Part shown: in pieces, positions 1 through 64,000 of the stretch | How the letters are laid out: each line of letters begins with the position of its first letter | How positions within the stretch are numbered: the stretch's first letter is position 1 | DNA from: an uncultured bacterium | GTDB lineage: Bacteria; Acidobacteriota; HRBIN11; JAKEFK01 | Direction of reading: 5' to 3' | Length of the DNA stretch: 64,000 nt | NCBI GenBank assembly: GCA_963777505.1 | Contig: CAVZQN010000003.1 | Span: forward strand, 64,001 to 128,000 | Notes under the pieces: model-generated | What the model saw: the letters and a program-made list of their open reading frames with translations, nothing else | Database searches by the model: none | Told to the model about the DNA's origin: nothing | Position numbers and translations under genes: made by a program

Positions 1-1669
1 CACTCATTAATTGATCTGCTAATTTTGTTGCGTGTTTTCTGGAAGCAATTCCTGCAAATAGTGCATGACCTGCATTCGATGTTCGGACACGGCAAGGCTT
101 TTTTTCACCATCAAGAGCAATCGCATAGGTTCCTAAGTCCTCCAACCAAAAAGCCTCTTGAAATTTGTCCCGTAATACTTCGGCATCCGAAAACCACTCA
201 GCCGCTCTTTTTTCATATCCGAGTTTTTCGGCCAGCTGTGCTGCGGCGCGTTTTGCTGCATAAACGTAAGCTTGTACTTCGCATAATGCGATTGGACCTT
301 GTGCAAGCGTTCCATCATCATGAAAGATTGAATCATGAGAATCCTTCCAGCCCTGGTTCACAAGACCTGTAGGAGAGAGGCGATAATATTCAACAAAGCC
401 GTCGTCATCTGGATCACCATACTGATCAATCCAGTTCATGGCTAGCAAAACATTAGGCCAAATACTTTGAAGAAATGTCAGATCTGAAGTCCGCTCTAAA
501 TAATTTCCAGCAAGCATAATAAACAAAGGTGTTGCATCTACACTTCCGTAATACGATCCGAATGGAATTTCCTTGAGTGCTGCCATTTCACCGTTTCGTC
601 GTTCATGCAAAATTTTCCCCGGTTGTGCATCTTGAAATTCATTGAATTCACGGGCTTGCGTTTTTGCAAGGTACGTAAGTACTCCTTTTGCTAACGCAGG
701 ATAGATCCATAAACACTCCATTGCCGTAATAATCCCATCTCTGCCGAAAGGCGCACTGTACCAGGGTACTCCCGCAAATGGATAGGAGCCTTCCGGACTC
801 TCAGTGATCATCATTCCAATATCAGAAATGCAACGGCGGATCAGGATATTACTTTGTGGATTAGAGGTGCTGACGTCACAAATCCTTGTCTTCCAGTGAT
901 CTGACGTTTTTTGCAACTCATTCCAGCCGCTATTCCAATCTAACGGTTCAATTTCAGCATCACCATTTGAGCAAGCGATCGAGATGTAATAATCAGCTTG
1001 TTCCATAGGTTTCAAAACCTTCTCGAACACTGCACCGGATTCATTCATTTCGTTTGGAGATGGTGAAAAATGAAAGTGAGTTCGACGGACGATTTTATCT
1101 AAACCCTTATACGATAAAGTAATCCGTTCCTTTTCTATTCTTGGCTCGAGATATTTGCCCCGCTTTTGCCGCTTGACTCCACGAACTTCAAAAATATCTG
1201 CGAAATCAGCTTCCCATTGAAATGCAAAACTTAACGCAATTGGGATAAGGCCATAATTCCGAAGCCGTAAATGCTGATACCAGCAGCCATTGAGCAGAAA
1301 ATGGGATCGAAAAAAATGAAGTGATCCGCGCGCAATTTCGATTCGGTTGTTGATAGAAGTATCATTGTTCGTTAAATCTACGGTAAGGAGAGCATTGTCA
1401 TCCTTGGTGGCCGAACTAAGAAGCAAAGGCCTTTCACCGTTGATTGTTAATACAAAACGCGATACATATCTTGTTCCTTCATAATAAAGGCCTTGTTCTC
1501 CAGAACCCACAGCATTGATATCGCCATATCGATCTAATACTGTAAAAGCTTCATTGTGTTTCAGGACACGCGTGCGTTGATCAACTAATGAAGAAGTCGC
1601 AAGTATGTAAAACTGATCTTCGACTTGAATAATTAAGTTTGAGGAAAGCTTCTTATCTTGAACTGGCAT
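1..1669 (-). CDS. Amylo-alpha-1,6-glucosidase / glycogen-debranching-like glycoside hydrolase, 3'-truncated by the window edge
   Basis: Missing from the ORF track. Manual translation from ATG 1669 gives MPVQDKKLSSNLIIQVEDQFYILATSSLVDQRTRVLKHNEAF, with internal AGVPWYSAPFGRDG and YYGSVDATPLF motifs, and is in frame at the edge (KPCRVRTSNAGHALFAG). Overlaps the GT4 stop by 17 nt. Confidence 0.88.
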   Translation of the reverse strand, partial: MPVQDKKLSSNLIIQVEDQFYILATSSLVDQRTRVLKHNEAFTVLDRYGDINAVGSGEQGLYYEGTRYVSRFVLTINGERPLLLSSATKDDNALLTVDLTNNDTSINNRIEIARGSLHFFRSHFLLNGCWYQHLRLRNYGLIPIALSFAFQWEADFADIFEVRGVKRQKRGKYLEPRIEKERITLSYKGLDKIVRRTHFHFSPSPNEMNESGAVFEKVLKPMEQADYYISIACSNGDAEIEPLDWNSGWNELQKTSDHWKTRICDVSTSNPQSNILIRRCISDIGMMITESPEGSYPFAGVPWYSAPFGRDGIITAMECLWIYPALAKGVLTYLAKTQAREFNEFQDAQPGKILHERRNGEMAALKEIPFGSYYGSVDATPLFIMLAGNYLERTSDLTFLQSIWPNVLLAMNWIDQYGDPDDDGFVEYYRLSPTGLVNQGWKDSHDSIFHDDGTLAQGPIALCEVQAYVYAAKRAAAQLAEKLGYEKRAAEWFSDAEVLRDKFQEAFWLEDLGTYAIALDGEKKPCRVRTSNAGHALFAGIASRKHATKLADQLMS

Positions 1670-2702
1670 ATCTGTTGTTTTTCTCCAGAATATGCTGATA
1701 GAGGTCCACGTAGTCGTGCGTCATCCGTGTGACAGAGAAACGCTTGATGAACTCTTCACGGCAACGCCGGCGATCCAAATCTTTTATTTTTGGAACACAT
1801 TGAAGAGCTTCTTCAAGATTGTCTACGATATATCCATTCACTCCATCAGTAATAATTTCCGGAACGGAACCATTTCGATATGCAATAACAGGCGTACCAC
1901 ACGACATCGCTTCAATCATTACAAGACCAAATGGTTCCGGCCAATCGATGGGGAAGAGCAAAGCAGTTGCATTTCCCAGAAATTCTCCTTTATCCTTTTC
2001 ACCAATTTCGCCGATAAATTCAAACATAGGATCATTCATAAGTGGTGACACGCATTTGTCAAAATAATCCCGATCGACATCGTCCACCTTGGCTGCGATG
2101 CGGAGAGCAACATGACTGCTTTTTGCAATCTCAATAGCGTCAGCAAAGCCCTTCTCAGGAGAGATTCGTCCCAGAAAAGCAAAATAAGGATGAGGGTTTT
2201 CATGAAATGGATAGGCATCTTCAGGAAGTCCATGATAGACAGTACTGATCCAATTCGCATGCGGTATTGGAATGCGCTGTGAATCCGAAATTGAAACAAC
2301 GGGTTCATCGGAGAATCGGTGATATAAAGCATTCAGTTCCGGCAAATCAAGCCTGCCATGCAATGTCGTAAGTCTTTTTATATTTAAACGCTGCGAAATC
2401 GGGTAGTGCAAATAATCTATATGAAAATGGATAATATCGAATTGGCTCCTTTCAGAAAAAACCTTATCCAACTCAATCATGTGATACGCAAGTTGATCTA
2501 CACATTGTGGATCTAAACGGAGAGATCTGTCGCTGCAGGCTATTAATTTTGCAGATGTTATGGAATCACCGCTTGCAAACAGCGTAACATCGTGTCCCTG
2601 GCGCACAAGTTCTTCTGTCAGATAAGAAACAACTCGTTCGGTCCCGCCATAATATTTTGGAGGAACACTTTCATACAGTGGGGAAACTTGAGCAATTTTC
2701 AT
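1653..2702 (-). CDS. Glycosyltransferase family 4 (GT-B)
   Basis: MKIAQVSPLYESVPPKYYGGTERV N-terminus; RISPEKG; EPFGLVMIEAMSCGTPVI (EX7E) motif. Confidence 0.93.
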   Translation of the reverse strand: MKIAQVSPLYESVPPKYYGGTERVVSYLTEELVRQGHDVTLFASGDSITSAKLIACSDRSLRLDPQCVDQLAYHMIELDKVFSERSQFDIIHFHIDYLHYPISQRLNIKRLTTLHGRLDLPELNALYHRFSDEPVVSISDSQRIPIPHANWISTVYHGLPEDAYPFHENPHPYFAFLGRISPEKGFADAIEIAKSSHVALRIAAKVDDVDRDYFDKCVSPLMNDPMFEFIGEIGEKDKGEFLGNATALLFPIDWPEPFGLVMIEAMSCGTPVIAYRNGSVPEIITDGVNGYIVDNLEEALQCVPKIKDLDRRRCREEFIKRFSVTRMTHDYVDLYQHILEKNNRYASSR

Positions 2703-2790
2703 TTCAATCTCAAAAATACTTATTAAAGTTAGGTGTTCTTTCTCGAAATGACAATTGTTTGAGGAAAACTATATGGCGGGCTTCTTTTCG

Positions 2791-4890
2791 TTAATATTTT
2801 TCACGGGAACTACATGCATCTAGTTGTCCAATGGAAAAATAGTCGAGATTAATAACCTGTCCCTCTTTGGAAGGCTTAATTGTGAGCAGATGATTTCCAG
2901 CGCGAATGGATCCAATTCCCGTCTCAGCTATTTTCCATTCTTCAGGTGAATGCCCAAAACCTCCTGAACTCTGAAAAATGATTACATCAACAAGCTTATT
3001 ATCCAGGTAGAGATAATACGTTTGAGAAATTGGCTCTTCGTAGGAATATCGTATGGAAATTCGTGCATTGGAAATATTATGTGGTGCAGAAAATTCATAA
3101 CTGGCGTAATCGGAAAGGTTATATCCCCAATAATCGGCAAGTGCATTTCCGTTCGACGTGAAGTCCATACTAAAAACATTGCCGCCGGATTTGTTTGAAA
3201 AGGATTCCGCTTCGAGCCGCAAACAAGATGGATCTATGGGTGAATTAATATTTGAAGCACCCAATTCATAAATCAAATAGACTGGATTTCCATCGCTTTC
3301 GTTAATCGATGTTGAGAGTGAATACTCATGTCTCACGTTGTCCAACGCCTTCTTGAAATAATGAAGTGATGGTTGAGATTCATATTTCGGAACATAAAAG
3401 ATGAATAGTGCATTGGGGATTTCAAATAAAGAATTCATTTCTAATAACTTTTCCTCTTCAGTAGAAAAGTTTCTAAAATCGATAGCAACTTCTTGTTTAT
3501 TGATCCGTTTTCTATTCAGCACAAGTAAGGGATTGCCAAGTCCCCAATCCATTAACAGGAAAGTTTTATCCTTCCGGGTCTCAGCATATTCCGCTAACTT
3601 ATAAATTGAATCCGACCATGCGCCTGCGCCCCCTTTTAATGCAAAGGAAGTAAGGTATCTGGCATCTACTACTAAATTTGAAAACAGAAGAAGGATGAAA
3701 CAGAAAGCTTGAAGATATTTCAAAAAGGGGATGCCTTTTTTAGAATTGTCAGGATGAACAGGATCAGTTTTTCTCGCAAATAATAATCCCGCGAGCAATA
3801 TCTGATGAAAAGGGTAGAGCATCATTATATGGTGCGGGCCGGTTGCCATTTCCGTAATATAGATGAATGATGCAGTAAGAATTAGCAGCAAAAAGTAAAA
3901 TAGAAAATATCTCCGGTTCTCAATCCAGTCTAATAAAGTAACTATCGGCACCAGGAGCACTATCAATATTGCGCCATAAGCCATCAAAGTTTTCTGAAGT
4001 GGAAAGCGTCGCAGCAGTTCATCAAACCTCGTCATTGCGTCCGTTGAAGTTCTTGTTGGTTTAGAAAAGAAGAATTCCGAATTTACCCATTCATAAATGG
4101 CAATGCCATTCAAAGTGTCATTAAAAAGAACACGCCGATGCTCAAATGTTTTTATGATTTCAGTATTAAGGACTTTTCGCTCATTAAAGATGTTCCAGGA
4201 AGATCTGACATTTGAAATGATTGAGGGAATCATGAAAGGAACAATGATGAGCGCACAAAGAGCCAATTTCTTCCAGGTCAGAATCGTTTTTAGATGCGGC
4301 CAAAAGAGCACTGTAAATGAAATCGTTACCGCTGCTACATACCAGAGAAAAACGGCTTTATCAAAGATCCCCAGGCCGATCACGAAGGCTGCCAGATACA
4401 AATAAACAGGTTGTCCGTGCTTCAGCCATCGAAATAGTAAAAAAAGCGAAAGCATTTTAAACAGCATCATCAAGCCGATCGGGCCTAAATCAAGTTTGTT
4501 TATGAAAATAAAAGCAGGATCGGTCGCAAATAATACGATTGTTGCGAGGGCCGTTCTTAGCCCAAGAGTGTTTCGCACAGTTAGAAATGTGAGTGCGAAA
4601 GTGATAAGGGCAAGAAGAATGGGTGGTATTCGAACCGTTGCAGGACTGGTTCCAAATATTTTAAAAATTGGAAAGTAAAAATATGATTTCAGCGCGCCAA
4701 TATATGGCATTAGCATTACTGGAATTCTGTATGGCCCGATTGGAGCTTCTAAATCGATGAAACTTCCATCTTCATTTCCTAACGCAACATTTACAAAAAG
4801 AGTTTCATCGTAGTACAGGCCAGGCTTATCAATATAAGAGAGTGAGCAAATCAGATAAATCGCTATCGCCAGGAAAGCGAGAAATTTCAT
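2791..4890 (-). CDS. GT-C fold (ArnT/PMT-like) membrane glycosyltransferase with C-terminal CBM6/CBM35-like beta-sandwich
   Basis: GLYYDE in the first loop and many TM helices; C-terminal LEAES...YASYEF...GNHLLTIK...INLDYFSI pattern. Confidence 0.7.
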   Translation of the reverse strand: MKFLAFLAIAIYLICSLSYIDKPGLYYDETLFVNVALGNEDGSFIDLEAPIGPYRIPVMLMPYIGALKSYFYFPIFKIFGTSPATVRIPPILLALITFALTFLTVRNTLGLRTALATIVLFATDPAFIFINKLDLGPIGLMMLFKMLSLFLLFRWLKHGQPVYLYLAAFVIGLGIFDKAVFLWYVAAVTISFTVLFWPHLKTILTWKKLALCALIIVPFMIPSIISNVRSSWNIFNERKVLNTEIIKTFEHRRVLFNDTLNGIAIYEWVNSEFFFSKPTRTSTDAMTRFDELLRRFPLQKTLMAYGAILIVLLVPIVTLLDWIENRRYFLFYFLLLILTASFIYITEMATGPHHIMMLYPFHQILLAGLLFARKTDPVHPDNSKKGIPFLKYLQAFCFILLLFSNLVVDARYLTSFALKGGAGAWSDSIYKLAEYAETRKDKTFLLMDWGLGNPLLVLNRKRINKQEVAIDFRNFSTEEEKLLEMNSLFEIPNALFIFYVPKYESQPSLHYFKKALDNVRHEYSLSTSINESDGNPVYLIYELGASNINSPIDPSCLRLEAESFSNKSGGNVFSMDFTSNGNALADYWGYNLSDYASYEFSAPHNISNARISIRYSYEEPISQTYYLYLDNKLVDVIIFQSSGGFGHSPEEWKIAETGIGSIRAGNHLLTIKPSKEGQVINLDYFSIGQLDACSSREKY

Positions 4891-4998
4891 TTTAGAATTG
4901 ACCGCTCAAGAGTTTCGAAATCGCTCCTGGCGGCTACAAATGTGCTCATTTTAGATCAAATTCAACGTGCATTTACGGGATATCTCCAGAATTCACTC

Positions 4999-5014
4999 TG
5001 GCAAACATATTGCA
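4999..5014 (+). promoter_or_regulatory. Putative sigma54 (-24/-12) promoter
   Basis: TGGCAAACATATTGCA = GG-N10-GC, ending 38 nt before ATG 5053. Confidence 0.55.
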
Positions 5015-5052
5015 CAAGAATAACCTAAAATTTGTTTATTTGGAGATTTGTT

Positions 5053-5388
5053 ATGCAAAAAATAATCAAGTTCCTGTTCGTAGGGCTGATTGGTATCCTT
5101 ATGGCAGGTTCAATTGTAGCTTGCGGTCCCAGCTATGGCCATCGTTATGAAAGGTATAACGACAGCTATCGTGGAAATTATTATCAAGAAGAACGTAGAG
5201 CGTATGAGTACGGATATCGTGAAGGATCTGACAATGGCCAATCTGATCGACGAAAAGGTTATGGTTTTGATTACCGGCATGATAGAAGGTACCAGTATGG
5301 AATCAGCAGAGATGAACGTGTGAATGATGTTTTTCGTGAAGGCTATAGACGTGGATATGAAGCAGGTTACCATGGTAGAAGATATTAA
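5053..5388 (+). CDS. Small lipoprotein with Tyr/Arg/Gly-rich repeats
   Basis: GGAG SD before ATG 5053; lipobox SIVA-C; repeated GYREG/GYRRGY. Confidence 0.7.
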   Translation: MQKIIKFLFVGLIGILMAGSIVACGPSYGHRYERYNDSYRGNYYQEERRAYEYGYREGSDNGQSDRRKGYGFDYRHDRRYQYGISRDERVNDVFREGYRRGYEAGYHGRRY

Positions 5389-5399
5389 AGTGGATACGA

Positions 5400-5810
5400 A
5401 TGCAGAAAACGATAAAAGTGAGTACCGATAAACGAAATGGACTTTACGACATCACGAATGAAGTTCGCAAAATCATAAAAGCGAGCAAGATCAGTGATGG
5501 ATTGGTGAACATATATGTGCGGCATGCTACAGCTGCAATTATGATTCAGGAAAATTGGGATGAATCGGTTCAAAATGATGTTGTAAATCTTTTGAGCCGG
5601 TTGATTCCCAAAGGTGTATGGGAGCACGATGCACAGGATGGAAATGGAGATGCACATCTTAAATCGGGTGTAATTGGTCCATCTGAAACGATTCCTCTTA
5701 TTGATGGAGATTTAGCACTCGGCCGCTGGCAAAATATTTTTCTGTGCGAATTCGATGGACCCCGCTCAGACCGGCAAATTGTTATAACAGTCATTCCAGA
5801 TCTGCAGTAG
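5400..5810 (+). CDS. yjbQ: YjbQ/UPF0047 family protein
   Basis: HATAAIMIQEN, GNGDAHLKS and LGRWQNIFLCEFDGPR motifs. Confidence 0.9.
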   Translation: MQKTIKVSTDKRNGLYDITNEVRKIIKASKISDGLVNIYVRHATAAIMIQENWDESVQNDVVNLLSRLIPKGVWEHDAQDGNGDAHLKSGVIGPSETIPLIDGDLALGRWQNIFLCEFDGPRSDRQIVITVIPDLQ

Positions 5811-5831
5811 TCTCTTTGACTCTGTGGTAAA
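5811..5831 (-). repeat. Family A dispersed repeat, single arm
   Basis: Reverse complement TTTACCACAGAGTCAAAGAGA, directly after the yjbQ stop. Confidence 0.55.
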
Positions 5832-5860
5832 TTCTTCTGAGCTTATGCCCAGGAGGATCA

Positions 5861-7018
5861 GTGACTACAAAACTAAACCGTCGTGAATTTATTGTCGGCA
5901 CCGCTGTTGCAGCAATTGCGACGAATGCATTGGGACAAAGCCCAACAATTATCTCGAAAAAGAATATTTCACCTGTTGTAATTTCTTCATCCAACGGCAA
6001 CTTTTTCAAAAATGGTGGTTCGGAAACGTGCGTGGAAAAAGCGTTCAAGATGATGACTGAAGGCACGGATGTGCTCGATTCAGTAATTGCAGGCGTCAAT
6101 ATCGTAGAACTTGATCCAGAAGATTACTCTGTAGGTTACGGAGGGGTTCCAAATGCAGATGGAGTTGTACAACTCGATTCTTCATGCATGCACGGTCCAA
6201 AGAAGCAGGCTGGTGCAGTTGCTGCGCTTGAAGGTGTGAGAACGCCCTCTCAGGTTGCAAGGGCGGTCTCTCAGTTTACGGATCATCATTTGCTTGTCGG
6301 TGAGGGAGCACAACGATTCGCTCGCAATTTGGGCTTCAAAATTGAAGATGATCTGAATACAGATCTCTCACGCAAGTTATGGTTGGAATGGAAACGACGT
6401 ATCGATCCAGGTCATTACCTCGATCCTGCGAAACGTTCTGAGGCAATTCGCAAAGCTACCCAACAAATGGTAAGTGAAGGATTGATTAAAGCTCGTCATA
6501 TGTATGGAACTATAAACTGCGATGGAATTAACTCGAAAGGTGAAATCTGCGGAGTTACAACAACAAGTGGTCTTTTCTTCAAAATCCCTGGACGTGTAGG
6601 AGATTCGCCAATTCTTGGAGCCGGTCTTTATGTTGATGGCTCTGTCGGAGCTGCAGGTTCAACAGGAAGAGGTGAAGCAAATATATTTGGATGCTCTTCA
6701 TTCTTAATCGTAGAAAATATGCGACGGGGTATGCATCCTAAAGATGCCGGCATGGAGGCATTGAAAAGGATCAGGGCAAATACAGTTGAAAAGCGTCTTC
6801 TGAATAGCAGAGGAAATCCAAATTTCAACATCAATTTCTATGCCCTGAATGCGAAAGGGGAATTTGCAGGTGTCGCAATGTACGGCGAAGATCCTGAAGA
6901 AAAGGGCTGGGCAGGCCAAAAAGACTCACAGTTTGTGCAATACGCGGTCTGCACGGAAAAGGGACCACAGACTTTGAACTGTGACGCCCTCCTCGAAGGC
7001 ATTCCTATAGAAAATTGA
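5861..7018 (+). CDS. Tat-exported glycosylasparaginase / type 2 asparaginase (Ntn hydrolase)
   Basis: NRREFI Tat motif; SVGYGG; GTI autocleavage Thr; GRVGDSP; STGRGE. Confidence 0.9.
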   Translation: MTTKLNRREFIVGTAVAAIATNALGQSPTIISKKNISPVVISSSNGNFFKNGGSETCVEKAFKMMTEGTDVLDSVIAGVNIVELDPEDYSVGYGGVPNADGVVQLDSSCMHGPKKQAGAVAALEGVRTPSQVARAVSQFTDHHLLVGEGAQRFARNLGFKIEDDLNTDLSRKLWLEWKRRIDPGHYLDPAKRSEAIRKATQQMVSEGLIKARHMYGTINCDGINSKGEICGVTTTSGLFFKIPGRVGDSPILGAGLYVDGSVGAAGSTGRGEANIFGCSSFLIVENMRRGMHPKDAGMEALKRIRANTVEKRLLNSRGNPNFNINFYALNAKGEFAGVAMYGEDPEEKGWAGQKDSQFVQYAVCTEKGPQTLNCDALLEGIPIEN

Positions 7019-7097
7019 GCGACTATTTTATTTTGTAATAAACAGATATATCCTAATTATCAAGCCATTCAGAGTGGTACTTTCACTCGAGGTCTCG

Positions 7098-8246
7098 ATG
7101 ATTATCGGAGTACCTGTTGAACGCTATCCTAATGAACAGCGCGTCGCGCTTGTTCCAGCAACTTTACCTGCCTTAACAAAAGCAGGGCTAAAAATATTGG
7201 TTGAAAGCGGCGCAGGAACCAAAGCAGGTTTTCCCGATTCAGCCTTTCAAGAGCAAGGCGCGACAATCGCTTCCGATCAAGCGCAGCTTTTCTCCGAAGC
7301 CGATGTCATTGTTCAACTTCATGGATTCGACCAATCCTCAAATATTTCCGTCTACCGGAAAAAACAAATTGTTGTTGGACTGCTTGACCCTCTTGGTACT
7401 TCGGCACCATTTGCGAAACTTGCTCAAAACGGTGTAATTACTTTCGCGCTGGAACTTTTGCCTCGCATAAGCAGAGCGCAAACAATGGATGCTTTGAGTT
7501 CAATGGCAACCATTGCCGGTTACAAAGCTGTTCTTCTTGCCGCCGATACTTCAAAGAAAATGTTTCCAATGATGATTACTGCTGCAGGAACAATTACTCC
7601 TGCTCGTGTATTCATCATTGGCGCCGGCGTTGCTGGACTTCAAGCGATTGCTACAGCTCGCCGCCTGGGCGCAATAGTACAGGCTTATGATGTTCGACCT
7701 GCTGTCAAAGAACAGGTTGAAAGTCTCGGCGCAAAATTTGTTGAACTTCCTCTTGAAACTCAACAAGCGGAAGGCTCTGGCGGATATGCAAAAGAAATGG
7801 GTGAAGACTTTTTAAAGAAGCAGAGAGAAATGATGACAAAAGTCCTTGCAGAAAGTGATGTAACAATCACTACTGCTGCCGTACCCGGAAAAAAAGCACC
7901 TATTTTAATTTCGAAAGACATGATTGCTGCAATGCGAAGTGGTTCTGTCATTGTTGATATTGCCGCAGAAACCGGTGGAAATTGTGAGCTTACTAAACCA
8001 GGTGAGACTATAAATGTTGATGGAATTTCAATTCTAGGCCCAATTAACCTTCCTTCTACAATTCCTTTTCATGCAAGCCAAATGTATGCAAAAAATGTCT
8101 CTACATTTCTTCTAATGCTTTTCAAAAATGGTGAGTTGAATCTCGATCTTGAAGATCCTGTCATTCGAGAGACTTTAGTTACTTATGAAGAAAAAGTGTT
8201 CAACCAAAGAGTGAATGAGGCGCTGGGTACGGCTCGAACGCAATGA
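7098..8246 (+). CDS. pntA: NAD(P) transhydrogenase alpha part 1 (domain I)
   Basis: EQRVALVP, PRISRAQTMDALSS, GAGVAGLQA and GSGGYAKE motifs; GAGGT SD before ATG 7098. Confidence 0.95.
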   Translation: MIIGVPVERYPNEQRVALVPATLPALTKAGLKILVESGAGTKAGFPDSAFQEQGATIASDQAQLFSEADVIVQLHGFDQSSNISVYRKKQIVVGLLDPLGTSAPFAKLAQNGVITFALELLPRISRAQTMDALSSMATIAGYKAVLLAADTSKKMFPMMITAAGTITPARVFIIGAGVAGLQAIATARRLGAIVQAYDVRPAVKEQVESLGAKFVELPLETQQAEGSGGYAKEMGEDFLKKQREMMTKVLAESDVTITTAAVPGKKAPILISKDMIAAMRSGSVIVDIAAETGGNCELTKPGETINVDGISILGPINLPSTIPFHASQMYAKNVSTFLLMLFKNGELNLDLEDPVIRETLVTYEEKVFNQRVNEALGTARTQ

Positions 8247-10042
8247 CATCTGAATTAGAAATTGGATTTTACATCTTCATGTTAGCCGGATTTCTCGGCT
8301 ATCACTTAATAACTCGAGTTCCTCCGCTTCTGCATACGCCATTGATGTCGGCTACAAATGCAATTGCAGGCATCTCTCTTGTTGGATCGCTCGTTGTTGC
8401 AGGCGGCGATTACGGTCCGATAAGCACACTCCTGGGATTTATTGCTGTGACCTGTTCTTCCACAAACGTCGTTGGCGGTTTTCTAATTACCGATCGAATG
8501 TTGAGAATGTTTCGGAGAAGCGATGATGATGTTTCACCTGAACGCCGTGCCAGAGTTCGCAAAATTGTAATTTCCATTGCAATCCTTGTAGCCATCGCGA
8601 TTGCAATCCTTATATGGAACCTTTCGCAGCAATCTGATCCAGGGATATTTCTACATGAAAAATTTTCATCAGAAGCTCTAAAGTATTCTTACATTTTTTC
8701 AGCTGCATTATTCATTCTAGGTTTGAAGGGTCTCAGCTCTCCTAAACATGCAAGAAAAGGAATGTTTGCCGCTGAATTTGGGATGTTCCTTGCTGTTGTT
8801 GGCACATTGTTTCATCACGAAATAGTGGAATATCAGTGGATTCTCATTGGATTCGTAATCGGAGCCCTAATAGGCGGCTGGATGGGATTAAAAATTCCTA
8901 TGACTGCTGTGCCGCAGCGGACTGCGCTTTCACACTCTCTTGGTGCATTGGCTGCTTGCCTCGTCGGAATTTCTGAATATTTTCGCCATCATGGCGAGCT
9001 GGGTAAGGTCGTAATGACAGCACTCGGTTTCGAAGTAGTTATTGGAGGCTTAACTTTTACCGGAAGTTTAATGGCCGCTGCAAAATTGCAAGAATTACTG
9101 CCTGGTCATCCCATCACATATAAGGGACAAAACATTTTCAATCTCACTTTACTTGCTGTAATTGTCTCAAGCATGATCTATCTCGTTTTTGTCCCAAATA
9201 ATCAAACTGTTTTTTATGTGATGGTTGCTCTTGCTTTTACGTTCGGGCTTTTACTCGTAATTCCGATCGGTGCTGCGGATATGCCTGTTGTGATCGCACT
9301 ACTGAACTCGTACGGCGGTCTCGCTGATGCAGCAATGGGTTTTGTTTTGATGAACAAAATTCAAATCATTACAGGATCACTTGATGGAACATCAGGATTC
9401 CTGCTTTCATTGCTTATGTGCAGAGCAATGAATCGTTCCGCATTTAATGTTTTATTTGGGGCATTTGGCAAAATTGAAGCTGGAGAAGAAGCAAAAGCTA
9501 TAGATTCCAAAGGCAGCGTTCGGAGTATCTCCCCTGATGAAGTGGTCTCGCTGCTGGATAGTTTCAGATCTGTGATCATTGTTCCAGGTTATGGAATGGC
9601 TGTTGCGCAAGCTCAATATGGAGTTGCAGAGTTGGCAAAAGAAATGATGAAGAAAGGTATCAATATTAAGTATGCGATCCATCCGGTGGCAGGGCGAATG
9701 CCTGGCCATATGAATGTTTTGCTTGCTGAAGCCAATGTTCCATACGATCAGTTGTATACAATGGAACAGATTAATCCTTACTTCCCGGAGGCAGACCTTG
9801 CACTTGTCGTTGGCGCGAATGATGTTACAAATCCTGCCGCCAGGAGCGACAAAAATAGTCCACTGTATGGAATGCCTATTTTAGAAGTAGATCGTGCCAA
9901 ATCGATTATTGTATTGAAACGCAGCATGCGTCCCGGTTTCGCAGGCGTTGATAATGAGCTATATTTCGATTCAAAATGTATGATGCTTTTTGGTGACGCA
10001 AAGGAAAGTTTGAACCAACTTTTTAGTGCATTAAAGTCTTAG
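8243..10042 (+). CDS. pntB: Fused NAD(P) transhydrogenase alpha part 2 plus beta subunit
   Basis: N-terminal VPPLLHTPLMSATNAI...TDRMLRMF (alpha2) is continuous with MPVVIALLNSY, VPGYGMAVAQAQ, HPVAGRMPGHMNVLLAEA and GANDVTNPAA (beta). ATGA overlap with pntA. Confidence 0.93.
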   Translation: MTSELEIGFYIFMLAGFLGYHLITRVPPLLHTPLMSATNAIAGISLVGSLVVAGGDYGPISTLLGFIAVTCSSTNVVGGFLITDRMLRMFRRSDDDVSPERRARVRKIVISIAILVAIAIAILIWNLSQQSDPGIFLHEKFSSEALKYSYIFSAALFILGLKGLSSPKHARKGMFAAEFGMFLAVVGTLFHHEIVEYQWILIGFVIGALIGGWMGLKIPMTAVPQRTALSHSLGALAACLVGISEYFRHHGELGKVVMTALGFEVVIGGLTFTGSLMAAAKLQELLPGHPITYKGQNIFNLTLLAVIVSSMIYLVFVPNNQTVFYVMVALAFTFGLLLVIPIGAADMPVVIALLNSYGGLADAAMGFVLMNKIQIITGSLDGTSGFLLSLLMCRAMNRSAFNVLFGAFGKIEAGEEAKAIDSKGSVRSISPDEVVSLLDSFRSVIIVPGYGMAVAQAQYGVAELAKEMMKKGINIKYAIHPVAGRMPGHMNVLLAEANVPYDQLYTMEQINPYFPEADLALVVGANDVTNPAARSDKNSPLYGMPILEVDRAKSIIVLKRSMRPGFAGVDNELYFDSKCMMLFGDAKESLNQLFSALKS

Positions 10043-10071
10043 GGAACTGTACAAAAGAATGTTTAGCGATT

Positions 10072-10175
10072 CTCACCCCTTGGATAAGGGGGGAGTTAGA
10101 GGGGGGTTGATAGAGCTTTCTTTTATGGGAATTTTTTCAACCCCCTCCTAACCTCCCCCTTATCTAAGGGGGAGG
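10072..10175. repeat. G/C-run inverted-repeat element (family D); may also act as terminator of the pnt operon
   Basis: CCCCTTGGATAAGGGGGGAGTTAGAGGGGGGTTGA ... TCAACCCCCTCCTAACCTCCCCCTTATCTAAGGGG; each arm contains an internal CCCCTT-N4-AAGGGG palindrome. Confidence 0.8.
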
Positions 10176-10253
10176 AACACGATAGAATCAGGTATTGTTC
10201 AAGCGATATGTTTTAAAGGATCGGCGAATTAGCAACGAAACGAGGGTAAAAGT

Positions 10254-10694
10254 ATGATTAATGTTAGGGACATTCTTCAAGACAAAGGTAAAGAAATCTG
10301 GCGTGTTTCCCCTGAAACAAGTGTCTTTGATGCTTTGATGCTTATGGCTGAAAAAAACATCGGAGCTTTACTTGTATTGGAAGGAGAAAAGTTAGCCGGA
10401 ATTTTTTCAGAACGTGATTACGCGCGCAAAGTCATCCTCAAGGGAAAAGCTTCAAAAGAGACACTCGTAAAAGAGATCATGACATCTGTAGTCGTTACTG
10501 TTCGTTATGGTCAGACTGTTGAGGAATGCATGTCATTGATGACTCAGTACCGTATACGGCACCTTCCTGTAGTGGATGGCGACACATTGACTGGCGTAAT
10601 TTCGATCGGTGATGTTGTGAAAGCAATTATTTCCGATCAGGAGTTTACGATTAAGCAATTGGAAAATTACATCACTGGCGGTCCATCCGCGTAA
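10254..10694 (+). CDS. CBS-pair domain protein
   Basis: GIFSERDYARKV; IRHLPVVD...GVISIGDVVK. Confidence 0.92.
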   Translation: MINVRDILQDKGKEIWRVSPETSVFDALMLMAEKNIGALLVLEGEKLAGIFSERDYARKVILKGKASKETLVKEIMTSVVVTVRYGQTVEECMSLMTQYRIRHLPVVDGDTLTGVISIGDVVKAIISDQEFTIKQLENYITGGPSA

Positions 10695-10702
10695 AACGTA
10701 AA

Positions 10703-10734
10703 AATGGAATAATGGATTTTTGGATTGATGGATG
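10703..10734 (+). repeat. Short 8-mer tandem repeat
   Basis: AATGGAAT AATGGATT TTTGGATT GATGGATG. Confidence 0.5.
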
Positions 10735-10747
10735 TTGGAGATGATTT

Positions 10748-11203
10748 ATGGGTGAATATAAGTCAGTGGTTGTTTGGAATCGTAATGGTGCTGTTTTCAC
10801 TGACAATCGTTATAGCCGAGGCCACGTTTGGCAATTTGATGGCGGGATAGAAGTTCCTGCTTCATCTTCACCTCATGCAGTCCCGAAACCTTTGTCTGTT
10901 GCTGAAGCCGTCGATCCTGAAGAAGCATTTGTTGCATCCTTATCGAGTTGTCACATGCTAACATTTTTGTACATTGCCGCAAAAAGAGGATTTCTCGTGG
11001 AGAAATATCGCGATGAAGCAATTGGCGTCATGGCTAAAAATGCAGAAGGTAGACTCGCAATGACTAAGGTAACATTTCGTCCTCAGATTGAATTTGGTGG
11101 AAATAAATTGCCGAATAAAGAAGATATTGATGCGATGCACCATCAAGCACACGAAGAATGTTTCATAGCCAATTCTGTTAAAACGGAAGTTGTAGTGGCA
11201 TAG
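10748..11203 (+). CDS. OsmC/Ohr family peroxidase
   Basis: DPEEAFVASLSSCHML; AHEECFIANSVK. Confidence 0.92.
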   Translation: MGEYKSVVVWNRNGAVFTDNRYSRGHVWQFDGGIEVPASSSPHAVPKPLSVAEAVDPEEAFVASLSSCHMLTFLYIAAKRGFLVEKYRDEAIGVMAKNAEGRLAMTKVTFRPQIEFGGNKLPNKEDIDAMHHQAHEECFIANSVKTEVVVA

Positions 11204-11240
11204 TACTTGTAATTCATAAATTCTTGAGCAGGAGATCAAT

Positions 11241-11828
11241 ATGGCGGATTCCCGGTGGATGATAACAATCGATGGAAAGCAGCAGGATGGAGATTACAGC
11301 GCAGAAGAGGCGAAAGAAATACTTAAGAAGAATGCAGGTAAACATCTTCTAGTCTGGACGGTTGGGATGGCGCAATGGTCGGATCCTGCAACTGTTCCGG
11401 AATTCCGCAAAATGCCAGCCAAAGTGAGTGAAGCGGAAAAAGAGCCTCGTCCAAAAATCAGTTCAGATGAAATCAAAGAAAAAGCTGGATTGTTTAAAGG
11501 ATTGTTGGATTTCCGTTTTCAAAATCTCGTTGCAACGAAAATCATTCCTATTTTGTATATATTAACTTTCCTTTTGATACTTTTAGGCGGTCTGTTCTAT
11601 TTCTTTGTTTTTGGTGGAGCAGTAATCTTTGCAGGAATTAGAGCGCGGTCAATGTTGTCAATTTTTACAGGTTTTGCAGTTATGATTGCCACTCCACTTG
11701 TTATGATCCTCTATATTGCACTGGCGCGTGTTTGGTGTGAGTCAGTAATTGTCTTTTTCCGCCTTAAGGATGATGTTGCACAGCTTGCTGCGCGACCTTC
11801 ATCAACATCATCAAGTGAGAAGAAATAA
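11241..11828 (+). CDS. GYF_2-like domain plus DUF4282-like membrane protein
   Basis: LVWTVGMAQW..A..VPEF; LLDFRFQNLVATKIIPILY; two TM segments; RVWCESVIVFFR. Confidence 0.7.
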   Translation: MADSRWMITIDGKQQDGDYSAEEAKEILKKNAGKHLLVWTVGMAQWSDPATVPEFRKMPAKVSEAEKEPRPKISSDEIKEKAGLFKGLLDFRFQNLVATKIIPILYILTFLLILLGGLFYFFVFGGAVIFAGIRARSMLSIFTGFAVMIATPLVMILYIALARVWCESVIVFFRLKDDVAQLAARPSSTSSSEKK

Positions 11829-11834
11829 AATAAT

Positions 11835-12288
11835 ATGAAAGCGCGTACCGAAGATGTGAGTCAGTATTGATGGAATCATAAAAGCTTTCTACGAAATTGT
11901 TTCGGGGCCTGCAGGCGCCGCTCGAGATTGGGATCGTGAAAGAACCTTAAGCATAGAAGGCGTCCGTTTTGTACGTTTATCAGCAGGCGAAAAGAGAGAA
12001 GCTCCCAAGGTTACGATCATGAGTCTTGATGATTGGATTCAAGGGGCTGAACCAATTTTGCTGAAAGGCTTTTATGAATGGGAAATTCATCGAATTACGT
12101 ATGCATATGGAAATATTGCGCATGTATTGAGTACTTATGTATCGCGTGAGACAGAAAATGGGCCGATTATTGACCGCGGTGTGAATAGTATTCAGCTTTT
12201 TTTTGATGGGACTCGTTGGTGGATTGCAGGCGCAATTTGGCAACGGGAAACAAAAGATCTTCCTATTCCCTCAACTTTTCTACCATAG
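11835..12288 (+). pseudogene. NTF2-like protein with a one-base frameshift near 11862 (possibly an assembly error)
   Basis: Removing one base joins MKARTEDVS to SIDGIIKAFYEIVSGPAGAARDWDR and on to ORF 12019-12288 (RGVNSIQLFFDGTRWWI). Confidence 0.7.
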
Positions 12289-12389
12289 CGTCTTTGCAGT
12301 TAAAAGAAAAAGGAATAGCGCCAGAAATTCGCATTCGCGAATTCACTGGCGCTATATTTGCCTCGAACGAAGGAGGCGTACAATGCCGA

Positions 12390-12776
12390 TTATTCTTTTT
12401 CGTTCGGATCTTTTGTTTTGTCGCCCGATTTGATTTTGATCTTAGTCGCAAGGTTCGCGGCGTCAGCTTCTATTCCAACTCTGTCGCCGGCTTTCAGGGT
12501 TTCAAATTGAATTGACTTGTCGTCCATTGACCTGAAAGATGTTTTGTCATCATATGTGAAAACCCTGACTTCACCCGATTTATCCAATTTCACAGAAATT
12601 GTTTTTGCAAGGGGATCAACTTTATCAATCGTTCCGACCATCTTACTGTTTTTGCTCATATCCGCTGTATCTGAGCTTGTGCTAGGTGGCTCAGTCGGCG
12701 TGGAAGTTTGTGCGCTAACTGCCAGAATGGCCACAAAAAGCCCTAAAAACGCGAACAAAGCAATTTTCTTATTCAT
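12390..12776 (-). CDS. Secreted OB-fold-like small protein
   Basis: Signal peptide ending VSA; Ser/Thr linker; GTIDKVD...LKAGDRVGIE pattern; GGAGGTG SD. Confidence 0.7.
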   Translation of the reverse strand: MNKKIALFAFLGLFVAILAVSAQTSTPTEPPSTSSDTADMSKNSKMVGTIDKVDPLAKTISVKLDKSGEVRVFTYDDKTSFRSMDDKSIQFETLKAGDRVGIEADAANLATKIKIKSGDKTKDPNEKE

Positions 12777-12979
12777 TCATTCACCTCCGGAACTTGGGAG
12801 TACCCACGAGAAACTGGTACTCTGTTTTTTGTGAAATTTTTTGATCTAACTTCTAAAACTAAGCCTCAATGCAGTAGTTGCAAGTTTTTCAACCTTGAAA
12901 AAAATAAAAAAAAATTATTGGCGATTTGTGGCATCGCCATAAACTTTCGACTAGAATTTGAAGCACTGAGGAAAACGAA

Positions 12980-13378
12980 ATGAGAAAAATTCAGCTATTT
13001 GCAGTGATTCTGCTTTGTGTGGCCGTATTTGTGACTTTTGCCTGCAAAAATCGTAACGAAGAAGTCATTAATGGCGTAATTTATGCCAAAAATGCTTTAA
13101 CTTCAGTTGGCGCCAATCCGCTTGTTCAGGCTGGATATCAGGGTGTTATTGCACGTGGAGGCACACCTGTTGATTACATTAAATCGACATTACCGAAAGA
13201 AAATCCAGTTTTTGATAGCTGGGAATTTGGAAAAGAGCCTTCAAAACCCTGGACGATTGTTATTCGGCCAGGAAGCACTCCAAATGAGTTTTACATTGAA
13301 GGGTATGGCGCTGATAAAAAGAAGCCGCTCAGAGTGGAACACGTAGTCGTTAATGTTCCGCTACCAGAAGAAGAATAA
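12980..13378 (+). CDS. Hypothetical lipoprotein
   Basis: GAGG SD; lipobox TFA-C. Confidence 0.7.
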   Translation: MRKIQLFAVILLCVAVFVTFACKNRNEEVINGVIYAKNALTSVGANPLVQAGYQGVIARGGTPVDYIKSTLPKENPVFDSWEFGKEPSKPWTIVIRPGSTPNEFYIEGYGADKKKPLRVEHVVVNVPLPEEE

Positions 13379-13380
13379 AA

Positions 13381-13403
13381 AATTACCACAAAGACGCAGA
13401 GAA
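13381..13403 (+). repeat. Family A dispersed repeat, single arm
   Basis: AATTACCACAAAGACGCAGAGAA between convergent stops. Confidence 0.65.
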
Positions 13404-13406
13404 GGT

Positions 13407-14729
13407 TTACGCTAGCTCTCTAATTGCGCGAAGCGTAGTTTCAATTTCCGCTTCATTGTTGACAAGGCTTGGCGCCAACCTCGCATAGGCTGCACCATAA
13501 GGTGTAACGCTTGCGATAATTTTTTTGCCCAACAATTTTTCAACGACCTGTTCTGGTTCCATCCCGTTTACATCAAAACAAACAAGTCCCGATGACAACT
13601 TTGCGCTGCGAGGCGTGTGAAGGTCAACATGTTTCATTTGTGCTAACCCATCTTTGCAGACTGTATTTAATTCATGAATGCGATCCATCACACGTTTTTT
13701 CCCAATTTGCATATGGAAACGGAATGCATCAGCAATGGCCCACTGATGTTCATATGCCTGAAATCCTCCAGGGGTTATCCACGAAGCTTGCGTACTTCCT
13801 TTTGGTACTTCGTTATCCATCCATGCGCCATACAGGTCATTGTTATCGAAAGTTGGAATCGTTGGCGTGATTTCATTCCATGCGCTTTTTTTACCCCAAA
13901 TGATTCCAGTCCCTCTTGGACCGAATACCCATTTATGAGTGCCTGCAACAAGAAAATCACAACCTAATTGTTGAACTGTGGTGTCTTCAACACCTAATCC
14001 ATGAACGCCATCGACTACAAACAAAATCCGGTCAGCTGTTTCACGATTTTGATTCAATTCTTGAATGACCTCGCTGATTTTGCTGATCGGAAGCTTTAAT
14101 CCACTGGATGAATGTACCCATGTGACACCAACGGCGCGAGTCTCAGGCGTAATCGATTTGCGGATTCGCTGAATGATATCTTCCTCTGAAATTGTGTCAA
14201 ACCTTTCAAAGAGTGGAATCTTGCGAAATGTTGCGCCATTTTTTTCAACAGCCCATCGGATCGATTCATGATGTGAATAGTGATCATGATTGGTTGTAAG
14301 GATCTCCTGACCCTTTCGAATTTTCATTCCGTTGTATACAAGTGCTAACCCTACTGTCGTGCTCGTTGTCAATGCAATTTCATCGGGCGAAGCTCCTAAG
14401 TATTCTGCCGCTGCTTTTTTTACCTGCAGCGGACGATTATCTCCATCTGGCCCAAACAATCCATGTTCAACAACAAGAAAAGGATTGTCATCAATTTCGC
14501 GGCGGTATCTTTCAATTGCGTCACGAACCGGTTTTGGATGCGAAGCAATAAAAAATGATGCAAGGTGAATATAGCTGCGATTTAAAGTAAATGAATCGCG
14601 TATCTCCTCATAACTGCCCTGTACGGCTGCTGTGTTTTGAGCTGATTCTTCTTTTGCATTTAGATGAATCGCTGCCGCAGCTATGGACAGTCCTGTTGAT
14701 GTAATAAAACCTCGTCTGGAGATTTTCAT
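13407..14729 (-). CDS. Tat-exported class V PLP-dependent enzyme (PvdN / isopenicillin N epimerase-like)
   Basis: SRRGFI Tat motif; VDGVHGLG; GTHKWVFGPRGTG PLP-lysine motif. Confidence 0.88.
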   Translation of the reverse strand: MKISRRGFITSTGLSIAAAAIHLNAKEESAQNTAAVQGSYEEIRDSFTLNRSYIHLASFFIASHPKPVRDAIERYRREIDDNPFLVVEHGLFGPDGDNRPLQVKKAAAEYLGASPDEIALTTSTTVGLALVYNGMKIRKGQEILTTNHDHYSHHESIRWAVEKNGATFRKIPLFERFDTISEEDIIQRIRKSITPETRAVGVTWVHSSSGLKLPISKISEVIQELNQNRETADRILFVVDGVHGLGVEDTTVQQLGCDFLVAGTHKWVFGPRGTGIIWGKKSAWNEITPTIPTFDNNDLYGAWMDNEVPKGSTQASWITPGGFQAYEHQWAIADAFRFHMQIGKKRVMDRIHELNTVCKDGLAQMKHVDLHTPRSAKLSSGLVCFDVNGMEPEQVVEKLLGKKIIASVTPYGAAYARLAPSLVNNEAEIETTLRAIRELA

Positions 14730-14806
14730 AAGCTCCTCCTGGAAATAATGAAATTATACGTCAACCTTTCGATCTTCCATCTCGTCTAATGTACAGTGAG
14801 CAGATC

Positions 14807-15097
14807 ATGAAAGACTATCCGAAAAACAAAAAGCAAATGATGCTCTTCTCTATCCTGATGCTTATGTTTGTCACCACGGTCATGATAAAAGTTGCCGCCG
14901 CCCAACAGGAACAAATCGATTTCACGAAGGCGATTTTTGCGAAAAGGAATGTTTTGATCGTGAAAATTCAGCAAAATCTGGTTCAAATTTTGTTACAGAA
15001 TGCAGCCTCCAGATTTCAAGATTCGGATTCAAAACAGACTCTGATCGGACATGGGCGTCCTGCCGTCAGGTTGACACGACAAGCAACGGTTCAATAG
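14807..15097 (+). CDS. Hypothetical protein with signal peptide (start uncertain)
   Basis: Basic N-terminus, hydrophobic stretch and AAA cleavage-like site; fills the gap between two genes. Confidence 0.4.
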   Translation: MKDYPKNKKQMMLFSILMLMFVTTVMIKVAAAQQEQIDFTKAIFAKRNVLIVKIQQNLVQILLQNAASRFQDSDSKQTLIGHGRPAVRLTRQATVQ

Positions 15098-15210
15098 AAT
15101 CCTACAAAGATCGGAAACGAGCTTCCAAAAACACACCCGATTTCTAAATAAGATAGATGGAATTTTCATTCCTAAGAAGTATATTGAACCTCAGCACAAG
15201 GAGGCTGAAT

Positions 15211-15735
15211 ATGAAAAAAAGTATCTTCTTTGTTTTTGCCTGTACTCTGTTGTTCTCGTACGCACTTTTTGCGGAAGATGTTGTGATCTCGATGAATTTA
15301 ATCAGTCCAGAGGGGACTGGTAAAGCGATTGGTAAAATCACAGCAACCGATAGCAAAGACGGACTCGTTTTGAAGCCGGAGTTAAATAGTCTGCCTCCAG
15401 GAGTGCACGGATTTCATGTACACGAAAATGCAACTTGTGATCCTGCTGATAAAGATGGAAAAATGACCGCTGGACAAGCCGCAGGTGGACATTTTGATCC
15501 AAAGAAAACGGGGAAGCATCTGGGCCCAAATGGCGATGGACATTTAGGCGATCTTCCGCCAATTGAAATTGCTGCTGATGGGACAGCGACCAAGGCAGTA
15601 GTTGCTCCACGTTTGAAAGCCGCTGATTTGAAAGGGCATGCAATTATGATTCACGTACACGGTGATAATTTTATGGACACTCCTGAACCGCTCGGCGGTG
15701 GTGGTGGTAGATTGGCCTGCGGTGTAGCAAAATAA
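15211..15735 (+). CDS. sodC: Periplasmic Cu/Zn superoxide dismutase
   Basis: HGFHVH, AGGHFDP, GHLGDLP, HVHGDN and RLACG motifs; AGGAGG SD; signal peptide. Confidence 0.96.
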   Translation: MKKSIFFVFACTLLFSYALFAEDVVISMNLISPEGTGKAIGKITATDSKDGLVLKPELNSLPPGVHGFHVHENATCDPADKDGKMTAGQAAGGHFDPKKTGKHLGPNGDGHLGDLPPIEIAADGTATKAVVAPRLKAADLKGHAIMIHVHGDNFMDTPEPLGGGGGRLACGVAK

Positions 15736-15740
15736 GTTTT

Positions 15741-15760
15741 TTCACCGCAAAGGCGCTAAG
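15741..15760 (+). repeat. Family A dispersed repeat, single arm
   Basis: TTCACCGCAAAGGCGCTAAG between the convergent sodC and pyrB stops. Confidence 0.6.
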
Positions 15761-15763
15761 TTT

Positions 15764-16765
15764 TTACGCCTTGCCAAGGACCATGGCAAGAAGTGCCATT
15801 CTTACGTATAAGCCGTATTCCATCTGGCGGAAATAGGCAGCACGCGGATCACGATCAAGGTCCATCGAAATTTCCGTCACGCGTGGAAGCGGATGCATAA
15901 TCACCATTTCCTGTTTGGCTCGCTTCATTATTTCCGGATTAATGACATATGCATCTTTTACAGATTCATATTCTTCAGGATTTTCAAAACGTTCACGTTG
16001 TACGCGCGTAACATACAAGACATCCGTTTGAGGCAAGACTTCATTTAAGTCCGAATATTCTTTTTGCTCTATACCGGTGGCTTTCAATTCTTCAATTAAA
16101 GGTTTTGGCATTCGTAAAATTTCTGGTGAAACATAATTGAGTTTTGCGCCATATAAACGTAAAAGTTTGGATAGAGAATGAACAGTGCGTCCGTATTTCA
16201 AATCACCCAGCATCGTTACAGTGAGCCCTTCGAGGCGTCCCAGTTCCTCCTGAATCGTAAATAAGTCCAGTAAGGCTTGAGTCGGATGTTCTCCGGTGCC
16301 ATCTCCCGCATTGATTAATGGCTTACGAAGATAACTTGCCGCTGTTTTGGCCGCTCCGGTTTCCGGATGGCGTAAAACAATTACATCGCAGTAGCATTCA
16401 AGTGTTCGAACTGTATCCGCAAGTGATTCACCTTTTGCTACTGAAGAATATCGAACTTCGCTGATAGGGATAACGCTTCCACCGAGACGTTCCATTGCAG
16501 CAGTAAATGATGATGAGGTTCGTGTTGATGGTTCATAAAAAACATTAGCAAGAATTTTCCCTTTCAATAAATCAAATGTCCCGACACGTTCAACCATCGA
16601 GCGCATTTCATGTGCGACCGCAAAAATATATTCAAGGTCTAAGCGCGTAAACTGTGCAGTAGCTAAAATGTGTTGTCCATAAAAACGTTCATCCCCGCGT
16701 TCACCAAGCGGCAATTTGACGCCCGCCGGTGTTCTATTTCCTGTTGTCTGTGATCGTGTACTCAC
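15764..16765 (-). CDS. pyrB: Aspartate carbamoyltransferase catalytic subunit
   Basis: [33 protein letters not shown] and HPLPR motifs. Confidence 0.97.
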
Positions 16766-16787
16766 TGTTAATTCTCCTGTTCTTTAT

Positions 16788-16828
16788 TGAACCACAAAGG
16801 CGCAGAGATTTACATTCGAGGCACAGAG
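16788..16828 (+). repeat. Family A dispersed repeat
   Basis: TGAACCACAAAGGCGCAGAG...AGGCACAGAG. Confidence 0.65.
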
Positions 16829-16837
16829 TTTTTTGTA

Positions 16838-18301
16838 TCACAAAGGCGCCGAGTTTTTAACAGGCAAAATGCTGGCCTGACGCAAACGCCATCGATCTAC
16901 ATAATGATTTTGCGACGGAAGCGGATCCAGAATAATTGTGATTTTCCAAACTTCTTTCCTTGGATAGGCCTTTAGAATCTCTTGCCGTTTTTCAGGTAGA
17001 TCCCGAATAAAAACACGATCTCCGTTCGATGGATTCAAATTGTTAAAAAACATAAATGTCCTGAGAGTGTATGGATCACCAGCAAGTAGAATCAATGCGC
17101 TCTTTCCTACAGGCGCCTCATCCAACATCTGAACAAAACGGCTGCTTTGCCCGTGATAAGTCATAAAGTGGTCGCTTAATTGCTGCGGCAAAGCGCGAAA
17201 AGGGAGTCCAAGGATAGGCAAAATGATCAGCAATCGAATTGCGCGATTTCGAATTAGATCCAACAAGAATTTCAATGACCCCGCAGCAAGAACACACAAA
17301 AATCCAATCATTTCAAAAGCATATCGAGGGCCCGAATAAACGATGTCTCTATAAGAGAAGAATGAATATTCAAATATCAGAGTGAAGGAACATGCAATTA
17401 AGATCCAATGGAATTGAGTTTTCGGTTTAAAAAAAATGAAAGGAATCAAAATCAATAGATCGGGCCATGGCCATCGCCACACTGATCCACTTAACGTTCG
17501 AATGTACCAGGAAAAATTATCAAAAAAGAATCTGCCGGAGAATGTAATCGGCTGCCATGAAGAGTCTTTCGGATATCCTGCAAGAAGTGGATCGCCAAAA
17601 GCATAGGAGTTGTATGCGAGAAATAGAATAACAAATGGTATACCTCCTAAAACAGACCACAGAGTTTGCTTTGGAGTTCGTATCGCACTCCATAAGAACG
17701 CAGGGAATAAAAAAATACTGCTGAAAGGGCGAATTAAGAATAAGATTCCCGCCAGTATACCTGCGAGGAAATAATTTTTGATTTTTCCGGATTGAAATGC
17801 TGCAAACAATTCTGCAACACACCAGATTGCGGCACACATTGCTGACGTATGCGCCATCTGCCCGCTACCCATCAGCAGGACAAAAGGCGATACACAGAAG
17901 AGCGCACTTGCAAGCCATGCAACTTCCTTGTCAAAAACGGTTTTGGCAATTCGCCACACTCCAATTGTTGCAATAAAAGTAATGATCGGATTGATGATCC
18001 AGGGGTTTCCAAATAACCAACCGATTGAAAGTAAGATCGGCCATCCAGGTGGATACATCGAATGCCATCGGGACTCCGTCATCAAAATGTGATCCACCTT
18101 AAAGCCTGAATGAACCGGAGGTGGAAGTACCCACAAATTACCGGACGCCAAGATTCGTCCTTGAAATACATAAGACGTTTCATCGGGAATATGAGTGATA
18201 AAGCCGAGTACATGCCGGCAAATCAAAAATGAAAGTACACCCGCTGATACAGCAAAGGCGAGAGCAACTAAATCAAAACGGCGATTTATTTTTTCTGGCA
18301 A
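16838..18301 (-). CDS. GT-C fold membrane glycosyltransferase-like protein
   Basis: IPDETSY; YPPGWP; LIRP; GPRY; about 11-12 hydrophobic segments. Confidence 0.75.
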   Translation of the reverse strand: MPEKINRRFDLVALAFAVSAGVLSFLICRHVLGFITHIPDETSYVFQGRILASGNLWVLPPPVHSGFKVDHILMTESRWHSMYPPGWPILLSIGWLFGNPWIINPIITFIATIGVWRIAKTVFDKEVAWLASALFCVSPFVLLMGSGQMAHTSAMCAAIWCVAELFAAFQSGKIKNYFLAGILAGILFLIRPFSSIFLFPAFLWSAIRTPKQTLWSVLGGIPFVILFLAYNSYAFGDPLLAGYPKDSSWQPITFSGRFFFDNFSWYIRTLSGSVWRWPWPDLLILIPFIFFKPKTQFHWILIACSFTLIFEYSFFSYRDIVYSGPRYAFEMIGFLCVLAAGSLKFLLDLIRNRAIRLLIILPILGLPFRALPQQLSDHFMTYHGQSSRFVQMLDEAPVGKSALILLAGDPYTLRTFMFFNNLNPSNGDRVFIRDLPEKRQEILKAYPRKEVWKITIILDPLPSQNHYVDRWRLRQASILPVKNSAPL

Positions 18302-18304
18302 GAA

Positions 18305-18850
18305 TTAGATGGCCTGAGATTTCGAAACAAGTTTATCGCGGAATACTTCTTCAAGTTTTTTCATCTTTGGACGAATAATGTAAGTACAATAAGGCTGATT
18401 CGGATTGTTGTTGTAAAAATTTTGATGATATGGCTCGGCCGGATAGAAATTCGTGAAAGGAGTTATCTCTGTCACGATCGGACGATCCCAAATTTTTGCA
18501 GCATCCAGTTTCTTTTTGTACGCTTCTGCAAGCTTGCCTTGCTCCTCTGTATGATAAAAAACAGCGGAGCGGTATTGCGTTCCATGATCATTCCCTTGCT
18601 GGTTCAGGGTTGTAGGATCATGAGTCTTCCAAAATACTTCCAACAGCTCATCGTATGAAACCAGCGAAGGATCATAGGTGACCTGAATGGCCTCCGCATG
18701 ACCGGTTTCGCCACCACAGACTTCCTGATACGTAGGATTTTCTACAAAACCTCCTGCATATCCGGATACAACACTTTCTACCCCTTTCAACCTTTGAAAG
18801 ACGGCTTCAGTGCACCAAAAACATCCTGAACCGAAAGTCGCTTTTTCCAT
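18305..18850 (-). CDS. msrA: Peptide methionine sulfoxide reductase A (cytoplasmic)
   Basis: GCFWC; TGHAE; HDPT; AEPYHQ. Confidence 0.97.
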   Translation of the reverse strand: MEKATFGSGCFWCTEAVFQRLKGVESVVSGYAGGFVENPTYQEVCGGETGHAEAIQVTYDPSLVSYDELLEVFWKTHDPTTLNQQGNDHGTQYRSAVFYHTEEQGKLAEAYKKKLDAAKIWDRPIVTEITPFTNFYPAEPYHQNFYNNNPNQPYCTYIIRPKMKKLEEVFRDKLVSKSQAI

Positions 18851-18854
18851 AGTT

Positions 18855-18893
18855 CACTCATCACTCGTTGCTCAGCACTCGTTGCTCAGCACT
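18855..18893. repeat. Heptamer-period tandem repeat
   Basis: CACTCAT CACTCGT TGCTCAG CACTCGT TGCTCAG CACT fills the intergenic gap. Confidence 0.7.
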
Positions 18894-18894
18894 A

Positions 18895-19506
18895 TTATTG
18901 TTGTGCTGTTGCTCCTGCTCCAGCTGCTTTTACTTCTTTAAACGATTTTACAACGTTGTCCAATGCATACTTGTTTTGTTTGAACTTTGCCTGTGGACTC
19001 CACGCTAAAATTTCATGGAAGTAATATGGTGATTCCACGGTTGTATGCAGATAGCTGATTTTGCTATTGCCCGAAGTCGTTCCACGAATCTCATGTTGGA
19101 TTGCGTTGTTCCCATCTAATGTTAATTGAACTGATGGCTGAGCTTTCGAAACAGCCAGCGTTTTCAGGAGATTGTTGCCAGTTGTTTTCGCATACTCATC
19201 AAGTGTGAGACCTGGATACATATCTTTCTTTTCTGTGAAAACAACTATATACATTTCTTTAAAAGGATTCGATGCTTGAAGCTGAGCCTTTTTGTGCAAC
19301 CCTTTCGTGCTTTCCCAACCACCTACAGCTGTAATTTGCGAAATTCCATCGGTACTGGTAATAACTTTTCCACCAGGATCGGGATTTTCTGCAGCTGTTT
19401 GCGCTTCCTCAGCAGGCGCTACTTCCGCTTGCTCTTCTTTTTTTGAACACCCCGCAGCAATTACGAAGATCAGTAGAACTAAAAAAGGTAGAAATTGCTT
19501 TCTCAT
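18895..19506 (-). CDS. Lipoprotein, possibly PsbP/Mog1-like fold
   Basis: Lipobox AAG-C; GGAG SD; fold assignment is inferred. Confidence 0.7.
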   Translation of the reverse strand: MRKQFLPFLVLLIFVIAAGCSKKEEQAEVAPAEEAQTAAENPDPGGKVITSTDGISQITAVGGWESTKGLHKKAQLQASNPFKEMYIVVFTEKKDMYPGLTLDEYAKTTGNNLLKTLAVSKAQPSVQLTLDGNNAIQHEIRGTTSGNSKISYLHTTVESPYYFHEILAWSPQAKFKQNKYALDNVVKSFKEVKAAGAGATAQQ

Positions 19507-19560
19507 ACACACTCCATTTGCTTCTCTTATTTTATTCCAACTGGAGTGTTCAAAAAAGAT

Positions 19561-20445
19561 CTATACGCTCTTGTATGCGGGCGCAAAGACCTCGGTAGCG
19601 AACTCTTCCAATGTGGTTGGACTTGTATTTTCAGGAGTCCGTTTCTCAGCCTGAATGGTACCATCATTAAAAGCACGATACATTTCGATATAAAGGTCAG
19701 CCATTTCCGTTGAAAGTCCGGATTGGATCATGCCATTTCTTCCATCTTCATAGCTAAATTGAATGTACTGTAGATCAGGTTTGCCTATCGCATTGCCTAA
19801 AACCTTAGCAACTTCTGCGTGCGTATAATCTCTTGGGCCAAGAAGATCAGCCCATGACTTTCCGCTAAAATCCAGACGATCGAGACGGTCCGCTGCATAT
19901 GTTCCTATGTCCTTTGTAGCAATCATTGGCATAGCCAAATCCGGATGGGCTGGCGAACCCAGAATATTCATTTCGCGAATCATTGGAATGTTTGACAAAA
20001 AGTTTTCCATAAAAAATGTAGGCCTTAGATGCAAAACGTTTGCATCTAACTGATTCAAGCGTTGTTCTTGATTGTGCAGGCCAACAATCGGCCCTGTACC
20101 GGATGACAAATGTGCGCCTATACTACTCAAGAACACAACATTACGAACATTTGCTTGTTTTAGGGCCTCTGTAATCGTTTCGCCAGCTTTGTTCATAAAT
20201 GCTATGACGGATTTTGCCTGAACATCCGGTGGAATCAAGGTATAGACTGCTGAAGCACCCTGAAATGCTTCCGACAAGAATTTCTGATCTTCCACTGAGC
20301 CGGGAGCAATTTCAGCTCCCAGATGTGTAAGAGCGTTTAATTTATTCTTGTTTCTTGCGACGGCGCGTACTTTTTTGCTGCGGTGTAACAAAATCGTCGC
20401 GATTCTGCTTCCAGTATTTCCAGTTGCACCTGTTATTACGTACAT
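19561..20445 (-). CDS. NmrA-like NAD(P)-binding protein
   Basis: ITGATGNTG; LSSIGA; LRPTFFMEN. Confidence 0.9.
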   Translation of the reverse strand: MYVITGATGNTGSRIATILLHRSKKVRAVARNKNKLNALTHLGAEIAPGSVEDQKFLSEAFQGASAVYTLIPPDVQAKSVIAFMNKAGETITEALKQANVRNVVFLSSIGAHLSSGTGPIVGLHNQEQRLNQLDANVLHLRPTFFMENFLSNIPMIREMNILGSPAHPDLAMPMIATKDIGTYAADRLDRLDFSGKSWADLLGPRDYTHAEVAKVLGNAIGKPDLQYIQFSYEDGRNGMIQSGLSTEMADLYIEMYRAFNDGTIQAEKRTPENTSPTTLEEFATEVFAPAYKSV

Positions 20446-20535
20446 GATGAACCTCCGTTGTAAGTTTAAATACTAGAGATAATGCTAAGCAATTTCATAC
20501 AATAGTTTTAGTTTGCAAACAGCAGAATAGACACT

Positions 20536-21468
20536 ATGAAGATAATTTCACTCCTTTTCCTCTTGATCGTCTTTTGCGGATGCTTATCGGCTGAACATGA
20601 ACACAAACAATTTTCTGCCCGCACGAACTACTGTCCTCAGTGGTCGCCCGATGGAGGGAAGATCTTATTTTATTCACAAATTGGCGAACGTTGGCAAATC
20701 ATGTCAGTAAATATTGATGGAAGTCATATGTCGCGGTTAAGCAAAAGTGATCATGATGATTTTTACCCGTCGTATTCGCCACGAGGCGACCGAATCCTTT
20801 TTTACTCAAGACGGGATGGAAACGAGGAAATTTATGTTGCAAATTCTGACGGAACTGAGCCGGTACGTTTAACGAACGATCTGAAGAGGGATCGAAATCC
20901 TCGATGGTCACGCAATGGAAAGTACATCGCTTTTGTCTCAACGGATCAAAAAGGTGCGGCGGCGATTGAAATCATGGCGCCAGATGGAAGCGGGCGGACC
21001 CGATTAACAGATGTTTCAAAACATCAAGTTGTATCGAGATTGAGTTGGTCTCCTGATAGCTCGCGCGTGATCACTTATTTTTCCAATGATGGAAAAGAAA
21101 TGAGCGGCGAAAATTTATGGTCACTTTTTTCTATCTCACTGGATGGAAAAAAGGTTGATCAGATTGATGATGCATGGCGAAGAGATTCCAATCCAGATTG
21201 GGGAGATTCCGGTTTGATTCTGTTTGATGCCCACAAGCAAGGTTCGTGGGAATCCGACGATGGAGGCTGGGAGATTTTTTCGACAAAGTCTGGCGGAAAG
21301 AATCGAATGAATCTCACACGGAATGATAAACAAAATGATTGGAGTCCTGCGTGGTCACCGAATGGAAAACAGATTGCGTATTGTTCGGGAATGGATGATC
21401 GTTACGAAATCTTCGTTATGAATGCCGATGGCTCCAATCCCCGCCGCCTTACATTCAACGTCCGATAA
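20536..21468 (+). CDS. Secreted TolB-like (PD40 repeat) beta-propeller
   Basis: Repeated PxWSPDG/WSPNG and EIYV.N.DG motifs; signal peptide. Confidence 0.88.
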   Translation: MKIISLLFLLIVFCGCLSAEHEHKQFSARTNYCPQWSPDGGKILFYSQIGERWQIMSVNIDGSHMSRLSKSDHDDFYPSYSPRGDRILFYSRRDGNEEIYVANSDGTEPVRLTNDLKRDRNPRWSRNGKYIAFVSTDQKGAAAIEIMAPDGSGRTRLTDVSKHQVVSRLSWSPDSSRVITYFSNDGKEMSGENLWSLFSISLDGKKVDQIDDAWRRDSNPDWGDSGLILFDAHKQGSWESDDGGWEIFSTKSGGKNRMNLTRNDKQNDWSPAWSPNGKQIAYCSGMDDRYEIFVMNADGSNPRRLTFNVR

Positions 21469-21490
21469 ACTCTGAGCCTTTGCGGTTTAA
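21469..21490 (-). repeat. Family A dispersed repeat, single arm
   Basis: Reverse complement TTAAACCGCAAAGGCTCAGAG between convergent stops. Confidence 0.6.
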
Positions 21491-21492
21491 AT

Positions 21493-23250
21493 TTATTGTC
21501 GCGGGATAACAGGTAAGATCAAACGGGAAGGATGATTCTTGCCGAAATGGATTGTCTGTGTCGCAGGTTGAAGTTTTGATTCCGTCGCAATTTCAGTTCC
21601 TGTATTTGGATTCGGATCATAGTGTGGAGCTTTGCTGCTTGTAATCAGAAAGCGAATGCGGTGTCCTTTCTGGAACAAATTTGATGTATACATCTGGCCG
21701 ATCCGTATCTTATAAACTTCACCCGGTTTCATAAGCTCCTGTTTTTCGAATCCATTGCGATAACGCATTCGAAGAAAGCCAGAATCAAATCCATGAACAT
21801 TAATTGATTTGCCGTCCGGATGGACGTCGGTGACGTTGATCGCAAAATCAGTATCAGGCGCTGAACTGCTGACAAAAAGTTCGGCAGCAACTTCACCGGT
21901 GATTTCAACATCTTCAGTTAATGGCTCAGTTGTATATACAAGCACATCGCTTCTACTTTCAATAGATTTTTGATCGTAGGGCACCGTGTTTTCAAAGTGA
22001 ACATCCCAAACGGGATTTTGTGGATCAAAAGTGTATTGCGATGAACTGTCGTTTTCAGGCGTTTTGGCTATCAACGTTCCTGCTTTTCTATCGCCGCCAA
22101 TGTAGTAAGAAGTTTGAACTGCGCGAGAAAGCGGCCACTCCGACTCTGATCTCCATCGGTTCTCGCCCATAATGAAGATGCTGACAGGTTTCGAATCGCT
22201 GACACACATTTCTCTTAATTCGCAGTCAAAGAATCGGAGATGTTCGTCTTCAAAATCTACACCGGCAGATGGACCGAAGTCTACTTCACCAAACTCTCTT
22301 TTCGAAAGTGTTGGTATCGTATGATTCCATGGACCTAAGATCAATCGCGAATGGGTTCGCGCAATTTCGCTGCCTGCATCTTTGCGCATCCGATTGAAGC
22401 CTTCCGTTGCGCCAATTAATCCATATACAGAATCGTACCAGCCACTGCTTAAAAAGACGGGAGCTTTCATCTTTGAAATTTCATGATCTACGGAAACAAA
22501 ATCCCACCATTCGCTTTTGTCAGGATGAGTCAGCCAGCCATAATACTCAGGTGCATATTTTTTTAACAATGGCATATCAGCAAGCGGACGATACTTATAC
22601 CAGCTTCGTTTTTCTTTATTCCACGACTCTTCCGCTTCCCCTGAATCCCATGTTCCCGTTTTGTCGTTTGCCCGTTTTCTTTTATCCGGAAAAATGTTTG
22701 TTATAAACCAGTCATACCAGGGAAGCGAAAACCCTCCGCCTACATAAAAAAAATGATGACTGCTGATCGGAGTATTGTGCGGTGCTGCCGCTTTTAAATG
22801 CGGTGGATCTTGCGAAAGTGCAAGCCACTGGACAATTCCCCGGTACGATATTCCAAATGTGCCGACTTTGCCGTTGCAATATGGAGACGTGCCGATCCAT
22901 TCAATGACATCGTAGCCATCTTTTTTCTCATTGTGGTACGCACGAAACTCGCCTTCACTCGTGAATCGACCTCTAACATCAACAAGAAATACGATGTAGC
23001 CATTTTTTGCTGCTCTTAAAGGAAACGTAAGTCTCGAATCATACGCATCTTTACCGTACGGTGTTCGTATAACAAGTGCAGGATATTTCCCCTCTTTCAC
23101 AGGACGATAGAGCGTGGCTCCAAGATTGACTCCATCACGCAGCGGGATTCTAATTTCTTCCCGAACGATATTTTGATTTTCGTATTCGTATGCGCTTAAG
23201 AATGGAGTTACTAAAACGATCAGGAAAACGGCTACGCGGAGTTTTTTCAT
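21493..23250 (-). CDS. CocE/NonD family (S15) secreted hydrolase
   Basis: RTPYGK; DVRGRFTSEG; GISYRG nucleophile; GWYD; GPWNH. Start moved to MKKLRVAV (signal peptide). Confidence 0.92.
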   Translation of the reverse strand: MKKLRVAVFLIVLVTPFLSAYEYENQNIVREEIRIPLRDGVNLGATLYRPVKEGKYPALVIRTPYGKDAYDSRLTFPLRAAKNGYIVFLVDVRGRFTSEGEFRAYHNEKKDGYDVIEWIGTSPYCNGKVGTFGISYRGIVQWLALSQDPPHLKAAAPHNTPISSHHFFYVGGGFSLPWYDWFITNIFPDKRKRANDKTGTWDSGEAEESWNKEKRSWYKYRPLADMPLLKKYAPEYYGWLTHPDKSEWWDFVSVDHEISKMKAPVFLSSGWYDSVYGLIGATEGFNRMRKDAGSEIARTHSRLILGPWNHTIPTLSKREFGEVDFGPSAGVDFEDEHLRFFDCELREMCVSDSKPVSIFIMGENRWRSESEWPLSRAVQTSYYIGGDRKAGTLIAKTPENDSSSQYTFDPQNPVWDVHFENTVPYDQKSIESRSDVLVYTTEPLTEDVEITGEVAAELFVSSSAPDTDFAINVTDVHPDGKSINVHGFDSGFLRMRYRNGFEKQELMKPGEVYKIRIGQMYTSNLFQKGHRIRFLITSSKAPHYDPNPNTGTEIATESKLQPATQTIHFGKNHPSRLILPVIPRQ

Positions 23251-23329
23251 ATAGAAAGGGGTTGCTGGCAAATGCATTGTATTCAAAGATGTATTGCTCT
23301 TCAAGAGACACCGGGAATTTTGTAGTGCG

Positions 23330-23402
23330 GCTGGCATCCTGCCGGCTCGTAATAGAAGAGGAAAAGTACGAATAACGAATAGCGAACTCCGAATTACGAA
23401 GA
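23330..23402. repeat. Family B palindrome followed by a heptamer tandem repeat
   Basis: GCTGGCA-TCC-TGCCGGC (23330-23346); ACGAATA ACGAATA GCGAACT CCGAATT ACGAAGA (23368-23402). Confidence 0.65.
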
Positions 23403-23495
23403 GATTCCAGTCAACAGAATCAGAACTAAGTTCCATTTGCGCCGGTTTCATAACAGTGCTGTATGGGATAGAATCCAAGGACGGAGTTTTTCATC

Positions 23496-24044
23496 ATGGC
23501 TGATCAAGATCATTTGATTTTAATTGCAGTCGGACCGGATAAAGTTGGATTGGTTCAAAAGATTTCGGAATTTATTGTGAATCACGGCGGCAATATTGAA
23601 GACAGCAGAATGGCAGTTCTAGCAGGAGAGTTCGCTCAGATTTTGCTCATTACAGGTGAGGAAGAAAACCTGCAGAAAATCTCAAAAGCTACATCCCATC
23701 TCGGTAAGGAAACAGGACTTACAGTCTGGCTAAAAGAGCCTTCAGGTAAAAAGGCTTTGAGACCATCACTTCCGTATCGGCTTGTTGCTTCGTGTATGGA
23801 TCATCCCGGAGTTGTTTACAGGATTACTTCCACATTAAGTCAGTTTGAAGCCAACATCGAATCGATGGAAACACAGACATATCCAGCACCGGTCACAGGT
23901 GTGCCGATGTTCCGTCTGGAAGCGATTGTAACAATTCCTGCGGGTCAGCAAAGAAAGGGTGTACGCGAAGCGCTTTCAGCAATTGAACACGAAGAAAATA
24001 TCGATCTTGAATTTGATCCTGTCACCGACTCCTCAATCTCCTGA
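23496..24044 (+). CDS. GcvR-like tandem ACT domain protein
   Basis: GPDKVGLV...NIEDSRM; DHPGVV...NIESM. Confidence 0.88.
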   Translation: MADQDHLILIAVGPDKVGLVQKISEFIVNHGGNIEDSRMAVLAGEFAQILLITGEEENLQKISKATSHLGKETGLTVWLKEPSGKKALRPSLPYRLVASCMDHPGVVYRITSTLSQFEANIESMETQTYPAPVTGVPMFRLEAIVTIPAGQQRKGVREALSAIEHEENIDLEFDPVTDSSIS

Positions 24045-24599
24045 ATTAACTTTGCGACTTTGTGGTGAAATCTTTTCCGGGAATCGCTTCGCAAGATAAT
24101 AATTCAGTAGAAAAAGTCCTAATGCAGATTCGGCCATTATAAATAACCAGAATTGCCAGTAGTTTGAAAACAATTGTTCCCATTGCATGTAAGGTGCAAA
24201 TGCAACGTTGATGTTGAGTTCTGCAGGCGTAATCCACCGGCTAATTTGCTGAATTATAATTCCGTAAATCAGTGCAGGAATCCATACCATTTTGTTCATT
24301 CCGACTCGTGGCAAACAGATTAAGCCGACTATGAGTGCTCCGATGTGCGAAAGGATACTAGTCAACGGCCAATCTCCATACATCCACGATTCAATCGCCC
24401 ACAATGGCAGCGCAGGGATTAGCCACAAAATTCCTATTTGAGTTAACAACTTCCACCCGCTCAGAATTCCCACTGCAAGCAGCAAGTTATTCAGATTACA
24501 AAGCCATAAAATGTAAGCTGGATAACCTTCATTAGCATGATGAATAAGATGAGCGAGGAAGAAACAAAGCGGAATTATGCCGATCAACCGGTACAGCAT
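24033..24599 (-). CDS. Integral membrane protein; its 3' end contains a family A repeat arm
   Basis: About 6 TM segments; LWLCN; LNINVA; TTCACCACAAAGTCGCAAAG at about 24050-24069 on the minus strand. Confidence 0.75.
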   Translation of the reverse strand: MLYRLIGIIPLCFFLAHLIHHANEGYPAYILWLCNLNNLLLAVGILSGWKLLTQIGILWLIPALPLWAIESWMYGDWPLTSILSHIGALIVGLICLPRVGMNKMVWIPALIYGIIIQQISRWITPAELNINVAFAPYMQWEQLFSNYWQFWLFIMAESALGLFLLNYYLAKRFPEKISPQSRKVNSGD

Positions 24600-24652
24600 T
24601 GATGCAATTGTAGAGGTACAACCTGAACTCGCAAAGTGGTTATAATGAGTCT

Positions 24653-25975
24653 ATGCGAACCAATATTGCCCGGCCAGATGTCTATTTAATGCGTTATGCA
24701 ATCCGAGAAATTGTCGATGTAATGCAAAAGCTTTCCGAAATTGATCCTGAGTATCGTTTTGTCCGTGAAAACATTGGTGATCCGATCGTGAAAGGCTGGC
24801 CTGTACCTGATTTTGTCAAAGATGCCCTGATAGAGGAAATTCAACGAAAAGATAATGCCGTATTCGGTTACAGTCATTCCAGGGGAAATCCAGCGGTGCG
24901 AAAATGGATAGTCGAATATGCGAAACGATTCTCCCCCAATTGTGTGCTCGATTACGAAAATGTTCTATTTACAAATGGACTCGGTTCTGCAATTACGGCT
25001 CTGTATCACATGCTTCCGCGTGGCGCACGCATTCTTCAACCTGCGCCTTGTTATCCTTCACATGCTTCAATGGAATCGTTTGCAGCTGGCGATGAACCCC
25101 TTTTATATAACTTAAGTTCTGCAAATGGATGGCAGCCTGATCTGGATCATATGGAAAAGCAGATCAAGACACATCCTGAGATCGCCGGAATTCTTGTCAT
25201 CAATCCTAATAATCCGACTGGCGCTGTTTATAGCCGCGAAGTCCTTGAAAAAATCGTCCACATTGCTGAAGCAAATCAGCTTGTTGTGATTTCAGATGAA
25301 ATCTATTTCCGTATGATTTACAACGGGAAAAAACATGAGCATTTAAGTGAACTGGCTGCAGGACGCATTCCATTGGTTATTCTAAAAGGGCTTTCAAAGG
25401 ATGTTCCCTGGCCTGGAAGCCGTTGCGGATGGATTGAATTTCATAATACCGATATTGATCCGACATATCGTGCGTATACTGAGGCCGTTAAAAAGCGGAT
25501 CCTTCTGGAAGTTTGTTCCACAACAATGCCGCAAATGGTGATTCCGAAGATTTATGATCATCCGAAGTATGAAGGATGGTTGCAACAAAACAATGCAGCG
25601 CTTCAAGCAAATGGAAATCGGATTGCAGAACTTCTTTCAAATGCACCAGGCCTGAATGTTCATCACCCAGATGGCGCTTTTTATATGATGCCGCTTTTTA
25701 AGAATGGAGTTCTAAATCAACGCCAAACTTTGCCGATCAGGAATCCAAAAGCTCGCGCATTTATTGAATCAGAACTTTCAAAAGGTGAAATTCCTGTGGA
25801 TAAGCGCTTCACTTATTATTTGTTAGCATCAACAGGAATTTGTATGGTGCCTGCTTCAGGCTTTAACTGCTCTGAATCAGGATTCCGTTTAACCACTTTG
25901 GAACGGAATCCTGAACTTCGAGATGATACCTATAGCCGTGTTTCCAAGGCCATTGCTGAATACATCAATTCCTGA
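24653..25975 (+). CDS. Class I/II PLP aminotransferase (Ala/Tyr aminotransferase-like)
   Basis: NIGDP; NPNNPTG; SDEIY; GLSKDVPWPGSRCGW. Confidence 0.9.
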   Translation: MRTNIARPDVYLMRYAIREIVDVMQKLSEIDPEYRFVRENIGDPIVKGWPVPDFVKDALIEEIQRKDNAVFGYSHSRGNPAVRKWIVEYAKRFSPNCVLDYENVLFTNGLGSAITALYHMLPRGARILQPAPCYPSHASMESFAAGDEPLLYNLSSANGWQPDLDHMEKQIKTHPEIAGILVINPNNPTGAVYSREVLEKIVHIAEANQLVVISDEIYFRMIYNGKKHEHLSELAAGRIPLVILKGLSKDVPWPGSRCGWIEFHNTDIDPTYRAYTEAVKKRILLEVCSTTMPQMVIPKIYDHPKYEGWLQQNNAALQANGNRIAELLSNAPGLNVHHPDGAFYMMPLFKNGVLNQRQTLPIRNPKARAFIESELSKGEIPVDKRFTYYLLASTGICMVPASGFNCSESGFRLTTLERNPELRDDTYSRVSKAIAEYINS

Positions 25976-25992
25976 ACTTCAAAGCGCAAAGA

Positions 25993-28380
25993 TTAATTCG
26001 CACCTTCTGTGAATGTGACTTTGCGATTTCCTGCGACATCGTTGTGAGCTTCCTGTCTACCGCTAGGCCAGATGATAATAATGTTCGCTGTAGTTGAAGC
26101 CCCAAGTCCAAATTCCAGAGGCAATGTATCCTGGCTATTTCCATTTCCAGCAGTAACAACAGCAGCTTGCAGGATAATACCTGTCCGCACAATCACTTTG
26201 GCTCCAATTGCTGAACGATTACTTGTGGTGCCTTGAAGTGTGATTGTGATCCAATTGTTGCCGCCGCCTCCTAAATTCTGAAACACTGAATCGCCGCTAT
26301 CCGCTCCACCATCGCTATCGCCGATAGCAACATCCGAATCTCCGTCGTTGTCAGTGTCTCCGGAACCTGATGAAGTAGGATCATCGGCATTACTAAGATC
26401 AACGTTTGTAATCCGATTAAATCTGCCTCCACCAACGTTGCTAAATAGCAGATTACCGCCTGCAGATTGAGTGATAATTACGTCGAGATCGCCGTCATGA
26501 TCATAATCGGAGAAGGTTGCAGCACGCCCCTTCTTGGGTCCGGTCAGTCCTGCTGCACCTGCAACATTTTGAAATTTACCATTTCCCTGATTCCTGAACA
26601 TGAGTGATGGACCATTGTTATTTACAACAAACAAATCAACGTCTTCATCTCCATCATAATCAATTGCAGCAGCGTGCTGAGAAGCTCCGGAAAATCCAAC
26701 CCCTGCAGAGGCTGTTGCATCGCGAAATGTTTCATTTCCATTGTTGAGATACAGTTTGTTCGGCTTTTGGAAATTCACAACATACAAATCCTGGAATCCA
26801 TCATTGTTAAAGTCGGCCGATACGGCTCCTCTGCCGGGCCCGGTAAAATTGACGTGCGCTGCGTTTGCAACGTTAACGAATTGGAATGCTCCAACATTTT
26901 TGAAGAGCTGATTTGGCGCACCTTCTTTTACAACGAAGATATCGAGCCGGCTATCATTATTAAAATCAAACCAGATTCCGCCGCGAGATTTGGGAGTGTT
27001 ATCGGTTGCAAAAATACCAAGCGATCCGCCTTGATTTGCAAATACACCATTATTGTTTTTCAAAACAGCCGATGGGGCGTTGAAATTCGCAATAAATGCA
27101 TCGAGATCTCCGTCATTATCAACATCAGCCCATGAGACTCCACGTGCATCTGCGCCATTATTTCCAAGCTTGTTTTGATTTGTGGAATTCGCAAACACAG
27201 CACCGCCTGTGTTTTTGCACATTAAATTTCCGTCAAAGCCTGTTAAATAGAGATCTTCTTTGCCATCTTTATCAAAATCGATCAATTGAATTGCGCTTGT
27301 TTTGTTGGGATTGCCAATGATTTTGGAGCGCAAAGTACGGTCCGCAAAACCAAACGCGCCTTTTTGTGCAGAAGCTAAAATCGTAATTTGAAGTCTAGCT
27401 TCGTCCGGATCATTGCTGTTGATGATGTACTTCTTATTTATGTTGCCCACAATGTCTGCGATGAACTTAAGAGCAACCGTCGCATTTTTACCAGGTTGAA
27501 TTCTTAGATTTGAAGGCGTCGATGTTAAGAATGCGTCGGAAGGCATCGTAACTTGAAGTTCTGTTCGACCGGTGTTTGAAACTGTAATGTTTTGAGTTTT
27601 GAAAGTTCCGGCATCCATCGTCCCATAAGGAATTGTCGCGGGTGAAACTGAAATATCAGGATTTCCTGCTGATCCCGATCCGGACACAGAAACCGAACCT
27701 ACAGTTTGAGAACCTACTTTAACTGATAAAGTACCGTTGAATGATCCTGATCTATTTGGTCTGAATGCAACAGCCACACTTACTTCGGAACCCGCGCCCA
27801 GGTTTCTAGGAAATGAAGGTGAAGTTACATCAAATGCACTGTTGTTGCTGCTGACATCACTAATTGAGACCGCAGATGAACCGTTATTTTCAATCGTAAA
27901 ATTTTCTGTAGAAGATGATCCGACACTCACCTCACCGAAATTGATTGAGCCAGGACGTACATCGATGTCTTCACCGCCCCCGCCTCCTTCAATGCCTCTG
28001 CCGGCAACATCGATATCGACATTTCCACCGGATGTTTTTACACGGATTCTGGAAGAGAACGGAATTGCTTGATTCGGAGTGAATCGAACCTGAATTATTC
28101 TACTTTCGCCACTATCAAGACAGAAAGGCGAATCGTTATTTAGAATTTCAAATCGACCATTGAGCGAAACGAGTTCAACATTCATTTCAACTTCTGGATC
28201 GACATTTTTTACCTCGAAGGTCTGTATATCACTTGAGGTGCCGACTTCAACTTCACCAAAGTTCAAAGATAGAGGCTTAACCGATGGTGAGCCTGATACA
28301 TCGATACAGGGCTGGGATGAAACTATTGGGCTATATAAAATGGCGAGAAATAGAATAACAAGAGCAAGACTTCGTCTCAT
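25993..28380 (-). CDS. Secreted protein with three Ig-like (choice-of-anchor D/ASH-like) domains, FG-GAP repeats and ASPIC/UnbV C-terminus
   Basis: GGAGG SD before ATG 28380; FGEV.VG...F.I.N repeats; DxDxDGxxD repeats; SNRSAIGAKV...EFGLG...IIWPSG. Confidence 0.88.
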   Translation of the reverse strand: MRRSLALVILFLAILYSPIVSSQPCIDVSGSPSVKPLSLNFGEVEVGTSSDIQTFEVKNVDPEVEMNVELVSLNGRFEILNNDSPFCLDSGESRIIQVRFTPNQAIPFSSRIRVKTSGGNVDIDVAGRGIEGGGGGEDIDVRPGSINFGEVSVGSSSTENFTIENNGSSAVSISDVSSNNSAFDVTSPSFPRNLGAGSEVSVAVAFRPNRSGSFNGTLSVKVGSQTVGSVSVSGSGSAGNPDISVSPATIPYGTMDAGTFKTQNITVSNTGRTELQVTMPSDAFLTSTPSNLRIQPGKNATVALKFIADIVGNINKKYIINSNDPDEARLQITILASAQKGAFGFADRTLRSKIIGNPNKTSAIQLIDFDKDGKEDLYLTGFDGNLMCKNTGGAVFANSTNQNKLGNNGADARGVSWADVDNDGDLDAFIANFNAPSAVLKNNNGVFANQGGSLGIFATDNTPKSRGGIWFDFNNDSRLDIFVVKEGAPNQLFKNVGAFQFVNVANAAHVNFTGPGRGAVSADFNNDGFQDLYVVNFQKPNKLYLNNGNETFRDATASAGVGFSGASQHAAAIDYDGDEDVDLFVVNNNGPSLMFRNQGNGKFQNVAGAAGLTGPKKGRAATFSDYDHDGDLDVIITQSAGGNLLFSNVGGGRFNRITNVDLSNADDPTSSGSGDTDNDGDSDVAIGDSDGGADSGDSVFQNLGGGGNNWITITLQGTTSNRSAIGAKVIVRTGIILQAAVVTAGNGNSQDTLPLEFGLGASTTANIIIIWPSGRQEAHNDVAGNRKVTFTEGAN

Positions 28381-28453
28381 AGTGATCCTCCACGCGGTAA
28401 TTCCTATTCTATCAGCTATTATTCCAATCAGATTATCGTAAAATGCGGTAGTA

Positions 28454-29586
28454 ATGTTGCGTAAAAACTTCTTAGTAACTGTATTTCTTCTTGTAACCTG
28501 CTCTGTAGCCATCGCTTCCTCCTCGCTAGACGACTTTATAACAGCCAAAATGACTGAGGGCAGAATGCCCGGTATCTCCATCGCAATTATCAAAGACGGA
28601 CGAATAGCACTGGTGAACGGATATGGATGGGCTGACATATCACAACAGATTCGTGTTACTCCGGATACGATTTTCATAATGGCGTCAGTTTCGAAAACAA
28701 TTACAGGAACCGCTTTGATGCAGCTTTATGAACAAGGACGCTTACGTCTGGATGAAGACATTAATCGCTATCTTCCGTATCAGGTTCGGAATCCTAGGTT
28801 CAAAACTGTACCAATTACGACACGGCAATTGTTGAGTCATGTTTCTGGAATTCGTGATCGATATGCGGTTTACGATCGTGTGTATTCGATCGGAGATTCG
28901 CCGATTCCACTTGGCGATTTTTTACGAGACTATTTTGTGCCCGGAAGGAAATTTTTTCGGCCATCTAACTTTTATAATTTTGCGCCGGCTAAAAGTTATC
29001 AATACTCCAATATTGGTTCAGCATTGTCAGGTTATGTGGCAGAACGTATCAGCGGAATTGATTTCGGGGAATATTGCAAACAAAACATTTTTAAACCTTT
29101 GAAAATGAATCATTCGGGATGGTATCTGCGCGATGTTCCTGCATCACGTTTAGCTTCGCTTTACGATATTGATTCAAATGGCAGTTTTTTAAACTGCAAC
29201 AGTATGGATATCCTGATTATCCAAACTATCAACTTAGAACAAGCGCGCGTGAACTCTCACGATTTTTGATCGCTCATATGCAGTTTGGTAAGTACGGCAA
29301 TGCAAGAATTCTGAAGCCTGCCACAGTGCGCGAGATGAGAAGAATTCAGTTTCCGGAAGTGGATTCTGCGCAGGGACTCGCGTTTTATTATTACTACGAC
29401 TCCGATGGTTCTGTTTATTTGGGACACAGCGGAATCACCGATGGAACAACAACAGAAATGTGGTTCCGGCCTTCGGATCGTGTTGGCATCATTATGATGA
29501 CCAATCGATGGCTTTATACAACGCAGGAAAATCGTGCGTGGAATGACATCTTCTTCCGTTTAGCTGACGAAGCCAGCTTACTTTAA
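28454..29586 (+). pseudogene. Beta-lactamase-family serine hydrolase split by a frameshift in the T6 run at 29185-29190 (possibly an assembly error)
   Basis: ASVSK, LLSHVSG and YSN lie in the first ORF and GHSG in the second. Adding one T gives KLQQYGYPDYPNYQLRTSARELSRFLIAHM. Confidence 0.85.
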
Positions 29587-29593
29587 CCACAAG

Positions 29594-29643
29594 GGACCGC
29601 AGGCTTCCATGCGATCCTAATGCCGACAAGATGTCCGCGCTCC
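29594..29643. repeat. Family B REP-like inverted pair (degenerate)
   Basis: GGACC-GCAGGCTTCC... and GCCGACA-AGA-TGTCCGC-GCTCC between convergent stops. Confidence 0.7.
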
Positions 29644-30102
29644 TTATTCTTTTAATTTCTCCAGAACTTTTTCGGTATGCCCATCGACTTTTACTTTTGG
29701 AAAGATGTGTGCAATTTTTCCTTCTTCATCGATTATGAATGTCGTGCGTTCAACACCCATCATCTTTTTGCCATACATATTCTTTTCTTTCCAAACATCA
29801 TACTTTTGAATCGTCTCGCGATCGGGATCACTCAACAGTGGAAAGTTTAATTTGTATTTGGTTTTGAATTTTTGATGTGATGGAACGGAGTCCGCACTGA
29901 CTCCCAGTACCACTGCACCTGCTTTGCGCAAGGCACTCGAATTTTCTGTAAAACTGCACGCTTCTTTTGTACAGCCGGGAGTATCATCCTTGGGGTAGAA
30001 ATACAGTACGACTTTTTTCCCAGCAAAATCTTTTAAAGTGATATTTTTCCCTTCATCCGACTGAAGTGAAAATGATGGAGCTTTTGATCCAACTTTTAAC
30101 AT
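29644..30102 (-). CDS. bcp: Thioredoxin-dependent peroxiredoxin BCP
   Basis: [16 protein letters not shown]. Confidence 0.96.
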
Positions 30103-30141
30103 ATTTTTGTTCCTTTGTTTTTGATTTTTGATCTTTCATTT

Positions 30142-30705
30142 TTAATTTTTGATTGTGTCTGACTTGTATACATAAATCTTTGTTTTGTTTAAATCATTAA
30201 CAGGTACAACTTTTGTTGGTTTCCAATCTGGAAATGTAAACGTGTTGCTTAAAATCCACACACCTGGTTTTAATTCCGTTTCGAGTTTTGACTTCAAGTT
30301 TCGCATTCCATTCCTATACAAATACACAACCACTGAAGATGCATCAACAACTGATGTTTTCAAAATGTCTTCCCGGCGAAAACTAAGATTCGGAATTCTA
30401 TACAGCATCCTCAAGAAACGCGAAATCCAAAATGGCACGGGTGAAGATTCAACACCGATTACGGCAGAATTTGGGAAACGTTTTGCGATCGCAATAGCCA
30501 GGGTTCCCAAGCCTGAGCCAAGGTCAAATATAAGACGTCCAGGGTCATCTGGTAGATTCTGCAGAATGCATCTGGATTGAAGTCTGCTTGTTGGCATGGG
30601 CACGATTCCATTTTTAATCGACCAGATCATGACAGAGAGGAGGATTCCCACTGGTACAAGAATGCCCAGCAGCCGAAAAAGAACCATGCCATCCAACAAC
30701 ATCAT
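30142..30705 (-). CDS. Membrane-anchored class I SAM-dependent methyltransferase
   Basis: N-terminal TM; GIVPMPT; DLGSGLG; VVYLY. Start moved to avoid overlap with ada. Confidence 0.82.
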   Translation of the reverse strand: MMLLDGMVLFRLLGILVPVGILLSVMIWSIKNGIVPMPTSRLQSRCILQNLPDDPGRLIFDLGSGLGTLAIAIAKRFPNSAVIGVESSPVPFWISRFLRMLYRIPNLSFRREDILKTSVVDASSVVVYLYRNGMRNLKSKLETELKPGVWILSNTFTFPDWKPTKVVPVNDLNKTKIYVYKSDTIKN

Positions 30706-30855
30706 ATTTTCCTTCGAGATTCCTTTGACTCGGCGAATTCGGCTTAAAAAATCACTAGTTTGCCTGCAAGAATCGGACTTTTTTTGTCCTTGTGTGAGTT
30801 TACTATCAGACGTGTTGCAGAGAAATAATCTCACGCGATAATTAGGAGGTAGGAA

Positions 30856-31944
30856 ATGCAATTGGCAAAAATTCACGATACTGAAATTGAAACATTCTGG
30901 CAAGCCGTTGTTGATCGAGATGCGTCTATGGATGGCCGATTCTTTTTTGCCGTAGAGAGTACAGGCGTGTTTTGCAGACCTTCCTGTCCTGCGAGACGTC
31001 CAAAGAGGCAAAAGGTGAGCTTTTACGAAACAATTTCCGATGCTCTATCGGCAGGGTATCGGGCATGTTTACGTTGCAAACCGGATCAATCGATTGTGAA
31101 TGAGGATCGTAAACGGCTCGCTGAGCGAGCCTGCGAACTTTTGAAAGAGTATGCAAATGAACCTTTGGATCAGTCATTGAGCTTGACAGAATTAGCTGAA
31201 CGTCTCGATGTAAGCCCTTTCCAACTTCATCGCGCGTTCAAAGAAAACTATGGACTTACGCCAAAACAATATGCGTCATCGCAGCGGCTTTCGCGATTTA
31301 AGGAAAGTGTCAGGAATTCAAAAACAGTAACAGATGCTTTATATGAAGCGGGATATGGTTCGAGCAGCCGGTTGTATGAAAAGAGTTCAGCAAGACTTGG
31401 GATGACTCCGGCATCGTATCGCAAAGGCGGAAAAGGAGCGAAGATCCGTTATTCAATCCGTTCCTGCGAACTTGGATTGTTATTGACTGCTGCAACAGAT
31501 CGCGGTTTATGTTCGGTTCGTTTTGGTGAAAATGAACGGAAGCTTAGACAGGAATTGAAAAATGAATTTCCTCATGCGGAACTTGTGAGAGATGAGTCAT
31601 CACTCGCTGATTGGTCAGAGCTGGTGAATGATTTTATTAACGCAAAAAGTTCCAGCAAGAGTTTGCCTTTGGATATTCAGGCCTCAGCATTTGAATGGAA
31701 AGTTTGGAATCATCTGCGAAGCCTTCATACCGGTGAAACCAGAACATATGGAGAAATTGCACGAGCGATCGGACAACCAACAGCGAGTCGTGCTGTTGCT
31801 CGCGCCTGTGCAGCAAATCCAATCGCTGTTGTTATACCCTGCCATCGTGTCGTTCCGGCTTCGGGTGGTCCTGGTGGATACCGGTGGGGAAGTGATCGGA
31901 AAAAGAGGCTCCTTGAATTCGAGAGCCGTTCGAAGAAATCGTAG
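30856..31944 (+). CDS. ada: Bifunctional Ada regulator / O6-methylguanine-DNA methyltransferase
   Basis: FCRPSC...RACLRC Zn site; AraC HTH; PCHRV. Confidence 0.96.
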   Translation: MQLAKIHDTEIETFWQAVVDRDASMDGRFFFAVESTGVFCRPSCPARRPKRQKVSFYETISDALSAGYRACLRCKPDQSIVNEDRKRLAERACELLKEYANEPLDQSLSLTELAERLDVSPFQLHRAFKENYGLTPKQYASSQRLSRFKESVRNSKTVTDALYEAGYGSSSRLYEKSSARLGMTPASYRKGGKGAKIRYSIRSCELGLLLTAATDRGLCSVRFGENERKLRQELKNEFPHAELVRDESSLADWSELVNDFINAKSSSKSLPLDIQASAFEWKVWNHLRSLHTGETRTYGEIARAIGQPTASRAVARACAANPIAVVIPCHRVVPASGGPGGYRWGSDRKKRLLEFESRSKKS

Positions 31945-32077
31945 ACTCTTCGGACTCAATTTTTTCATCCTCAGTTGAGCGGCACAATTGTGGACTCGTG
32001 AGGATTGCGATCACGAACGCTAGAATCCCGATTAAAGAAACCGCAAACACTAAAAAGGAAATAACCTCGCTAAACAT
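31832..32077 (-). CDS. Possible small single-TM protein (3' end overlaps ada)
   Basis: AAAGGAGG SD before ATG 32077; hydrophobic N-terminus; the 113-nt convergent overlap is atypical. Confidence 0.4.
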   Translation of the reverse strand: MFSEVISFLVFAVSLIGILAFVIAILTSPQLCRSTEDEKIESEESTISSNGSRIQGASFSDHFPTGIHQDHPKPERHDGRV

Positions 32078-32089
32078 GGCCAATCCTCC

Positions 32090-32114
32090 TTTCTGATACT
32101 CGAAGTATCAGAAA
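32090..32114. promoter_or_regulatory. Perfect 11-bp inverted repeat, candidate operator
   Basis: TTTCTGATACT-CGA-AGTATCAGAAA, between a minus-strand TTGACA (32124-32119) and the SD. Confidence 0.5.
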
Positions 32115-32171
32115 TTTCTGTCAATAAAGAAATTACTGTAAATCATGGCCAAAGTCAAGTTTGTGCTCGTA

Positions 32172-32262
32172 GTAGGGAGCGGCCGGCTTGTGAGGCCGCA
32201 GCTTGAGCATCGGTGCATCCGAAGGTTTGAATGGGCCGCACACAAGGGCGACCGGCCCCTAC
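32172..32262. repeat. GTAG-type REP inverted pair (family C)
   Basis: GTAGGGAGCGGCCGGCTTGTG ... CACAAGGGCGACCGGCCCCTAC. Confidence 0.75.
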
Positions 32263-32265
32263 AAA

Positions 32266-33711
32266 TTATTTCGTGGCGAAGGGTGGCCGGGTAATTTTTG
32301 AAGCGCAGGAAAAATCTAGTGATTCGACAGAACCTTTCGAAATGAAATCTGCAATCACCACATCAACACAGCCAGCCATTCTGTTAAATGAATGACCACC
32401 TTGTTCAACGACAAAGTGTTTGCTGTTCGGCAATTTCTTCGCAGCTTCCTCTCCCCAGCGCGGAGGCGTTACAGGATCCAAACCTCCTGAAATCAAAAGA
32501 ACGGCTGCTTTCGATTCAAACTTTTTGTTTTGAACAGGAGGTTTCCCTTTTGGCCAAACAGTGCATGCGTTGGCGATCTGCCTTACCCAATAGTCACCAT
32601 GGAATGTGTTTGCAGTTTCCTTGCGGATCATATCTTCTGAAACCAAAGGAATATCCTCTGTGCAATACACAGTAAGAAACATGCCGAAAGAAAGTTCGGT
32701 CTGAAATTGTTTGCGCATCATGAGTGTCATCTGTGCAAGCGGAGTGAAATTTCCAGTTGCAGCTTGATGAATCATCAAAGGAAGTTTTGAAGCGGAATCC
32801 GGGGCATGCAGCAACGCACGCAGAGTTAGACCAATTTGCTCCCATTTGAGTTTGACAGTCGATGCTTCTTTTGTTTGCGGATCGACTAGCTGCACTTCTG
32901 CAGGTTCCTTTCGAAGACGCTCCGCTAGAGCTTGATATTCAGCTTTTAGATTTGGGAAAGCTTGATTGCAGCTTTCCTCTTTAGCGCAATCTTCAAAAAC
33001 GCGATCTAACGCGCGCTGAGCATCTGCGGCTGTTGTTACGCTGACTCTCATTGAATTCAGTGGTGCAACTGCTTTGAGTACCGCGCTTCGAACTCGATCC
33101 GGGAATTCCTGCAGATAAACAAGCGCCGCGGCTGTTCCATATGAGGTTCCGTAAAAATTGAGCTTCTCATATCCCAGTACTTCACGAATTTCATCGAGAT
33201 CGCGCATTCCATTTAAAGTTGTGTACTGAGACAAATCGGCAACTTGCTGCAAATTATTTTTGCATTCCTTTACTTTTTCCAGTGGAAGAAAGTCCACAAA
33301 ATGTTCCGCTGTTGATGCAGAAGGATCGATCAACTCGCATTTCAAGCCATTTGATTTTCCTGTTCCGCGTTGATCGAACAGAACGATGTCACGATTTTTT
33401 CTAACTTCAGCGAAAGTTTTTGAATAAAAATCCGCAAGTTTAGTTCCAGCCTGGCCCGGACCGCCCTGAATTACCCAAAGGGGATCAGGAGCAGGGTTGG
33501 CGTTGAATGCCGGTAGTACAACAACATAAATACCAATTTTTCTTCCATCACGAACTTCTCGATTTTCGGGTACCTGAATGTATCCACATTTTGCTTCGCC
33601 TTCAACTTCGGGGATAGTACAGGGCTCCAATTTTGAAGTTGCGGCTTCGGCTGATTGAAGTGCCAGGATCAAAAAGAGACAAAAAATCCATCGTATATGC
33701 ATTGTCATCAC
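32266..33711 (-). CDS. Secreted alpha/beta hydrolase (TAP-like, S33 peptidase)
   Basis: GGPG; DQRGTG; GTSYG; DPVTP; GHS. Confidence 0.9.
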   Translation of the reverse strand: MMTMHIRWIFCLFLILALQSAEAATSKLEPCTIPEVEGEAKCGYIQVPENREVRDGRKIGIYVVVLPAFNANPAPDPLWVIQGGPGQAGTKLADFYSKTFAEVRKNRDIVLFDQRGTGKSNGLKCELIDPSASTAEHFVDFLPLEKVKECKNNLQQVADLSQYTTLNGMRDLDEIREVLGYEKLNFYGTSYGTAAALVYLQEFPDRVRSAVLKAVAPLNSMRVSVTTAADAQRALDRVFEDCAKEESCNQAFPNLKAEYQALAERLRKEPAEVQLVDPQTKEASTVKLKWEQIGLTLRALLHAPDSASKLPLMIHQAATGNFTPLAQMTLMMRKQFQTELSFGMFLTVYCTEDIPLVSEDMIRKETANTFHGDYWVRQIANACTVWPKGKPPVQNKKFESKAAVLLISGGLDPVTPPRWGEEAAKKLPNSKHFVVEQGGHSFNRMAGCVDVVIADFISKGSVESLDFSCASKITRPPFATK

Positions 33712-33723
33712 TCCAAAATGAGT

Positions 33724-34455
33724 TTAGTAGTCGGTTTTTTTGAAACGGAAAACTGCGGCAGTAAAACTGAATACTGTCAAAAGTACGATTGTTACGATTG
33801 GGCGCCAGGGAATTCCCGTTGCGGCGATTTGAGTCACCAAAGTTTCAGGCATCCATGGATCGATTTTCACAAAGTAATCCAATCGGTTTGAAAAAATTAG
33901 AAAGGCGAAGGTATATAGAAATGCTCTGATACTGTCGCCTGTGATTGAACTAAAGAAAAACGTAACAGCTATATAAGGTGCAGCCGTCAGTGTGAGCAGG
34001 ATGGTATTTACCAGTGCATATCCAATATGTATTGGCTGGTGATAAATCAAACCTCCTGCGATCAAAATTGGAAGAGCGATCAAATTGAGAACAAATAAAA
34101 GACCTAAGACAACAATAAATTGAACCTGAAGCCACTTTTCGCGGCTCACAGGCAAACTCAAGCTCAATAAAATTGTGCGCTGTCTTGCTTCTGTTAGGAT
34201 TCCTCCGAGCGCAAGAATAATTCCAAACAATACATTCCTTTCAATTTCATGAAACCAGCGCCAATCTGTATATTTTGCAAAGTCCTCTACGATGTTCTTC
34301 ACATCTGATAACTGTGAAGTGTCAAGATCCACCCAGTTGAATAAGCCTTTCATGAGCGGGAAAAGTGAAACATGCATGATGGCAATCGCCAGAATAAAGA
34401 ACAGAGTTCCATAGAAGCGTTTATGAAGGTCATGCCAAACTTTCCATGCAATCAT
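33724..34455 (-). CDS. ABC-2 type permease
   Basis: About 6 TM segments; E...RT...LSLPVSR; C-terminal FKKTDY. Confidence 0.82.
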   Translation of the reverse strand: MIAWKVWHDLHKRFYGTLFFILAIAIMHVSLFPLMKGLFNWVDLDTSQLSDVKNIVEDFAKYTDWRWFHEIERNVLFGIILALGGILTEARQRTILLSLSLPVSREKWLQVQFIVVLGLLFVLNLIALPILIAGGLIYHQPIHIGYALVNTILLTLTAAPYIAVTFFFSSITGDSIRAFLYTFAFLIFSNRLDYFVKIDPWMPETLVTQIAATGIPWRPIVTIVLLTVFSFTAAVFRFKKTDY

Positions 34456-35354
34456 CGGACGGCTCCTCCTTTATAATCTGTAGCTGCCAAATAAATTTCG
34501 CGAAGATTCATGTCTTGAATTTCAAGATTTGAAACGTGATATCGCTCGCGGAGTTGTTGCGCAATCGACTCAGCATTTTTTCGAATAATAATTTGAACTC
34601 GCATTCCTTCTTTCATGACCTTCTGTATGTTTTCCATGTTGCGGATTTCTTCAGCAGGCAAATCGCCAATTGCATGAAGCATCTTCCACTGACTTCGCAA
34701 ATCATCAAGATCATCTGAAAGGAGAGCTTTCCCGTTGTCGATGATCGTGACACGGTCACAGATCCTTTCAACTTCATCGAGGCGATGAGTTGCAATCAAT
34801 GCTGTGTTGTTGCCTTCCGCTGCCCAGGCGGCGATCAAGGAAAGCACCTCTTCGATTGCTGCAGGATCGAGTCCATCAGTTGGTTCATCAAAAATGAGCA
34901 GTTCTGGTTTTCTCGCGAGTGTTGCTGCAAGAAGCAGCTTTGCGCGATTTCCTTTTGACAAGGCTCCTGTTTTTTTGTCGTTTGGAATATTCCAATTGTT
35001 GATAAGCCGTTCCGCATCAGCTGCTGACCATGATGGATAAAAAGAGCCATAGAATTGCAAAAACTGTTCTGCGTTCATGTTTTCGTACAGGATCTTGTCT
35101 TCGGGTATAAAGGCGGCAAGGTTTCGAATTTCAACCGATTGAGTTATCGCATTCAGCTTTCGGACATGTGCAGATCCTGATGTAGGTGCTGTCATCCCAA
35201 GCAAAATTTTCAAAGTAGTCGTCTTGCCTGCGCCATTAGGACCTAGCATTCCGCAGATTGATCCGGCAGGAACGCTCCAATTAAGACGATCTATTGCCCG
35301 CGTATCACCATACAGTTTTGTAAGCTGGTTTGTTTCAATCATCTGTTCAGTCAT
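34452..35354 (-). CDS. ABC transporter ATP-binding protein (YtrB-like)
   Basis: GPNGAGKT; LSKG; DEPTDGLDP. Confidence 0.93.
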   Translation of the reverse strand: MTEQMIETNQLTKLYGDTRAIDRLNWSVPAGSICGMLGPNGAGKTTTLKILLGMTAPTSGSAHVRKLNAITQSVEIRNLAAFIPEDKILYENMNAEQFLQFYGSFYPSWSAADAERLINNWNIPNDKKTGALSKGNRAKLLLAATLARKPELLIFDEPTDGLDPAAIEEVLSLIAAWAAEGNNTALIATHRLDEVERICDRVTIIDNGKALLSDDLDDLRSQWKMLHAIGDLPAEEIRNMENIQKVMKEGMRVQIIIRKNAESIAQQLRERYHVSNLEIQDMNLREIYLAATDYKGGAVR

Positions 35355-35369
35355 AACAACTCCGTTGCT

Positions 35370-35753
35370 TCAGGAACTCGGAAATTTTTTTATTGCTTCG
35401 CGTAAAAGTTCCATCAGCTCTTCATCCGTAAAATTCAAAACTCGCGCTTCTGCAACTAATTGCTGCAAGAATGGCTGCAATCGTTTCTTGCGTTCTTCGC
35501 GGAACAGTTTGGGCGGCGCGATTTTCACAAATGAACCGCGGCCGGCAGTCGTTTCAACGAGGCCTTCCCGTTCCAATTCGCGATAGGCACGTGAGACTGT
35601 GTTCGGATTAATCACCAACTTAGCAGCAAGTTCACGAACCGTAGGAAGCTGATCGCCTTGTTTGACGGCTCCTGTGACAATCGCGTGTTTGATCTGCCTG
35701 ATTAATTGCTCATAAATTGGCTCACCTGACTGTGGCGTTACCCGAAACAACAA
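35370..35753 (-). CDS. GntR family regulator, YtrA subfamily
   Basis: PIYEQL...LPTVRELA...NPNTVSRAYRELE...GRGSFV; short C-terminus. Confidence 0.93.
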   Translation of the reverse strand: MLFRVTPQSGEPIYEQLIRQIKHAIVTGAVKQGDQLPTVRELAAKLVINPNTVSRAYRELEREGLVETTAGRGSFVKIAPPKLFREERKKRLQPFLQQLVAEARVLNFTDEELMELLREAIKKFPSS

Positions 35754-35768
35754 TCACCTCACTTGTAC

Positions 35769-35871
35769 GGAGCGCGGACATCTTGTCCGCATTAAGGACC
35801 GCTGGCATCCTGCCAGCAAAATGCGGACTGGAAGTCCGCGGCCCGAAATGCAGGCTGGAAGCCTGCGCTCC
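35769..35871. repeat. Family B REP-like array of four palindromes with 27-nt period
   Basis: GGAGC-GCGGACA/TGTCCGC, GGACC-GCTGGCA/TGCCAGC, then inverted GCGGACT/AGTCCGC-GGCCC and GCAGGCT/AGCCTGC-GCTCC. Confidence 0.88.
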
Positions 35872-35874
35872 AAC

Positions 35875-35913
35875 TTGTATTAATGTCTTAATACAATACG
35901 CGAGCCGTGTCAA
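35875..35913 (-). promoter_or_regulatory. YtrA-type operator overlapping the promoter
   Basis: TTGTATTAA-TGTC-TTAATACAA (35875-35896); minus-strand TTGACA at 35913-35908. Confidence 0.75.
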
Positions 35914-35936
35914 GTTTGTTCTGAGGGCGTTGTACG

Positions 35937-35990
35937 GCCGAGAGCGCAGAGATAAATGTGTAAAGAACTCGGCGGCCTCTGCGGTAAAAA
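35937..35990. repeat. Family A inverted pair (degenerate)
   Basis: GCCGAGAGCGCAGAG ... CTCGGCGGCCTCTGCGGTAAAA. Confidence 0.6.
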
Positions 35991-36040
35991 GGGCCTACCA
36001 ACAACTCTGACTTTATGGTTTTATTGAGACGGAGGATCGG

Positions 36041-37375
36041 ATGCGAAAAATTCTTCTCTCTCTTTTGCTTTTGTTTCTTACTTGTATAGCGGCCGAAGCA
36101 GCTTCAAAAAAAGCGCTTGTGGGTGGAACTCTCATTGATGGATTTGGCGGAAAACCGATCCGCAACAGCGTGATTCTAATTGAAGGTGACCGGGTTGTAT
36201 CTATTGGCCAGGTTGGAACGCTGGCTGTGCCTTCTGATGCCGAAGTCATTTCAACCGAAGGGATGAGTGTTTTGCCAGGTCTGTGGGATATGCATGTTCA
36301 TTTGATGATTAATGGACATTCGGATTATGAACACTGGGATAAAACCTACATCAATCGTTTTGGAAAAGAAATCATGCCGGCCTCAGCGAAGCAGTTGTTG
36401 CTTGCAGGAGTGACAAGCGCAAGAGATCTTGGAGCACCACTTGAAGATAGTATCTCCGTTCGCGATGCAATTAATTCCGGAAAAATTCCGGGCCCAACGA
36501 TGTACATGTCGGGTCCTTTTATTCAACATGAACCCTATCCAGGAACGGAGCTTTTTCGATGGGGTGTCAAAGGCGCGGAAGATGCGCGAGCGAAAATTCA
36601 GAAGCTTGCAAAAGCTGGAGTCGATGTCATCAAATTAATCGATCAAGATCAAATGACAATGGAGGAAGTTCAAGCGGTTGTCGATGAAGCGCACAAAAAC
36701 AAATTGCCTGTTGTTGCACACTCTCACCGGCCGGAAGAAATTCGCCGCGGTTTAAAAGCCGGCGTAGATTGTTTCGAACATACCGGACTTGCAACTGCGC
36801 CTGAGTATCCTGAAGATGTTCTTCAAATGCTTCGTGAACGAACAGCGCAAATGAGTTTAGGTCCACTGTACTGGACTCCCACAATCGAAGGTTTGTTTAA
36901 TTACGAATACCTCCGGGATAATCCCGAACAACTGGATGATCCTGCATGGCATGAAGGAATGCCCCAGGACATTGTTGAAGATATCCAGAAGTCCATTCAA
37001 CATCCTGGAAGACTTCCATATTTTCAAATCACTCCAAGCAGGCGTCCAACACTTGAACGAAAGTTCAATCAACTTCGCGAATCGGGTGTGGTTCTTTTAG
37101 TTGGAACTGACAGCGGAATCCCAATGAAATTTCACAGCTCTTCAACATGGCGTGAGCTGGATATCTGGGTCAATCGTCTTGGTGTTGATCCGATTATGGC
37201 AATCAAAGCTGCAACATACTGGCCTGCTACGGCAATGAAAGTTGATAAGGATTATGGAACCATCAGCGAAGGGAAGTTTGCTGATATTATTGCGGTTCGT
37301 GGTGATGTGCTACGATACATCACCTTATTGCAAAATGTTGATTTTGTTATGAAACATGGCGTTCGGTATAAGTAA
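36041..37375 (+). CDS. Secreted amidohydrolase-family protein
   Basis: PGLWDMHVH; GVTSARDLG; GTDSG; GKFADII. Confidence 0.92.
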   Translation: MRKILLSLLLLFLTCIAAEAASKKALVGGTLIDGFGGKPIRNSVILIEGDRVVSIGQVGTLAVPSDAEVISTEGMSVLPGLWDMHVHLMINGHSDYEHWDKTYINRFGKEIMPASAKQLLLAGVTSARDLGAPLEDSISVRDAINSGKIPGPTMYMSGPFIQHEPYPGTELFRWGVKGAEDARAKIQKLAKAGVDVIKLIDQDQMTMEEVQAVVDEAHKNKLPVVAHSHRPEEIRRGLKAGVDCFEHTGLATAPEYPEDVLQMLRERTAQMSLGPLYWTPTIEGLFNYEYLRDNPEQLDDPAWHEGMPQDIVEDIQKSIQHPGRLPYFQITPSRRPTLERKFNQLRESGVVLLVGTDSGIPMKFHSSSTWRELDIWVNRLGVDPIMAIKAATYWPATAMKVDKDYGTISEGKFADIIAVRGDVLRYITLLQNVDFVMKHGVRYK

Positions 37376-37380
37376 TCAAC

Positions 37381-37407
37381 TCAACCGCCAAGGCGTCAAG
37401 ACGCCAC
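37381..37407 (+). repeat. Family A dispersed repeat, single arm
   Basis: TCAACCGCCAAGGCGTCAAGACGCCAC. Confidence 0.7.
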
Positions 37408-37528
37408 GGAAAAAAAAGAAGTAGCATTTTCATCAATTGGCGCGAATTAAAGTCCCGCTCAACTCTGTAAGGTTTCAATTTGATATTGAAGCTATAGAAT
37501 TGATAAATTCCAAGATCGGAGTAGAGCT

Positions 37529-38365
37529 GTGAAATCCATATTTTTCATCCTTTTGATGTGTGTTGCGCCATTGATTTTTGCGGAAGATATTGCATCTCTT
37601 GTGCAGGCAGAAAAAGATTTTTCCAACCTGAGTATAAAGAAAGGTGTGAATGAATCTTTTGTAACTTTCTTTGCAGATGATGCTGTCGTCCTTCGTCCAG
37701 GGCCTGTGAATGGAAAGAAATGGTATCAAGATCGCAAACCGTCTTCCGGACAACTTTCCTGGGAACCAACGTTGTCAGAGCTTTCAGCGGCGGGTGATTT
37801 GGGTTACAACACTGGTCCATGGGAATTTAGAGCAAAACCAGAAGATCAGGATCCGGCAGGGCATGGTCAATTCTTTTCTTTCTGGAAAAAACAGCCGGAT
37901 GGAAAATGGAAAGTCGTCATCGATCATGGTCATGACAATCCGAAACCAAATCAGAAGCCGACACCAGTGACGATTCCTTCGCAGAAAATTAAAGCTTCAG
38001 TAAACACGATAGAAGAACTAAAAGTGCTGCTAACAAGCGATCGTGAATTTTCAAAAATCAGCAATGTCAAAGGCACATCAGAAGCGTATAAACAATTTCT
38101 CGCTAAAAAGATACGAGTGATGAGAACAAATCATTTTCCGGAATCAGATCGTGAAAAAGCTCTCGCAATCGTTTTCCAGGAGAAGGGATCAATTAAATGG
38201 GAACCTGCGGGTGGAGATGTTGCCGCTTCAGGTGATCTTGGATACACGTACGGCATGAGCGAACGGACGGTCGATGGGAAAGTAGAGAAAGGAAATTATG
38301 TTCGCGCATGGAGAAAGGAAGACGGTCAATGGAAAGTGGCCGTTGAAGTAATGACACCTTACTAA
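37529..38365 (+). CDS. Secreted tandem NTF2/DUF4440-like protein
   Basis: Two copies of WEP...GDLGY.G...WK/RK..DG.WKV. Confidence 0.88.
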   Translation: MKSIFFILLMCVAPLIFAEDIASLVQAEKDFSNLSIKKGVNESFVTFFADDAVVLRPGPVNGKKWYQDRKPSSGQLSWEPTLSELSAAGDLGYNTGPWEFRAKPEDQDPAGHGQFFSFWKKQPDGKWKVVIDHGHDNPKPNQKPTPVTIPSQKIKASVNTIEELKVLLTSDREFSKISNVKGTSEAYKQFLAKKIRVMRTNHFPESDREKALAIVFQEKGSIKWEPAGGDVAASGDLGYTYGMSERTVDGKVEKGNYVRAWRKEDGQWKVAVEVMTPY

Positions 38366-38366
38366 C

Positions 38367-38392
38367 CGGGCGGATCTTAGACGCGCCCCTAC
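38367..38392 (-). repeat. GTAG-type REP, single copy (family C)
   Basis: Reverse complement GTAGGGGCGCGTCTAAGATCCGCCCG. Confidence 0.65.
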
Positions 38393-38412
38393 TTCTGCGT
38401 ATTTTGCCGTGA

Positions 38413-40284
38413 ATGAGCTATCTTTATTGGATGGCACATCCGGACGAATCTACATGGAAAGAGCGCCGCGAAGCGCTTCGCTATATTCCGCCATTCGTAA
38501 GAATGGTTTGGCAAACCAATCGACTTTCAACTGCTTCCATGGTCGTGCTCCGTCTGATACGCGCGTGGATCCCTGTAGGCGCACTCTGGGTTGGCAAGTT
38601 AATTATCGATACAGTTGTCGCCTCTCTTTCCGGTAAGCAAGATTTAACGCGCCTTTGGAAATTGGTTGTGCTGGAATTTGCAATTGTATTTGTAGGTGAA
38701 ATTTTAGCGCGTGTTTCCAACGTGATCGAGAGCTTACTTGCGGATCGCTTTTCAAATATTACCAGTCTGAAATTAATGGAACATGCCGCGAAGCTTGATT
38801 TGTATCACTTTGAAGATCCGGCATTTTATGATCGTTTGGAACGCGCACGCAGGCAAACAACAGGACGTCTCGGTCTACTCGCTCAACTCCTTACGATCGG
38901 GCAGGACTTGCTCACACTTTTTGGCCTGGCTGTAGCTTTGTTGTTTTACAATCCATGGTTATTGCTGCTTCTTGTAGTTGCAGTGGTGCCATCCTTCCTG
39001 GGTGAAACTCATTTTGCCTCGTTGCAGTATTCGCTGTTTTATCGATGGACCCCTCAGCGCAGACAGCTAGACTACATCCGATATATTGGAGCGAGTGACG
39101 AAACTGCAAAGGAATTGCAGCTGTTCGGGCTGGCACGATGGCTCATGCGCCGCTTTGAAACTCTAGCTAACAAGTTTTATCAGGAAAACAAACGCCTGTC
39201 GATCCGAAAAAGTGTCATCTCAACTTTGCTTTCAGTGATCGGGACACTCGGTTATTACGGTGCGTATATTTCAATTTTGTTGCGCGCTGTTAGCGGAGCA
39301 ATATCGCTGGGAACTCTTACATTTCTCGCAGGCTCGTTTATGCGCGCTCGTGATTTGATTCAGCGTTTACTCATGGGAGCGAGTGATATTTTTTATCAAG
39401 CACTTTATCTGAAAGACTTGTTTGAATTTTTTGAAGTGAAACCCTCCATCATTTCTAAAGTGGGTGCTCCTACGGTTCCAAATCCAATCCGCGAAGGCTT
39501 CGTCTTTCAAAATATAGGATTCCGCTATCCCGGCAGCGAGGAATGGGCGGTTCGTGGCCTTAATTTTCACTTGAAGCCAGGTGAGCGCATCGCACTTGTC
39601 GGTGAAAATGGCGCTGGAAAGACAACCATTACAAAACTGATGACAAGACTTTATGATCCGACTGAAGGAAGCATTTTGTTGGATGGAGTTGATTTGCGTG
39701 ATTACGATCTGCAATCTGTTCGTAATGCGATTGGGGTCTTGTTCCAGGATTACGTTCGATATGATCTACGTTTTGATGAAAACATCGGCCTGGGTGAAAT
39801 TGCTGAAGTAGAAAAATATTTAGATCATTCGCGGAACGGTAATCGCGATGAGCAGATTCCCGAAACGATCAAAATTGCAGCAGAGAAGTCTCTAGCATCC
39901 TCATTAATTCCAAAATTCAAAGATGGTTATGCGCAGATGCTGGGACGCCGATTTGATGGTGGTGTGGATTTATCAGGAGGCGAATGGCAAAAAGTTGCAC
40001 TAGGCCGCGCATATATGACAAATGCGCAGGTAATAATTTTGGATGAACCAACTGCCTCATTGGACGCACGTGCAGAATACGAAGTGTTTCGAAGATTTTC
40101 TGAACTTTTCCACGGAAGAATGGCTGTGATTATTTCACACCGGTTTTCAACCGTACGTGTTGCTGATCGAATTCTCGTTCTAACGATGGGTCATGTTGTG
40201 GAATCAGGAACTCATGACGAACTACTTGCCAAAAAAGGCCTTTATGCCGATCTGTTTGAACTCCAGGCTGAAGGCTATAGGTAG
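38413..40284 (+). CDS. ABC exporter, fused permease and ATPase
   Basis: GENGAGKT; LSGGEWQK; LDEPT; ISHRFST. Confidence 0.94.
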   Translation: MSYLYWMAHPDESTWKERREALRYIPPFVRMVWQTNRLSTASMVVLRLIRAWIPVGALWVGKLIIDTVVASLSGKQDLTRLWKLVVLEFAIVFVGEILARVSNVIESLLADRFSNITSLKLMEHAAKLDLYHFEDPAFYDRLERARRQTTGRLGLLAQLLTIGQDLLTLFGLAVALLFYNPWLLLLLVVAVVPSFLGETHFASLQYSLFYRWTPQRRQLDYIRYIGASDETAKELQLFGLARWLMRRFETLANKFYQENKRLSIRKSVISTLLSVIGTLGYYGAYISILLRAVSGAISLGTLTFLAGSFMRARDLIQRLLMGASDIFYQALYLKDLFEFFEVKPSIISKVGAPTVPNPIREGFVFQNIGFRYPGSEEWAVRGLNFHLKPGERIALVGENGAGKTTITKLMTRLYDPTEGSILLDGVDLRDYDLQSVRNAIGVLFQDYVRYDLRFDENIGLGEIAEVEKYLDHSRNGNRDEQIPETIKIAAEKSLASSLIPKFKDGYAQMLGRRFDGGVDLSGGEWQKVALGRAYMTNAQVIILDEPTASLDARAEYEVFRRFSELFHGRMAVIISHRFSTVRVADRILVLTMGHVVESGTHDELLAKKGLYADLFELQAEGYR

Positions 40285-40287
40285 GAT

Positions 40288-40310
40288 TCTCAGCGACTCT
40301 GCGGTTAAAA
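40288..40310 (-). repeat. Family A dispersed repeat, single arm
   Basis: Reverse complement TTTTAACCGCAGAGTCGCTGAG. Confidence 0.6.
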
Positions 40311-40332
40311 TAATCCATCCAAGGAGAAAGGA

Positions 40333-40839
40333 ATGACCAGAAAAATCCTGATTATTTTGACTGCCTATCTTTTTGTACTCAGTTTTGTATTTGCAGAAAC
40401 AGAAAATTCATTTACCACCATCATTCTCGTTCGTCATGCTGAAAAGACTACGACACCGAAGGACGATCCGGTCCTGACGGATGCTGGCAAGGTCCGTTCA
40501 GAGAATCTCGCAAAATTGTTACGTGCTGCAGATGTAAAAGCGATTTATACAACCCATTTTCAGCGCACACGTTTAACAGCGGAACCGCTTGCGAAACAAC
40601 TTTCTATTACTCCAACTGTCTTTGATGCAAAAGACAGCACAGTATTTTCTAAAGCAATTCGCGATAAAAACGCAGGTCAAACAGTCCTCGTTGTTGGTCA
40701 TAGCAACACTGTGCCGGAGATTATTCATGGGTTGGGTGGTCCAGCAATGGAAGAAATTGATGAAACGGAATTCGACAATTTATTTATCGTTACGATGCCG
40801 AAAGAAGGCAAATCGTCGATTTTGAAACTAAAATACTAA
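40333..40839 (+). CDS. Secreted histidine phosphatase (SixA/PGM-like)
   Basis: LVRHAEK; RTRLTA; VVGHSN. Confidence 0.9.
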   Translation: MTRKILIILTAYLFVLSFVFAETENSFTTIILVRHAEKTTTPKDDPVLTDAGKVRSENLAKLLRAADVKAIYTTHFQRTRLTAEPLAKQLSITPTVFDAKDSTVFSKAIRDKNAGQTVLVVGHSNTVPEIIHGLGGPAMEEIDETEFDNLFIVTMPKEGKSSILKLKY

Positions 40840-40842
40840 TAT

Positions 40843-41308
40843 ATGGAAGAAAAAAGCCTTCAAGAAACGTATGCTCCACAAAACGCATGCTTTGGATGCG
40901 GCCCTTCAAATGAAAAAGGATTGAAGATCCGAAGTTTTGTTCAGGGCGATGAAGTTGTATGCTGAATGGACTCCTCAAAAACATCATGAAGCATTTCCAG
41001 GCGTGTTGAATGGTGGAATTATTGGCGCACTGTTGGATTGTCATTCGAACTGGACAGCCACCTGGCATTTGATGAACAAGGCAGGTGAGAGCCATCCGCC
41101 TTGTACGGTGACTGCCGATTTTGCGGTGAAGTTGTTTCGTCCAACTCCAACGGATGGACCGGTTCAACTCAGCGCAGTTGTCACCGAATCAACTGATGAT
41201 CGCGCAATTGTTGAATCGAAATTAACGGCAGGTGGTAAAGTTTGCGCAACTTGTCGTGGAACTTTCGTTGCAGTAAAACCGGGACATCCGGCGTATCATC
41301 GCTGGTAA
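40843..41308 (+). pseudogene. PaaI-family hotdog thioesterase with a one-base frameshift near 40960 (possibly an assembly error)
   Basis: MEEKSLQETYAPQNACFGCGPSNEKGLKIRSF...EVV joins AEWTP...GVLNGGIIGALLDCH after removing one base. Confidence 0.85.
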
Positions 41309-41404
41309 AAATGAATTCACCACAAAGACACAAAGAACACAAGCTATAAGCAAAACTTGTTAATAGTTTTTGTATACTTTGTGCCTTTGTGGTGAATTCA
41401 TTTT
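41307..41404. repeat. Family A full inverted pair
   Basis: AAAATGAATTCACCACAAAGACACAAAG ... CTTTGTGCCTTTGTGGTGAATTCATTTT. Confidence 0.85.
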
Positions 41405-41427
41405 CTTATTCATCTCGCCCATCATTC

Positions 41428-41455
41428 TTGCAAAATTTAACGAAATCAATATAGT
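41428..41455 (+). promoter_or_regulatory. Putative sigma70 promoter of the RRM gene
   Basis: TTGCAA-N16-TATAGT. Confidence 0.45.
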
Positions 41456-41624
41456 AAGAAATTGTCAAAGGGATTTTTCTTTGACGTAGGTAAACGTTAA
41501 ATCGATGCTGAAAAGCCTTCTGCTATCAGCTTTCCGCGATTCGCAATCCTGCCCTCGTTCGAAAGGGTCACGATTCGTGTGCGGGAGTTTGAAAAGGCCC
41601 TTCAGTTTTTAAAGAGGAGTAACT

Positions 41625-41924
41625 TTGCAAAAGAAACTTTTTGTGGGTGGATTGCCCTACACAACCCAGGAAGATGAAATTCGCGATCTCTTTGCCCAGG
41701 CTGGCGAAGTAGTATCAGCAAATATCATCCGCGATCGTTTCACAAACCAGTCGCGTGGTTTTGGTTTTGTGGAAATGGCCACAGAAGATCAGGCGGCAGA
41801 TGCAATAAAACGTTTTAACGGGGTCGAGTTTGGTGGCCGTAGCATGGTTGTAAATGAATCGCGACCGCAGGAACGTAAGAATACCGGCGGCGGTGGATTC
41901 AGAGGAAAGCGCGACCGATATTAG
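41625..41924 (+). CDS. Single-RRM RNA-binding protein with Gly/Arg tail
   Basis: RNP2 LFVGGL; RNP1 RGFGFVEM; TTG start with GAGGAG SD. Confidence 0.95.
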   Translation: MQKKLFVGGLPYTTQEDEIRDLFAQAGEVVSANIIRDRFTNQSRGFGFVEMATEDQAADAIKRFNGVEFGGRSMVVNESRPQERKNTGGGGFRGKRDRY

Positions 41925-41938
41925 CTTTCATTTGTTTT

Positions 41939-41975
41939 AGACCCTCCGGGCCCAAACTGGAGGGTCTTTCGTTTT
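41939..41975 (+). terminator. Intrinsic terminator
   Basis: AGACCCTCC...GGAGGGTCT stem followed by TTCGTTTT. Confidence 0.7.
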
Positions 41976-41988
41976 AAGGTGTGTTTAT

Positions 41989-43671
41989 TTGAAGCTTTTA
42001 CATTATTGCTTAGCTATACTCCTCGTACTCCTTTTTGGAACTCATTTCACATCTCTTTCTAAAGAACCATCCGGTAAAGTTTGGATCTTCTTCAAAGAAA
42101 AACCGGATTGGAAGCTGAAGACCGCGAAGTCTTCTTCGGTTTTGCAATATACAGATGCTGCATTGAAGCGACGGCTGTCGCGAGGGATTCCTACTCTGGA
42201 AGAATCAGATTTTCCAGTGGACGCTTCTTACATCAATTTGGTTCGAAGTTCAGGCGCGGCAATACGAATGGAATCACGATGGCTGAACGCAGTCAGCGCA
42301 TTTTGCAACGCAGATTGTATTTCAAGAGTACGCTCACTTTCATTTGTTCGATCGATTGAACCCGTCCGGACTTACTATCGTCCAATCGAAACAGTAGAAC
42401 GAGTTTCGATAACGCCTCAACTGACACCTCAGTCGCCTGATGCACTTTCGTATGGATCTTCGCGCGATCAGCTTGTTCAAATCAAAGTTCCACTTGCTCA
42501 CAATCGCGGCTTTACTGGTAAAGGTGAAATTGTTGCTGTATTTGATACCGGCTTTCGTAAGGATCATGTAGTCTTCAGAAATCATAGAGTTATCGCGGAA
42601 CGTGATTTTGTTTTTGGTGACAATAATGTGACGAATGGCGGCGAATTCGATTCGCATGGAACGTCAACGTGGTCTTGTGTCGGCGGCGAATTAACAGGAA
42701 GTTATTATGGCCCCGCATATCAAGCGGATGTTTTGCTCGCGGCTACAGAAGATATCAGATCGGAAACTCAGGTTGAGGAAGATAACTGGGTTGCTGCTAT
42801 GGAATGGGCCGATCGGAACGGCGCAAGTGTCATTAGCAGTTCGCTTGGTTACAGCGATTGGTATTCATCTTCGGATTATGATGGCCAAACGCCGGTTACT
42901 TCACGCGCAGCGAGTACAGCATTCAGAAAGGGAATTGTTGTTGTCACGTCTGCTGGAAATGCAGGACCATTTTCGCCGAGTTTAGGTGCGCCTGCTGATG
43001 CATTTAATATTCTTGCTGTCGGTTCTGTAACTGCGCAAGGAGACATTTCAAGTTTCAGTTCACGCGGACCAACTGCAGATGGACGGATCAAACCGGAAGT
43101 TGTTGCACGCGGATCTTTAACATATGTAGCCAGCAGTTTTGGAAGCAGAACATTCGGTCGCTCGAGCGGTACATCATTCGCATGTCCGTTAGTTGCAGGA
43201 AGCGCTGCAGTTTTACTTTCGGCGCGTCCTGATTGGACTCCTTTGCAAGTCAGAGAAGCTTTGATGATGACTGCAAATCATGCATCGAATCCCGATAATA
43301 CTTTCGGCTGGGGAATCTTGAATCTCAACAAGGCAATCGATTTCCTTCCTGCAAAATCTGTTGTCATCGATCACAAGCCATTGAAAGATATGAACCAAAC
43401 TCCTGCGCCATACAGGGTTCTTGCAAAAATTCGCGCTCAACGCGGCCTGAATCCCACGCAGTCAGTACTATTTTGGAGAATTCAGGGAGGCTCTTTCACA
43501 AAAGTTGTTTTTCAGCCAGCTTCTGGAACAACAGATCGATTTCAAGCCTTGATTCCACCTCAACAAGTAGGAACGACAATCGAATATTTTCTTGCCGCAA
43601 AAGATACTGCTGGTAAACAAACACGTTTTCCTTTTCCTGCGCCAAACGTAGTCCGGTTCACAATACGCTGA
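41989..43671 (+). CDS. Secreted S8 subtilisin-like serine peptidase
   Basis: FDTG, HGT, AGN and SGTSFACP catalytic motifs. Confidence 0.94.
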   Translation: MKLLHYCLAILLVLLFGTHFTSLSKEPSGKVWIFFKEKPDWKLKTAKSSSVLQYTDAALKRRLSRGIPTLEESDFPVDASYINLVRSSGAAIRMESRWLNAVSAFCNADCISRVRSLSFVRSIEPVRTYYRPIETVERVSITPQLTPQSPDALSYGSSRDQLVQIKVPLAHNRGFTGKGEIVAVFDTGFRKDHVVFRNHRVIAERDFVFGDNNVTNGGEFDSHGTSTWSCVGGELTGSYYGPAYQADVLLAATEDIRSETQVEEDNWVAAMEWADRNGASVISSSLGYSDWYSSSDYDGQTPVTSRAASTAFRKGIVVVTSAGNAGPFSPSLGAPADAFNILAVGSVTAQGDISSFSSRGPTADGRIKPEVVARGSLTYVASSFGSRTFGRSSGTSFACPLVAGSAAVLLSARPDWTPLQVREALMMTANHASNPDNTFGWGILNLNKAIDFLPAKSVVIDHKPLKDMNQTPAPYRVLAKIRAQRGLNPTQSVLFWRIQGGSFTKVVFQPASGTTDRFQALIPPQQVGTTIEYFLAAKDTAGKQTRFPFPAPNVVRFTIR

Positions 43672-43682
43672 CAGTCTGGCGC

Positions 43683-44945
43683 ATGCCCTTCAGAAAATTT
43701 CTAATCCTCTTTCTCGTTCTGACAATCACAACTTGCAAGCAGCCATCGGTGTCGCCAGTTCTGCCACGAGCCAACGCTCAAGATGTTGGTTTGTCTTCTG
43801 AGCGTCTCAACAGAGTTCAGCGGTATGTGAACCGTCATATCAATGAAAGAAAGCTTCCAGGTGCCGTAACCCTGATAATGCGAAAAGGGAAGATTGCTCA
43901 TTTTCAGGCCGTTGGCAAGATGGATGAAAGCAAGCCGATGCGTGAAGATACTATTTTCCGGATTGCTTCTATGACAAAACCGATCACGAGTGTAGCCATC
44001 ATGATGCTTTCAGAACAAGGAAAACTTTCGATTGAGGAGCCGGTTTCAAAATATATTTCGGAATTCAAAGATATTCAGGTCGGCGTGCGTGGAAATGACA
44101 ATTCATTGAAATTTGTTCCAACAAAAAGTCCGATCACCATTCGTCATTTGCTCACTCATACTTCAGGAATTACTTATCGTTTTGCAGATATGGAACCCTG
44201 GTCAACGTTGTACAAGGCCGCCGGCATTTCCGATGGATTGTCGCAAACAGACGGCACGATTCGTGATGAAGTGATGAAGCTGGCGAAGTTGCCATTGATG
44301 CATCAACCGGGAGAAACGTTCACGTATGGTCTTTCAACGGATGTTCTTGGGTATTTAGTTGAGGTTGTTTCAAAAATGACTCTTGATGAATTCTTTCGAC
44401 AGTCTATTTTTGAACCCCTAAAGATGAACGATACATATTTTTATTTGCCTACTGAAAAACGATCACGCGTTGCAGCTGTTTACAGTCAGTCTCCTGACGG
44501 AAACATTCAAAAGATGGGTGACGATCCTGTGGAAGAAGGGAATCTTGAATATTCGGCATCGTATCAATACAAAGGACCTAAAACTTACTATTCCGGTGGT
44601 GTAGGGCTCGTATCGACAGCAACTGATTATGCACGGTTTCTTCAGATGATGCTTAATGGAGGCGAACTCGATGGAGTCCGAATCTTAAGTCAAAAAACGA
44701 TTGAACAGATGACCGCAAACCAAGTATCTGCATTGCAGGGTACTCGATATGGTTTCGGTTTAGGTTTTGGCTTATTTCATGATCATTCCTCGACCCAATA
44801 TAGTTGGTCAGGATTTTTTCATACTACATTTTTTGTTGATCCTCAGGAAAAATTGATCGGGATATTTCTCTCTCAAATGTTTCCATCTGACGAACGGCTT
44901 CATGACAGGTTTCGAGTTCTGGTATTGGAATCCATCAGCGATTGA
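43683..44945 (+). CDS. Beta-lactamase-family serine hydrolase
   Basis: FRIASMTK; LLTHTSG; FTYG; WSG. Confidence 0.92.
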   Translation: MPFRKFLILFLVLTITTCKQPSVSPVLPRANAQDVGLSSERLNRVQRYVNRHINERKLPGAVTLIMRKGKIAHFQAVGKMDESKPMREDTIFRIASMTKPITSVAIMMLSEQGKLSIEEPVSKYISEFKDIQVGVRGNDNSLKFVPTKSPITIRHLLTHTSGITYRFADMEPWSTLYKAAGISDGLSQTDGTIRDEVMKLAKLPLMHQPGETFTYGLSTDVLGYLVEVVSKMTLDEFFRQSIFEPLKMNDTYFYLPTEKRSRVAAVYSQSPDGNIQKMGDDPVEEGNLEYSASYQYKGPKTYYSGGVGLVSTATDYARFLQMMLNGGELDGVRILSQKTIEQMTANQVSALQGTRYGFGLGFGLFHDHSSTQYSWSGFFHTTFFVDPQEKLIGIFLSQMFPSDERLHDRFRVLVLESISD

Positions 44946-45824
44946 TTAAGAAGGCTTCAAGAATTCTTCAACCTCAACAAGCTGGAATTGAGGCGAACAT
45001 TGCGCAGCATGACGCAAAATAGGCAAGTGCCCCGCTCCAATTAAGACCAGAATTCGATCGTTTGGTGATTGAGCCATTCTTGCTAAGTTCGCAAAAATTC
45101 GAAGATTCCGGTTATACCACCACCCGGTCACAGAATCGACACCCGGATACTGATCTTCTTTTCCGACTTCAAATTCTCCAATGAGATAGTGACCATGACC
45201 GATTCGGATCCGTTCTTCGGAGTTTATATAATGAAGATGTTCCCAGAGCTTCTGTTTTGTTTTTAGTTCATCATCGTGTTGATAGAGAGCTTCAAATCGT
45301 TTATTCCACGGACTTTCAAGTAGTTGTTGTTGACTATTTTGTTCTGCAAATGTTTTAACATCTGGCTCAGGATCGTAGGCACGACCTTTTACATCGATCG
45401 CCTCCACACTTTTCAAGCCGTTCGACTTTGCGAGTCTGAATCCGAGTTGATAAATTTCATTGGATGGAAGCGTATATTCGCCTTTCAAATAATTTGAATA
45501 TCGTTCGTTGATCAAGTCTTTCTTTTCTTTTGGGACTTCGAGTCCAATTTTTGTTGGACGGAATTTTGAGAGTCTTGAAACAACCTCTTCAACTTCACGT
45601 TGTCTTTCAGGTGAAAGGATATCGATGTCGAATTTTGGCTTGTATCCATCCAGTCCCGCATCTTTGAAATGAAATGAACCAAGCAAAAGGAGTTTTGTCC
45701 TTGTCTGTGGATCTCCTAAAAAAGTCTTTTCGGGATCGAGTTTATTCGTCTGAGTACTGGACATTCCAGCTACGAAAAATGCGAGACAACAGACCAGGGT
45801 TACGTATATCCATGAAATTCGCAT
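44946..45824 (-). CDS. Secreted DUF5694-like (TraB/Tiki-superfamily-like) protein
   Basis: LLGSFHF; F.PTKI.LE; NEIYQLGFRLA; WYNRNLRIF; GAGH. Confidence 0.75.
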   Translation of the reverse strand: MRISWIYVTLVCCLAFFVAGMSSTQTNKLDPEKTFLGDPQTRTKLLLLGSFHFKDAGLDGYKPKFDIDILSPERQREVEEVVSRLSKFRPTKIGLEVPKEKKDLINERYSNYLKGEYTLPSNEIYQLGFRLAKSNGLKSVEAIDVKGRAYDPEPDVKTFAEQNSQQQLLESPWNKRFEALYQHDDELKTKQKLWEHLHYINSEERIRIGHGHYLIGEFEVGKEDQYPGVDSVTGWWYNRNLRIFANLARMAQSPNDRILVLIGAGHLPILRHAAQCSPQFQLVEVEEFLKPS

Positions 45825-45887
45825 GAGTCCTCCTTTTCTCTTCTGTTTGACCCTGATTGTGTGAAGCCAGTTGGGGCAGTGTTATAC

Positions 45888-45916
45888 TTGACAACCTTTG
45901 ACGGAATTAATACATT
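45888..45916 (+). promoter_or_regulatory. sigma70 promoter of the tRNA pair
   Basis: TTGACA-N17-TACATT, ending 30 nt before tRNA-Ile. Confidence 0.8.
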
Positions 45917-45946
45917 GGTTACTCGCCAAAACAGCAATTTTCCGAT

Positions 45947-46020
45947 GGGCCTATAGCTCAGTTGGCTAGAGCGCACGCCTGATAAGCGTGAGGTCAATGG
46001 TTCAACTCCATTTAGGCCCA
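45947..46020 (+). tRNA. tRNA-Ile(GAT); CCA not encoded
   Basis: GGGCCTA/TAGGCCC acceptor stem; CACGC-CTGATAA-GCGTG anticodon arm; TTCAACT T-loop. Confidence 0.97.
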
Positions 46021-46027
46021 CTCTTTG

Positions 46028-46104
46028 GATTTCAGATTTCAGATGTGAGATTTCAGATTGAAAGCGCTCTTCAATCTAAAATCTGAAATCTCACATCTGA
46101 AATC
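46028..46104. repeat. Inverted heptamer arrays (five plus five GATTTCA-like units) forming a long hairpin in the tRNA spacer
   Basis: GATTTCA GATTTCA GATGTGA GATTTCA GATTGAA - AGCGCTC - TTCAATC TAAAATC TGAAATC TCACATC TGAAATC. Confidence 0.88.
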
Positions 46105-46109
46105 TCGAT

Positions 46110-46182
46110 GGGGATATAGCTCAGTTGGGAGAGCGCCTGCTTTGCACGCAGGAGGTCAGGGGTTCGAATCCCCTTATCTCCA
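46110..46182 (+). tRNA. tRNA-Ala(TGC); CCA not encoded
   Basis: GGGGATA/TATCTCC acceptor stem with G3:U70; CCTGC-TTTGCAC-GCAGG anticodon arm; GTTCGAATC. Confidence 0.97.
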
Positions 46183-46188
46183 CTTCAA

Positions 46189-46217
46189 CTCAACCGCCAA
46201 GACGCCAAGGCGGTTGA
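46189..46217. repeat. Family A collapsed hairpin; likely also the tRNA operon terminator
   Basis: TCAACCGCC-AAGACGCCAA-GGCGGTTGA. Confidence 0.75.
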
Positions 46218-46225
46218 TCTTTAGC

Positions 46226-47226
46226 TTAAGTTTCCTTCCACAAGCCGCGTTTTTTCATAGCTTCTTTATACTGAAGAACTGTTTTTGCTTGTTCGCTATT
46301 CGGATGCTTTTGCAAAAATTCTTTAATGATAGGCGTCGCTTTTTGGTATTCCCCCAAACGTATATAGGCTTGAGCTAGACCTTTCAGAACCGAGGCGCGG
46401 TAAAAAGCTTGGGAAATTTCTGTACAAGGGTTCCCACCTTTCAACTATCATCAAGAGCTCATCACGAAAAGACTCTGTTGAACCCAATTCACCAGATTCC
46501 ATCCTTTTAAGATAATCTTTGTATAAGAAATCCTCTTCAATTGTTGAATTATTCATTCCCAAAAATGAGGACCATACGTTTCCAGATTTCCATAACACCC
46601 AGGCAGCATACGTCGATTTCGGATAATCTCTGAGAATCTCATCCGCTCTTAGTTTGAGGAACCAGGATAACTTCTCCGCTGAAGTAGCCTCTTGAGGTGT
46701 TGGATTCAGGTTCAGCATTACATTCTGATCAACTCCTTCAGGATTCTTTACAACAACCACTACCTCATTGGATTGAATTTCGCCAAGCCAAATTCCGTCG
46801 ACAGGGCGAATATCGTCTTCTGAATAACGATCAAGATAAGGGCCTGTAGAATGATATTCTGCAACAATACGAAATCGACCGGCTGGAAGGTAGATTTCAT
46901 CGCCAGTTACAGCAACGCCTTCGTATACTGTCTTTGCTTCAGAATCCAATGGATTTTCCTGAACCTGAAAATTTCGGCACATTTCTTGTTCGATATCTAT
47001 TGTGGTTTCAGATTCGTCTTTTGCCAAAATCGTAGTATGTTCACTGCAAAACCCAAATTGTTTATGCAAGACAAAAGGTCCCTCGGATTCTAATTTCATC
47101 GTTAATTTAAGTGGCACTCCCAAGATGACTTCTGTAGGTTCCACTTCCAAGGTGTAATGAAATGTTCTGTGCAATACAAAGCGCAGGAATCAACAATAAA
47201 AGCAAAAACCCAAGTGTGATTCTCAA
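46226..47226 (-). pseudogene. Secreted hypothetical protein with C-terminal TPR/YfiO-like helices and two apparent one-base frameshifts (near 47150 and 46405)
   Basis: Signal peptide MRITLGFLLLLLIPALCIA from TTG 47226 joins LEVEPTEVILG; NFPSF joins YRASVLKGLAQAYIRLGEYQKA...HPNSEQA. Confidence 0.6.
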
Positions 47227-47233
47227 AATCCTT

Positions 47234-47266
47234 CCTTGGCGACATGGCGTCTTGGCGGTTGAGCTA
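47234..47266 (-). repeat. Family A arm whose terminal TAG is the stop codon of the upstream gene
   Basis: Reverse complement TAGCTCAACCGCCAAGACGCCATGTCGCCAAGG. Confidence 0.8.
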
Positions 47267-48994
47267 ATCGCATGACTTCAATTTCAATCTGCATTGGAAG
47301 GCTTTTTCCCGTTGCGGGTCTTTTTGTTGGTGAAAATAAAAACGTTTCAACAGTCTGTAATCCTTCCTGACTCTTTCATCCGAAAAGTCATTCATATTCT
47401 GAATGTATTGATCTAACACGGGCAGAAAATCAACGAAGTTCGCGCCACGCTTTTTCAATTCTTCCATCAACGCGGTATCCCAAAAAAGAATTCGACCACG
47501 AACTCCATCGAATCCGATCGGATAAGGGGGAATATTTTGATTTAAGTTCAGCGCTTTTTCAGCGAGTTCTCCAAACATGAAATGTACTCTTCTCTGGTTG
47601 ACCAGATAATCAAACGGCGGCTTTTTTTCGTGCCCGATTCGGGTGCGCACATAAATCGGCTGACGAGCAATAAAGTAATCGGTTAATCCTGTTTCAGATT
47701 CAATGGCTGTTATGTCAGCCATGTAATACATTGTCCGGGCTTCACCACCCAGATATCCCACCTTTACTGGTAACCCGTTGAAATATTTGTTAAGAACCTG
47801 TGCATCGGACGAAGATTTCTTTTTGTAATTCGGCAGCAAAAACTCATAATAAAACCACTCATTCATAATTCCATTAACTGCGAGAATTCCGATTGGACGA
47901 TTCGCCTGATATACATAACCGATTGTCATGATTCCGATGAGTATATGAGCGAGCCTTACACGTTTTATCAAAAGAGGTAGAAACGCCATTTCCAGTGCAA
48001 TTGCAAGAAATGGTGTGAGTGGAATCAAAAGCCGGGCATACATAAAATCCCCGCCAACGCGCATCACATAAAAAATGTAAATCAAACAGAAGGCCGTACA
48101 GATCAATGTCTCGGCAAAGACCCGTTTTTTCGAGAGTTCTGCGGGAAATATTTTTCGTGTGATTAAAACAACAAAGAAGGGAAGTATCAAAGCGGCTGCT
48201 AAAACCCAATACTTCTGAAAATAAAGCGAAACATACAAAAATCCTTGAGAATACCAGGTCAAATTCCCTGATTTTGCATAAAAAGTATTCGGAAAAATAT
48301 CACCATAATAGTTAAGGCGCCAGAGCAGAAAAAGACCGCAAGGAATAGAATAAGCAGCTCCGTAATAGATTAAACGGCGAAAATTATATCTTCGTAACAC
48401 GAGCATTGTTAAAAAACATACCCCAAAGAAAAGGACTGCATCCTGTCTTGTTAGTGTTGCCATTGCAGCAAATAAGCCGGCAAGTACCGGCGAATCATTT
48501 TTTCGAAACAGCAATAAGAATGAACAAATCAACAAAAATGTAAGAATTGAGTTTTCTAATCCGCTTGTTGCATAGATTTGCCAGTCCGGATGAAGTGCGC
48601 CAATCGTCACAGCGATTGGTACAAATTTCGTGCCTATCTCTTTTTGAATTTCTAGATCGTGAAGGAGAAGTAGGATTAAGCTTCCGGCATAAAAAACAAT
48701 CCCCCAGACAAGTGCCCACGTTTCAGCTTTAATATTTAACCAGAGCCCTAAAGCTGACCAGATGGTCCAGAGAAAATTTGTGTAGCCTTCTACTCTTTCT
48801 CCAACATTAAAGACAAGCCCATTTCCCTGAACGAGATTATGGGCATATCGAAAGGTTATGAATGCGTCATCACAGAGCCAGGAGTAGGCAATGGCGCTAA
48901 AAATGCCAAAGAGGATCGCACCAGCAGGAATTAGAATGAACAGGTTTATCTTCTTTCGTGAATCCAAATTGTTCGAACCCAAAGCTCCCATCAA
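47264..48994 (-). CDS. GT-C-like polytopic membrane protein (arabinofuranosyltransferase-like)
   Basis: CDDAFITFRYA.N...G.GLVFN.GERVEGYTNFLW; SGLE; PNTFYAK; GGDFM. Confidence 0.8.
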   Translation of the reverse strand: MMGALGSNNLDSRKKINLFILIPAGAILFGIFSAIAYSWLCDDAFITFRYAHNLVQGNGLVFNVGERVEGYTNFLWTIWSALGLWLNIKAETWALVWGIVFYAGSLILLLLHDLEIQKEIGTKFVPIAVTIGALHPDWQIYATSGLENSILTFLLICSFLLLFRKNDSPVLAGLFAAMATLTRQDAVLFFGVCFLTMLVLRRYNFRRLIYYGAAYSIPCGLFLLWRLNYYGDIFPNTFYAKSGNLTWYSQGFLYVSLYFQKYWVLAAALILPFFVVLITRKIFPAELSKKRVFAETLICTAFCLIYIFYVMRVGGDFMYARLLIPLTPFLAIALEMAFLPLLIKRVRLAHILIGIMTIGYVYQANRPIGILAVNGIMNEWFYYEFLLPNYKKKSSSDAQVLNKYFNGLPVKVGYLGGEARTMYYMADITAIESETGLTDYFIARQPIYVRTRIGHEKKPPFDYLVNQRRVHFMFGELAEKALNLNQNIPPYPIGFDGVRGRILFWDTALMEELKKRGANFVDFLPVLDQYIQNMNDFSDERVRKDYRLLKRFYFHQQKDPQREKAFQCRLKLKSCD

Positions 48995-49032
48995 GGTGCA
49001 GCCAATATTCTATAACAGTGGGTCGCGGTTTC

Positions 49033-49200
49033 TCATCGGGTAAGGGCTTCGCTGAGTTGCCGGGCTTCGTTTGGATCCAGAAAATATTCGACCGCAGTAA
49101 CTGCACCTAATTTTTTTACTGTGATCACCAGGCGATAGCGCCCATCTTCCGTTTTCTCTAACTGTAGAGCTTTTGGTTCACGGAAAGTTTCATAGATCAT
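49033..49200 (-). CDS. Small hypothetical protein (55 aa)
   Basis: MIYETFREPKALQLEKTEDGRYRLVITVKKLGAVTAVEYFLDPNEARQLSEALTR; below the ORF-track cutoff; fills the gap. Confidence 0.6.
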   Translation of the reverse strand: MIYETFREPKALQLEKTEDGRYRLVITVKKLGAVTAVEYFLDPNEARQLSEALTR

Positions 49201-49230
49201 TTCTGTTTTCATTTCTTTATCATATATAGC

Positions 49231-49749
49231 ATGTGGAGTTCTGTAACCATTCCAGGCATCCCACGAATATTATTGGCGGATCTTACCGAAGATTCTCAAG
49301 GATGGGAGTTCACTTTCACAAATCGACTCTGTTTAGCTTTAAGAAAGAGTGGGTTGGATATTGAAAGGCTAGAAAAGGTTGGAGAGCTTCAACAGTCCGA
49401 TTTCAACTGTCTGCTTGTATTGGCTCATTCACATTCAAATTTTCTGGATACGCTTCGTTCGCAACAGTTGCCTCCATATTTACTTGCGATTTGTGGCACT
49501 GATGACTTCTCTCCACAACTAAGCGAATCTGTTTTGAAATCGACTCCAGCAATTACACCTCTTGCGATTGCACCGTTGTCCCCGGTGACTCCGCGTGAAG
49601 CAGGACTCTTCTATCTCAAGTTTTTTACTGAACTAAAATTGCATTCTAAAGATGACATCAGCGGCAAAATGGTTTGGTTTTCTTTCTCAAAAGCTAAAGA
49701 ACTTTTGAAAAGACGGAGGTACACTGGGAAATATGGAGCGCGCTGTTAA
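49231..49749 (+). CDS. Hypothetical protein
   Basis: 172-aa ORF with no competing gene. Confidence 0.65.
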   Translation: MWSSVTIPGIPRILLADLTEDSQGWEFTFTNRLCLALRKSGLDIERLEKVGELQQSDFNCLLVLAHSHSNFLDTLRSQQLPPYLLAICGTDDFSPQLSESVLKSTPAITPLAIAPLSPVTPREAGLFYLKFFTELKLHSKDDISGKMVWFSFSKAKELLKRRRYTGKYGARC

Positions 49750-49760
49750 TTCAAACTGAT

Positions 49761-49807
49761 GCGGAGGAAGTCCGCGGTCCCCTATGCAGGCTGGAAGCCT
49801 GCGGTCC
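49761..49807. repeat. Family B REP-like tandem pair
   Basis: GCGGAGGAAGTCCGC-GGTCC; GCAGGCT-GGA-AGCCTGC-GGTCC. Confidence 0.8.
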
Positions 49808-49808
49808 C

Positions 49809-49928
49809 TTAGGTGGATTTTTTAACGGCATCGAGTGCCATTTGGGCTTCTTTCAACGATGGATCCATTTGAATGGCTCGTTCCAGGTCTTTTTAGCCTT
49901 TTGTATTGCCCCATAGTAGTCTCCTTTT
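49809..49928 (-). pseudogene. TPR-motif gene remnant
   Basis: KGDYYGAIQ / DLERAIQMDPSLKEAQMALDAVKKST*, interrupted within A runs. Confidence 0.4.
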
Positions 49929-49929
49929 C

Positions 49930-51576
49930 TTAAACGAGAAAAGCTTTTACTTTTGGCGCGTTCGAACCGTTGTTGGCGATCTTAACACTCGGAAGGAATT
50001 CCGGAGGACGGCGAACTTTCGTCGCCTGCTCAAAAGCATACGCAAGCTTGATCAAAGTTGGTTCACTGTAGGCTTGAGCAAAAAAGGAAATTCCGATCGG
50101 CAATCCTGAAACATAACCTGCAGGAACTGTGATGTGCGGATAGCCGGATACTGCAGATGCTGATGAATATCCGCCAATAAAGTGATCGCCATTTACATAA
50201 TCTGTAAGCCAGGCCGGACTTCCAGTTGGAGCAATCAGCGCATCGAGTTTATGCGTTTGGATCGTTAGATCGATTCCTTTCTCGCGCGCAAGCTCTTTGT
50301 TCTTCTTGACTGCATCCAGATATTCTTTGCTTGTGAGTGGCCCTTTCGCTTCGGATTTAATAAAAATATCTTGACCAAAGAAAGGCATTTCCTTGTCTCG
50401 ATTTTTTTCGTTGAAATCTATAGCTTCTTTCAGCGAATGAATCAGCGCTTCCGGGCCAAGATTTCCTAAATATGCATTCAGATTCGCTTTGAACTCGTAC
50501 AAAAGTACTTCAAGTTCTGTTTCATAAAAGTCACCAGGAATGTTCATATCCGCGGGGTCAACAATCACTGCGCCACGTTCTTTCATGACTTTGATCATGT
50601 CAGTCATCAGTTGATCGACATGTTCATTGAAGCCGAATGTTTTTCTGTTTACGCCAATTCGTGCGCCACGCAATCCGTCTTTATCTAGAAATTTCGTATA
50701 GTCCGAATGCATTTTGCCCTGGCTTTCATTCGTGATTTTATCGCGCGGATCGATTCCGGTTAGAGCCCCCAGAAGTATTGCAGCATCTGTGACGTTTCGT
50801 GTCATTGGGCCTGCGGTGTCTTGAGTATGCGCAATCGGAATGATTCCGGCGCGGCTCACTAAACCGAGTGTGGGTTTGATTCCAACAAGTGAGCAGTGCG
50901 TTGAAGGACAAACGATAGAGCCATCTGTTTCAGTTCCAATTGATCCGGCACACAGATTCGCTGCAGTAGCTGCTCCCGAACCGGAACTCGAACCGCAAGG
51001 ATTCCGATCCAAAGCATATGGATTTTTCGTTTGACCACCGCGTCCACTCCAGCCGCTGGTGGAACGGCTTGATCGAAAGTTGGCCCATTCACTCAAGTTC
51101 GTTTTGCCAAGAATGATGGCTCCAGCTTTTCGCAATCTTTCCGCAACAAATGCATCCTGCGCAGGTTTGGATCCAACTAACGCAAGTGAACCAGCAGTTG
51201 TCATCATCCGGTCTGCGGTGTCGATGTTGTCTTTGATCAAAATCGGAATGCCGTGAAGCGGACTTCGTGGTCCTTTTTCTTTCAGTTCGCGATCAAGAGC
51301 TTCAGCAATGTCCATCGCTTCCGGATTGATTTCAATAACAGAATTGATTGTGGGACCATGTTTATCAACCTGATCAATTCTTTTGATATACGCTTCAGTA
51401 AGCAATCGTGATGTGATCTTTCCGGATTTGAAACTACTTTGCAATTCAAGAATCGTTGCGTTTTCAAATTCAGATAAATCCAGTTCCGCAGTGAATGAAA
51501 AACTATTGAAGATGGGATGTGCAATTGATACGGCGCAAGCTGTTGCAGCCGTTTTCAAGAAATCTCTGCGCTTCAT
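49930..51576 (-). CDS. Tat-exported amidase-signature family amidase
   Basis: KRRDFLK; GGAGG SD; IKDNI; GSSSGSG; GTETDGSI. Confidence 0.94.
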   Translation of the reverse strand: MKRRDFLKTAATACAVSIAHPIFNSFSFTAELDLSEFENATILELQSSFKSGKITSRLLTEAYIKRIDQVDKHGPTINSVIEINPEAMDIAEALDRELKEKGPRSPLHGIPILIKDNIDTADRMMTTAGSLALVGSKPAQDAFVAERLRKAGAIILGKTNLSEWANFRSSRSTSGWSGRGGQTKNPYALDRNPCGSSSGSGAATAANLCAGSIGTETDGSIVCPSTHCSLVGIKPTLGLVSRAGIIPIAHTQDTAGPMTRNVTDAAILLGALTGIDPRDKITNESQGKMHSDYTKFLDKDGLRGARIGVNRKTFGFNEHVDQLMTDMIKVMKERGAVIVDPADMNIPGDFYETELEVLLYEFKANLNAYLGNLGPEALIHSLKEAIDFNEKNRDKEMPFFGQDIFIKSEAKGPLTSKEYLDAVKKNKELAREKGIDLTIQTHKLDALIAPTGSPAWLTDYVNGDHFIGGYSSASAVSGYPHITVPAGYVSGLPIGISFFAQAYSEPTLIKLAYAFEQATKVRRPPEFLPSVKIANNGSNAPKVKAFLV

Positions 51577-51600
51577 CAAAGACCTCCTGTCTGTTTTTAG

Positions 51601-51685
51601 TAGCTCAACCGCCAAGACGCAAAGACGCCAAGAATTAAATCAAAAAAATATAACTTGGCGCCTTGGCGTCTTGGCGGTTGAGCTA
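51601..51685. repeat. Family A full inverted pair
   Basis: TAGCTCAACCGCCAAGACGCAAAGACGCCAAG-N21-CTTGGCGCCTTGGCGTCTTGGCGGTTGAGCTA. Confidence 0.88.
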
Positions 51686-51725
51686 AAACAGGATGCTACT
51701 TTGCAAATGCGCAGAAGTCAAAGGA

Positions 51726-51768
51726 TTACCACAAAGGCACAAAGATAACTTCGTGCCTTTGCGGTTAA
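51726..51768. repeat. Family A compact inverted pair
   Basis: TTACCACAAAGGCACAAAG-ATAA-CTTCGTGCCTTTGCGGTTAA. Confidence 0.8.
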
Positions 51769-51776
51769 AGACAGTC

Positions 51777-52259
51777 TTAGGATTTTTGACTGAAGAATTC
51801 TTCAGCCCGTTTTTTTATTTCCTCATCTGTGACATCTTCTTTATGGGTAGCAATTGACCAATGATGACCGAATGGGTCAACAAGTTGACCATAACGATCA
51901 CCCCAAAAAGCATCCATTAAAGGCATCTTCACTGTTGCTCCGGCATCAACAGCCCTTTTAAAGGCCGCATCAGCGTCCTCAACATACACATGAACAACGA
52001 CAGGACTGGAAGCGCCAATCGACAATGGAGAAAGAGAATTCCATTGAGGATTTTCATCAACGAGCATTAACATCGAATCTCCGATCTTCATTTCAGCATG
52101 CATGACGCTCTTTCCATCCGGTCCATAATTGATGCGTCCACTCTCGGCGCCAAATGCTTTTTGATAGAAATCCATTGCTTTTTTCCCATCTCTAACAATC
52201 AGATGAGGCGTGAGCGTATTAAATCCTTTTGGTTTCGCTTGTACGTTTTTATTTGGCAT
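51777..52259 (-). CDS. VOC / PhnB-like glyoxalase family protein
   Basis: FYQKAFGA; MHAEMKIGDS; FWGDRYG...DPFGHHW. Confidence 0.92.
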   Translation of the reverse strand: MPNKNVQAKPKGFNTLTPHLIVRDGKKAMDFYQKAFGAESGRINYGPDGKSVMHAEMKIGDSMLMLVDENPQWNSLSPLSIGASSPVVVHVYVEDADAAFKRAVDAGATVKMPLMDAFWGDRYGQLVDPFGHHWSIATHKEDVTDEEIKKRAEEFFSQKS

Positions 52260-52306
52260 CAATGTTCTCCTTATTGATTAATAGTGCTTTGAAATACTAA
52301 TAATTC

Positions 52307-53089
52307 TCACAGAGCTTTGCCAAGGAGTTCATCAACTTTTTCGCGATATCTCCGGCTGATTGTGAGTTCTGTTGAGTTACGTAGAATGACGCGGAAATCT
52401 CCGTGAAACAGAGGTTGAAGCTCTTTGATTTGATCAATGTTAACGATGGCAGATTTGTGAATGCGAACAAACTTTTTCGGATCCAATTCGGATTCGAGAT
52501 TGTTCATCGCATCCCGTATCAAGTGTGACTCTTGTCCGGCATGAATCATGACGTATTTGCCCTGTGCTTCAATCCAATCGATTTCATCTGTTTTAAGAAA
52601 CGAAACTCTTCCTTTACTTTTGATGATCAATCGATCCAAATAATGTTGATGTACTTTTAGCTCTTTCAACAAAGCTACAAGTTCGCGATTACTTGAGCCT
52701 TCATGATCCTGGGAGACTTGAGCTTTTCCACGTTCGAGAGCTTCCTGAAATCGTTTTTTGTCGAAGGGTTTCAAAAGATAATCAAGAGCATGGACTTCAA
52801 AAGCCTGAATCGCATAGCGATCGAATGCAGTAACAAAAATTACGCGAGGCATGTTGGACGAATCCAATGATTGCAGCACCTCAAATCCATCCATTTCTGG
52901 CATTTGAATATCAAGAAATATCAAATCCGGATGAAGTGTCCGGATGCTTTCGACAGCATCTTCACCATCGTTACACACTTTTATTATTTCAATTTCAGGA
53001 TCCTCTTTTAGAAGACGTTCAATCCTGCGGCAGGCAATCGGTTCATCATCGATGATGCAAACCCGAATCAGTTGTTTTGTTTCAGTCAT
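52307..53089 (-). CDS. LytTR-family response regulator with canonical receiver
   Basis: IIDDEP; FLDIQMP; FVTAFD; YLLKP; FVRIHKSAIVN. Confidence 0.95.
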   Translation of the reverse strand: MTETKQLIRVCIIDDEPIACRRIERLLKEDPEIEIIKVCNDGEDAVESIRTLHPDLIFLDIQMPEMDGFEVLQSLDSSNMPRVIFVTAFDRYAIQAFEVHALDYLLKPFDKKRFQEALERGKAQVSQDHEGSSNRELVALLKELKVHQHYLDRLIIKSKGRVSFLKTDEIDWIEAQGKYVMIHAGQESHLIRDAMNNLESELDPKKFVRIHKSAIVNIDQIKELQPLFHGDFRVILRNSTELTISRRYREKVDELLGKAL

Positions 53090-53091
53090 TT

Positions 53092-55344
53092 TCAAGTTAC
53101 CTCATTGATGCAGGCGAGACGTGCATCCTTCGTCTGTGGTCCCTTGTGAACCGGAATTTCGAGTGTAACGCGTAGGCCACCTTCGGGCGCATTTACCATT
53201 TCGAATCGATAGTCATTTCCATACAACTGCATCAATCGTTCTCGCGTATTTGAAAGTCCTAAACCTGCACGTTCAGGGTTCATTCCTCTTTTCAATTTAG
53301 GCAATCCAGGGCCATTATCCTGAATACTGACTGTCAACATCCCATTATTTCTCCTGGCACTGATATCAATTTGGCCCGGTGTTTTTCGTGGCGCAATCCC
53401 ATGTCTGATTGCATTTTCAACAATAGGCTGTAAAACCAGGTTCGGAACAGATACTTTCATTGCCTGCGCATCTATATCCATTGTGACGCTAAGTCGATTC
53501 TGAAAACGCACACGTTCAATGGCAAGATAACAGTTCAAAAATTCAAGTTCCTTTTCAAATGGGATTTCATGCACTTGATTGCTGTTGACCGTCAGATGCA
53601 GAAAATGTTGAAGATTCTCAATCATTTCCTTGGCCGCGCTGGGATTCTCTTGCATCAATTCGGAAATTGAATTCAATGAATTGAACAAGAAATGTGGATG
53701 GAGTTGCATTTTTAACGCTTGCAGTCGCGCACGGCTCAGTTGAGCATTTAGCTTGGTGGTTCGTATTTTCTCTGCTTCAATTCGGCGGTGATATCGGAGA
53801 GAGTTTTCAACAGCAACGATTGTTAGATAACAAAGAATGTCGAATGCAAAAGGTGTCCGGGCAACATACACGGGCAATATTTCTAGAAAATCATAGTGTC
53901 CAAACTGGGCAGCTGAGAGTACCACGGCATAAGTGCCGGCTGCCAGGAATAAAACACAAATGAACCCAAGTAGATGGACCATCATATGTTTCCAGCGATG
54001 CTCTTGCTGAAGAGGGAATCTGGCAGAGAGTTTCAAAACAAGTGGAGTGAATAATGCCCAGATGTACCATCCGGTTGAAGCAACCATTTGTCCGGCCCAG
54101 TCGAAAGTCTTTCCTGCGCTGGCATCCCTGATTATGGCTTGAATCGCGAAATAAACAGCAAGGATTGTAAAAATTCCTGTAATCACAAGCCATCTTCGAA
54201 CGGTATTCGATGGTTCTGAATTAAACTCAACCGGCCGGATGCTTTCTTCTTGAGCTTGGTGTTGAACAACTTCATCAGATTTTCTTTTTTCAAGGACAAG
54301 AGGGATTTCGATCCGTGTCGTACTTTTTTCGGAAAGATTCGAGATACGAACAGCAATCGAAGTTTGATATAAGGCGTTAAGCCTTTCTAATAATTGATGG
54401 AGGCGAGGACTTTCAGAATCCGTGTAAAGGTCTGTAATTGTCAGCACAAGAGACGTTTCGGTTTTCGAACTTACGATAACCAAATGGAGCGGATCATTAT
54501 CACGTCTGCGGCGGATGGCATCTTCGATCGGTGCGTGCAAAATTAAGCTAGGTACGGTGCATTCCAGCGAATCGCGATCAAGATCAAATTTGATTTCAAC
54601 ACGGTTCGACAATCTGATGTTTTCAATTTCCAAATAGCATTTGAGAAGATCAACTTCTTCTCGTAGAGTTACTTCAGAATTTCCCGAATTTTCAAGCGTC
54701 ATCCGAAGATAATCACCCAGGCGGGCCACCATATCATCCGCTTCGTCAAGATTGCGGTTCATCAGGTTTGGAAGTTGATTCAAGTTTTTGAAAAGAAAAT
54801 CAGGATCGATTTGCATCTTCAACGATTCGATTTGCGATCGAATAATGCTGTCTTCAATTCGCGAAGAGTGAATTTCTGTTTCAACTGCGGTCCGATGATA
54901 GTTCAAGGCCAGGCAAACCGACAAAATCATTTGGTAGATCAGGAAGCGCCACATGAAGGAATTGACAAAGGACGCAGTCAGCATTTCGCTAACAGTTTTC
55001 AAATCACGTTCAGGATGAAATGCCCATTCAGTGAACAGGACGTAAATAATTCCATGGACTGATGCCAGCAATAATCCTGCGAGAAAATGAGCCAGCAGGC
55101 TTTTCAATCTTGATCCGGTATCGAATCGAAACCTAGCTGCGAGAGCCGCAATGATCGGAAACAATGCCGCCCATAGATACCACGTCGTAATTTGACGCAG
55201 AAGTTGATCCTTCCATTGAAACGTTACATTGGCAAAAGTCGAGGCAATGTAATACTGGACTACGAAGGCCAACGCGATGATCGTGGCCATTCCAACAACA
55301 CTCAACGCGTGTTTTTGTCGCATTTTTTGAACCTGGACATTCAT
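53092..55344 (-). CDS. LytS-type histidine kinase with two tandem membrane-sensor plus kinase modules; the first module is degenerate
   Basis: Module 2 has QLHPHFLFNSLN, VENAIRHG, DNGPG and GLGL. Module 1 has QIDPDFLFKNLN, IEDAIRR and DLYTD. Confidence 0.92.
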   Translation of the reverse strand: MNVQVQKMRQKHALSVVGMATIIALAFVVQYYIASTFANVTFQWKDQLLRQITTWYLWAALFPIIAALAARFRFDTGSRLKSLLAHFLAGLLLASVHGIIYVLFTEWAFHPERDLKTVSEMLTASFVNSFMWRFLIYQMILSVCLALNYHRTAVETEIHSSRIEDSIIRSQIESLKMQIDPDFLFKNLNQLPNLMNRNLDEADDMVARLGDYLRMTLENSGNSEVTLREEVDLLKCYLEIENIRLSNRVEIKFDLDRDSLECTVPSLILHAPIEDAIRRRRDNDPLHLVIVSSKTETSLVLTITDLYTDSESPRLHQLLERLNALYQTSIAVRISNLSEKSTTRIEIPLVLEKRKSDEVVQHQAQEESIRPVEFNSEPSNTVRRWLVITGIFTILAVYFAIQAIIRDASAGKTFDWAGQMVASTGWYIWALFTPLVLKLSARFPLQQEHRWKHMMVHLLGFICVLFLAAGTYAVVLSAAQFGHYDFLEILPVYVARTPFAFDILCYLTIVAVENSLRYHRRIEAEKIRTTKLNAQLSRARLQALKMQLHPHFLFNSLNSISELMQENPSAAKEMIENLQHFLHLTVNSNQVHEIPFEKELEFLNCYLAIERVRFQNRLSVTMDIDAQAMKVSVPNLVLQPIVENAIRHGIAPRKTPGQIDISARRNNGMLTVSIQDNGPGLPKLKRGMNPERAGLGLSNTRERLMQLYGNDYRFEMVNAPEGGLRVTLEIPVHKGPQTKDARLACINEVT

Positions 55345-55430
55345 GCTGTAATTTTATATTCGCTATAAACGCACCCAATTACAAACGGAATAAGGCGGAT
55401 ATTATCTGGCTTAATGTGGAGATTTTTGTG

Positions 55431-55505
55431 CAGAAAATCAGGGGCGGTGATCAGGCCGCCCCACCATGGAGGAGCAATGCAGGGGCACAAGACTCTGTGC
55501 CCCTG
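55431..55505 (-). terminator. Two GC hairpins downstream of the TonB receptor (terminator or REP-like)
   Basis: CAGGGGCACA-N6-TGTGCCCCTG; GGGGCGG-N8-CCGCCCC-TGATTTTCT. Confidence 0.6.
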
Positions 55506-55514
55506 TATGTACTC

Positions 55515-58442
55515 TTAAAAACTGTATCGAACTCCCAAGCGCAAAGCCCTGGGTGAAATCAATTCATCGATTCGATTGAACGAAGCGGAGGATACGTTTC
55601 GGAGTCGTCGAACAACCGCATTCGTATTCGTTACATTAAACAGATTTGCGGACACGGCAAGACGACCATAATTCGCGAAATCGAAGCCTTTTTCAAACTG
55701 TAGATCCAGTGTAAAAATGTCATCGAATCGCCGGTCGCCAAATGGCTCAACAAGGATCAGGTGATTTGTAGTGCCCAAAGAGGAAGCCAGTGAATCATCA
55801 CGGATCGTTGCAAGCAGAACGTAAGGATAGCCCTGCTGATAACGGCCAAAAGCGCCAACAGAAAAATCCCATGGCAACTGATAAACACCGCTCATCTTGA
55901 ATTGCCATTCTGAATAAGGATAAACACCCGCTTTTCCGCTTCCACCGGGAGCAAAAGCATAGGGATGACCATCAAGAAATGGCAAGTTTGTTGGATCGAA
56001 TGGAAATACCTGACCGCTCAAGCCGCCATCACCAATGTAGAACGAAAGTGAATCACCACCATCATAGTTAGCTTTTTGTTTCTGCAGGGTTAAGCCAGCA
56101 TTCACCATGAAGTTGTTGCTCATCCGTTTGCGAGCGGTGATATCAATCCCGTCATATTTAGTTTTGTAATCATTCGCATTCGTCAAGATCTGATCGCCAT
56201 CATCAACACCGCCGTAAACGAAATACGGAACGTTGAAATTTCCCAGAGCTGTATTTGCAGTAAACGTACCACCAGGGACAAAGTCAGCTTCTGATATTCC
56301 GAAAGGTACGATCACAGTGTTATCACGGTAGTCGCGATGAGTGTAAGTGGCACTGACTGATAGATCTTGCATGAGTTGGCGTTCGAACCCAACGATGTAT
56401 TCCCAGGAACTTGAATTCCTGAGATCCTCATCGATCTTCCTGCTATCTTCAAATGCAGCCAGATCAAATGTTGGCCCATTCAATCCGCCAAAATAAGAAG
56501 GTGGTCCGGTAATTTCATCCGGAGTAATAACACGATCACCGTTGCTGTTTTCGAATGGCAGAATCGCACCGTTGTAAACGAAGGTGGGATTCTGATACGA
56601 AATGAATGCGTTATTCAACGCATCGTAATATCGTGCGAAATTTCCACGAACGATGGTCTTTCCATCTCCGGTGAAATCGTACGTCACGCCAAGACGCGGC
56701 GAAATGTCATTGAATGAAATTCCGGGATCATTGCCCGGATATTCCAGCTGACCAACAAGCGATTCGAAACCCGGTACTCCCGGAATTGATGAAGCTAGAT
56801 TTTTTCCGGTTTGATGATCAAAGCGGAATCCAAGATTTAGAGTCAGCCTGTTTCGGCGATATGTATCTGTCGCGTAAAAACTAGCACGATCTAAATCAAC
56901 TCTTCCATCAATCCAATGCTGGGCATAAAGGATCCCTGAAGTCAGTGGCCCTTGTGGCGTAGTTTGGTTGTAGTCAACAATGAACACACCATTTCCATAC
57001 GAACTGAAGGTGTGAAGATTTGCTGATTTGTATTCGAATCCGAACTTAAATTCATGATCGCCACCCATTACGTTTTCGCTGAAGTAATTTCCATCAACAA
57101 CGAAATCATGCGCAGGGCGATCAATGGGGGCCGTGTAAAACAGAGTGTCTTCGTAGCGTGGAATGGCGGCCAGGTAGATCATCGGTATATCTTTTCCACC
57201 ATTCGGTTTTAATGTGAATCCGAGACCGACGTATCCGTAACGTCCGGTGACAATCATTTGATCGCTGGGGATCCAGGTATGTTGTGCTGTCCAGATGCCT
57301 GGAAGGATCGTATCGGTACCGGCTTGTTCCCAAAGTGTTTCCGGAGCTTGCAGCGCAATCGAAATTCCTGCTCTTCCGGATTTCGTTTTTTCGCCTTGGA
57401 AGTATCCGAATTGCGATTCATGAGCAGGAGACCAACTCGCGTTTGCTTTAAAGTTGAAATCTTCGAGTTCAGTGAGATCAGCAGTATTCGCTGTTGTAAT
57501 CAAACCAATATCGTTTTTGCGATACGCACCCCAAACAAAGAATTTGTCTTTTATGATCGGTCCGCCGATATCAAAACCATAGTCTTTAACTTCATCGAGC
57601 CGGTTTGATTGAGCTCCGATCGATGCGAGTTCATCAGGTGTGTTATCGCCTTGAAGACTATCACCGGCGTAAAAATAGGAAGCACTTCCTTCCCATCGAT
57701 TACCACCACGTTTTGTGACAATGTTAACGATCACACCACCGGTCGGTGCGGACGCATCATTTCCACCGGTAGAAATTTGCAGTTCTTCAAATGCATCGAA
57801 ATCAAAATAGGTTGGTGATGCACCCATAGCTCCTGGGTCGGTTGCATTCACACCATCGTAATTGAAGATTGTATTGTCATCGTTTCCGCCTCGCGCAATA
57901 AACGATGCTTGCTGTCCAGACTCAGAACCTGCGACATTGTAACGATCTGAATCAACACCAGTAGTTTGATCGATGATGGTCCATGGGTCGCGAGCACTGG
58001 GAACATCTTCCAAATAATCACGACTGTACGTATCGGATGTGCCTGTTTTTTTGGTATCGACAACAGGTGTTTCGCCGATTACTGTAAATTCCTCAGCGAG
58101 CGACGGCCGCAATGTAATTTCAAGCTGAACCTGCGAGCCAGTGCTGATGCGTACTTCTTCCTGACGTACTTCCGTAAATCCTTCGATTGAAAAATTCACA
58201 GAATAAACTCCAGGAGGCAGATTCGCAAAGCGGAAACCGCCAGAAGCACCAGACGTTGCAGTCTGTGTAGGAATTTCATTTGATTCAAGCGTAATCAGTA
58301 CGCCAGGTAGTGGACTGCCTTTATCATCTACAGCTTTACCGTAGACGGAACCCGTCTTCATTGAAACTTGTGCGAAGAGGGGATAGGCAATTGCAGAAGC
58401 AAAGAGAACCACTACCATTAGTATGAACGATTTAGTTTTCAT
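55515..58442 (-). CDS. TonB-dependent receptor, Oar-like, with N-terminal carboxypeptidase-regulatory-like domain
   Basis: Signal peptide; G...D..G.PLPGV...F..LPPG.Y; GGVIVNIVTKRG plug motif; C-terminal PRALRLGVRYSF. Confidence 0.93.
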   Translation of the reverse strand: MKTKSFILMVVVLFASAIAYPLFAQVSMKTGSVYGKAVDDKGSPLPGVLITLESNEIPTQTATSGASGGFRFANLPPGVYSVNFSIEGFTEVRQEEVRISTGSQVQLEITLRPSLAEEFTVIGETPVVDTKKTGTSDTYSRDYLEDVPSARDPWTIIDQTTGVDSDRYNVAGSESGQQASFIARGGNDDNTIFNYDGVNATDPGAMGASPTYFDFDAFEELQISTGGNDASAPTGGVIVNIVTKRGGNRWEGSASYFYAGDSLQGDNTPDELASIGAQSNRLDEVKDYGFDIGGPIIKDKFFVWGAYRKNDIGLITTANTADLTELEDFNFKANASWSPAHESQFGYFQGEKTKSGRAGISIALQAPETLWEQAGTDTILPGIWTAQHTWIPSDQMIVTGRYGYVGLGFTLKPNGGKDIPMIYLAAIPRYEDTLFYTAPIDRPAHDFVVDGNYFSENVMGGDHEFKFGFEYKSANLHTFSSYGNGVFIVDYNQTTPQGPLTSGILYAQHWIDGRVDLDRASFYATDTYRRNRLTLNLGFRFDHQTGKNLASSIPGVPGFESLVGQLEYPGNDPGISFNDISPRLGVTYDFTGDGKTIVRGNFARYYDALNNAFISYQNPTFVYNGAILPFENSNGDRVITPDEITGPPSYFGGLNGPTFDLAAFEDSRKIDEDLRNSSSWEYIVGFERQLMQDLSVSATYTHRDYRDNTVIVPFGISEADFVPGGTFTANTALGNFNVPYFVYGGVDDGDQILTNANDYKTKYDGIDITARKRMSNNFMVNAGLTLQKQKANYDGGDSLSFYIGDGGLSGQVFPFDPTNLPFLDGHPYAFAPGGSGKAGVYPYSEWQFKMSGVYQLPWDFSVGAFGRYQQGYPYVLLATIRDDSLASSLGTTNHLILVEPFGDRRFDDIFTLDLQFEKGFDFANYGRLAVSANLFNVTNTNAVVRRLRNVSSASFNRIDELISPRALRLGVRYSF

Positions 58443-58482
58443 AGCTTCTCCATTTGGTTAGGTTATTGTTCAAAGAACCTTG

Positions 58483-58499
58483 AGCAAGCCCCATGCCAG
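58483..58499 (-). promoter_or_regulatory. Putative sigma54 promoter of the TonB receptor
   Basis: CTGGCATGGGGCTTGCT = GG-N10-GC, 40 nt before the ATG. Confidence 0.7.
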
Positions 58500-58670
58500 T
58501 GAATCAATCGACGGAGAAATGAATCAGCCACGCGATGAAAATCAAACTTTTGTTCCGTGTAAGTGCGCTTGCCTTTCTTGATAACGAACAATTCGTTCCT
58601 CGAAATGCATCAATCGTGGAATTTTCCGAATCGCACAGGCCAAGAACTGAAAGTTGAATGGCGATTAGCT

Positions 58671-58725
58671 TTTTTGTGTTTCTTTGTGGCTGTGTGGTAA
58701 AAGGATTTACCGCAGAGTCGCCGAG
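58671..58725. repeat. Family A back-to-back arms; one supplies the last codons and stop of the LytTR gene
   Basis: TTTGTGTTTCTTTGTGGCTGTGTGGTAAAA; TTTACCGCAGAGTCGCCGAG (encodes SATLR* on the minus strand). Confidence 0.65.
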
Positions 58726-59486
58726 GGTGCTGATTTGAGTGCGGGCAGTTTCGATTTGCGGCTTAAAACAAGAAGAGTTCCATCTTGAAGCACGACTTGA
58801 TAGGTTCTGCGGTAATTCCAGGGTTGAACACGTCTCACGCGCTCAATGTTAACAATTGTAGATCGATGAATTCGAACGAATTGCACCGGATCTAATTCCG
58901 CTTCAAGCGCTGAAATGCTGATCCTTAAAACAAGAGATTCTTTTCCAATATGGAGACGGACATATTTTCCATCCGCTTCAATCCAATCAAGTTCATCGCA
59001 TTTGATAAAATTTACAGTCCGTCCGGTTCGTATTGTTAAATGTTGTTGGCCGCGCCTAATCCCAATTGAAGGGACTTGACTCTTGATGCGTTCGGCTTCA
59101 CTGCGAGCGCGGTCTAACGCTTTCAAGAAGCGGCTTTCGCTCAAGGGTTTCACAAGATAGTCAACTGCTGAAACTTCAAAAGCGCGTGCAGCAAAATGAT
59201 CAAGACTACTAACAAAAATTGTAACCGGGCGATATTTTTCTGGAAGCGAATCCAATAGCGCAAATCCATCAATGCCCGGTGATTCGATTTCGCAAATTAA
59301 AATATCAGGTTTGAAGTCTCGCACCATTGAAATCGCTTCCATTCCATTTGCACATACTTCAATCTCTCGCGTGGAAGGTTCATTTGTTAAAGTTTCAATC
59401 ATTGTTTGCCGTAACACTGGATCGCTCTCAACGATAAGGAACCGAAGTTTCATATCTAAAGATTTATCTGTCATTGCGGCTCTCAT
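58707..59486 (-). CDS. LytTR-family regulator with atypical receiver (phosphoacceptor Asp replaced by Glu)
   Basis: IVESDP; ILICEIESP; YLVKP; FVRIHRSTIVN. Start at 59486 directly follows the msrA stop. Confidence 0.9.
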   Translation of the reverse strand: MRAAMTDKSLDMKLRFLIVESDPVLRQTMIETLTNEPSTREIEVCANGMEAISMVRDFKPDILICEIESPGIDGFALLDSLPEKYRPVTIFVSSLDHFAARAFEVSAVDYLVKPLSESRFLKALDRARSEAERIKSQVPSIGIRRGQQHLTIRTGRTVNFIKCDELDWIEADGKYVRLHIGKESLVLRISISALEAELDPVQFVRIHRSTIVNIERVRRVQPWNYRRTYQVVLQDGTLLVLSRKSKLPALKSAPSATLR

Positions 59487-59487
59487 A

Positions 59488-60036
59488 TTAATTTCCCCAC
59501 AATTCACGCAATTGACGATCCCGGCCGCATTGAATCTTATACTGTTTATAACGGCGAGCATTCTTTTTATAAAAATCCTGCTCGCTTTCTGCAACCGCAG
59601 AAAATTGCATTGCCGGGAAAATTGGCGTAACAATCTGCTTATTCAGGATTTTTTCAATTTTGAGTTTCGATTCTTCAGCCAGTATTTTTTGGCGGTCATC
59701 ATGATAGAAAATTGCGGAACGATATTTTGGGCCGCGATCGCAGAATTGACCATCCGGATTTGTTGGATCGATATTTTTCCAAAAGACTTCTAGTAATTTC
59801 TCGTACGAAATTGTTTCAGGATCATATACGATTTCCACAGCCTCGACACTTACTGTTTGTCCGGATGAACCAACCACTGAAAAACCCGTTGTCGTTGAGA
59901 GAACCCCATCCAACGTGTCAAAAGGTTCTTCCATGCACCAATAGCAACCTCCGGCAAAAGTTGCCTTCGCAGTTGTGGCCTGTGCCGAAACAATTTGAAA
60001 AGCAAGTAAAAAAACAACTAAGAATCTCAGGATCAT
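59488..60036 (-). CDS. msrA: Exported MsrA (second copy)
   Basis: Signal peptide; GGCYWC; GQFCDRG; CGRD. Confidence 0.88.
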   Translation of the reverse strand: MILRFLVVFLLAFQIVSAQATTAKATFAGGCYWCMEEPFDTLDGVLSTTTGFSVVGSSGQTVSVEAVEIVYDPETISYEKLLEVFWKNIDPTNPDGQFCDRGPKYRSAIFYHDDRQKILAEESKLKIEKILNKQIVTPIFPAMQFSAVAESEQDFYKKNARRYKQYKIQCGRDRQLRELWGN

Positions 60037-60149
60037 AAAGCGAACTCCTTCATCCATTACAAATTAATTGGCATTGAACAGCGGAACAATGGTTTTGCCG
60101 CGACCGGTTCGTTGCGTGGCGCAAGTTAGAGAAACACGCCGCATATGGG

Positions 60150-60623
60150 CTAAGAATATTTTCGTGTTGCAAGGGAGATGGGAAGTCCGACACAAAATAT
60201 ATGTATGGTCAAACCTACAAGAAGCCACGCAAAAGCGAATGAAGTTTTGTGGGGAAAAGCAGAAAGAGGTAACACGATCAATTGCATAAAGAAGTAAACA
60301 GCAATTCCGTAAAGGATGCCGCAAACAACGGCATGTTGCACAAGGAAATGTAACCTGCGACTTAAAATAAAAAAGACTGTAGCCGCACTGAACGCAATGA
60401 AGAAATGTAAAAAGACTCCCAGCGCCGCAGTAGCCAGATCGCCTTCATACGATTTCGCACCGAGAAGTCCACTTGCTATGGATTGCATGATCAGGACAGG
60501 ACTTCTACCTCGCAGCAATCCATAAACAATGATTGCCGCAGTCAAGTCCATCGCCCCGCACATCAAGCCGCCGATCAGAATTGCACGATTTGTTTTTGAA
60601 GCGATTGCTATATTCATTGCCAT
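60150..60623 (-). CDS. Four-TM membrane protein (DUF1440-like)
   Basis: QSIASGLLG; LGVFLHFFIA; HIFCVGLPI. Confidence 0.8.
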   Translation of the reverse strand: MAMNIAIASKTNRAILIGGLMCGAMDLTAAIIVYGLLRGRSPVLIMQSIASGLLGAKSYEGDLATAALGVFLHFFIAFSAATVFFILSRRLHFLVQHAVVCGILYGIAVYFFMQLIVLPLSAFPHKTSFAFAWLLVGLTIHIFCVGLPISLATRKYS

Positions 60624-60728
60624 TGCCGAAAGATACGTTACGCTTCTTCAACGAGCAATTGTTTTGGTGCAAGCGGTTTCTTTGCGTGCCCAAGTGCGAG
60701 AAAAATCGGGGAGAAAGGGAGGTGTCTG

Positions 60729-61532
60729 CTAACCCGACTCAGTGCGAACTTTTCGGACAGCACTCATCAGTTGTTGAACGCGTTCAAAGACTATCTGTTC
60801 GTGAGCGGCTTTACTATTTTTGAGGGAGGTTCCAACGATCGCGCCATCAGCATAACGGAATAAAGTGCCAACATTTTCCGGAGTTGTTCCGCTGCCAATC
60901 AAAATAGGAAAATCACCAGCCGCGTTACGGACTTCCGATAAACTAACCGGTGTAGGAGCTTCACCGGTTATATTGCCGCTCACGATCAAAGCATCGGATT
61001 CATGTGCAATCGCTTGATTTGCGGAAGTGCTCAAGCTTTTACCCGATTCCAGCAATTCACTGTGTTTCACCTGAATATCCGTTAATAAAGCAACATTTTG
61101 TGCGGAAATCTTTTTGCGATAAGCGGTAACAGCATCCGGTTCAGGATTGATAATGCCTGCAGCGATGCGAACCGTATCTACGAAAAAATCAAGACGGACA
61201 AATTGGCAGTCAGTTTCTTTTGCAATCGTAAGAGAAGCGCGCCAATCGTTTAAAAGCACTTGCACACCGACTGGAACTTTTGTTCGTTTGACTACTTCTC
61301 GCGCAATGTGTGTGATCACATCAACCATCTCATTTCCAACTGTTAACTGTTGAGGTTGATCGTAGTCATTCTCAATACAAACGCCATCCACTCCGCCATG
61401 TTGTAGAGTATCCAGATCATTGAGTGCACGCCGAGTCGCAGCATTAAGAAATTCTGGAGTTAATTCCAATGGAGGCAGTGCAATCATACCGATCACCGGT
61501 TTTGGATTGGGGAAAATTTTGCGAAACATCAT
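60729..61532 (-). CDS. BtpA/SgcQ family TIM-barrel protein
   Basis: PVIGMI.L.PL; IEND; DIQVKHS; IGSG; DGAIVGT. Confidence 0.9.
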   Translation of the reverse strand: MMFRKIFPNPKPVIGMIALPPLELTPEFLNAATRRALNDLDTLQHGGVDGVCIENDYDQPQQLTVGNEMVDVITHIAREVVKRTKVPVGVQVLLNDWRASLTIAKETDCQFVRLDFFVDTVRIAAGIINPEPDAVTAYRKKISAQNVALLTDIQVKHSELLESGKSLSTSANQAIAHESDALIVSGNITGEAPTPVSLSEVRNAAGDFPILIGSGTTPENVGTLFRYADGAIVGTSLKNSKAAHEQIVFERVQQLMSAVRKVRTESG

Positions 61533-61539
61533 TTATAGA

Positions 61540-62361
61540 TTATCCAATAGCACCATAGTGTTGAAGTACATTCGCTGCATGTTGTGCACCCTTTTGCAAT
61601 GCATGTGCGACGTTGCGCTCATTCCAGTATGAAACTGTAAAGGCTGCTTGAAATGCATCGCCGCATCCAGTGGAATCAACAACATTGGCTACCGTTAGCG
61701 ATGATTGATATAACGATTCACCTTGATAAAGGGCCATACTTCCTTCAGCGCCAAAAGTAACAACGATCAAACACTGGCTTGCTCGCGAAAGCGGACGCAA
61801 ACGTTCTGCCGTTGTAGGATCGCCACTAACAAATGCAATCGTTAATCGATCGATGACCTCTTCCAAAATCCGAGTATCCTTGTTGTAGTCAGATAGATCT
61901 AGAAAATCTGCAACTCTCCATCCATTGAATTCAGTAAAGTTTAACAATTGGAAAAAGAGCGGTTCCATTTGCTTGAACAAAGGTGACGCTAACAGATTGT
62001 GTTGTTGGAGAAAATCTAGATCATCGTTCTGAAGTTGATACCCTTCAAGTACACCTGACTGATAGCCACCGGACGGAAAGATCCTCTCGCCTCCTGCGCC
62101 AAGGGTTATGTTTTGTCGCGCAGTAGCGCCAGCTGCAGTCTTGACGTGAGTAGAATCGACGCCTTCTTTCGCGAGTGCATTCAGGATTCGCTGACTATGA
62201 TCGTTGCCGATGCGACTGACAAGCGATACATTTTCGGCTCCATTGCGTTTGCAATGAACGGCGAAGTTTAGAGAAATGCCGCCGACAAAATCCTGGTTCA
62301 GATCAAGATAGTCGTCAATCGTACATTCGCCAACAGAAACAATACGGAGTGACCCTTTCAC
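61540..62361 (-). CDS. PfkB-family sugar kinase (FrlD-like)
   Basis: VGECTID; GGISLNFAV; VDSTGCGDAF. Confidence 0.88.
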   Translation of the reverse strand: MKGSLRIVSVGECTIDDYLDLNQDFVGGISLNFAVHCKRNGAENVSLVSRIGNDHSQRILNALAKEGVDSTHVKTAAGATARQNITLGAGGERIFPSGGYQSGVLEGYQLQNDDLDFLQQHNLLASPLFKQMEPLFFQLLNFTEFNGWRVADFLDLSDYNKDTRILEEVIDRLTIAFVSGDPTTAERLRPLSRASQCLIVVTFGAEGSMALYQGESLYQSSLTVANVVDSTGCGDAFQAAFTVSYWNERNVAHALQKGAQHAANVLQHYGAIG

Positions 62362-62412
62362 TGTCGCGCATTATACCGTATAACATTTCTAGATCTCACG
62401 CAGGAGACATCT

Positions 62413-63093
62413 GTGGACTACACATTAAAAGACATAGCCCATTTAATCGATCACTCACTTTTAAATCCCATCCTTACCGCAGAACAACTTGAACAGGGAA
62501 TTCAAACGGCACTCAAGTATGAGGTCGCGAGTGTTTGTATTCTTCCTTATTACTTGAAACGTTGTGCACAGCTTTTAAAAGGAAGCACTGTAAAAAGCAG
62601 TACCACAATCGGCTTTCCACATGGCGGACAGACAATCGCGGTGAAAGTAGCTGAAGCACACCAGGCATTGGATGACGGCTGTGAAGAACTCGACTTTGTA
62701 GTAAACATCAGTCAGGTTCTCAGCGGAAATTGGGATTATGTACGCTCCGATATCAATGCTGTCATTGATGCAGCTCATGTTCGACAGCAAAAAGTAAAAA
62801 TTATTTTCGAGAATTGTTACTTAAATTACACGCAGAAAATGAGATTGTGCGAAATCTCCGGTGGATTAGAAGCTGATTGGGTAAAAACATCTACAGGTTT
62901 TGGCAGCGGAGGCGCAACCATCGAAGATGTAATACTCATGCGGAAGCACTCACCGCCCCATGTTCAAGTGAAAGCTGCCGGCGGAATTCGTGATCTCGAT
63001 ACAGTGCTTGCGTTTCGAGACCTCGGAGTGACCCGAATCGGCACTTCGCATACGCTAGAGATTTTAGAGGAATGCAAACGCAGACGTGGCTAA
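62413..63093 (+). CDS. deoC: Deoxyribose-phosphate aldolase
   Basis: IDHSLL; IGFPHG; KIIFE; VKTSTGF; KAAGGIR; RIGTS. Confidence 0.94.
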   Translation: MDYTLKDIAHLIDHSLLNPILTAEQLEQGIQTALKYEVASVCILPYYLKRCAQLLKGSTVKSSTTIGFPHGGQTIAVKVAEAHQALDDGCEELDFVVNISQVLSGNWDYVRSDINAVIDAAHVRQQKVKIIFENCYLNYTQKMRLCEISGGLEADWVKTSTGFGSGGATIEDVILMRKHSPPHVQVKAAGGIRDLDTVLAFRDLGVTRIGTSHTLEILEECKRRRG

Positions 63094-63131
63094 TCCTTCT
63101 CCGTTCTCTATATTAATTTGTGGAGAACATT

Positions 63132-64000
63132 ATGATTTATCGCACTTTTCTGATTTGTATTCTTATTTTTCTTTTTAATGGAATTGCTGAATCTGCGCCG
63201 CTTCAAAAGATAACAGTTCCGAATGCTGCCTCCAGACAAGCTGTTTGCAATGATGGAACTCCTGCAGTGTATTACTTCCGACAGGGATCAGGATCTGGCG
63301 CAAACAACTGGGTAATTTTTATGTCAGGGGGCGGATTGTGCTTTTCCGTAGAAAGCTGCAATGAACGCAATGTGCAATTTCCAGAGCTGATGACATCGCG
63401 TGGCAAACCTTCGACTTTTGTCGGAAACGGGATACTGTCCGATGTATCTTCGCAGAATCCGGATTTTTTTAACGCGAATCATGTTGCTATTCCTTATTGC
63501 AGCTCGGATTTGTGGAGCGGGGATCGTGAGCAAAGTGGAGCAACTGGCGGATTTGAATTTCGCGGAATGAAAATTGTTCGCGCGATCGTCAATGATCTAC
63601 GAAATAAGTCAGGCAATAATCTTACTTCCGCCAACCGAATCCTTTTAACCGGAACTTCCGCGGGAGGGATCGGCGCAATGGTGCATCTTGATTGGCTGGC
63701 CGCACAGTTTCCATCGAAGGAAGTGAAAGGTTCCAACGATGCAGGCTGGACCCCAGCACAAGCGCTTTCGTTACCAATTCCAGGATCCGTATTTCCAGTA
63801 CAACAAGCTTTGCAATTATGGAACGGAAAACCAGATGCTAGCTGCGCTCAAGCAAACTCCAATGCTAAACATTTATGTTACTCCTCAGGCGTCTATCCAT
63901 TTTTGAATGCGCCGTTAATGGTTCAAATGTCGCAGTATGATCCGATATTTCTTTCTGGACTCGGAGTGAGATTTCCATTCAATCCTGCCGAAAAAGCGAT
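63132..64000 (+). CDS. Secreted pectinacetylesterase/Notum-family esterase, 3'-truncated
   Basis: Missing from the ORF track; manually translated and open to the edge. Motifs: AVCNDGTPAVYY, GGGLC, NPDFFNANHVAIPYCSSDLWSG, GTSAGG, DAGW, QYD. Confidence 0.9.
   Translation, partial: MIYRTFLICILIFLFNGIAESAPLQKITVPNAASRQAVCNDGTPAVYYFRQGSGSGANNWVIFMSGGGLCFSVESCNERNVQFPELMTSRGKPSTFVGNGILSDVSSQNPDFFNANHVAIPYCSSDLWSGDREQSGATGGFEFRGMKIVRAIVNDLRNKSGNNLTSANRILLTGTSAGGIGAMVHLDWLAAQFPSKEVKGSNDAGWTPAQALSLPIPGSVFPVQQALQLWNGKPDASCAQANSNAKHLCYSSGVYPFLNAPLMVQMSQYDPIFLSGLGVRFPFNPAEKA

Follow-up and report, generated by a model that had tools for sequence, protein, structure and literature searches.

Why should one gene cluster hold a sensor kinase and a LytTR regulator in duplicate, each once with the residue that carries phosphate and once without it? 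The question is raised by a locus within the stretch of 64,000 nucleotides that was analysed here as a whole (the window). Its six open reading frames all lie on the minus strand, in the order given by an earlier note on this DNA: a four-transmembrane (4-TM) protein, an exported MsrA, a D-to-E LytTR regulator, a receptor, a tandem kinase and a canonical LytTR regulator. The note took them for a doubled two-component circuit, with one phosphorelay arm and one allosteric arm, possibly responding to envelope oxidation or to a ligand that the receptor imports. As argued below, a kinase with a single active site built from two unlike halves probably accounts better for the data.

Conservation of the neighbourhood

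Of 80 loci that were screened, only three carry a full orthologue of the tandem kinase (L001, L002 and L003); these three are the loci with DNA context besides the window, and only one of them has the D-to-E gene. L001 holds the identical six genes in the identical order between different flanks. L002 and L003 conserve the order in part, both keeping the 4-TM gene, msrA and the tandem kinase, and in L003 the kinase comes directly after msrA. The gene order thus withstood the test of neighbourhood conservation, fully in L001 and partially in the other two. Matching of contigs by length in the protein tables, where most contigs are short, linked msrA to the kinase in three cases (one being L001) and to the atypical LytTR in four; it gave no link among 89 lower-ranked MsrAs and no match between the kinase and the atypical LytTR. 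The only host named among the relatives of the locus is an uncultured Acidobacteriota bacterium.

A tandem kinase whose halves have lost different parts

The tandem kinase gene (53092-55344, minus strand) encodes two PF06580 stretches (143 bits, above the cut-off), with HATPase_c (47.9 bits) following the His_kinase domain. The two modules are 29% identical over 312 amino acids. Module 1 (about residues 1-352; 54289..55344, minus strand) comprises a membrane domain, a DHp domain and a degenerate CA domain; its phospho-His is replaced by Asp182, the N-box Asn by Asp275, and the G boxes are absent. Module 2 (about residues 376-750; 53092..54219, minus strand) has its own membrane domain, a PHF H-box with His551, and intact N, G1 and G2 boxes (Asn644, DNGPG, GLGL). 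The loss in module 1 is not due to chance, since the His is missing there from all 22 tandem proteins that cover the H-box, in a set of 23 including the window's, while module 2 has intact His and ATP boxes in 23/23. The membrane domains of the tandem kinases match no Pfam family, 5TM-5TMR_LYT included, and PF07694, the sensor of LytS proper, gave no match in any of 41 members at E 0.1.

The earlier description of the kinase as once intact and once unable to carry phosphate is right about the lost phospho-site, but "intact" says too much of module 2. From stand-alone PF06580 members we defined a motif in helix 2, [GSA]xxxR (small-xxx-Arg). It is found in 63/63 stand-alone kinases from the profile search, in 73/74 from loci that had been selected by pattern, and in GanS (PDB 6SWJ); an independent control, a set of plasmid kinases, has the Arg in 12/12 and the full motif in 11/12. 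Module 1 carries this motif (Gly210...Arg214). Module 2, which bears the His, has lost it, with Gln579 and His583 in its place.

This split recurs. Of 72 tandems with one dead and one live module, 61 have the motif solely in the dead module, 11 have it in both and none has it solely in the live one (72/72 dead against 11/72 live modules), although these counts are not independent events because the rows are related. It is confined to the dead module in all 24 members of the window's family (self included), in 25 of 27 other dead-first tandems and in 12 of 21 dead-second ones, whereas the 6 tandems with both modules intact all keep it twice. Retention in dead modules is partly selected, because the profile behind the searches was built from the dead module; this bias is no explanation for the loss in live modules. 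In 10/10 tandems where the dead module's CA domain is mostly or wholly gone, the motif is there and is absent from the partner, and unfused gene pairs in two further loci (L010 and L007) are divided likewise. The complementary pattern is therefore seen whichever module comes first, also where the CA domain is deleted and where the two halves are separate genes. Only 1 of 97 tandems has the His and a working CA domain on different modules; 19 of the 97 are mixed.

Could module 1 be a slowly decaying relic? Its CA domain is indeed the fastest-diverging part of the protein and is absent from some relatives. Yet across 41 tandems, at identities down to 23%, the DHp of the dead module is conserved along with its Arg, and Arg214 is one of only two module-1 columns invariant in them; a relic is unlikely.

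A proposed single-chain asymmetric enzyme

The complementary degeneration of the modules argues for one composite enzyme rather than parallel arms, and as each module is without a different essential part, they are probably functional only as a lopsided pair. We give a probability of about 60% to the reading that the protein is a pseudo-dimer in a single chain, a kinase whose one active site is composite, and that it drives a LytTR-type envelope output. The whole locus would then be a single two-component system of the LytS/LytTR type, whose unusual sensor is a natural single-chain form of a normally homodimeric kinase. Its two membrane-plus-DHp modules would pair mutually, inside one chain or crosswise between two chains, and form a four-helix bundle in which only one face works. 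Module 2 would provide the phospho-His and the ATP-binding domain, and the presence of both on the same module implies autophosphorylation in cis. Module 1 would provide a second, diverged membrane domain as well as the helix 2 of the partner side, on which the small residue and the Arg conserved in the family stand; by contributing this helix the dead module would be an obligate half, and not a separate allosteric arm. If the active face of a cis kinase relies on the helix 2 of the same protomer, retention of the motif in the partner needs further explanation.

Structure prediction lends weak support to the pairing of module 1 with module 2. The score was 0.57, against 0.00 for the best of three controls; the pairing mark was reached by 116/157 solved complexes and 2/215 mismatches, but scores of 0.60 or below include only 18 of the 157 solved complexes and both mismatches. 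At least 95% of contacts were shared between runs, and the partner pLDDT was at least 74. The pass may be due to likeness with solved kinase dimers. One GanS protomer aligns over kinase-model residues 174-735, these being end points only (Z 17.6, rmsd 4.1, 186 aligned).

Alternatively, module 1 could act as a tethered inhibitor, or as a second sensor, on an otherwise ordinary module-2 homodimer, in the manner of RetS with GacS or of the ChrS pseudokinase, without being a required half. Pseudokinases are known to modulate by forming heterodimers (PMC9491836; for RetS/GacS, as cited in PMC12675982), module 2 retains every classical box, and the Arg still stands in 10/24 live modules of the family. 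However, the small residue is found in 0/24 of these, versus 63/63 stand-alone kinases, and a module-2 homodimer would be without the motif on both faces. We consider this alternative unlikely and retain the composite enzyme.

Two regulators, one probable partner

The canonical REC-LytTR regulator (52307..53095, minus strand; Asp62) has a probable ATG start at 53089, 2 nt past the kinase stop, and a canonical LytTR also stands behind the tandem kinase in L001 and L002. By adjacency it is the cognate partner of the kinase, from which it would receive phosphate. The atypical REC-LytTR regulator (58707..59486, minus strand), whose ATG lies 1 nt past the msrA stop, has Glu66 as acceptor (ICE66IE, against FLD62IQ in the canonical copy). 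With a PF00072 match of 59.6 bits it is an Asp-less receiver; its acidic pocket has changed from DD to ES and its FVRIHRS DNA-binding motif is kept. Asp62 versus Glu66 thus confirms that the regulator occurs once intact and once unable to carry phosphate. In the clade of the atypical LytTR (n=15), the acceptor is Glu in 12 and Asp in 3.

In the doubled circuit, a phosphorelay arm would consist of module 2 and the canonical LytTR, and a phosphate-free allosteric arm, with DivL-like docking, of module 1 and the D-to-E LytTR. Both pairs do co-occur in the window and in L001; the dead DHp is conserved (68% identity to L001, versus 71% for the live one) and could offer a docking surface in its helix 2; and DivL is a known case of a histidine pseudokinase repurposed as a sensor for a regulator (PMC4211667). 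Against this, L002 keeps the His-less module with no D-to-E gene in the 10 kb to either side (its second LytTR has kept the Asp and is of separate origin), L003 goes from msrA directly to the kinase, and the D-to-E gene sits behind a LytTR box, as an output gene would. Moreover, the proposal leaves unexplained both the motif loss in live modules and the same split in unrelated tandems and unfused pairs. Co-duplication of the two LytTR genes, which the earlier note had offered as a phylogenetic check, was not recovered in the free tree, nor was it rejected (p-AU 0.37). Given the complementary module losses, the state of L002 and the 12 Glu to 3 Asp of the clade, the pairing of pseudo-kinase with pseudo-regulator is not upheld, and a doubled circuit appears improbable.

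Under the composite-enzyme reading, the D-to-E regulator is probably an output or feedback gene and not the partner of the dead module, because it lies 1 nt behind an msrA gene preceded by a box. Since it would need no kinase and keeps its DNA-binding motif, its likeliest role would be feedback, with the induced protein sustaining or damping the response, or regulation at a second tier. Phosphate-independent activity is suggested by analogy with ComE D58E only, a LytTR regulator that becomes a dimer active without its kinase (PMC4005675); constitutive activity is often not obtained by a D-to-E change alone (PMC4395418).

Candidate regulon

A LytTR-type box, two imperfect 9-bp direct repeats 12 bp apart, precedes the 4-TM gene (60665..60694, minus strand), and a second, found with a held-out matrix, precedes msrA and the D-to-E gene behind it (60096..60125, minus strand). 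When only the L001 and L002 sites had been used to train the matrix, the msrA box ranked first and the 4-TM box second in the whole held-out window. Held-out ranks were 1 and 2 in L001, and 2 and 6 in L002, where the 4-TM box is sixth and the rank-1 box is a new site just 5' of the second LytTR. Repeat scans of single regions did not rise above shuffles. Such boxes stand before the 4-TM gene and msrA in three loci, so that the functional link between neighbours, which had rested on adjacency, is supported by common upstream boxes besides synteny. The canonical LytTR would bind these repeats and activate two promoters; the first would serve the 4-TM gene, the second msrA together with the D-to-E gene.

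The 4-TM protein (60150..60623, minus strand) is an inner-membrane protein of unassigned family, with four hydrophobic segments, two conserved His and a weak, below-cut-off match to DUF1440. Its orthologues in L001-L003 are 64-68% identical, and its gene is a probable output gene. The 4-TM gene is also found on plasmids, there with no regulator nearby.

The exported MsrA variant (59488..60057, minus strand; probable start 60036) begins with a hydrophobic, signal-like segment and scores above both cut-offs (PF01625, TIGR00401). In common with MsrA it has the catalytic Cys (equivalent of Cys51), Trp, Glu94, Asp129, Tyr134 and C-terminal Cys; it differs in being exported and in the deletion of the Tyr82 loop. 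It also lacks His186 of the substrate pocket. Of the 30 closest relatives, 27 have lost the Tyr82 loop and only 8 keep His186; of the next 90, 11 have lost the loop. A canonical MsrA is encoded elsewhere in the window. The input would most likely be an envelope or periplasmic cue sensed by the membrane domains, and the output sulfoxide-reducing.

The receptor

The receptor (55515..58442, minus strand) is an outer-membrane beta-barrel resembling TonB-dependent receptors (CarboxypepD_reg, OMP_b-brl_4), in what we take to be an Oar-type architecture. The barrel match is above the cut-off, the Plug match is weak and below it (E 3e-6), a C-terminal Phe is present, and no solved relative was found in the PDB by sequence. 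A sigma-54-type -24/-12 promoter (58483..58498, minus strand) precedes the gene. It is the only match in the window, where 0.31 were expected and 27/100 shuffles had one; across the 80 loci there are 3 matches, all 5' of the L001 and L002 receptor genes. Further 5' is an IHF-like site (58540..58552, plus strand), inside a stretch conserved in L001, its pattern having 3 matches in the whole window. A GC-rich, terminator-like hairpin lies in the gap between receptor and kinase (55441..55462, minus strand), with a similar one at that spot in L001. The box-matrix scan found no LytTR box for the receptor gene. With this and the sigma-54 promoter, its proposed place within a doubled circuit loses support; the receptor would be linked to the locus but driven by its own promoter.

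These data bear on a looser association, in which a regulated core of 4-TM, msrA, kinase and LytTR genes would have the receptor and the D-to-E gene as passengers and module 1 as the relic considered above. The receptor's own promoter and the terminator behind it fit such a view, as do its changed position in L002 and the weakly related receptors near 20/77 other loci. However, receptors at 39-81% identity (81% for the L001 orthologue, 39-40% for two L002 paralogues) occur only in tandem-kinase loci, twice in L002, and the conservation of the dead DHp speaks against a relic. We regard this association as very unlikely on the whole, though the receptor by itself may be a passenger.

Asymmetry and its uses

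Histidine kinases are textbook homodimers, and the asymmetry of their protomers is hard to dissect because each mutation affects both. Natural tandems separate the roles: in a family as poorly understood as LytS/PF06580 (relatives of BtsS, LytS and AlgZ), they indicate from which protomer the His, the ATP site and the helix-2 Arg come; the pattern predicts autophosphorylation in cis and points to residues to mutate. The chances seem even that we are dealing with a recurrent, apparently undescribed class of PF06580 single-chain asymmetric kinases, with one active site and two membrane sensors, coupled to an envelope sulfoxide-reducing output and a latching phospho-mimic LytTR. Gene doubling or fusion would free the protomers to specialise, and evolution would repeatedly confine the His and the ATP site to one half, with the helix-2 Arg motif kept by its partner. 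Two different membrane sensors feeding one site could make a two-input gate, while the kinase would drive the envelope sulfoxide-reducing module and the phospho-mimic LytTR would latch the response. Dead modules of tandem kinases should not be annotated as relics. The locus further offers an exported MsrA that diverges from the usual form, a LytTR with a natural D-to-E change and, with its defined boxes, a candidate regulon.

Comparison with known systems

In LytTR systems of the LRS type, a LytTR protein is likewise encoded near a small membrane protein, with upstream direct repeats 12 bp apart, a spacer typical of LytTR boxes (PMC6193735); the repeats described here fall within the 11-13 bp spacing. 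An LRS is described as a two-gene operon in which a regulator is encoded together with a membrane protein that inhibits it, and its signalling does not follow the phospho paradigm (PMC6193735), whereas here each of the two regulators carries a REC domain, there is a kinase, and the 4-TM gene stands upstream, apart from both regulators. The D-to-E receiver resembles the Asp-less receivers: among these the Asp is most often replaced by Glu (26%), and many have lost the second acidic residue and retained the Lys (PMC4395418), all as in the window; unlike them, the clade of the D-to-E receiver keeps the Asp in 3 of 15 members. The term LytTR is absent from the main text of that paper.

DivL, ChrS_CA-fs and PsmA share with module 1 a kinase fold without catalysis (PMC4211667, PMC12963549, PMC9491836). 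They are described as stand-alone proteins, while the dead module of the window is fused to a live one that is itself without the family motif. With LytS/LytTR-type systems (BtsS/BtsR, YpdA/YpdB, AlgZ/AlgR; GanS, PDB 6SWJ/6SWK) the locus shares the PHF H-box, the PF06580 plus HATPase_c core, the adjacent REC-LytTR gene and the direct-repeat boxes. It differs from them in having two complete membrane-kinase modules per chain, with complementary losses, and a second, non-phosphorylatable LytTR among the putative targets. Degenerate ATP lids do occur in the PF06580 family, since AlgZ is without G boxes (PMC4064291).

Our literature search found no such tandem kinase, and the closest precedent is the two-gene FasB/FasC heterodimer. 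In the FasB/FasC/FasA system of S. pyogenes, two kinase-like halves heterodimerise through their DHp domains, one half is a proposed pseudokinase, and the output is a ComE-like regulator (PMC12675982). FasB and FasC are separate genes with a proposed trans split, FasB giving the kinase domain and FasC the His (PMC12675982). In the window, by contrast, the His and the ATP site are both on module 2, and the partner would give helix 2.

Organization and conservation of the gene unit

Six minus-strand genes lie at 52307..60698, as the earlier note listed them: a gene for a protein with four transmembrane segments (4-TM), an exported MsrA, an atypical LytTR regulator with a D-to-E change, a receptor, a tandem kinase and a canonical LytTR regulator. 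Pfam matches PMSR in the MsrA, Response_reg and LytTR in each of two genes, and CarboxypepD_reg and Plug in the receptor, a beta-barrel; the kinase gene encodes 750 aa, with two stretches matching His_kinase. The best 80 of 366 confirmed stretches from a genome scan were examined as loci, and three of these (L001, L002 and L003) hold a full tandem-kinase orthologue. The genes had been tied together on the basis of adjacency, and this linkage holds in the neighbourhoods recovered: L001 has all six in the order of the window, between flanks unrelated to those of the window, and L002 and L003 keep the 4-TM gene, msrA and the tandem kinase. Identities in L001 are, in gene order, 68, 59, 61, 81, 62 and 74%, and the D-to-E change is kept; its receptor orthologue (81%, L001 6486-9414) is interrupted by a frameshift that may be an assembly error. 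L002 reads receptor, 4-TM, msrA, tandem kinase, LytTR, second LytTR (Asp kept), second receptor and second His-less kinase, and L003 reads 4-TM, msrA and kinase up to the contig end. L002 13717-20666 includes a second sigma-54 receptor, a split peptidase, presumably M13-like, and the second His-less kinase, which apparently continues into a further module truncated where the locus ends.

Among the other 77 loci, msrA is found in two, the 4-TM gene in one and receptor matches, all weak (23-29% identity), in 20. In L047, a 4-TM homologue (2843-3394) stands immediately 3' of a single-module kinase and LytTR pair. The remaining gene-context evidence comes from shared contigs, inferred from equal longest-contig sizes in protein tables. 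For the 30 closest MsrAs, three such contigs carry a tandem kinase (one being L001) and four an atypical LytTR; for 89 lower-ranked MsrAs, none carries either. In these tables no kinase and atypical LytTR are linked directly by an inferred shared contig. Among hosts of tandem loci, just one is named, an Acidobacteriota bacterium. Flanking genes (VOC downstream, btpA/pfkB upstream) were ruled out as members of the unit, their homologues occurring in none of the 80 loci.

Elsewhere in the window, a tRNA-Ile(GAT) and tRNA-Ala(TGC) pair was found by RNA family search on the plus strand (45947-46183). Such pairing is typical of rRNA spacers; the window contains no rRNA gene, and no RNA family besides the two tRNAs. 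A plus-strand transhydrogenase gene (8243-10042) fuses the 4TM region and the beta subunit in a single 599-aa ORF.

The two modules of the kinase

Over 312 residues, the modules share 29% identity. Module 1 has Asp182 in place of the phosphorylatable His, Asp275 in place of the N-box Asn, and lacks the G boxes. In module 2, His551 and every box are present. Asp182 was ruled out as a new acceptor, because Glu, Gln and Ala also occur at this position. The AlphaFold model of the whole protein (pLDDT 75.8, pTM 0.52) gives each module four N-terminal helices leading into the DHp, followed by an alpha/beta CA domain. A hydropathy scan finds just three and two segments over threshold in the two modules; the four membrane helices assigned to each module are predicted from the model.

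A search with module 1 returned 31 proteins, 23 of them tandem, counting the window's own. The first H-box lacks its His in all 22 tandems that cover it, and module 2 is intact in 23/23. A profile search added 73 two-module kinases among the 150 proteins listed, so that the 97 tandems comprise 24 of the window's family, 27 others with the dead module first, 21 with the dead module second, 6 with both intact and 19 mixed. No tandem kinase was found in 208 plasmid records at 80% query coverage.

Complementary loss of the helix-2 motif

Helix 2 of the DHp carries a small residue followed four positions later by Arg in all 63 stand-alone kinases of the profile search. Of the 74 stand-alone kinases in the loci, a set selected by pattern, 73 have it too, the exception being the live gene of L010. 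Two controls outside this selection agree: the Arg is conserved in all 12 plasmid kinases, the full motif in 11 of them, and GanS carries the motif too. Among the 72 tandems with one dead and one live module, all dead modules and 11 live ones carry the motif, and no tandem has it solely on the live side, although the profile was built from the dead module and the rows are related, so that these counts share ancestry. It is confined to the dead module in 24/24 of the family, 25/27 of the other dead-first and 12/21 of the dead-second tandems. The 19 mixed tandems, which stand outside this count, have it in the first module in 14 cases and in the second in 15. The dead CA domain is mostly or wholly absent in ten tandems (P0021, P0056, P0059, P0086, P0097, P0111, P0113, P0122, P0144 and P0152); all ten dead modules retain the motif and all ten partners are without it. 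The same division is seen in two unfused adjacent gene pairs (L010 8396-10657 and L007 1-1573), where a live kinase without the motif is followed by a motif-keeping kinase with the His and without the ATP box. No LytTR gene was found in the L010 locus.

A FastTree of 260 modules places the two modules of one protein as sisters in 11 cases, and four of these already show one-sided motif loss (supports 91-99), which means that the pattern arose more than once. The module-1 and module-2 subtrees of the family branch alike; this tree, with its long branches, does not separate internal duplication from fusion of paralogues as the origin of the window's tandem.

The earlier note had proposed two parallel arms, one a phosphorelay and the other allosteric. 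This is probably wrong: the complementary loss of the motif in dead and live modules points instead to a composite kinase. We infer that the two halves would pair in one bundle, share a single composite site and undergo autophosphorylation in cis. Just one of the 97 tandems, P0089, possibly a trans-type split, has the His on one module and a working CA on the other.

Structure prediction lends modest support to a pairing of the modules. One protomer of GanS can be superposed on the model over residues 174-735 (Z 17.6, rmsd 4.1, 186 aligned). The predicted complex of modules 1 and 2 scores 0.57 against 0.00 for the best control, a pass that counts as weak support and may be due to resemblance with kinase dimers already solved; the pass mark was met by 116/157 solved complexes and 2/215 mismatches, and passing scores at or below 0.60 include just 18 of the 157 together with both mismatches. 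The runs agree in at least 95% of contacts, with partner pLDDT of at least 74.

LytTR regulators and LytTR-type boxes

The upstream, atypical regulator has Glu66 at the acceptor position, has lost the DD pocket and shares 37% identity with the canonical copy. Its clade comprises 15 sequences (support 100), with Glu at the acceptor in 12 and Asp in three; the DD pair is present in none, and FVRIHR, the conserved DNA-contacting stretch of LytTR domains according to excerpts of PMC4227749, in all 15. No alignment of the DNA-binding domain to AgrA or ComE was among the results. Co-duplication of the two regulators, which the earlier note had put to phylogeny, is not seen in the free tree, where the atypical clade and the canonical copies do not group as sisters; the sister constraint is not rejected (p-AU 0.37). 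D58E is described as making ComE dimeric and kinase-independent (PMC4005675, in part), and an Asp-to-Glu change as often insufficient (PMC4395418, in part). The latter paper, on aspartate-less receivers, has a supplementary architecture table that could list LytTR cases.

The regions upstream of the 4-TM gene (60665-60694) and of msrA (60096-60125) share an element with their counterparts in L001 and L002. It consists of a pair of imperfect 9-bp repeats with 12 bp between them, a spacing given as typical of LytTR boxes in the available text of PMC6193735. These boxes were detected solely through comparison between loci; direct-repeat scans within single intergenic regions gave none above shuffles. 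With a matrix trained on two loci and scored on the held-out third, the boxes rank first and second in the window, first and second in L001, and second and sixth in L002, where the top rank goes to a new site directly 5' of the second LytTR. In both arrangements, then, a box lies upstream of the second regulator (D-to-E in the window), consistent with a putative induced feedback or second-tier gene. Kindred boxes occur directly 3' of LytTR genes accompanying single kinases, at L011 11582-11625, before a small exported protein, and at L049 10468-10511 and L062 11696-11739, before an amino-acid-permease-like gene.

A candidate receptor promoter

Direct control of the receptor or kinase gene by this box was set aside, no LytTR box lying 5' of either. 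The receptor is preceded by what we take, from its consensus, to be a sigma-54-type promoter. It is the single match in the window, which alone is not significant (27/100 shuffles); the 80 loci contain three matches, all 5' of the L001 and L002 receptor genes. An IHF-like site lies about 40 bases 5' of it. A terminator-like hairpin follows the gene; scans for sigma-70 promoters and terminators were overall at chance level. Since sigma-54 promoters require an enhancer-binding protein, the receptor is unlikely to be under simple control of these LytTR regulators; it could still be a supplier of the signal. A 20-nt element at 51726-51745 recurs inverted before the receptor (58681-58700), and a long hairpin with 32-nt arms, 94% complementary, lies between the VOC and amidase genes (51601-51685); both are possibly REP-like.

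MsrA and the 4-TM protein

The exported MsrA has the equivalents of Cys51, Glu94 and Tyr134 and lacks His186 and the Tyr82-bearing loop, which is absent in 27 of its 30 closest relatives as well. Since either Tyr82 or Tyr134 can donate the proton (PMC6210582, in part), altered activity is likelier than none. A second, canonical MsrA (18305-18850, minus strand) has no signal-like N-terminus and an intact Tyr82 loop and His.

The 4-TM protein belongs to no clear family or fold: its Pfam match to DUF1440 is under the cut-off, and its model (pLDDT 79.5) gave no Foldseek match at E 0.001, the best being an S-component (E 0.32), and a best Z of 7.3 in structural comparison. Any MsrQ-like haem role of its two His residues would be a guess. 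Genes that we take, from their translations, to be methionine-salvage-like lie 5' of the L002 cluster (L002 2-4291) and of the unfused kinase pair of L010 (L010 6323-8281); such neighbours would fit a sulfur or methionine link.

Comparison with known systems

The best explanation as a whole, to which we give a probability of roughly 0.6, is a circuit of the LytS/LytTR kind, its sensor being an obligate kinase/pseudokinase pair. The literature searched, a partial coverage of main texts, yielded no PF06580 kinase with a dead and a live module in tandem. Further related papers, available in part, are PMC4064291, PMC9491836, PMC12471899, PMC11109136, PMC4211667 and PMC12963549. The closest likeness is to FasB/FasC, for which an obligate kinase/pseudokinase pair is proposed in excerpts of PMC12675982; the window's kinase differs from the system described there in that its halves are fused and the parts are divided otherwise between them.

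Follow-up and report, generated by a model that had tools for sequence, protein, structure and literature searches.

A single-chain tandem sensor histidine kinase joining a degenerate and an intact PF06580 module in an uncultured acidobacterium

A gene on the reverse strand at 53092..55344 of the window, as we call the whole 64,000-nucleotide stretch of acidobacterial DNA that was analysed, encodes a sensor histidine kinase of 750 amino acids in which two homologous modules stand end to end, the first stripped of its catalytic motifs and the second intact. The anatomy of the protein, its conservation and recurrence among relatives, and a complementary retention of residues between the halves lead us to regard as somewhat probable a single-chain 'built-in dimer', in which modules 1 and 2 would share one bundle, autophosphorylation would occur in cis, and the output would pass through a LytTR regulator. 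Histidine kinases are textbook homodimers, and their identical protomers make cis and trans phosphorylation, asymmetry, and the helix face that serves the partner's histidine hard to study. In joined and diverged protomers, each site occurs singly, so that it can be mutated independently.

The reading frame is uninterrupted over its 750 codons in the ORF list and translation, and an alternative start at Met8 would give a product of 743 residues, identical to a 743-residue entry (P0002) in the protein collection. Pfam analysis detected the PF06580 (His_kinase) domain twice, at residues 171-248 (71.4 bits) and 539-618 (82.8 bits), both above the gathering score of 25.2 bits. HATPase_c was confined to the second half (residues 636-732, E 2e-12), so that the two matches that the earlier note, made from the letters alone, had proposed to seek with each profile were obtained for PF06580 and not for HATPase_c. 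Alignment of residues 1-370 with residues 371-750 gave 29% identity over 312 aligned residues (E 8e-48), with 27% in the transmembrane (TM) region, 34% in DHp and 23.5% in CA. Hydropathy and AlphaFold helices agreed on four TM helices in either half. The real open frame, the two homologous modules, and the sensor of about four TM helices per half were thus read correctly in that note. The whole chain was predicted with a pLDDT of 83.7 and a pTM of 0.66, the latter being a whole-chain value that is not attributable to contacts between the modules.

Module 2 is the live half. It consists of a four-TM membrane sensor (residues 382-516; 53797..54201, reverse strand; hydropathy and AlphaFold), a PF06580 DHp domain (residues 517-618; 53491..53796, reverse strand; Pfam 83 bits and codon positions), and a CA domain of the HATPase_c type (residues 619-733; 53146..53490, reverse strand; Pfam E 2e-12 and invariant columns). 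The phospho-acceptor His551 (codon 53692-53694) lies in a P-H-F-L-F-N box and is invariant in 53 of 53 proteins. The CA boxes are represented by N644, D676-G678-G680, and G694-G696, and the closest solved structure to this domain is the GanS kinase domain (6swk/6swj).

Module 1 has the same layout. Its four-TM sensor, with an intracellular N-terminus, spans residues 10-148 (54901..55317, reverse strand; hydropathy and AlphaFold), and the AlphaFold helices of the module cover residues 2-37, 44-71, 79-108, and 115-179. In its DHp domain (residues 149-248; 54601..54900, reverse strand; Pfam 71 bits, motif table and codons), Asp182 (codon 54799-54801) occupies the phospho-histidine position, and the alpha2 motif ARLGDYLR is retained with Arg214 (codon 54703-54705). 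The following pseudo-CA (residues 249-352; 54289..54600, reverse strand), delimited by motifs, the AlphaFold model, and conservation, has Asp275 for the N-box Asn and is missing G1, G2, and the ATP lid. Pfam found no HATPase_c match in module 1 at E<=10, and in the AlphaFold model the order of strands and helices in the pseudo-CA matches that of the live CA. All the motifs listed in the earlier note were recovered, namely QLHPHFLFN, ENAIRH, DNGPG, and GLGL in module 2, and QIDPDFLFK, EDAIRR, and DLYTD with no G2 in module 1, and this motif anatomy agrees with one phosphorylatable histidine, one ATP site, one dead module, and one intact module. A polar linker (residues 353-381; 54202..54288, reverse strand) joins the modules; it is predicted to be disordered over residues 356-377 (pLDDT <50), and among relatives its mean identity is 0.15 and its length varies from 22 to 52 residues.

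The label 'LytS-type' that the protein had been given holds for its DHp, which is PF06580, and is otherwise too loose. LytS and BtsS (YehU) carry a 5TMR-LYT sensor and a GAF domain ahead of DHp, and Pfam detected neither 5TMR-LYT (PF07694) nor GAF in the kinase even at E<=10. The NCBIfam search with the kinase reached no LytS/BtsS equivalog, and no Pfam family was found for the 4-TM sensor. The sensor motif W(Y)xWA-x-x-x-P...RF is present in both halves, as had been noticed, but it is not special to the tandem kinase: single-module relatives have W-Y-x-W-A-x3-P...R-F as their consensus too, which makes it a family motif.

The tandem architecture was found in 129 of 259 fetched relatives, a count which, like the others given here, is skewed to the query's type and non-independent, because the protein sets are the best matches to this query and are phylogenetically related. 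Among these tandem proteins, the histidine is missing from the N-terminal half in 98 and from the C-terminal half in 11, and both halves keep it in 20; in none of the 129 does the histidine lie in one half with the ATP motifs solely in the other. A tree of the modules placed 78 of 83 N-terminal dead modules in a single clade (support 100), with their partners in a matching clade. In 18 small clades, the N- and C-terminal modules of one protein are close kin, and independent duplication seems to account for at least 15 small clades. Scanning metagenomes with module 1 returned two loci. In 82 loci, mostly of single-module relatives, no gene for an unfused His-less module adjoined the kinase gene except in the frameshifted locus L001. 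We consider it possible, although short of an even chance, that fusion of protomers arose many times in PF06580 kinases and that the halves then divided the work, one keeping the histidine and ATP site and the other the alpha2 Arg face and a sensor.

The evidence that bears most directly on pairing of the halves comes from one position in the alpha2 helix. This column is Arg in 127 of 130 single-module kinases and in 95 of 95 His-less modules (84 N-terminal and 11 C-terminal). It has been lost in 41 of the 95 live partners, including module 2 of the query, where column comparison places His583 (codon 53596-53598) instead; the remaining 54 live partners still have it, so the dead half is not in every case the sole keeper of the Arg. 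Mapped on a FastTree module tree built from 239 columns, the position has undergone at least 20 changes among 94 live partners and none among 94 dead modules. Adjoining columns of alpha2 and of the signalling helix show the same trend of retention and loss. In the predicted helices, the hairpin turn at residue 567 is flanked at an equal distance of 16 residues by His551 on one side and residue 583 on the other, which puts the two at the same level. We take this complementary retention, as read from the alignments, to favour pairing of the halves with real evolutionary support. It also draws attention to a conserved Arg in the PF06580 DHp that was previously unremarked, and it yields a testable residue pair, H551 of module 2 and R214 of module 1.

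Complex prediction weakly supports the same pairing. Module 1 and module 2 gave an ipSAE of 0.55, compared with 0.01 for the best of three controls, and this value falls among the passing scores of up to 0.60 that include 18 of 157 solved complexes and both passing mismatches. The mark itself was reached by 116 of the 157 solved complexes and by 2 of 215 mismatches. The runs agreed in at least 93% of contacts, with partner pLDDT of at least 75; as kinase dimers are among solved structures, the pass may reflect likeness to known dimers. The idea in the earlier note that the halves form an intramolecular pseudo-heterodimer therefore gains from the complementary loss and retention, the strict helix register described below, and the recurrence of the arrangement in either order, and it is held back by the weak complex prediction for the pairing.

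On the built-in dimer reading, the last TM helix of each 4-TM sensor would continue into a PF06580 DHp hairpin, the two hairpins would pack as one four-helix bundle, and the two sensors would pack as one 8-TM sensor. The bundle might be formed inside one chain or be swapped between two chains. The sole CA would phosphorylate the sole histidine, His551, in cis, and module 1 would make up in trans for the alpha2 residues missing from module 2 (H583), with R214 placed level with the phospho-histidine. The phosphate would then go to the LytTR regulator encoded next to the kinase.

The gene for this putative cognate regulator (52307..53095, reverse strand) encodes a REC and a LytTR domain (Pfam Response_reg 94.9 bits and LytTR 96.5 bits) and overlaps the kinase stop by 4 bases. 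Its best NCBIfam model is BtsR at 187.6 bits, under the 246 cut-off of that model. A LytTR regulator follows the tandem kinase in six of six loci examined. Upstream of the kinase lies a gene for an outer-membrane protein (55515..58442, reverse strand) with CarboxypepD_reg, Plug, and beta-barrel regions assigned by Pfam. A gene of this type is directly upstream in all four loci of the close subfamily (the window, the paralogue in its own genome, L001, and L081) and is not upstream of the kinase in L009 and L045. As a conserved neighbour, it is a possible target or partner of the kinase system. Between the two genes, a consensus scan and the sequence itself revealed a GC-rich hairpin with a T tail (55441..55462, reverse strand); it resembles a terminator and is a mere hint, because shuffled sequence contains in total at least as many such sites as the region does. 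Immediately upstream there is a second hairpin. A promoter scan of the region likewise found sites no more numerous than in shuffles.

The main alternative, which we judge unlikely though deserving of serious attention, is that two tandem chains dimerise, with module 2 and module 2' forming an ordinary homodimeric kinase and module 1 and module 1' a separate, non-catalytic bundle that would act as an accessory sensor, scaffold, or docking site for the regulator. Histidine kinases normally form homodimers, and such an assembly would also explain why the histidine and ATP motifs always share a half. The 20 proteins with histidine in both halves and the weakness of the complex prediction also speak for it. 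However, in 41 of 95 cases the bundle of module 2 with module 2' would be without the Arg on both chains, even though nearly all single-module relatives have it, and the catalytically useless bundle of module 1 with module 1' would be the one that retains it throughout. The sole connection between the two bundles would be the linker, which is a poor conduit for signals because it is disordered, poorly conserved, and variable in length. This arrangement would also leave without obvious purpose the strict register of the dead half, in which the TM4 Tyr and the H-box Pro are spaced 44 residues apart in 53 of 53 proteins, as they are in module 2.

Another reading, that module 1 is a functionless relic of tandem duplication in decay while module 2 acts alone, is very improbable. 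Every catalytic motif of module 1 is gone, and its pseudo-CA is poorly conserved (mean identity 0.24), varies from 49 to 95 residues among relatives, and has been deleted in relatives of about 600 residues, whose module 1 is 4TM plus DHp alone (predicted fold of this short form, pLDDT 77.6 and pTM 0.60). The rest of the module does not behave as a relic would. Its frame is open, and conservation of its sensor and DHp extends to relatives with only about 25-30% overall identity, at mean pairwise identities of 0.33 and 0.45, respectively; among orthologues the sensor is conserved to much the same degree as that of module 2 (0.32). Residues A202 and R214 never vary, the ARLG motif and P181 hardly do, and the DHp hairpin is 49 residues long in 48 of 53 proteins for module 1 and in 53 of 53 for module 2. 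These conserved residues, the fixed spacing, and the Arg held by every dead module already contradict the relic reading. The nearest DNA relatives have module 1 amino-acid identities of only 51% (same-genus orthologue) and 56% (L001), at which synonymous sites would be saturated, and dN/dS was replaced by amino-acid conservation and length constraints. By these measures module 1 is under selection and is no decaying relic, and the neutral evolution that had been named as a possible objection is rejected.

It is scarcely conceivable that the fusion arose in assembly or sequencing, through a lost stop or a misjoin of two adjacent kinase genes in the linker, since although copies split into two ORFs by a frameshift are found in the same genome (C3:270826-273055) and in L001/L087, and public reads cover the linker poorly (no listed run contained above 0.10 of the sampled words, no RNA run was among those listed, and a single 203-base contig, gap-free, lies on 54228-54427, with none spanning the gene), the same fusion recurs across many independent assemblies, in well over 100 proteins altogether, and in seven of seven genomes of the window's family. 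It is the splits, rather than the fusions, that look like errors, because the two frameshifts fall at different sites, one of them coincides with an A5 run, and another gene of L045, for an M13 peptidase, is split likewise. Homologues in the form of separate genes, which had been expected to tell against a fused kinase, thus exist as two-ORF copies that appear to be sequencing errors.

If protomers did fuse many times and the halves then divided the work, these proteins would be a natural family of obligate pseudo-heterodimeric histidine kinases. One histidine, one CA, and one trans-acting alpha2 face would then suffice per four-helix bundle, autophosphorylation in these kinases would proceed in cis, and the 8-TM hetero-sensor could route two different inputs into one output. 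The family is also an example of a bacterial pseudokinase kept for structure or signalling.

A literature search in which subscription journals were thinly covered found no description of a PF06580 kinase in which a dead half is fused in tandem to a second one, so that the prior characterisation named as a possible objection in the earlier note did not come to light in it. The single-module group of LytS, BtsS (YehU), YpdA, and AlgZ shares with the tandem kinase the PF06580 DHp, the CA fold, and an adjoining LytTR regulator, and the GanS kinase domain is its top structural match (E 1e-8) and only sequence match in the PDB. The tandem kinase differs from this group in that its module is duplicated within the chain with one copy dead, and in the absence of 5TMR-LYT, GAF, and an NCBIfam equivalog. 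To our knowledge, AlgZ/FimS is without recognisable ATP-binding motifs.

DivL (4q20) was among the fold matches of the kinase, and the kinase heterodimer RetS-GacS is cited in a study of the Fas system (PMC12675982). Both resemble the present case in that a kinase-fold protein without phosphorylation chemistry of its own regulates or pairs with an active kinase. They are, however, separate proteins of other DHp families, and in neither is the protein covalently joined to a live copy of itself.

TodS is soluble. TodS-type double sensor kinases likewise carry two autokinase modules per polypeptide, and a paper on TodS describes seven domains and cites a multi-step phosphorelay through both autokinase modules (PMC4321377). 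Unlike TodS, the tandem kinase has membrane sensors in both modules, a module 1 without catalytic motifs, and no receiver domain, as Pfam gave no Response_reg match inside the chain.

Eukaryotic JAK kinases carry a JH2-JH1 tandem of pseudokinase and kinase, and full-length ABC transporters occur with one degenerate site. In these proteins, by analogy only, one copy lost catalysis after the chain had duplicated internally and was kept for regulation or structure; their folds and chemistry are unrelated to those of the tandem histidine kinase.

A close parallel is FasB/FasC of group A Streptococcus, which are reported to heterodimerise and not to homodimerise, with FasC proposed as a pseudokinase that can do without its kinase domain; the required histidine (H246) is on FasC, the authors favour trans phosphorylation, and the output is the ComE-like regulator FasA (PMC12675982). 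The likeness lies in two kinase-like membrane units, one of them, FasC in the Fas case, proposed as a pseudokinase, and in the regulator, since FasA we take to be of the LytTR type. The Fas partners are products of separate genes, whereas the tandem kinase is a single 750-residue chain and fusion is the rule in its relatives. The required histidine also sits differently, on the pseudokinase in the Fas account and, in the tandem kinase, on the half that holds the sole ATP site, the dead half having Asp. The tandem kinase family may accordingly be viewed as the fused counterpart of unfused pairs of live and dead kinases such as FasB/FasC.

The gene at 53092..55344 on the reverse strand, an open frame of 750 codons, encodes a member of a conserved family of sensor kinases with two modules in tandem on one chain. 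Pfam found the PF06580 'His_kinase' domain twice (residues 171-248, 71 bits; residues 539-618, 83 bits) and HATPase_c once, at residues 636-732 only; no HATPase_c match was obtained in the N-terminal half (module 1) even at E ≤ 10. An alignment of the two halves spans 312 residues with 29% identity (E 8e-48); by region, identity is 27% in the membrane part, 34% in the helical hairpin (DHp) and 23.5% in the ATP-binding (CA) part. Module 2 has a complete set of catalytic motifs (H551, N644, D676-x-G678-x-G680, G694-x-G696). In module 1 the His position is occupied by D182 and the N-box Asn is replaced by D275, and the G1, G2 and lid elements are missing. The observation in the earlier note of a dead module and an intact module in one chain was thus accurate in all details, with domain hits, half-to-half alignment and motif residues in agreement. 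The W-Y-x-W-A...P...R-F motif that the same note had recorded in both sensors is indeed present, but it is also the consensus of single-module relatives. Each half has four transmembrane helices, an even number, so that both DHp domains come to lie in the cytoplasm, and Arg/Lys residues precede the first helix both at the N-terminus and at the start of module 2. The outside loops of both sensors are short, which suggests sensing inside the membrane or via a partner protein. In the AlphaFold model (pLDDT 83.7, pTM 0.66), the CA counterpart of module 1 (pseudo-CA) is predicted to follow the strand and helix order of the live CA with the lid missing, and residues 356-377 are disordered.

Relatives were collected as the best 120 of 455 from a word-indexed search and the best 150 of 108,515 matches (E ≤ 0.001) from an exhaustive search of cluster representatives. 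Two kinase cores were present in 129 of the 259 fetched relatives, of which 98 have a His-less N half with an intact C half, 11 the reverse order and 20 a His in both halves (5 of these 20 with all motifs in both), counts in which the query's own type is over-represented because the best matches to the query were fetched. In none of the 129 does one half carry the His while the ATP motifs are restricted to the other. In relatives of about 600 aa, module 1 is reduced to the four-helix sensor and DHp hairpin, followed by a full module 2. In a FastTree phylogeny of 357 modules over 239 transmembrane and DHp columns, 78 of 83 dead N-terminal modules fell into a single clade (support 100), and 79 of their live partners into another (support 93) adjoining single-module kinases, from which it follows that the query's family arose from one old duplication. 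In a further 18 small clades (27 proteins), the two modules of a given protein are closely related to each other; this indicates, as far as the tree goes, numerous independent tandem duplications, and all three outcomes are seen (both halves live, only N dead, only C dead). One small clade (P0137, P0145 and P0153) has an N half with His and without ATP motifs, and a C half with an odd G1 region (no DxGxG) and a normal G2. In sister genomes (L092:1507-3879, L093:276-2511, L094:1-1570), two single-module PF06580 kinases of about 387-433 aa and 364 aa, both with the His, are encoded by separate neighbouring genes; the box of the second kinase, QVYPHFLFN, is unusual, and its core scores lower.

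Within the window's taxonomic class, module-1-type genes were found in all 7 genomes of its own family, often several in each, and in 0 of 6 genomes of the other two families. The query's own genome contains two more tandem paralogues. The third tandem kinase of this genome, at G000:C6:270628-272775, is a 754-aa open frame with 32% identity to query residues 18-732. For two other kinase paralogues (C9:5323-6285 and C4:25665-26633, in frames of 591 and 610 aa), similarity is limited to module 2, and about 260 additional N-terminal residues are present.

Conservation was examined in 53 full-length family members (alignment A1). Mean pairwise identity was 0.33 for the sensor, 0.45 for the DHp and 0.24 for the pseudo-CA of module 1, 0.15 for the linker, and 0.32, 0.63 and 0.61 for the sensor, DHp and CA of module 2. 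The conserved Tyr of the fourth transmembrane helix and the H-box Pro are 44 residues apart in both modules of all 53 proteins, and the DHp hairpin is 49 residues long in 48 of 53 (module 1) and 53 of 53 (module 2). These identities and fixed spacings mean that, in the dead half, the sensor, signalling-helix register and DHp hairpin are conserved. The pseudo-CA (49-95 residues) and the linker (22-52 residues) appear relaxed. The alignment therefore argues that the dead half is under selection, in part only.

We then compared DHp columns among single-module kinases, live halves and dead halves. The ancestral alpha2 motif ARLGDxLR is kept in the dead half (A207-R214 in the query), from which the live half has drifted (ENLQHFLH in module 2). 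Its Arg (R214 in module 1, H583 in module 2) is present in 127 of 130 single-module kinases and in all 95 His-less modules (84 N-terminal and 11 C-terminal), but in only 54 of the 95 live partners. On the tree, this column requires a minimum of 20 changes among the 94 live partners and none among the 94 dead modules, and the same asymmetry recurs in independent C-dead lineages (e.g. P0131, P0135, P0199, P0229). In the AlphaFold helices, the hairpin turn is flanked by H551, 16 residues ahead of it, and residue 583, 16 residues beyond it, equal distances which place the Arg level with the phosphorylated His. In this pattern, each half retains what the other has lost, and this is the main new evidence. 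One would expect it if the two halves contributed to a common four-helix bundle, with the alpha2 face acting on the His of the partner.

On this basis, we lean towards a reading in which modules 1 and 2 would form a single pseudo-heterodimeric kinase core, as the earlier note had proposed, the single His being phosphorylated in cis and module 1 contributing the alpha2 face. Complex prediction of module 1 (residues 1-355) against module 2 (378-735), with the family alignment as input, gave ipSAE values of 0.56, 0.55 and 0.52 (best of three controls, 0.01), graded 'weak support' by the tool, in a range (≤0.60) that holds only 18 of 157 solved complexes and both passing mismatches. Of the 157 solved complexes, 116 reached the mark itself, as did 2 of 215 mismatches. 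The partners had pLDDT values of 75 or more, and the runs shared at least 93% of their contacts. Since kinase dimers are among the solved structures, the passing score may be due in part to likeness to them. The main rival, in which tandem chains dimerise and form separate bundles, is rather unlikely in our judgement, as complementary retention is not easily explained by pairing of module 2 with module 2 alone.

That the fusion is a misjoin artefact is very unlikely, because the same fused architecture occurs in many independent assemblies; public reads gave no direct confirmation of the linker. Split copies exist. A paralogous cassette in the query's own genome (G000:C3:270033-275499) comprises a barrel outer-membrane protein, a tandem kinase of the 'QLEPKF' subtype and a LytTR regulator; its kinase (C3:270826-273055) is divided into two overlapping ORFs of 274 and 508 aa, the frame change coinciding with an A5 run. 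The orthologue at L001:4995-7254 (same locus as L087), 56% identical, likewise consists of overlapping ORFs (282 and 477 aa), represented by P0232 and P0057, with the frame change at a different site, inside the pseudo-CA. We read both splits as probable sequencing errors. In a further assembly, an M13 peptidase adjoining a tandem kinase (L045:2715-4711) is likewise split into two ORFs with the N and C parts of its family, which suggests that this assembly is prone to frameshift errors.

The kinase stop codon is overlapped by 4 bases by a REC+LytTR regulator gene, an arrangement alike in all six tandem loci examined; one regulator per tandem kinase fits a single output. Directly upstream, in 4 of 4 loci of the close subfamily, lies a gene for an outer-membrane protein (CarboxypepD_reg-Plug-barrel), a candidate target. 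Between this gene and the kinase are two hairpins, one of them with a T tail, which make a separate transcript probable. The same strand also carries, downstream, a glyoxalase/bleomycin-resistance-fold protein (51777-52262) and a 561-aa ORF, amidase-like by eye (49930-51615).

In its DHp/CA core, the query is a PF06580 kinase of the ordinary kind, with GanS (6swk/6swj) as its best fold match and its sole sequence match in the PDB. The query is not a LytS/BtsS kinase in the strict sense, since it lacks 5TMR-LYT and GAF domains and does not reach any NCBIfam equivalog. In the literature searched, which mostly lay outside subscription journals, no paper was found that describes a PF06580 tandem kinase fused in one chain with one half dead. 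The pseudo-kinases or inhibitory kinases DivL and RetS are stand-alone proteins (RetS-GacS is cited in PMC12675982), and TodS carries two autokinase modules in one chain, for which a phosphorelay using both is cited (PMC4321377). Nearest in logic among studied systems is FasB/FasC/FasA of group A Streptococcus, in which two kinase-like proteins are reported to heterodimerise, one of them a proposed pseudokinase (PMC12675982). Unlike the single chain of the query, the Fas partners are separate proteins, and the required His is on the pseudokinase (PMC12675982).
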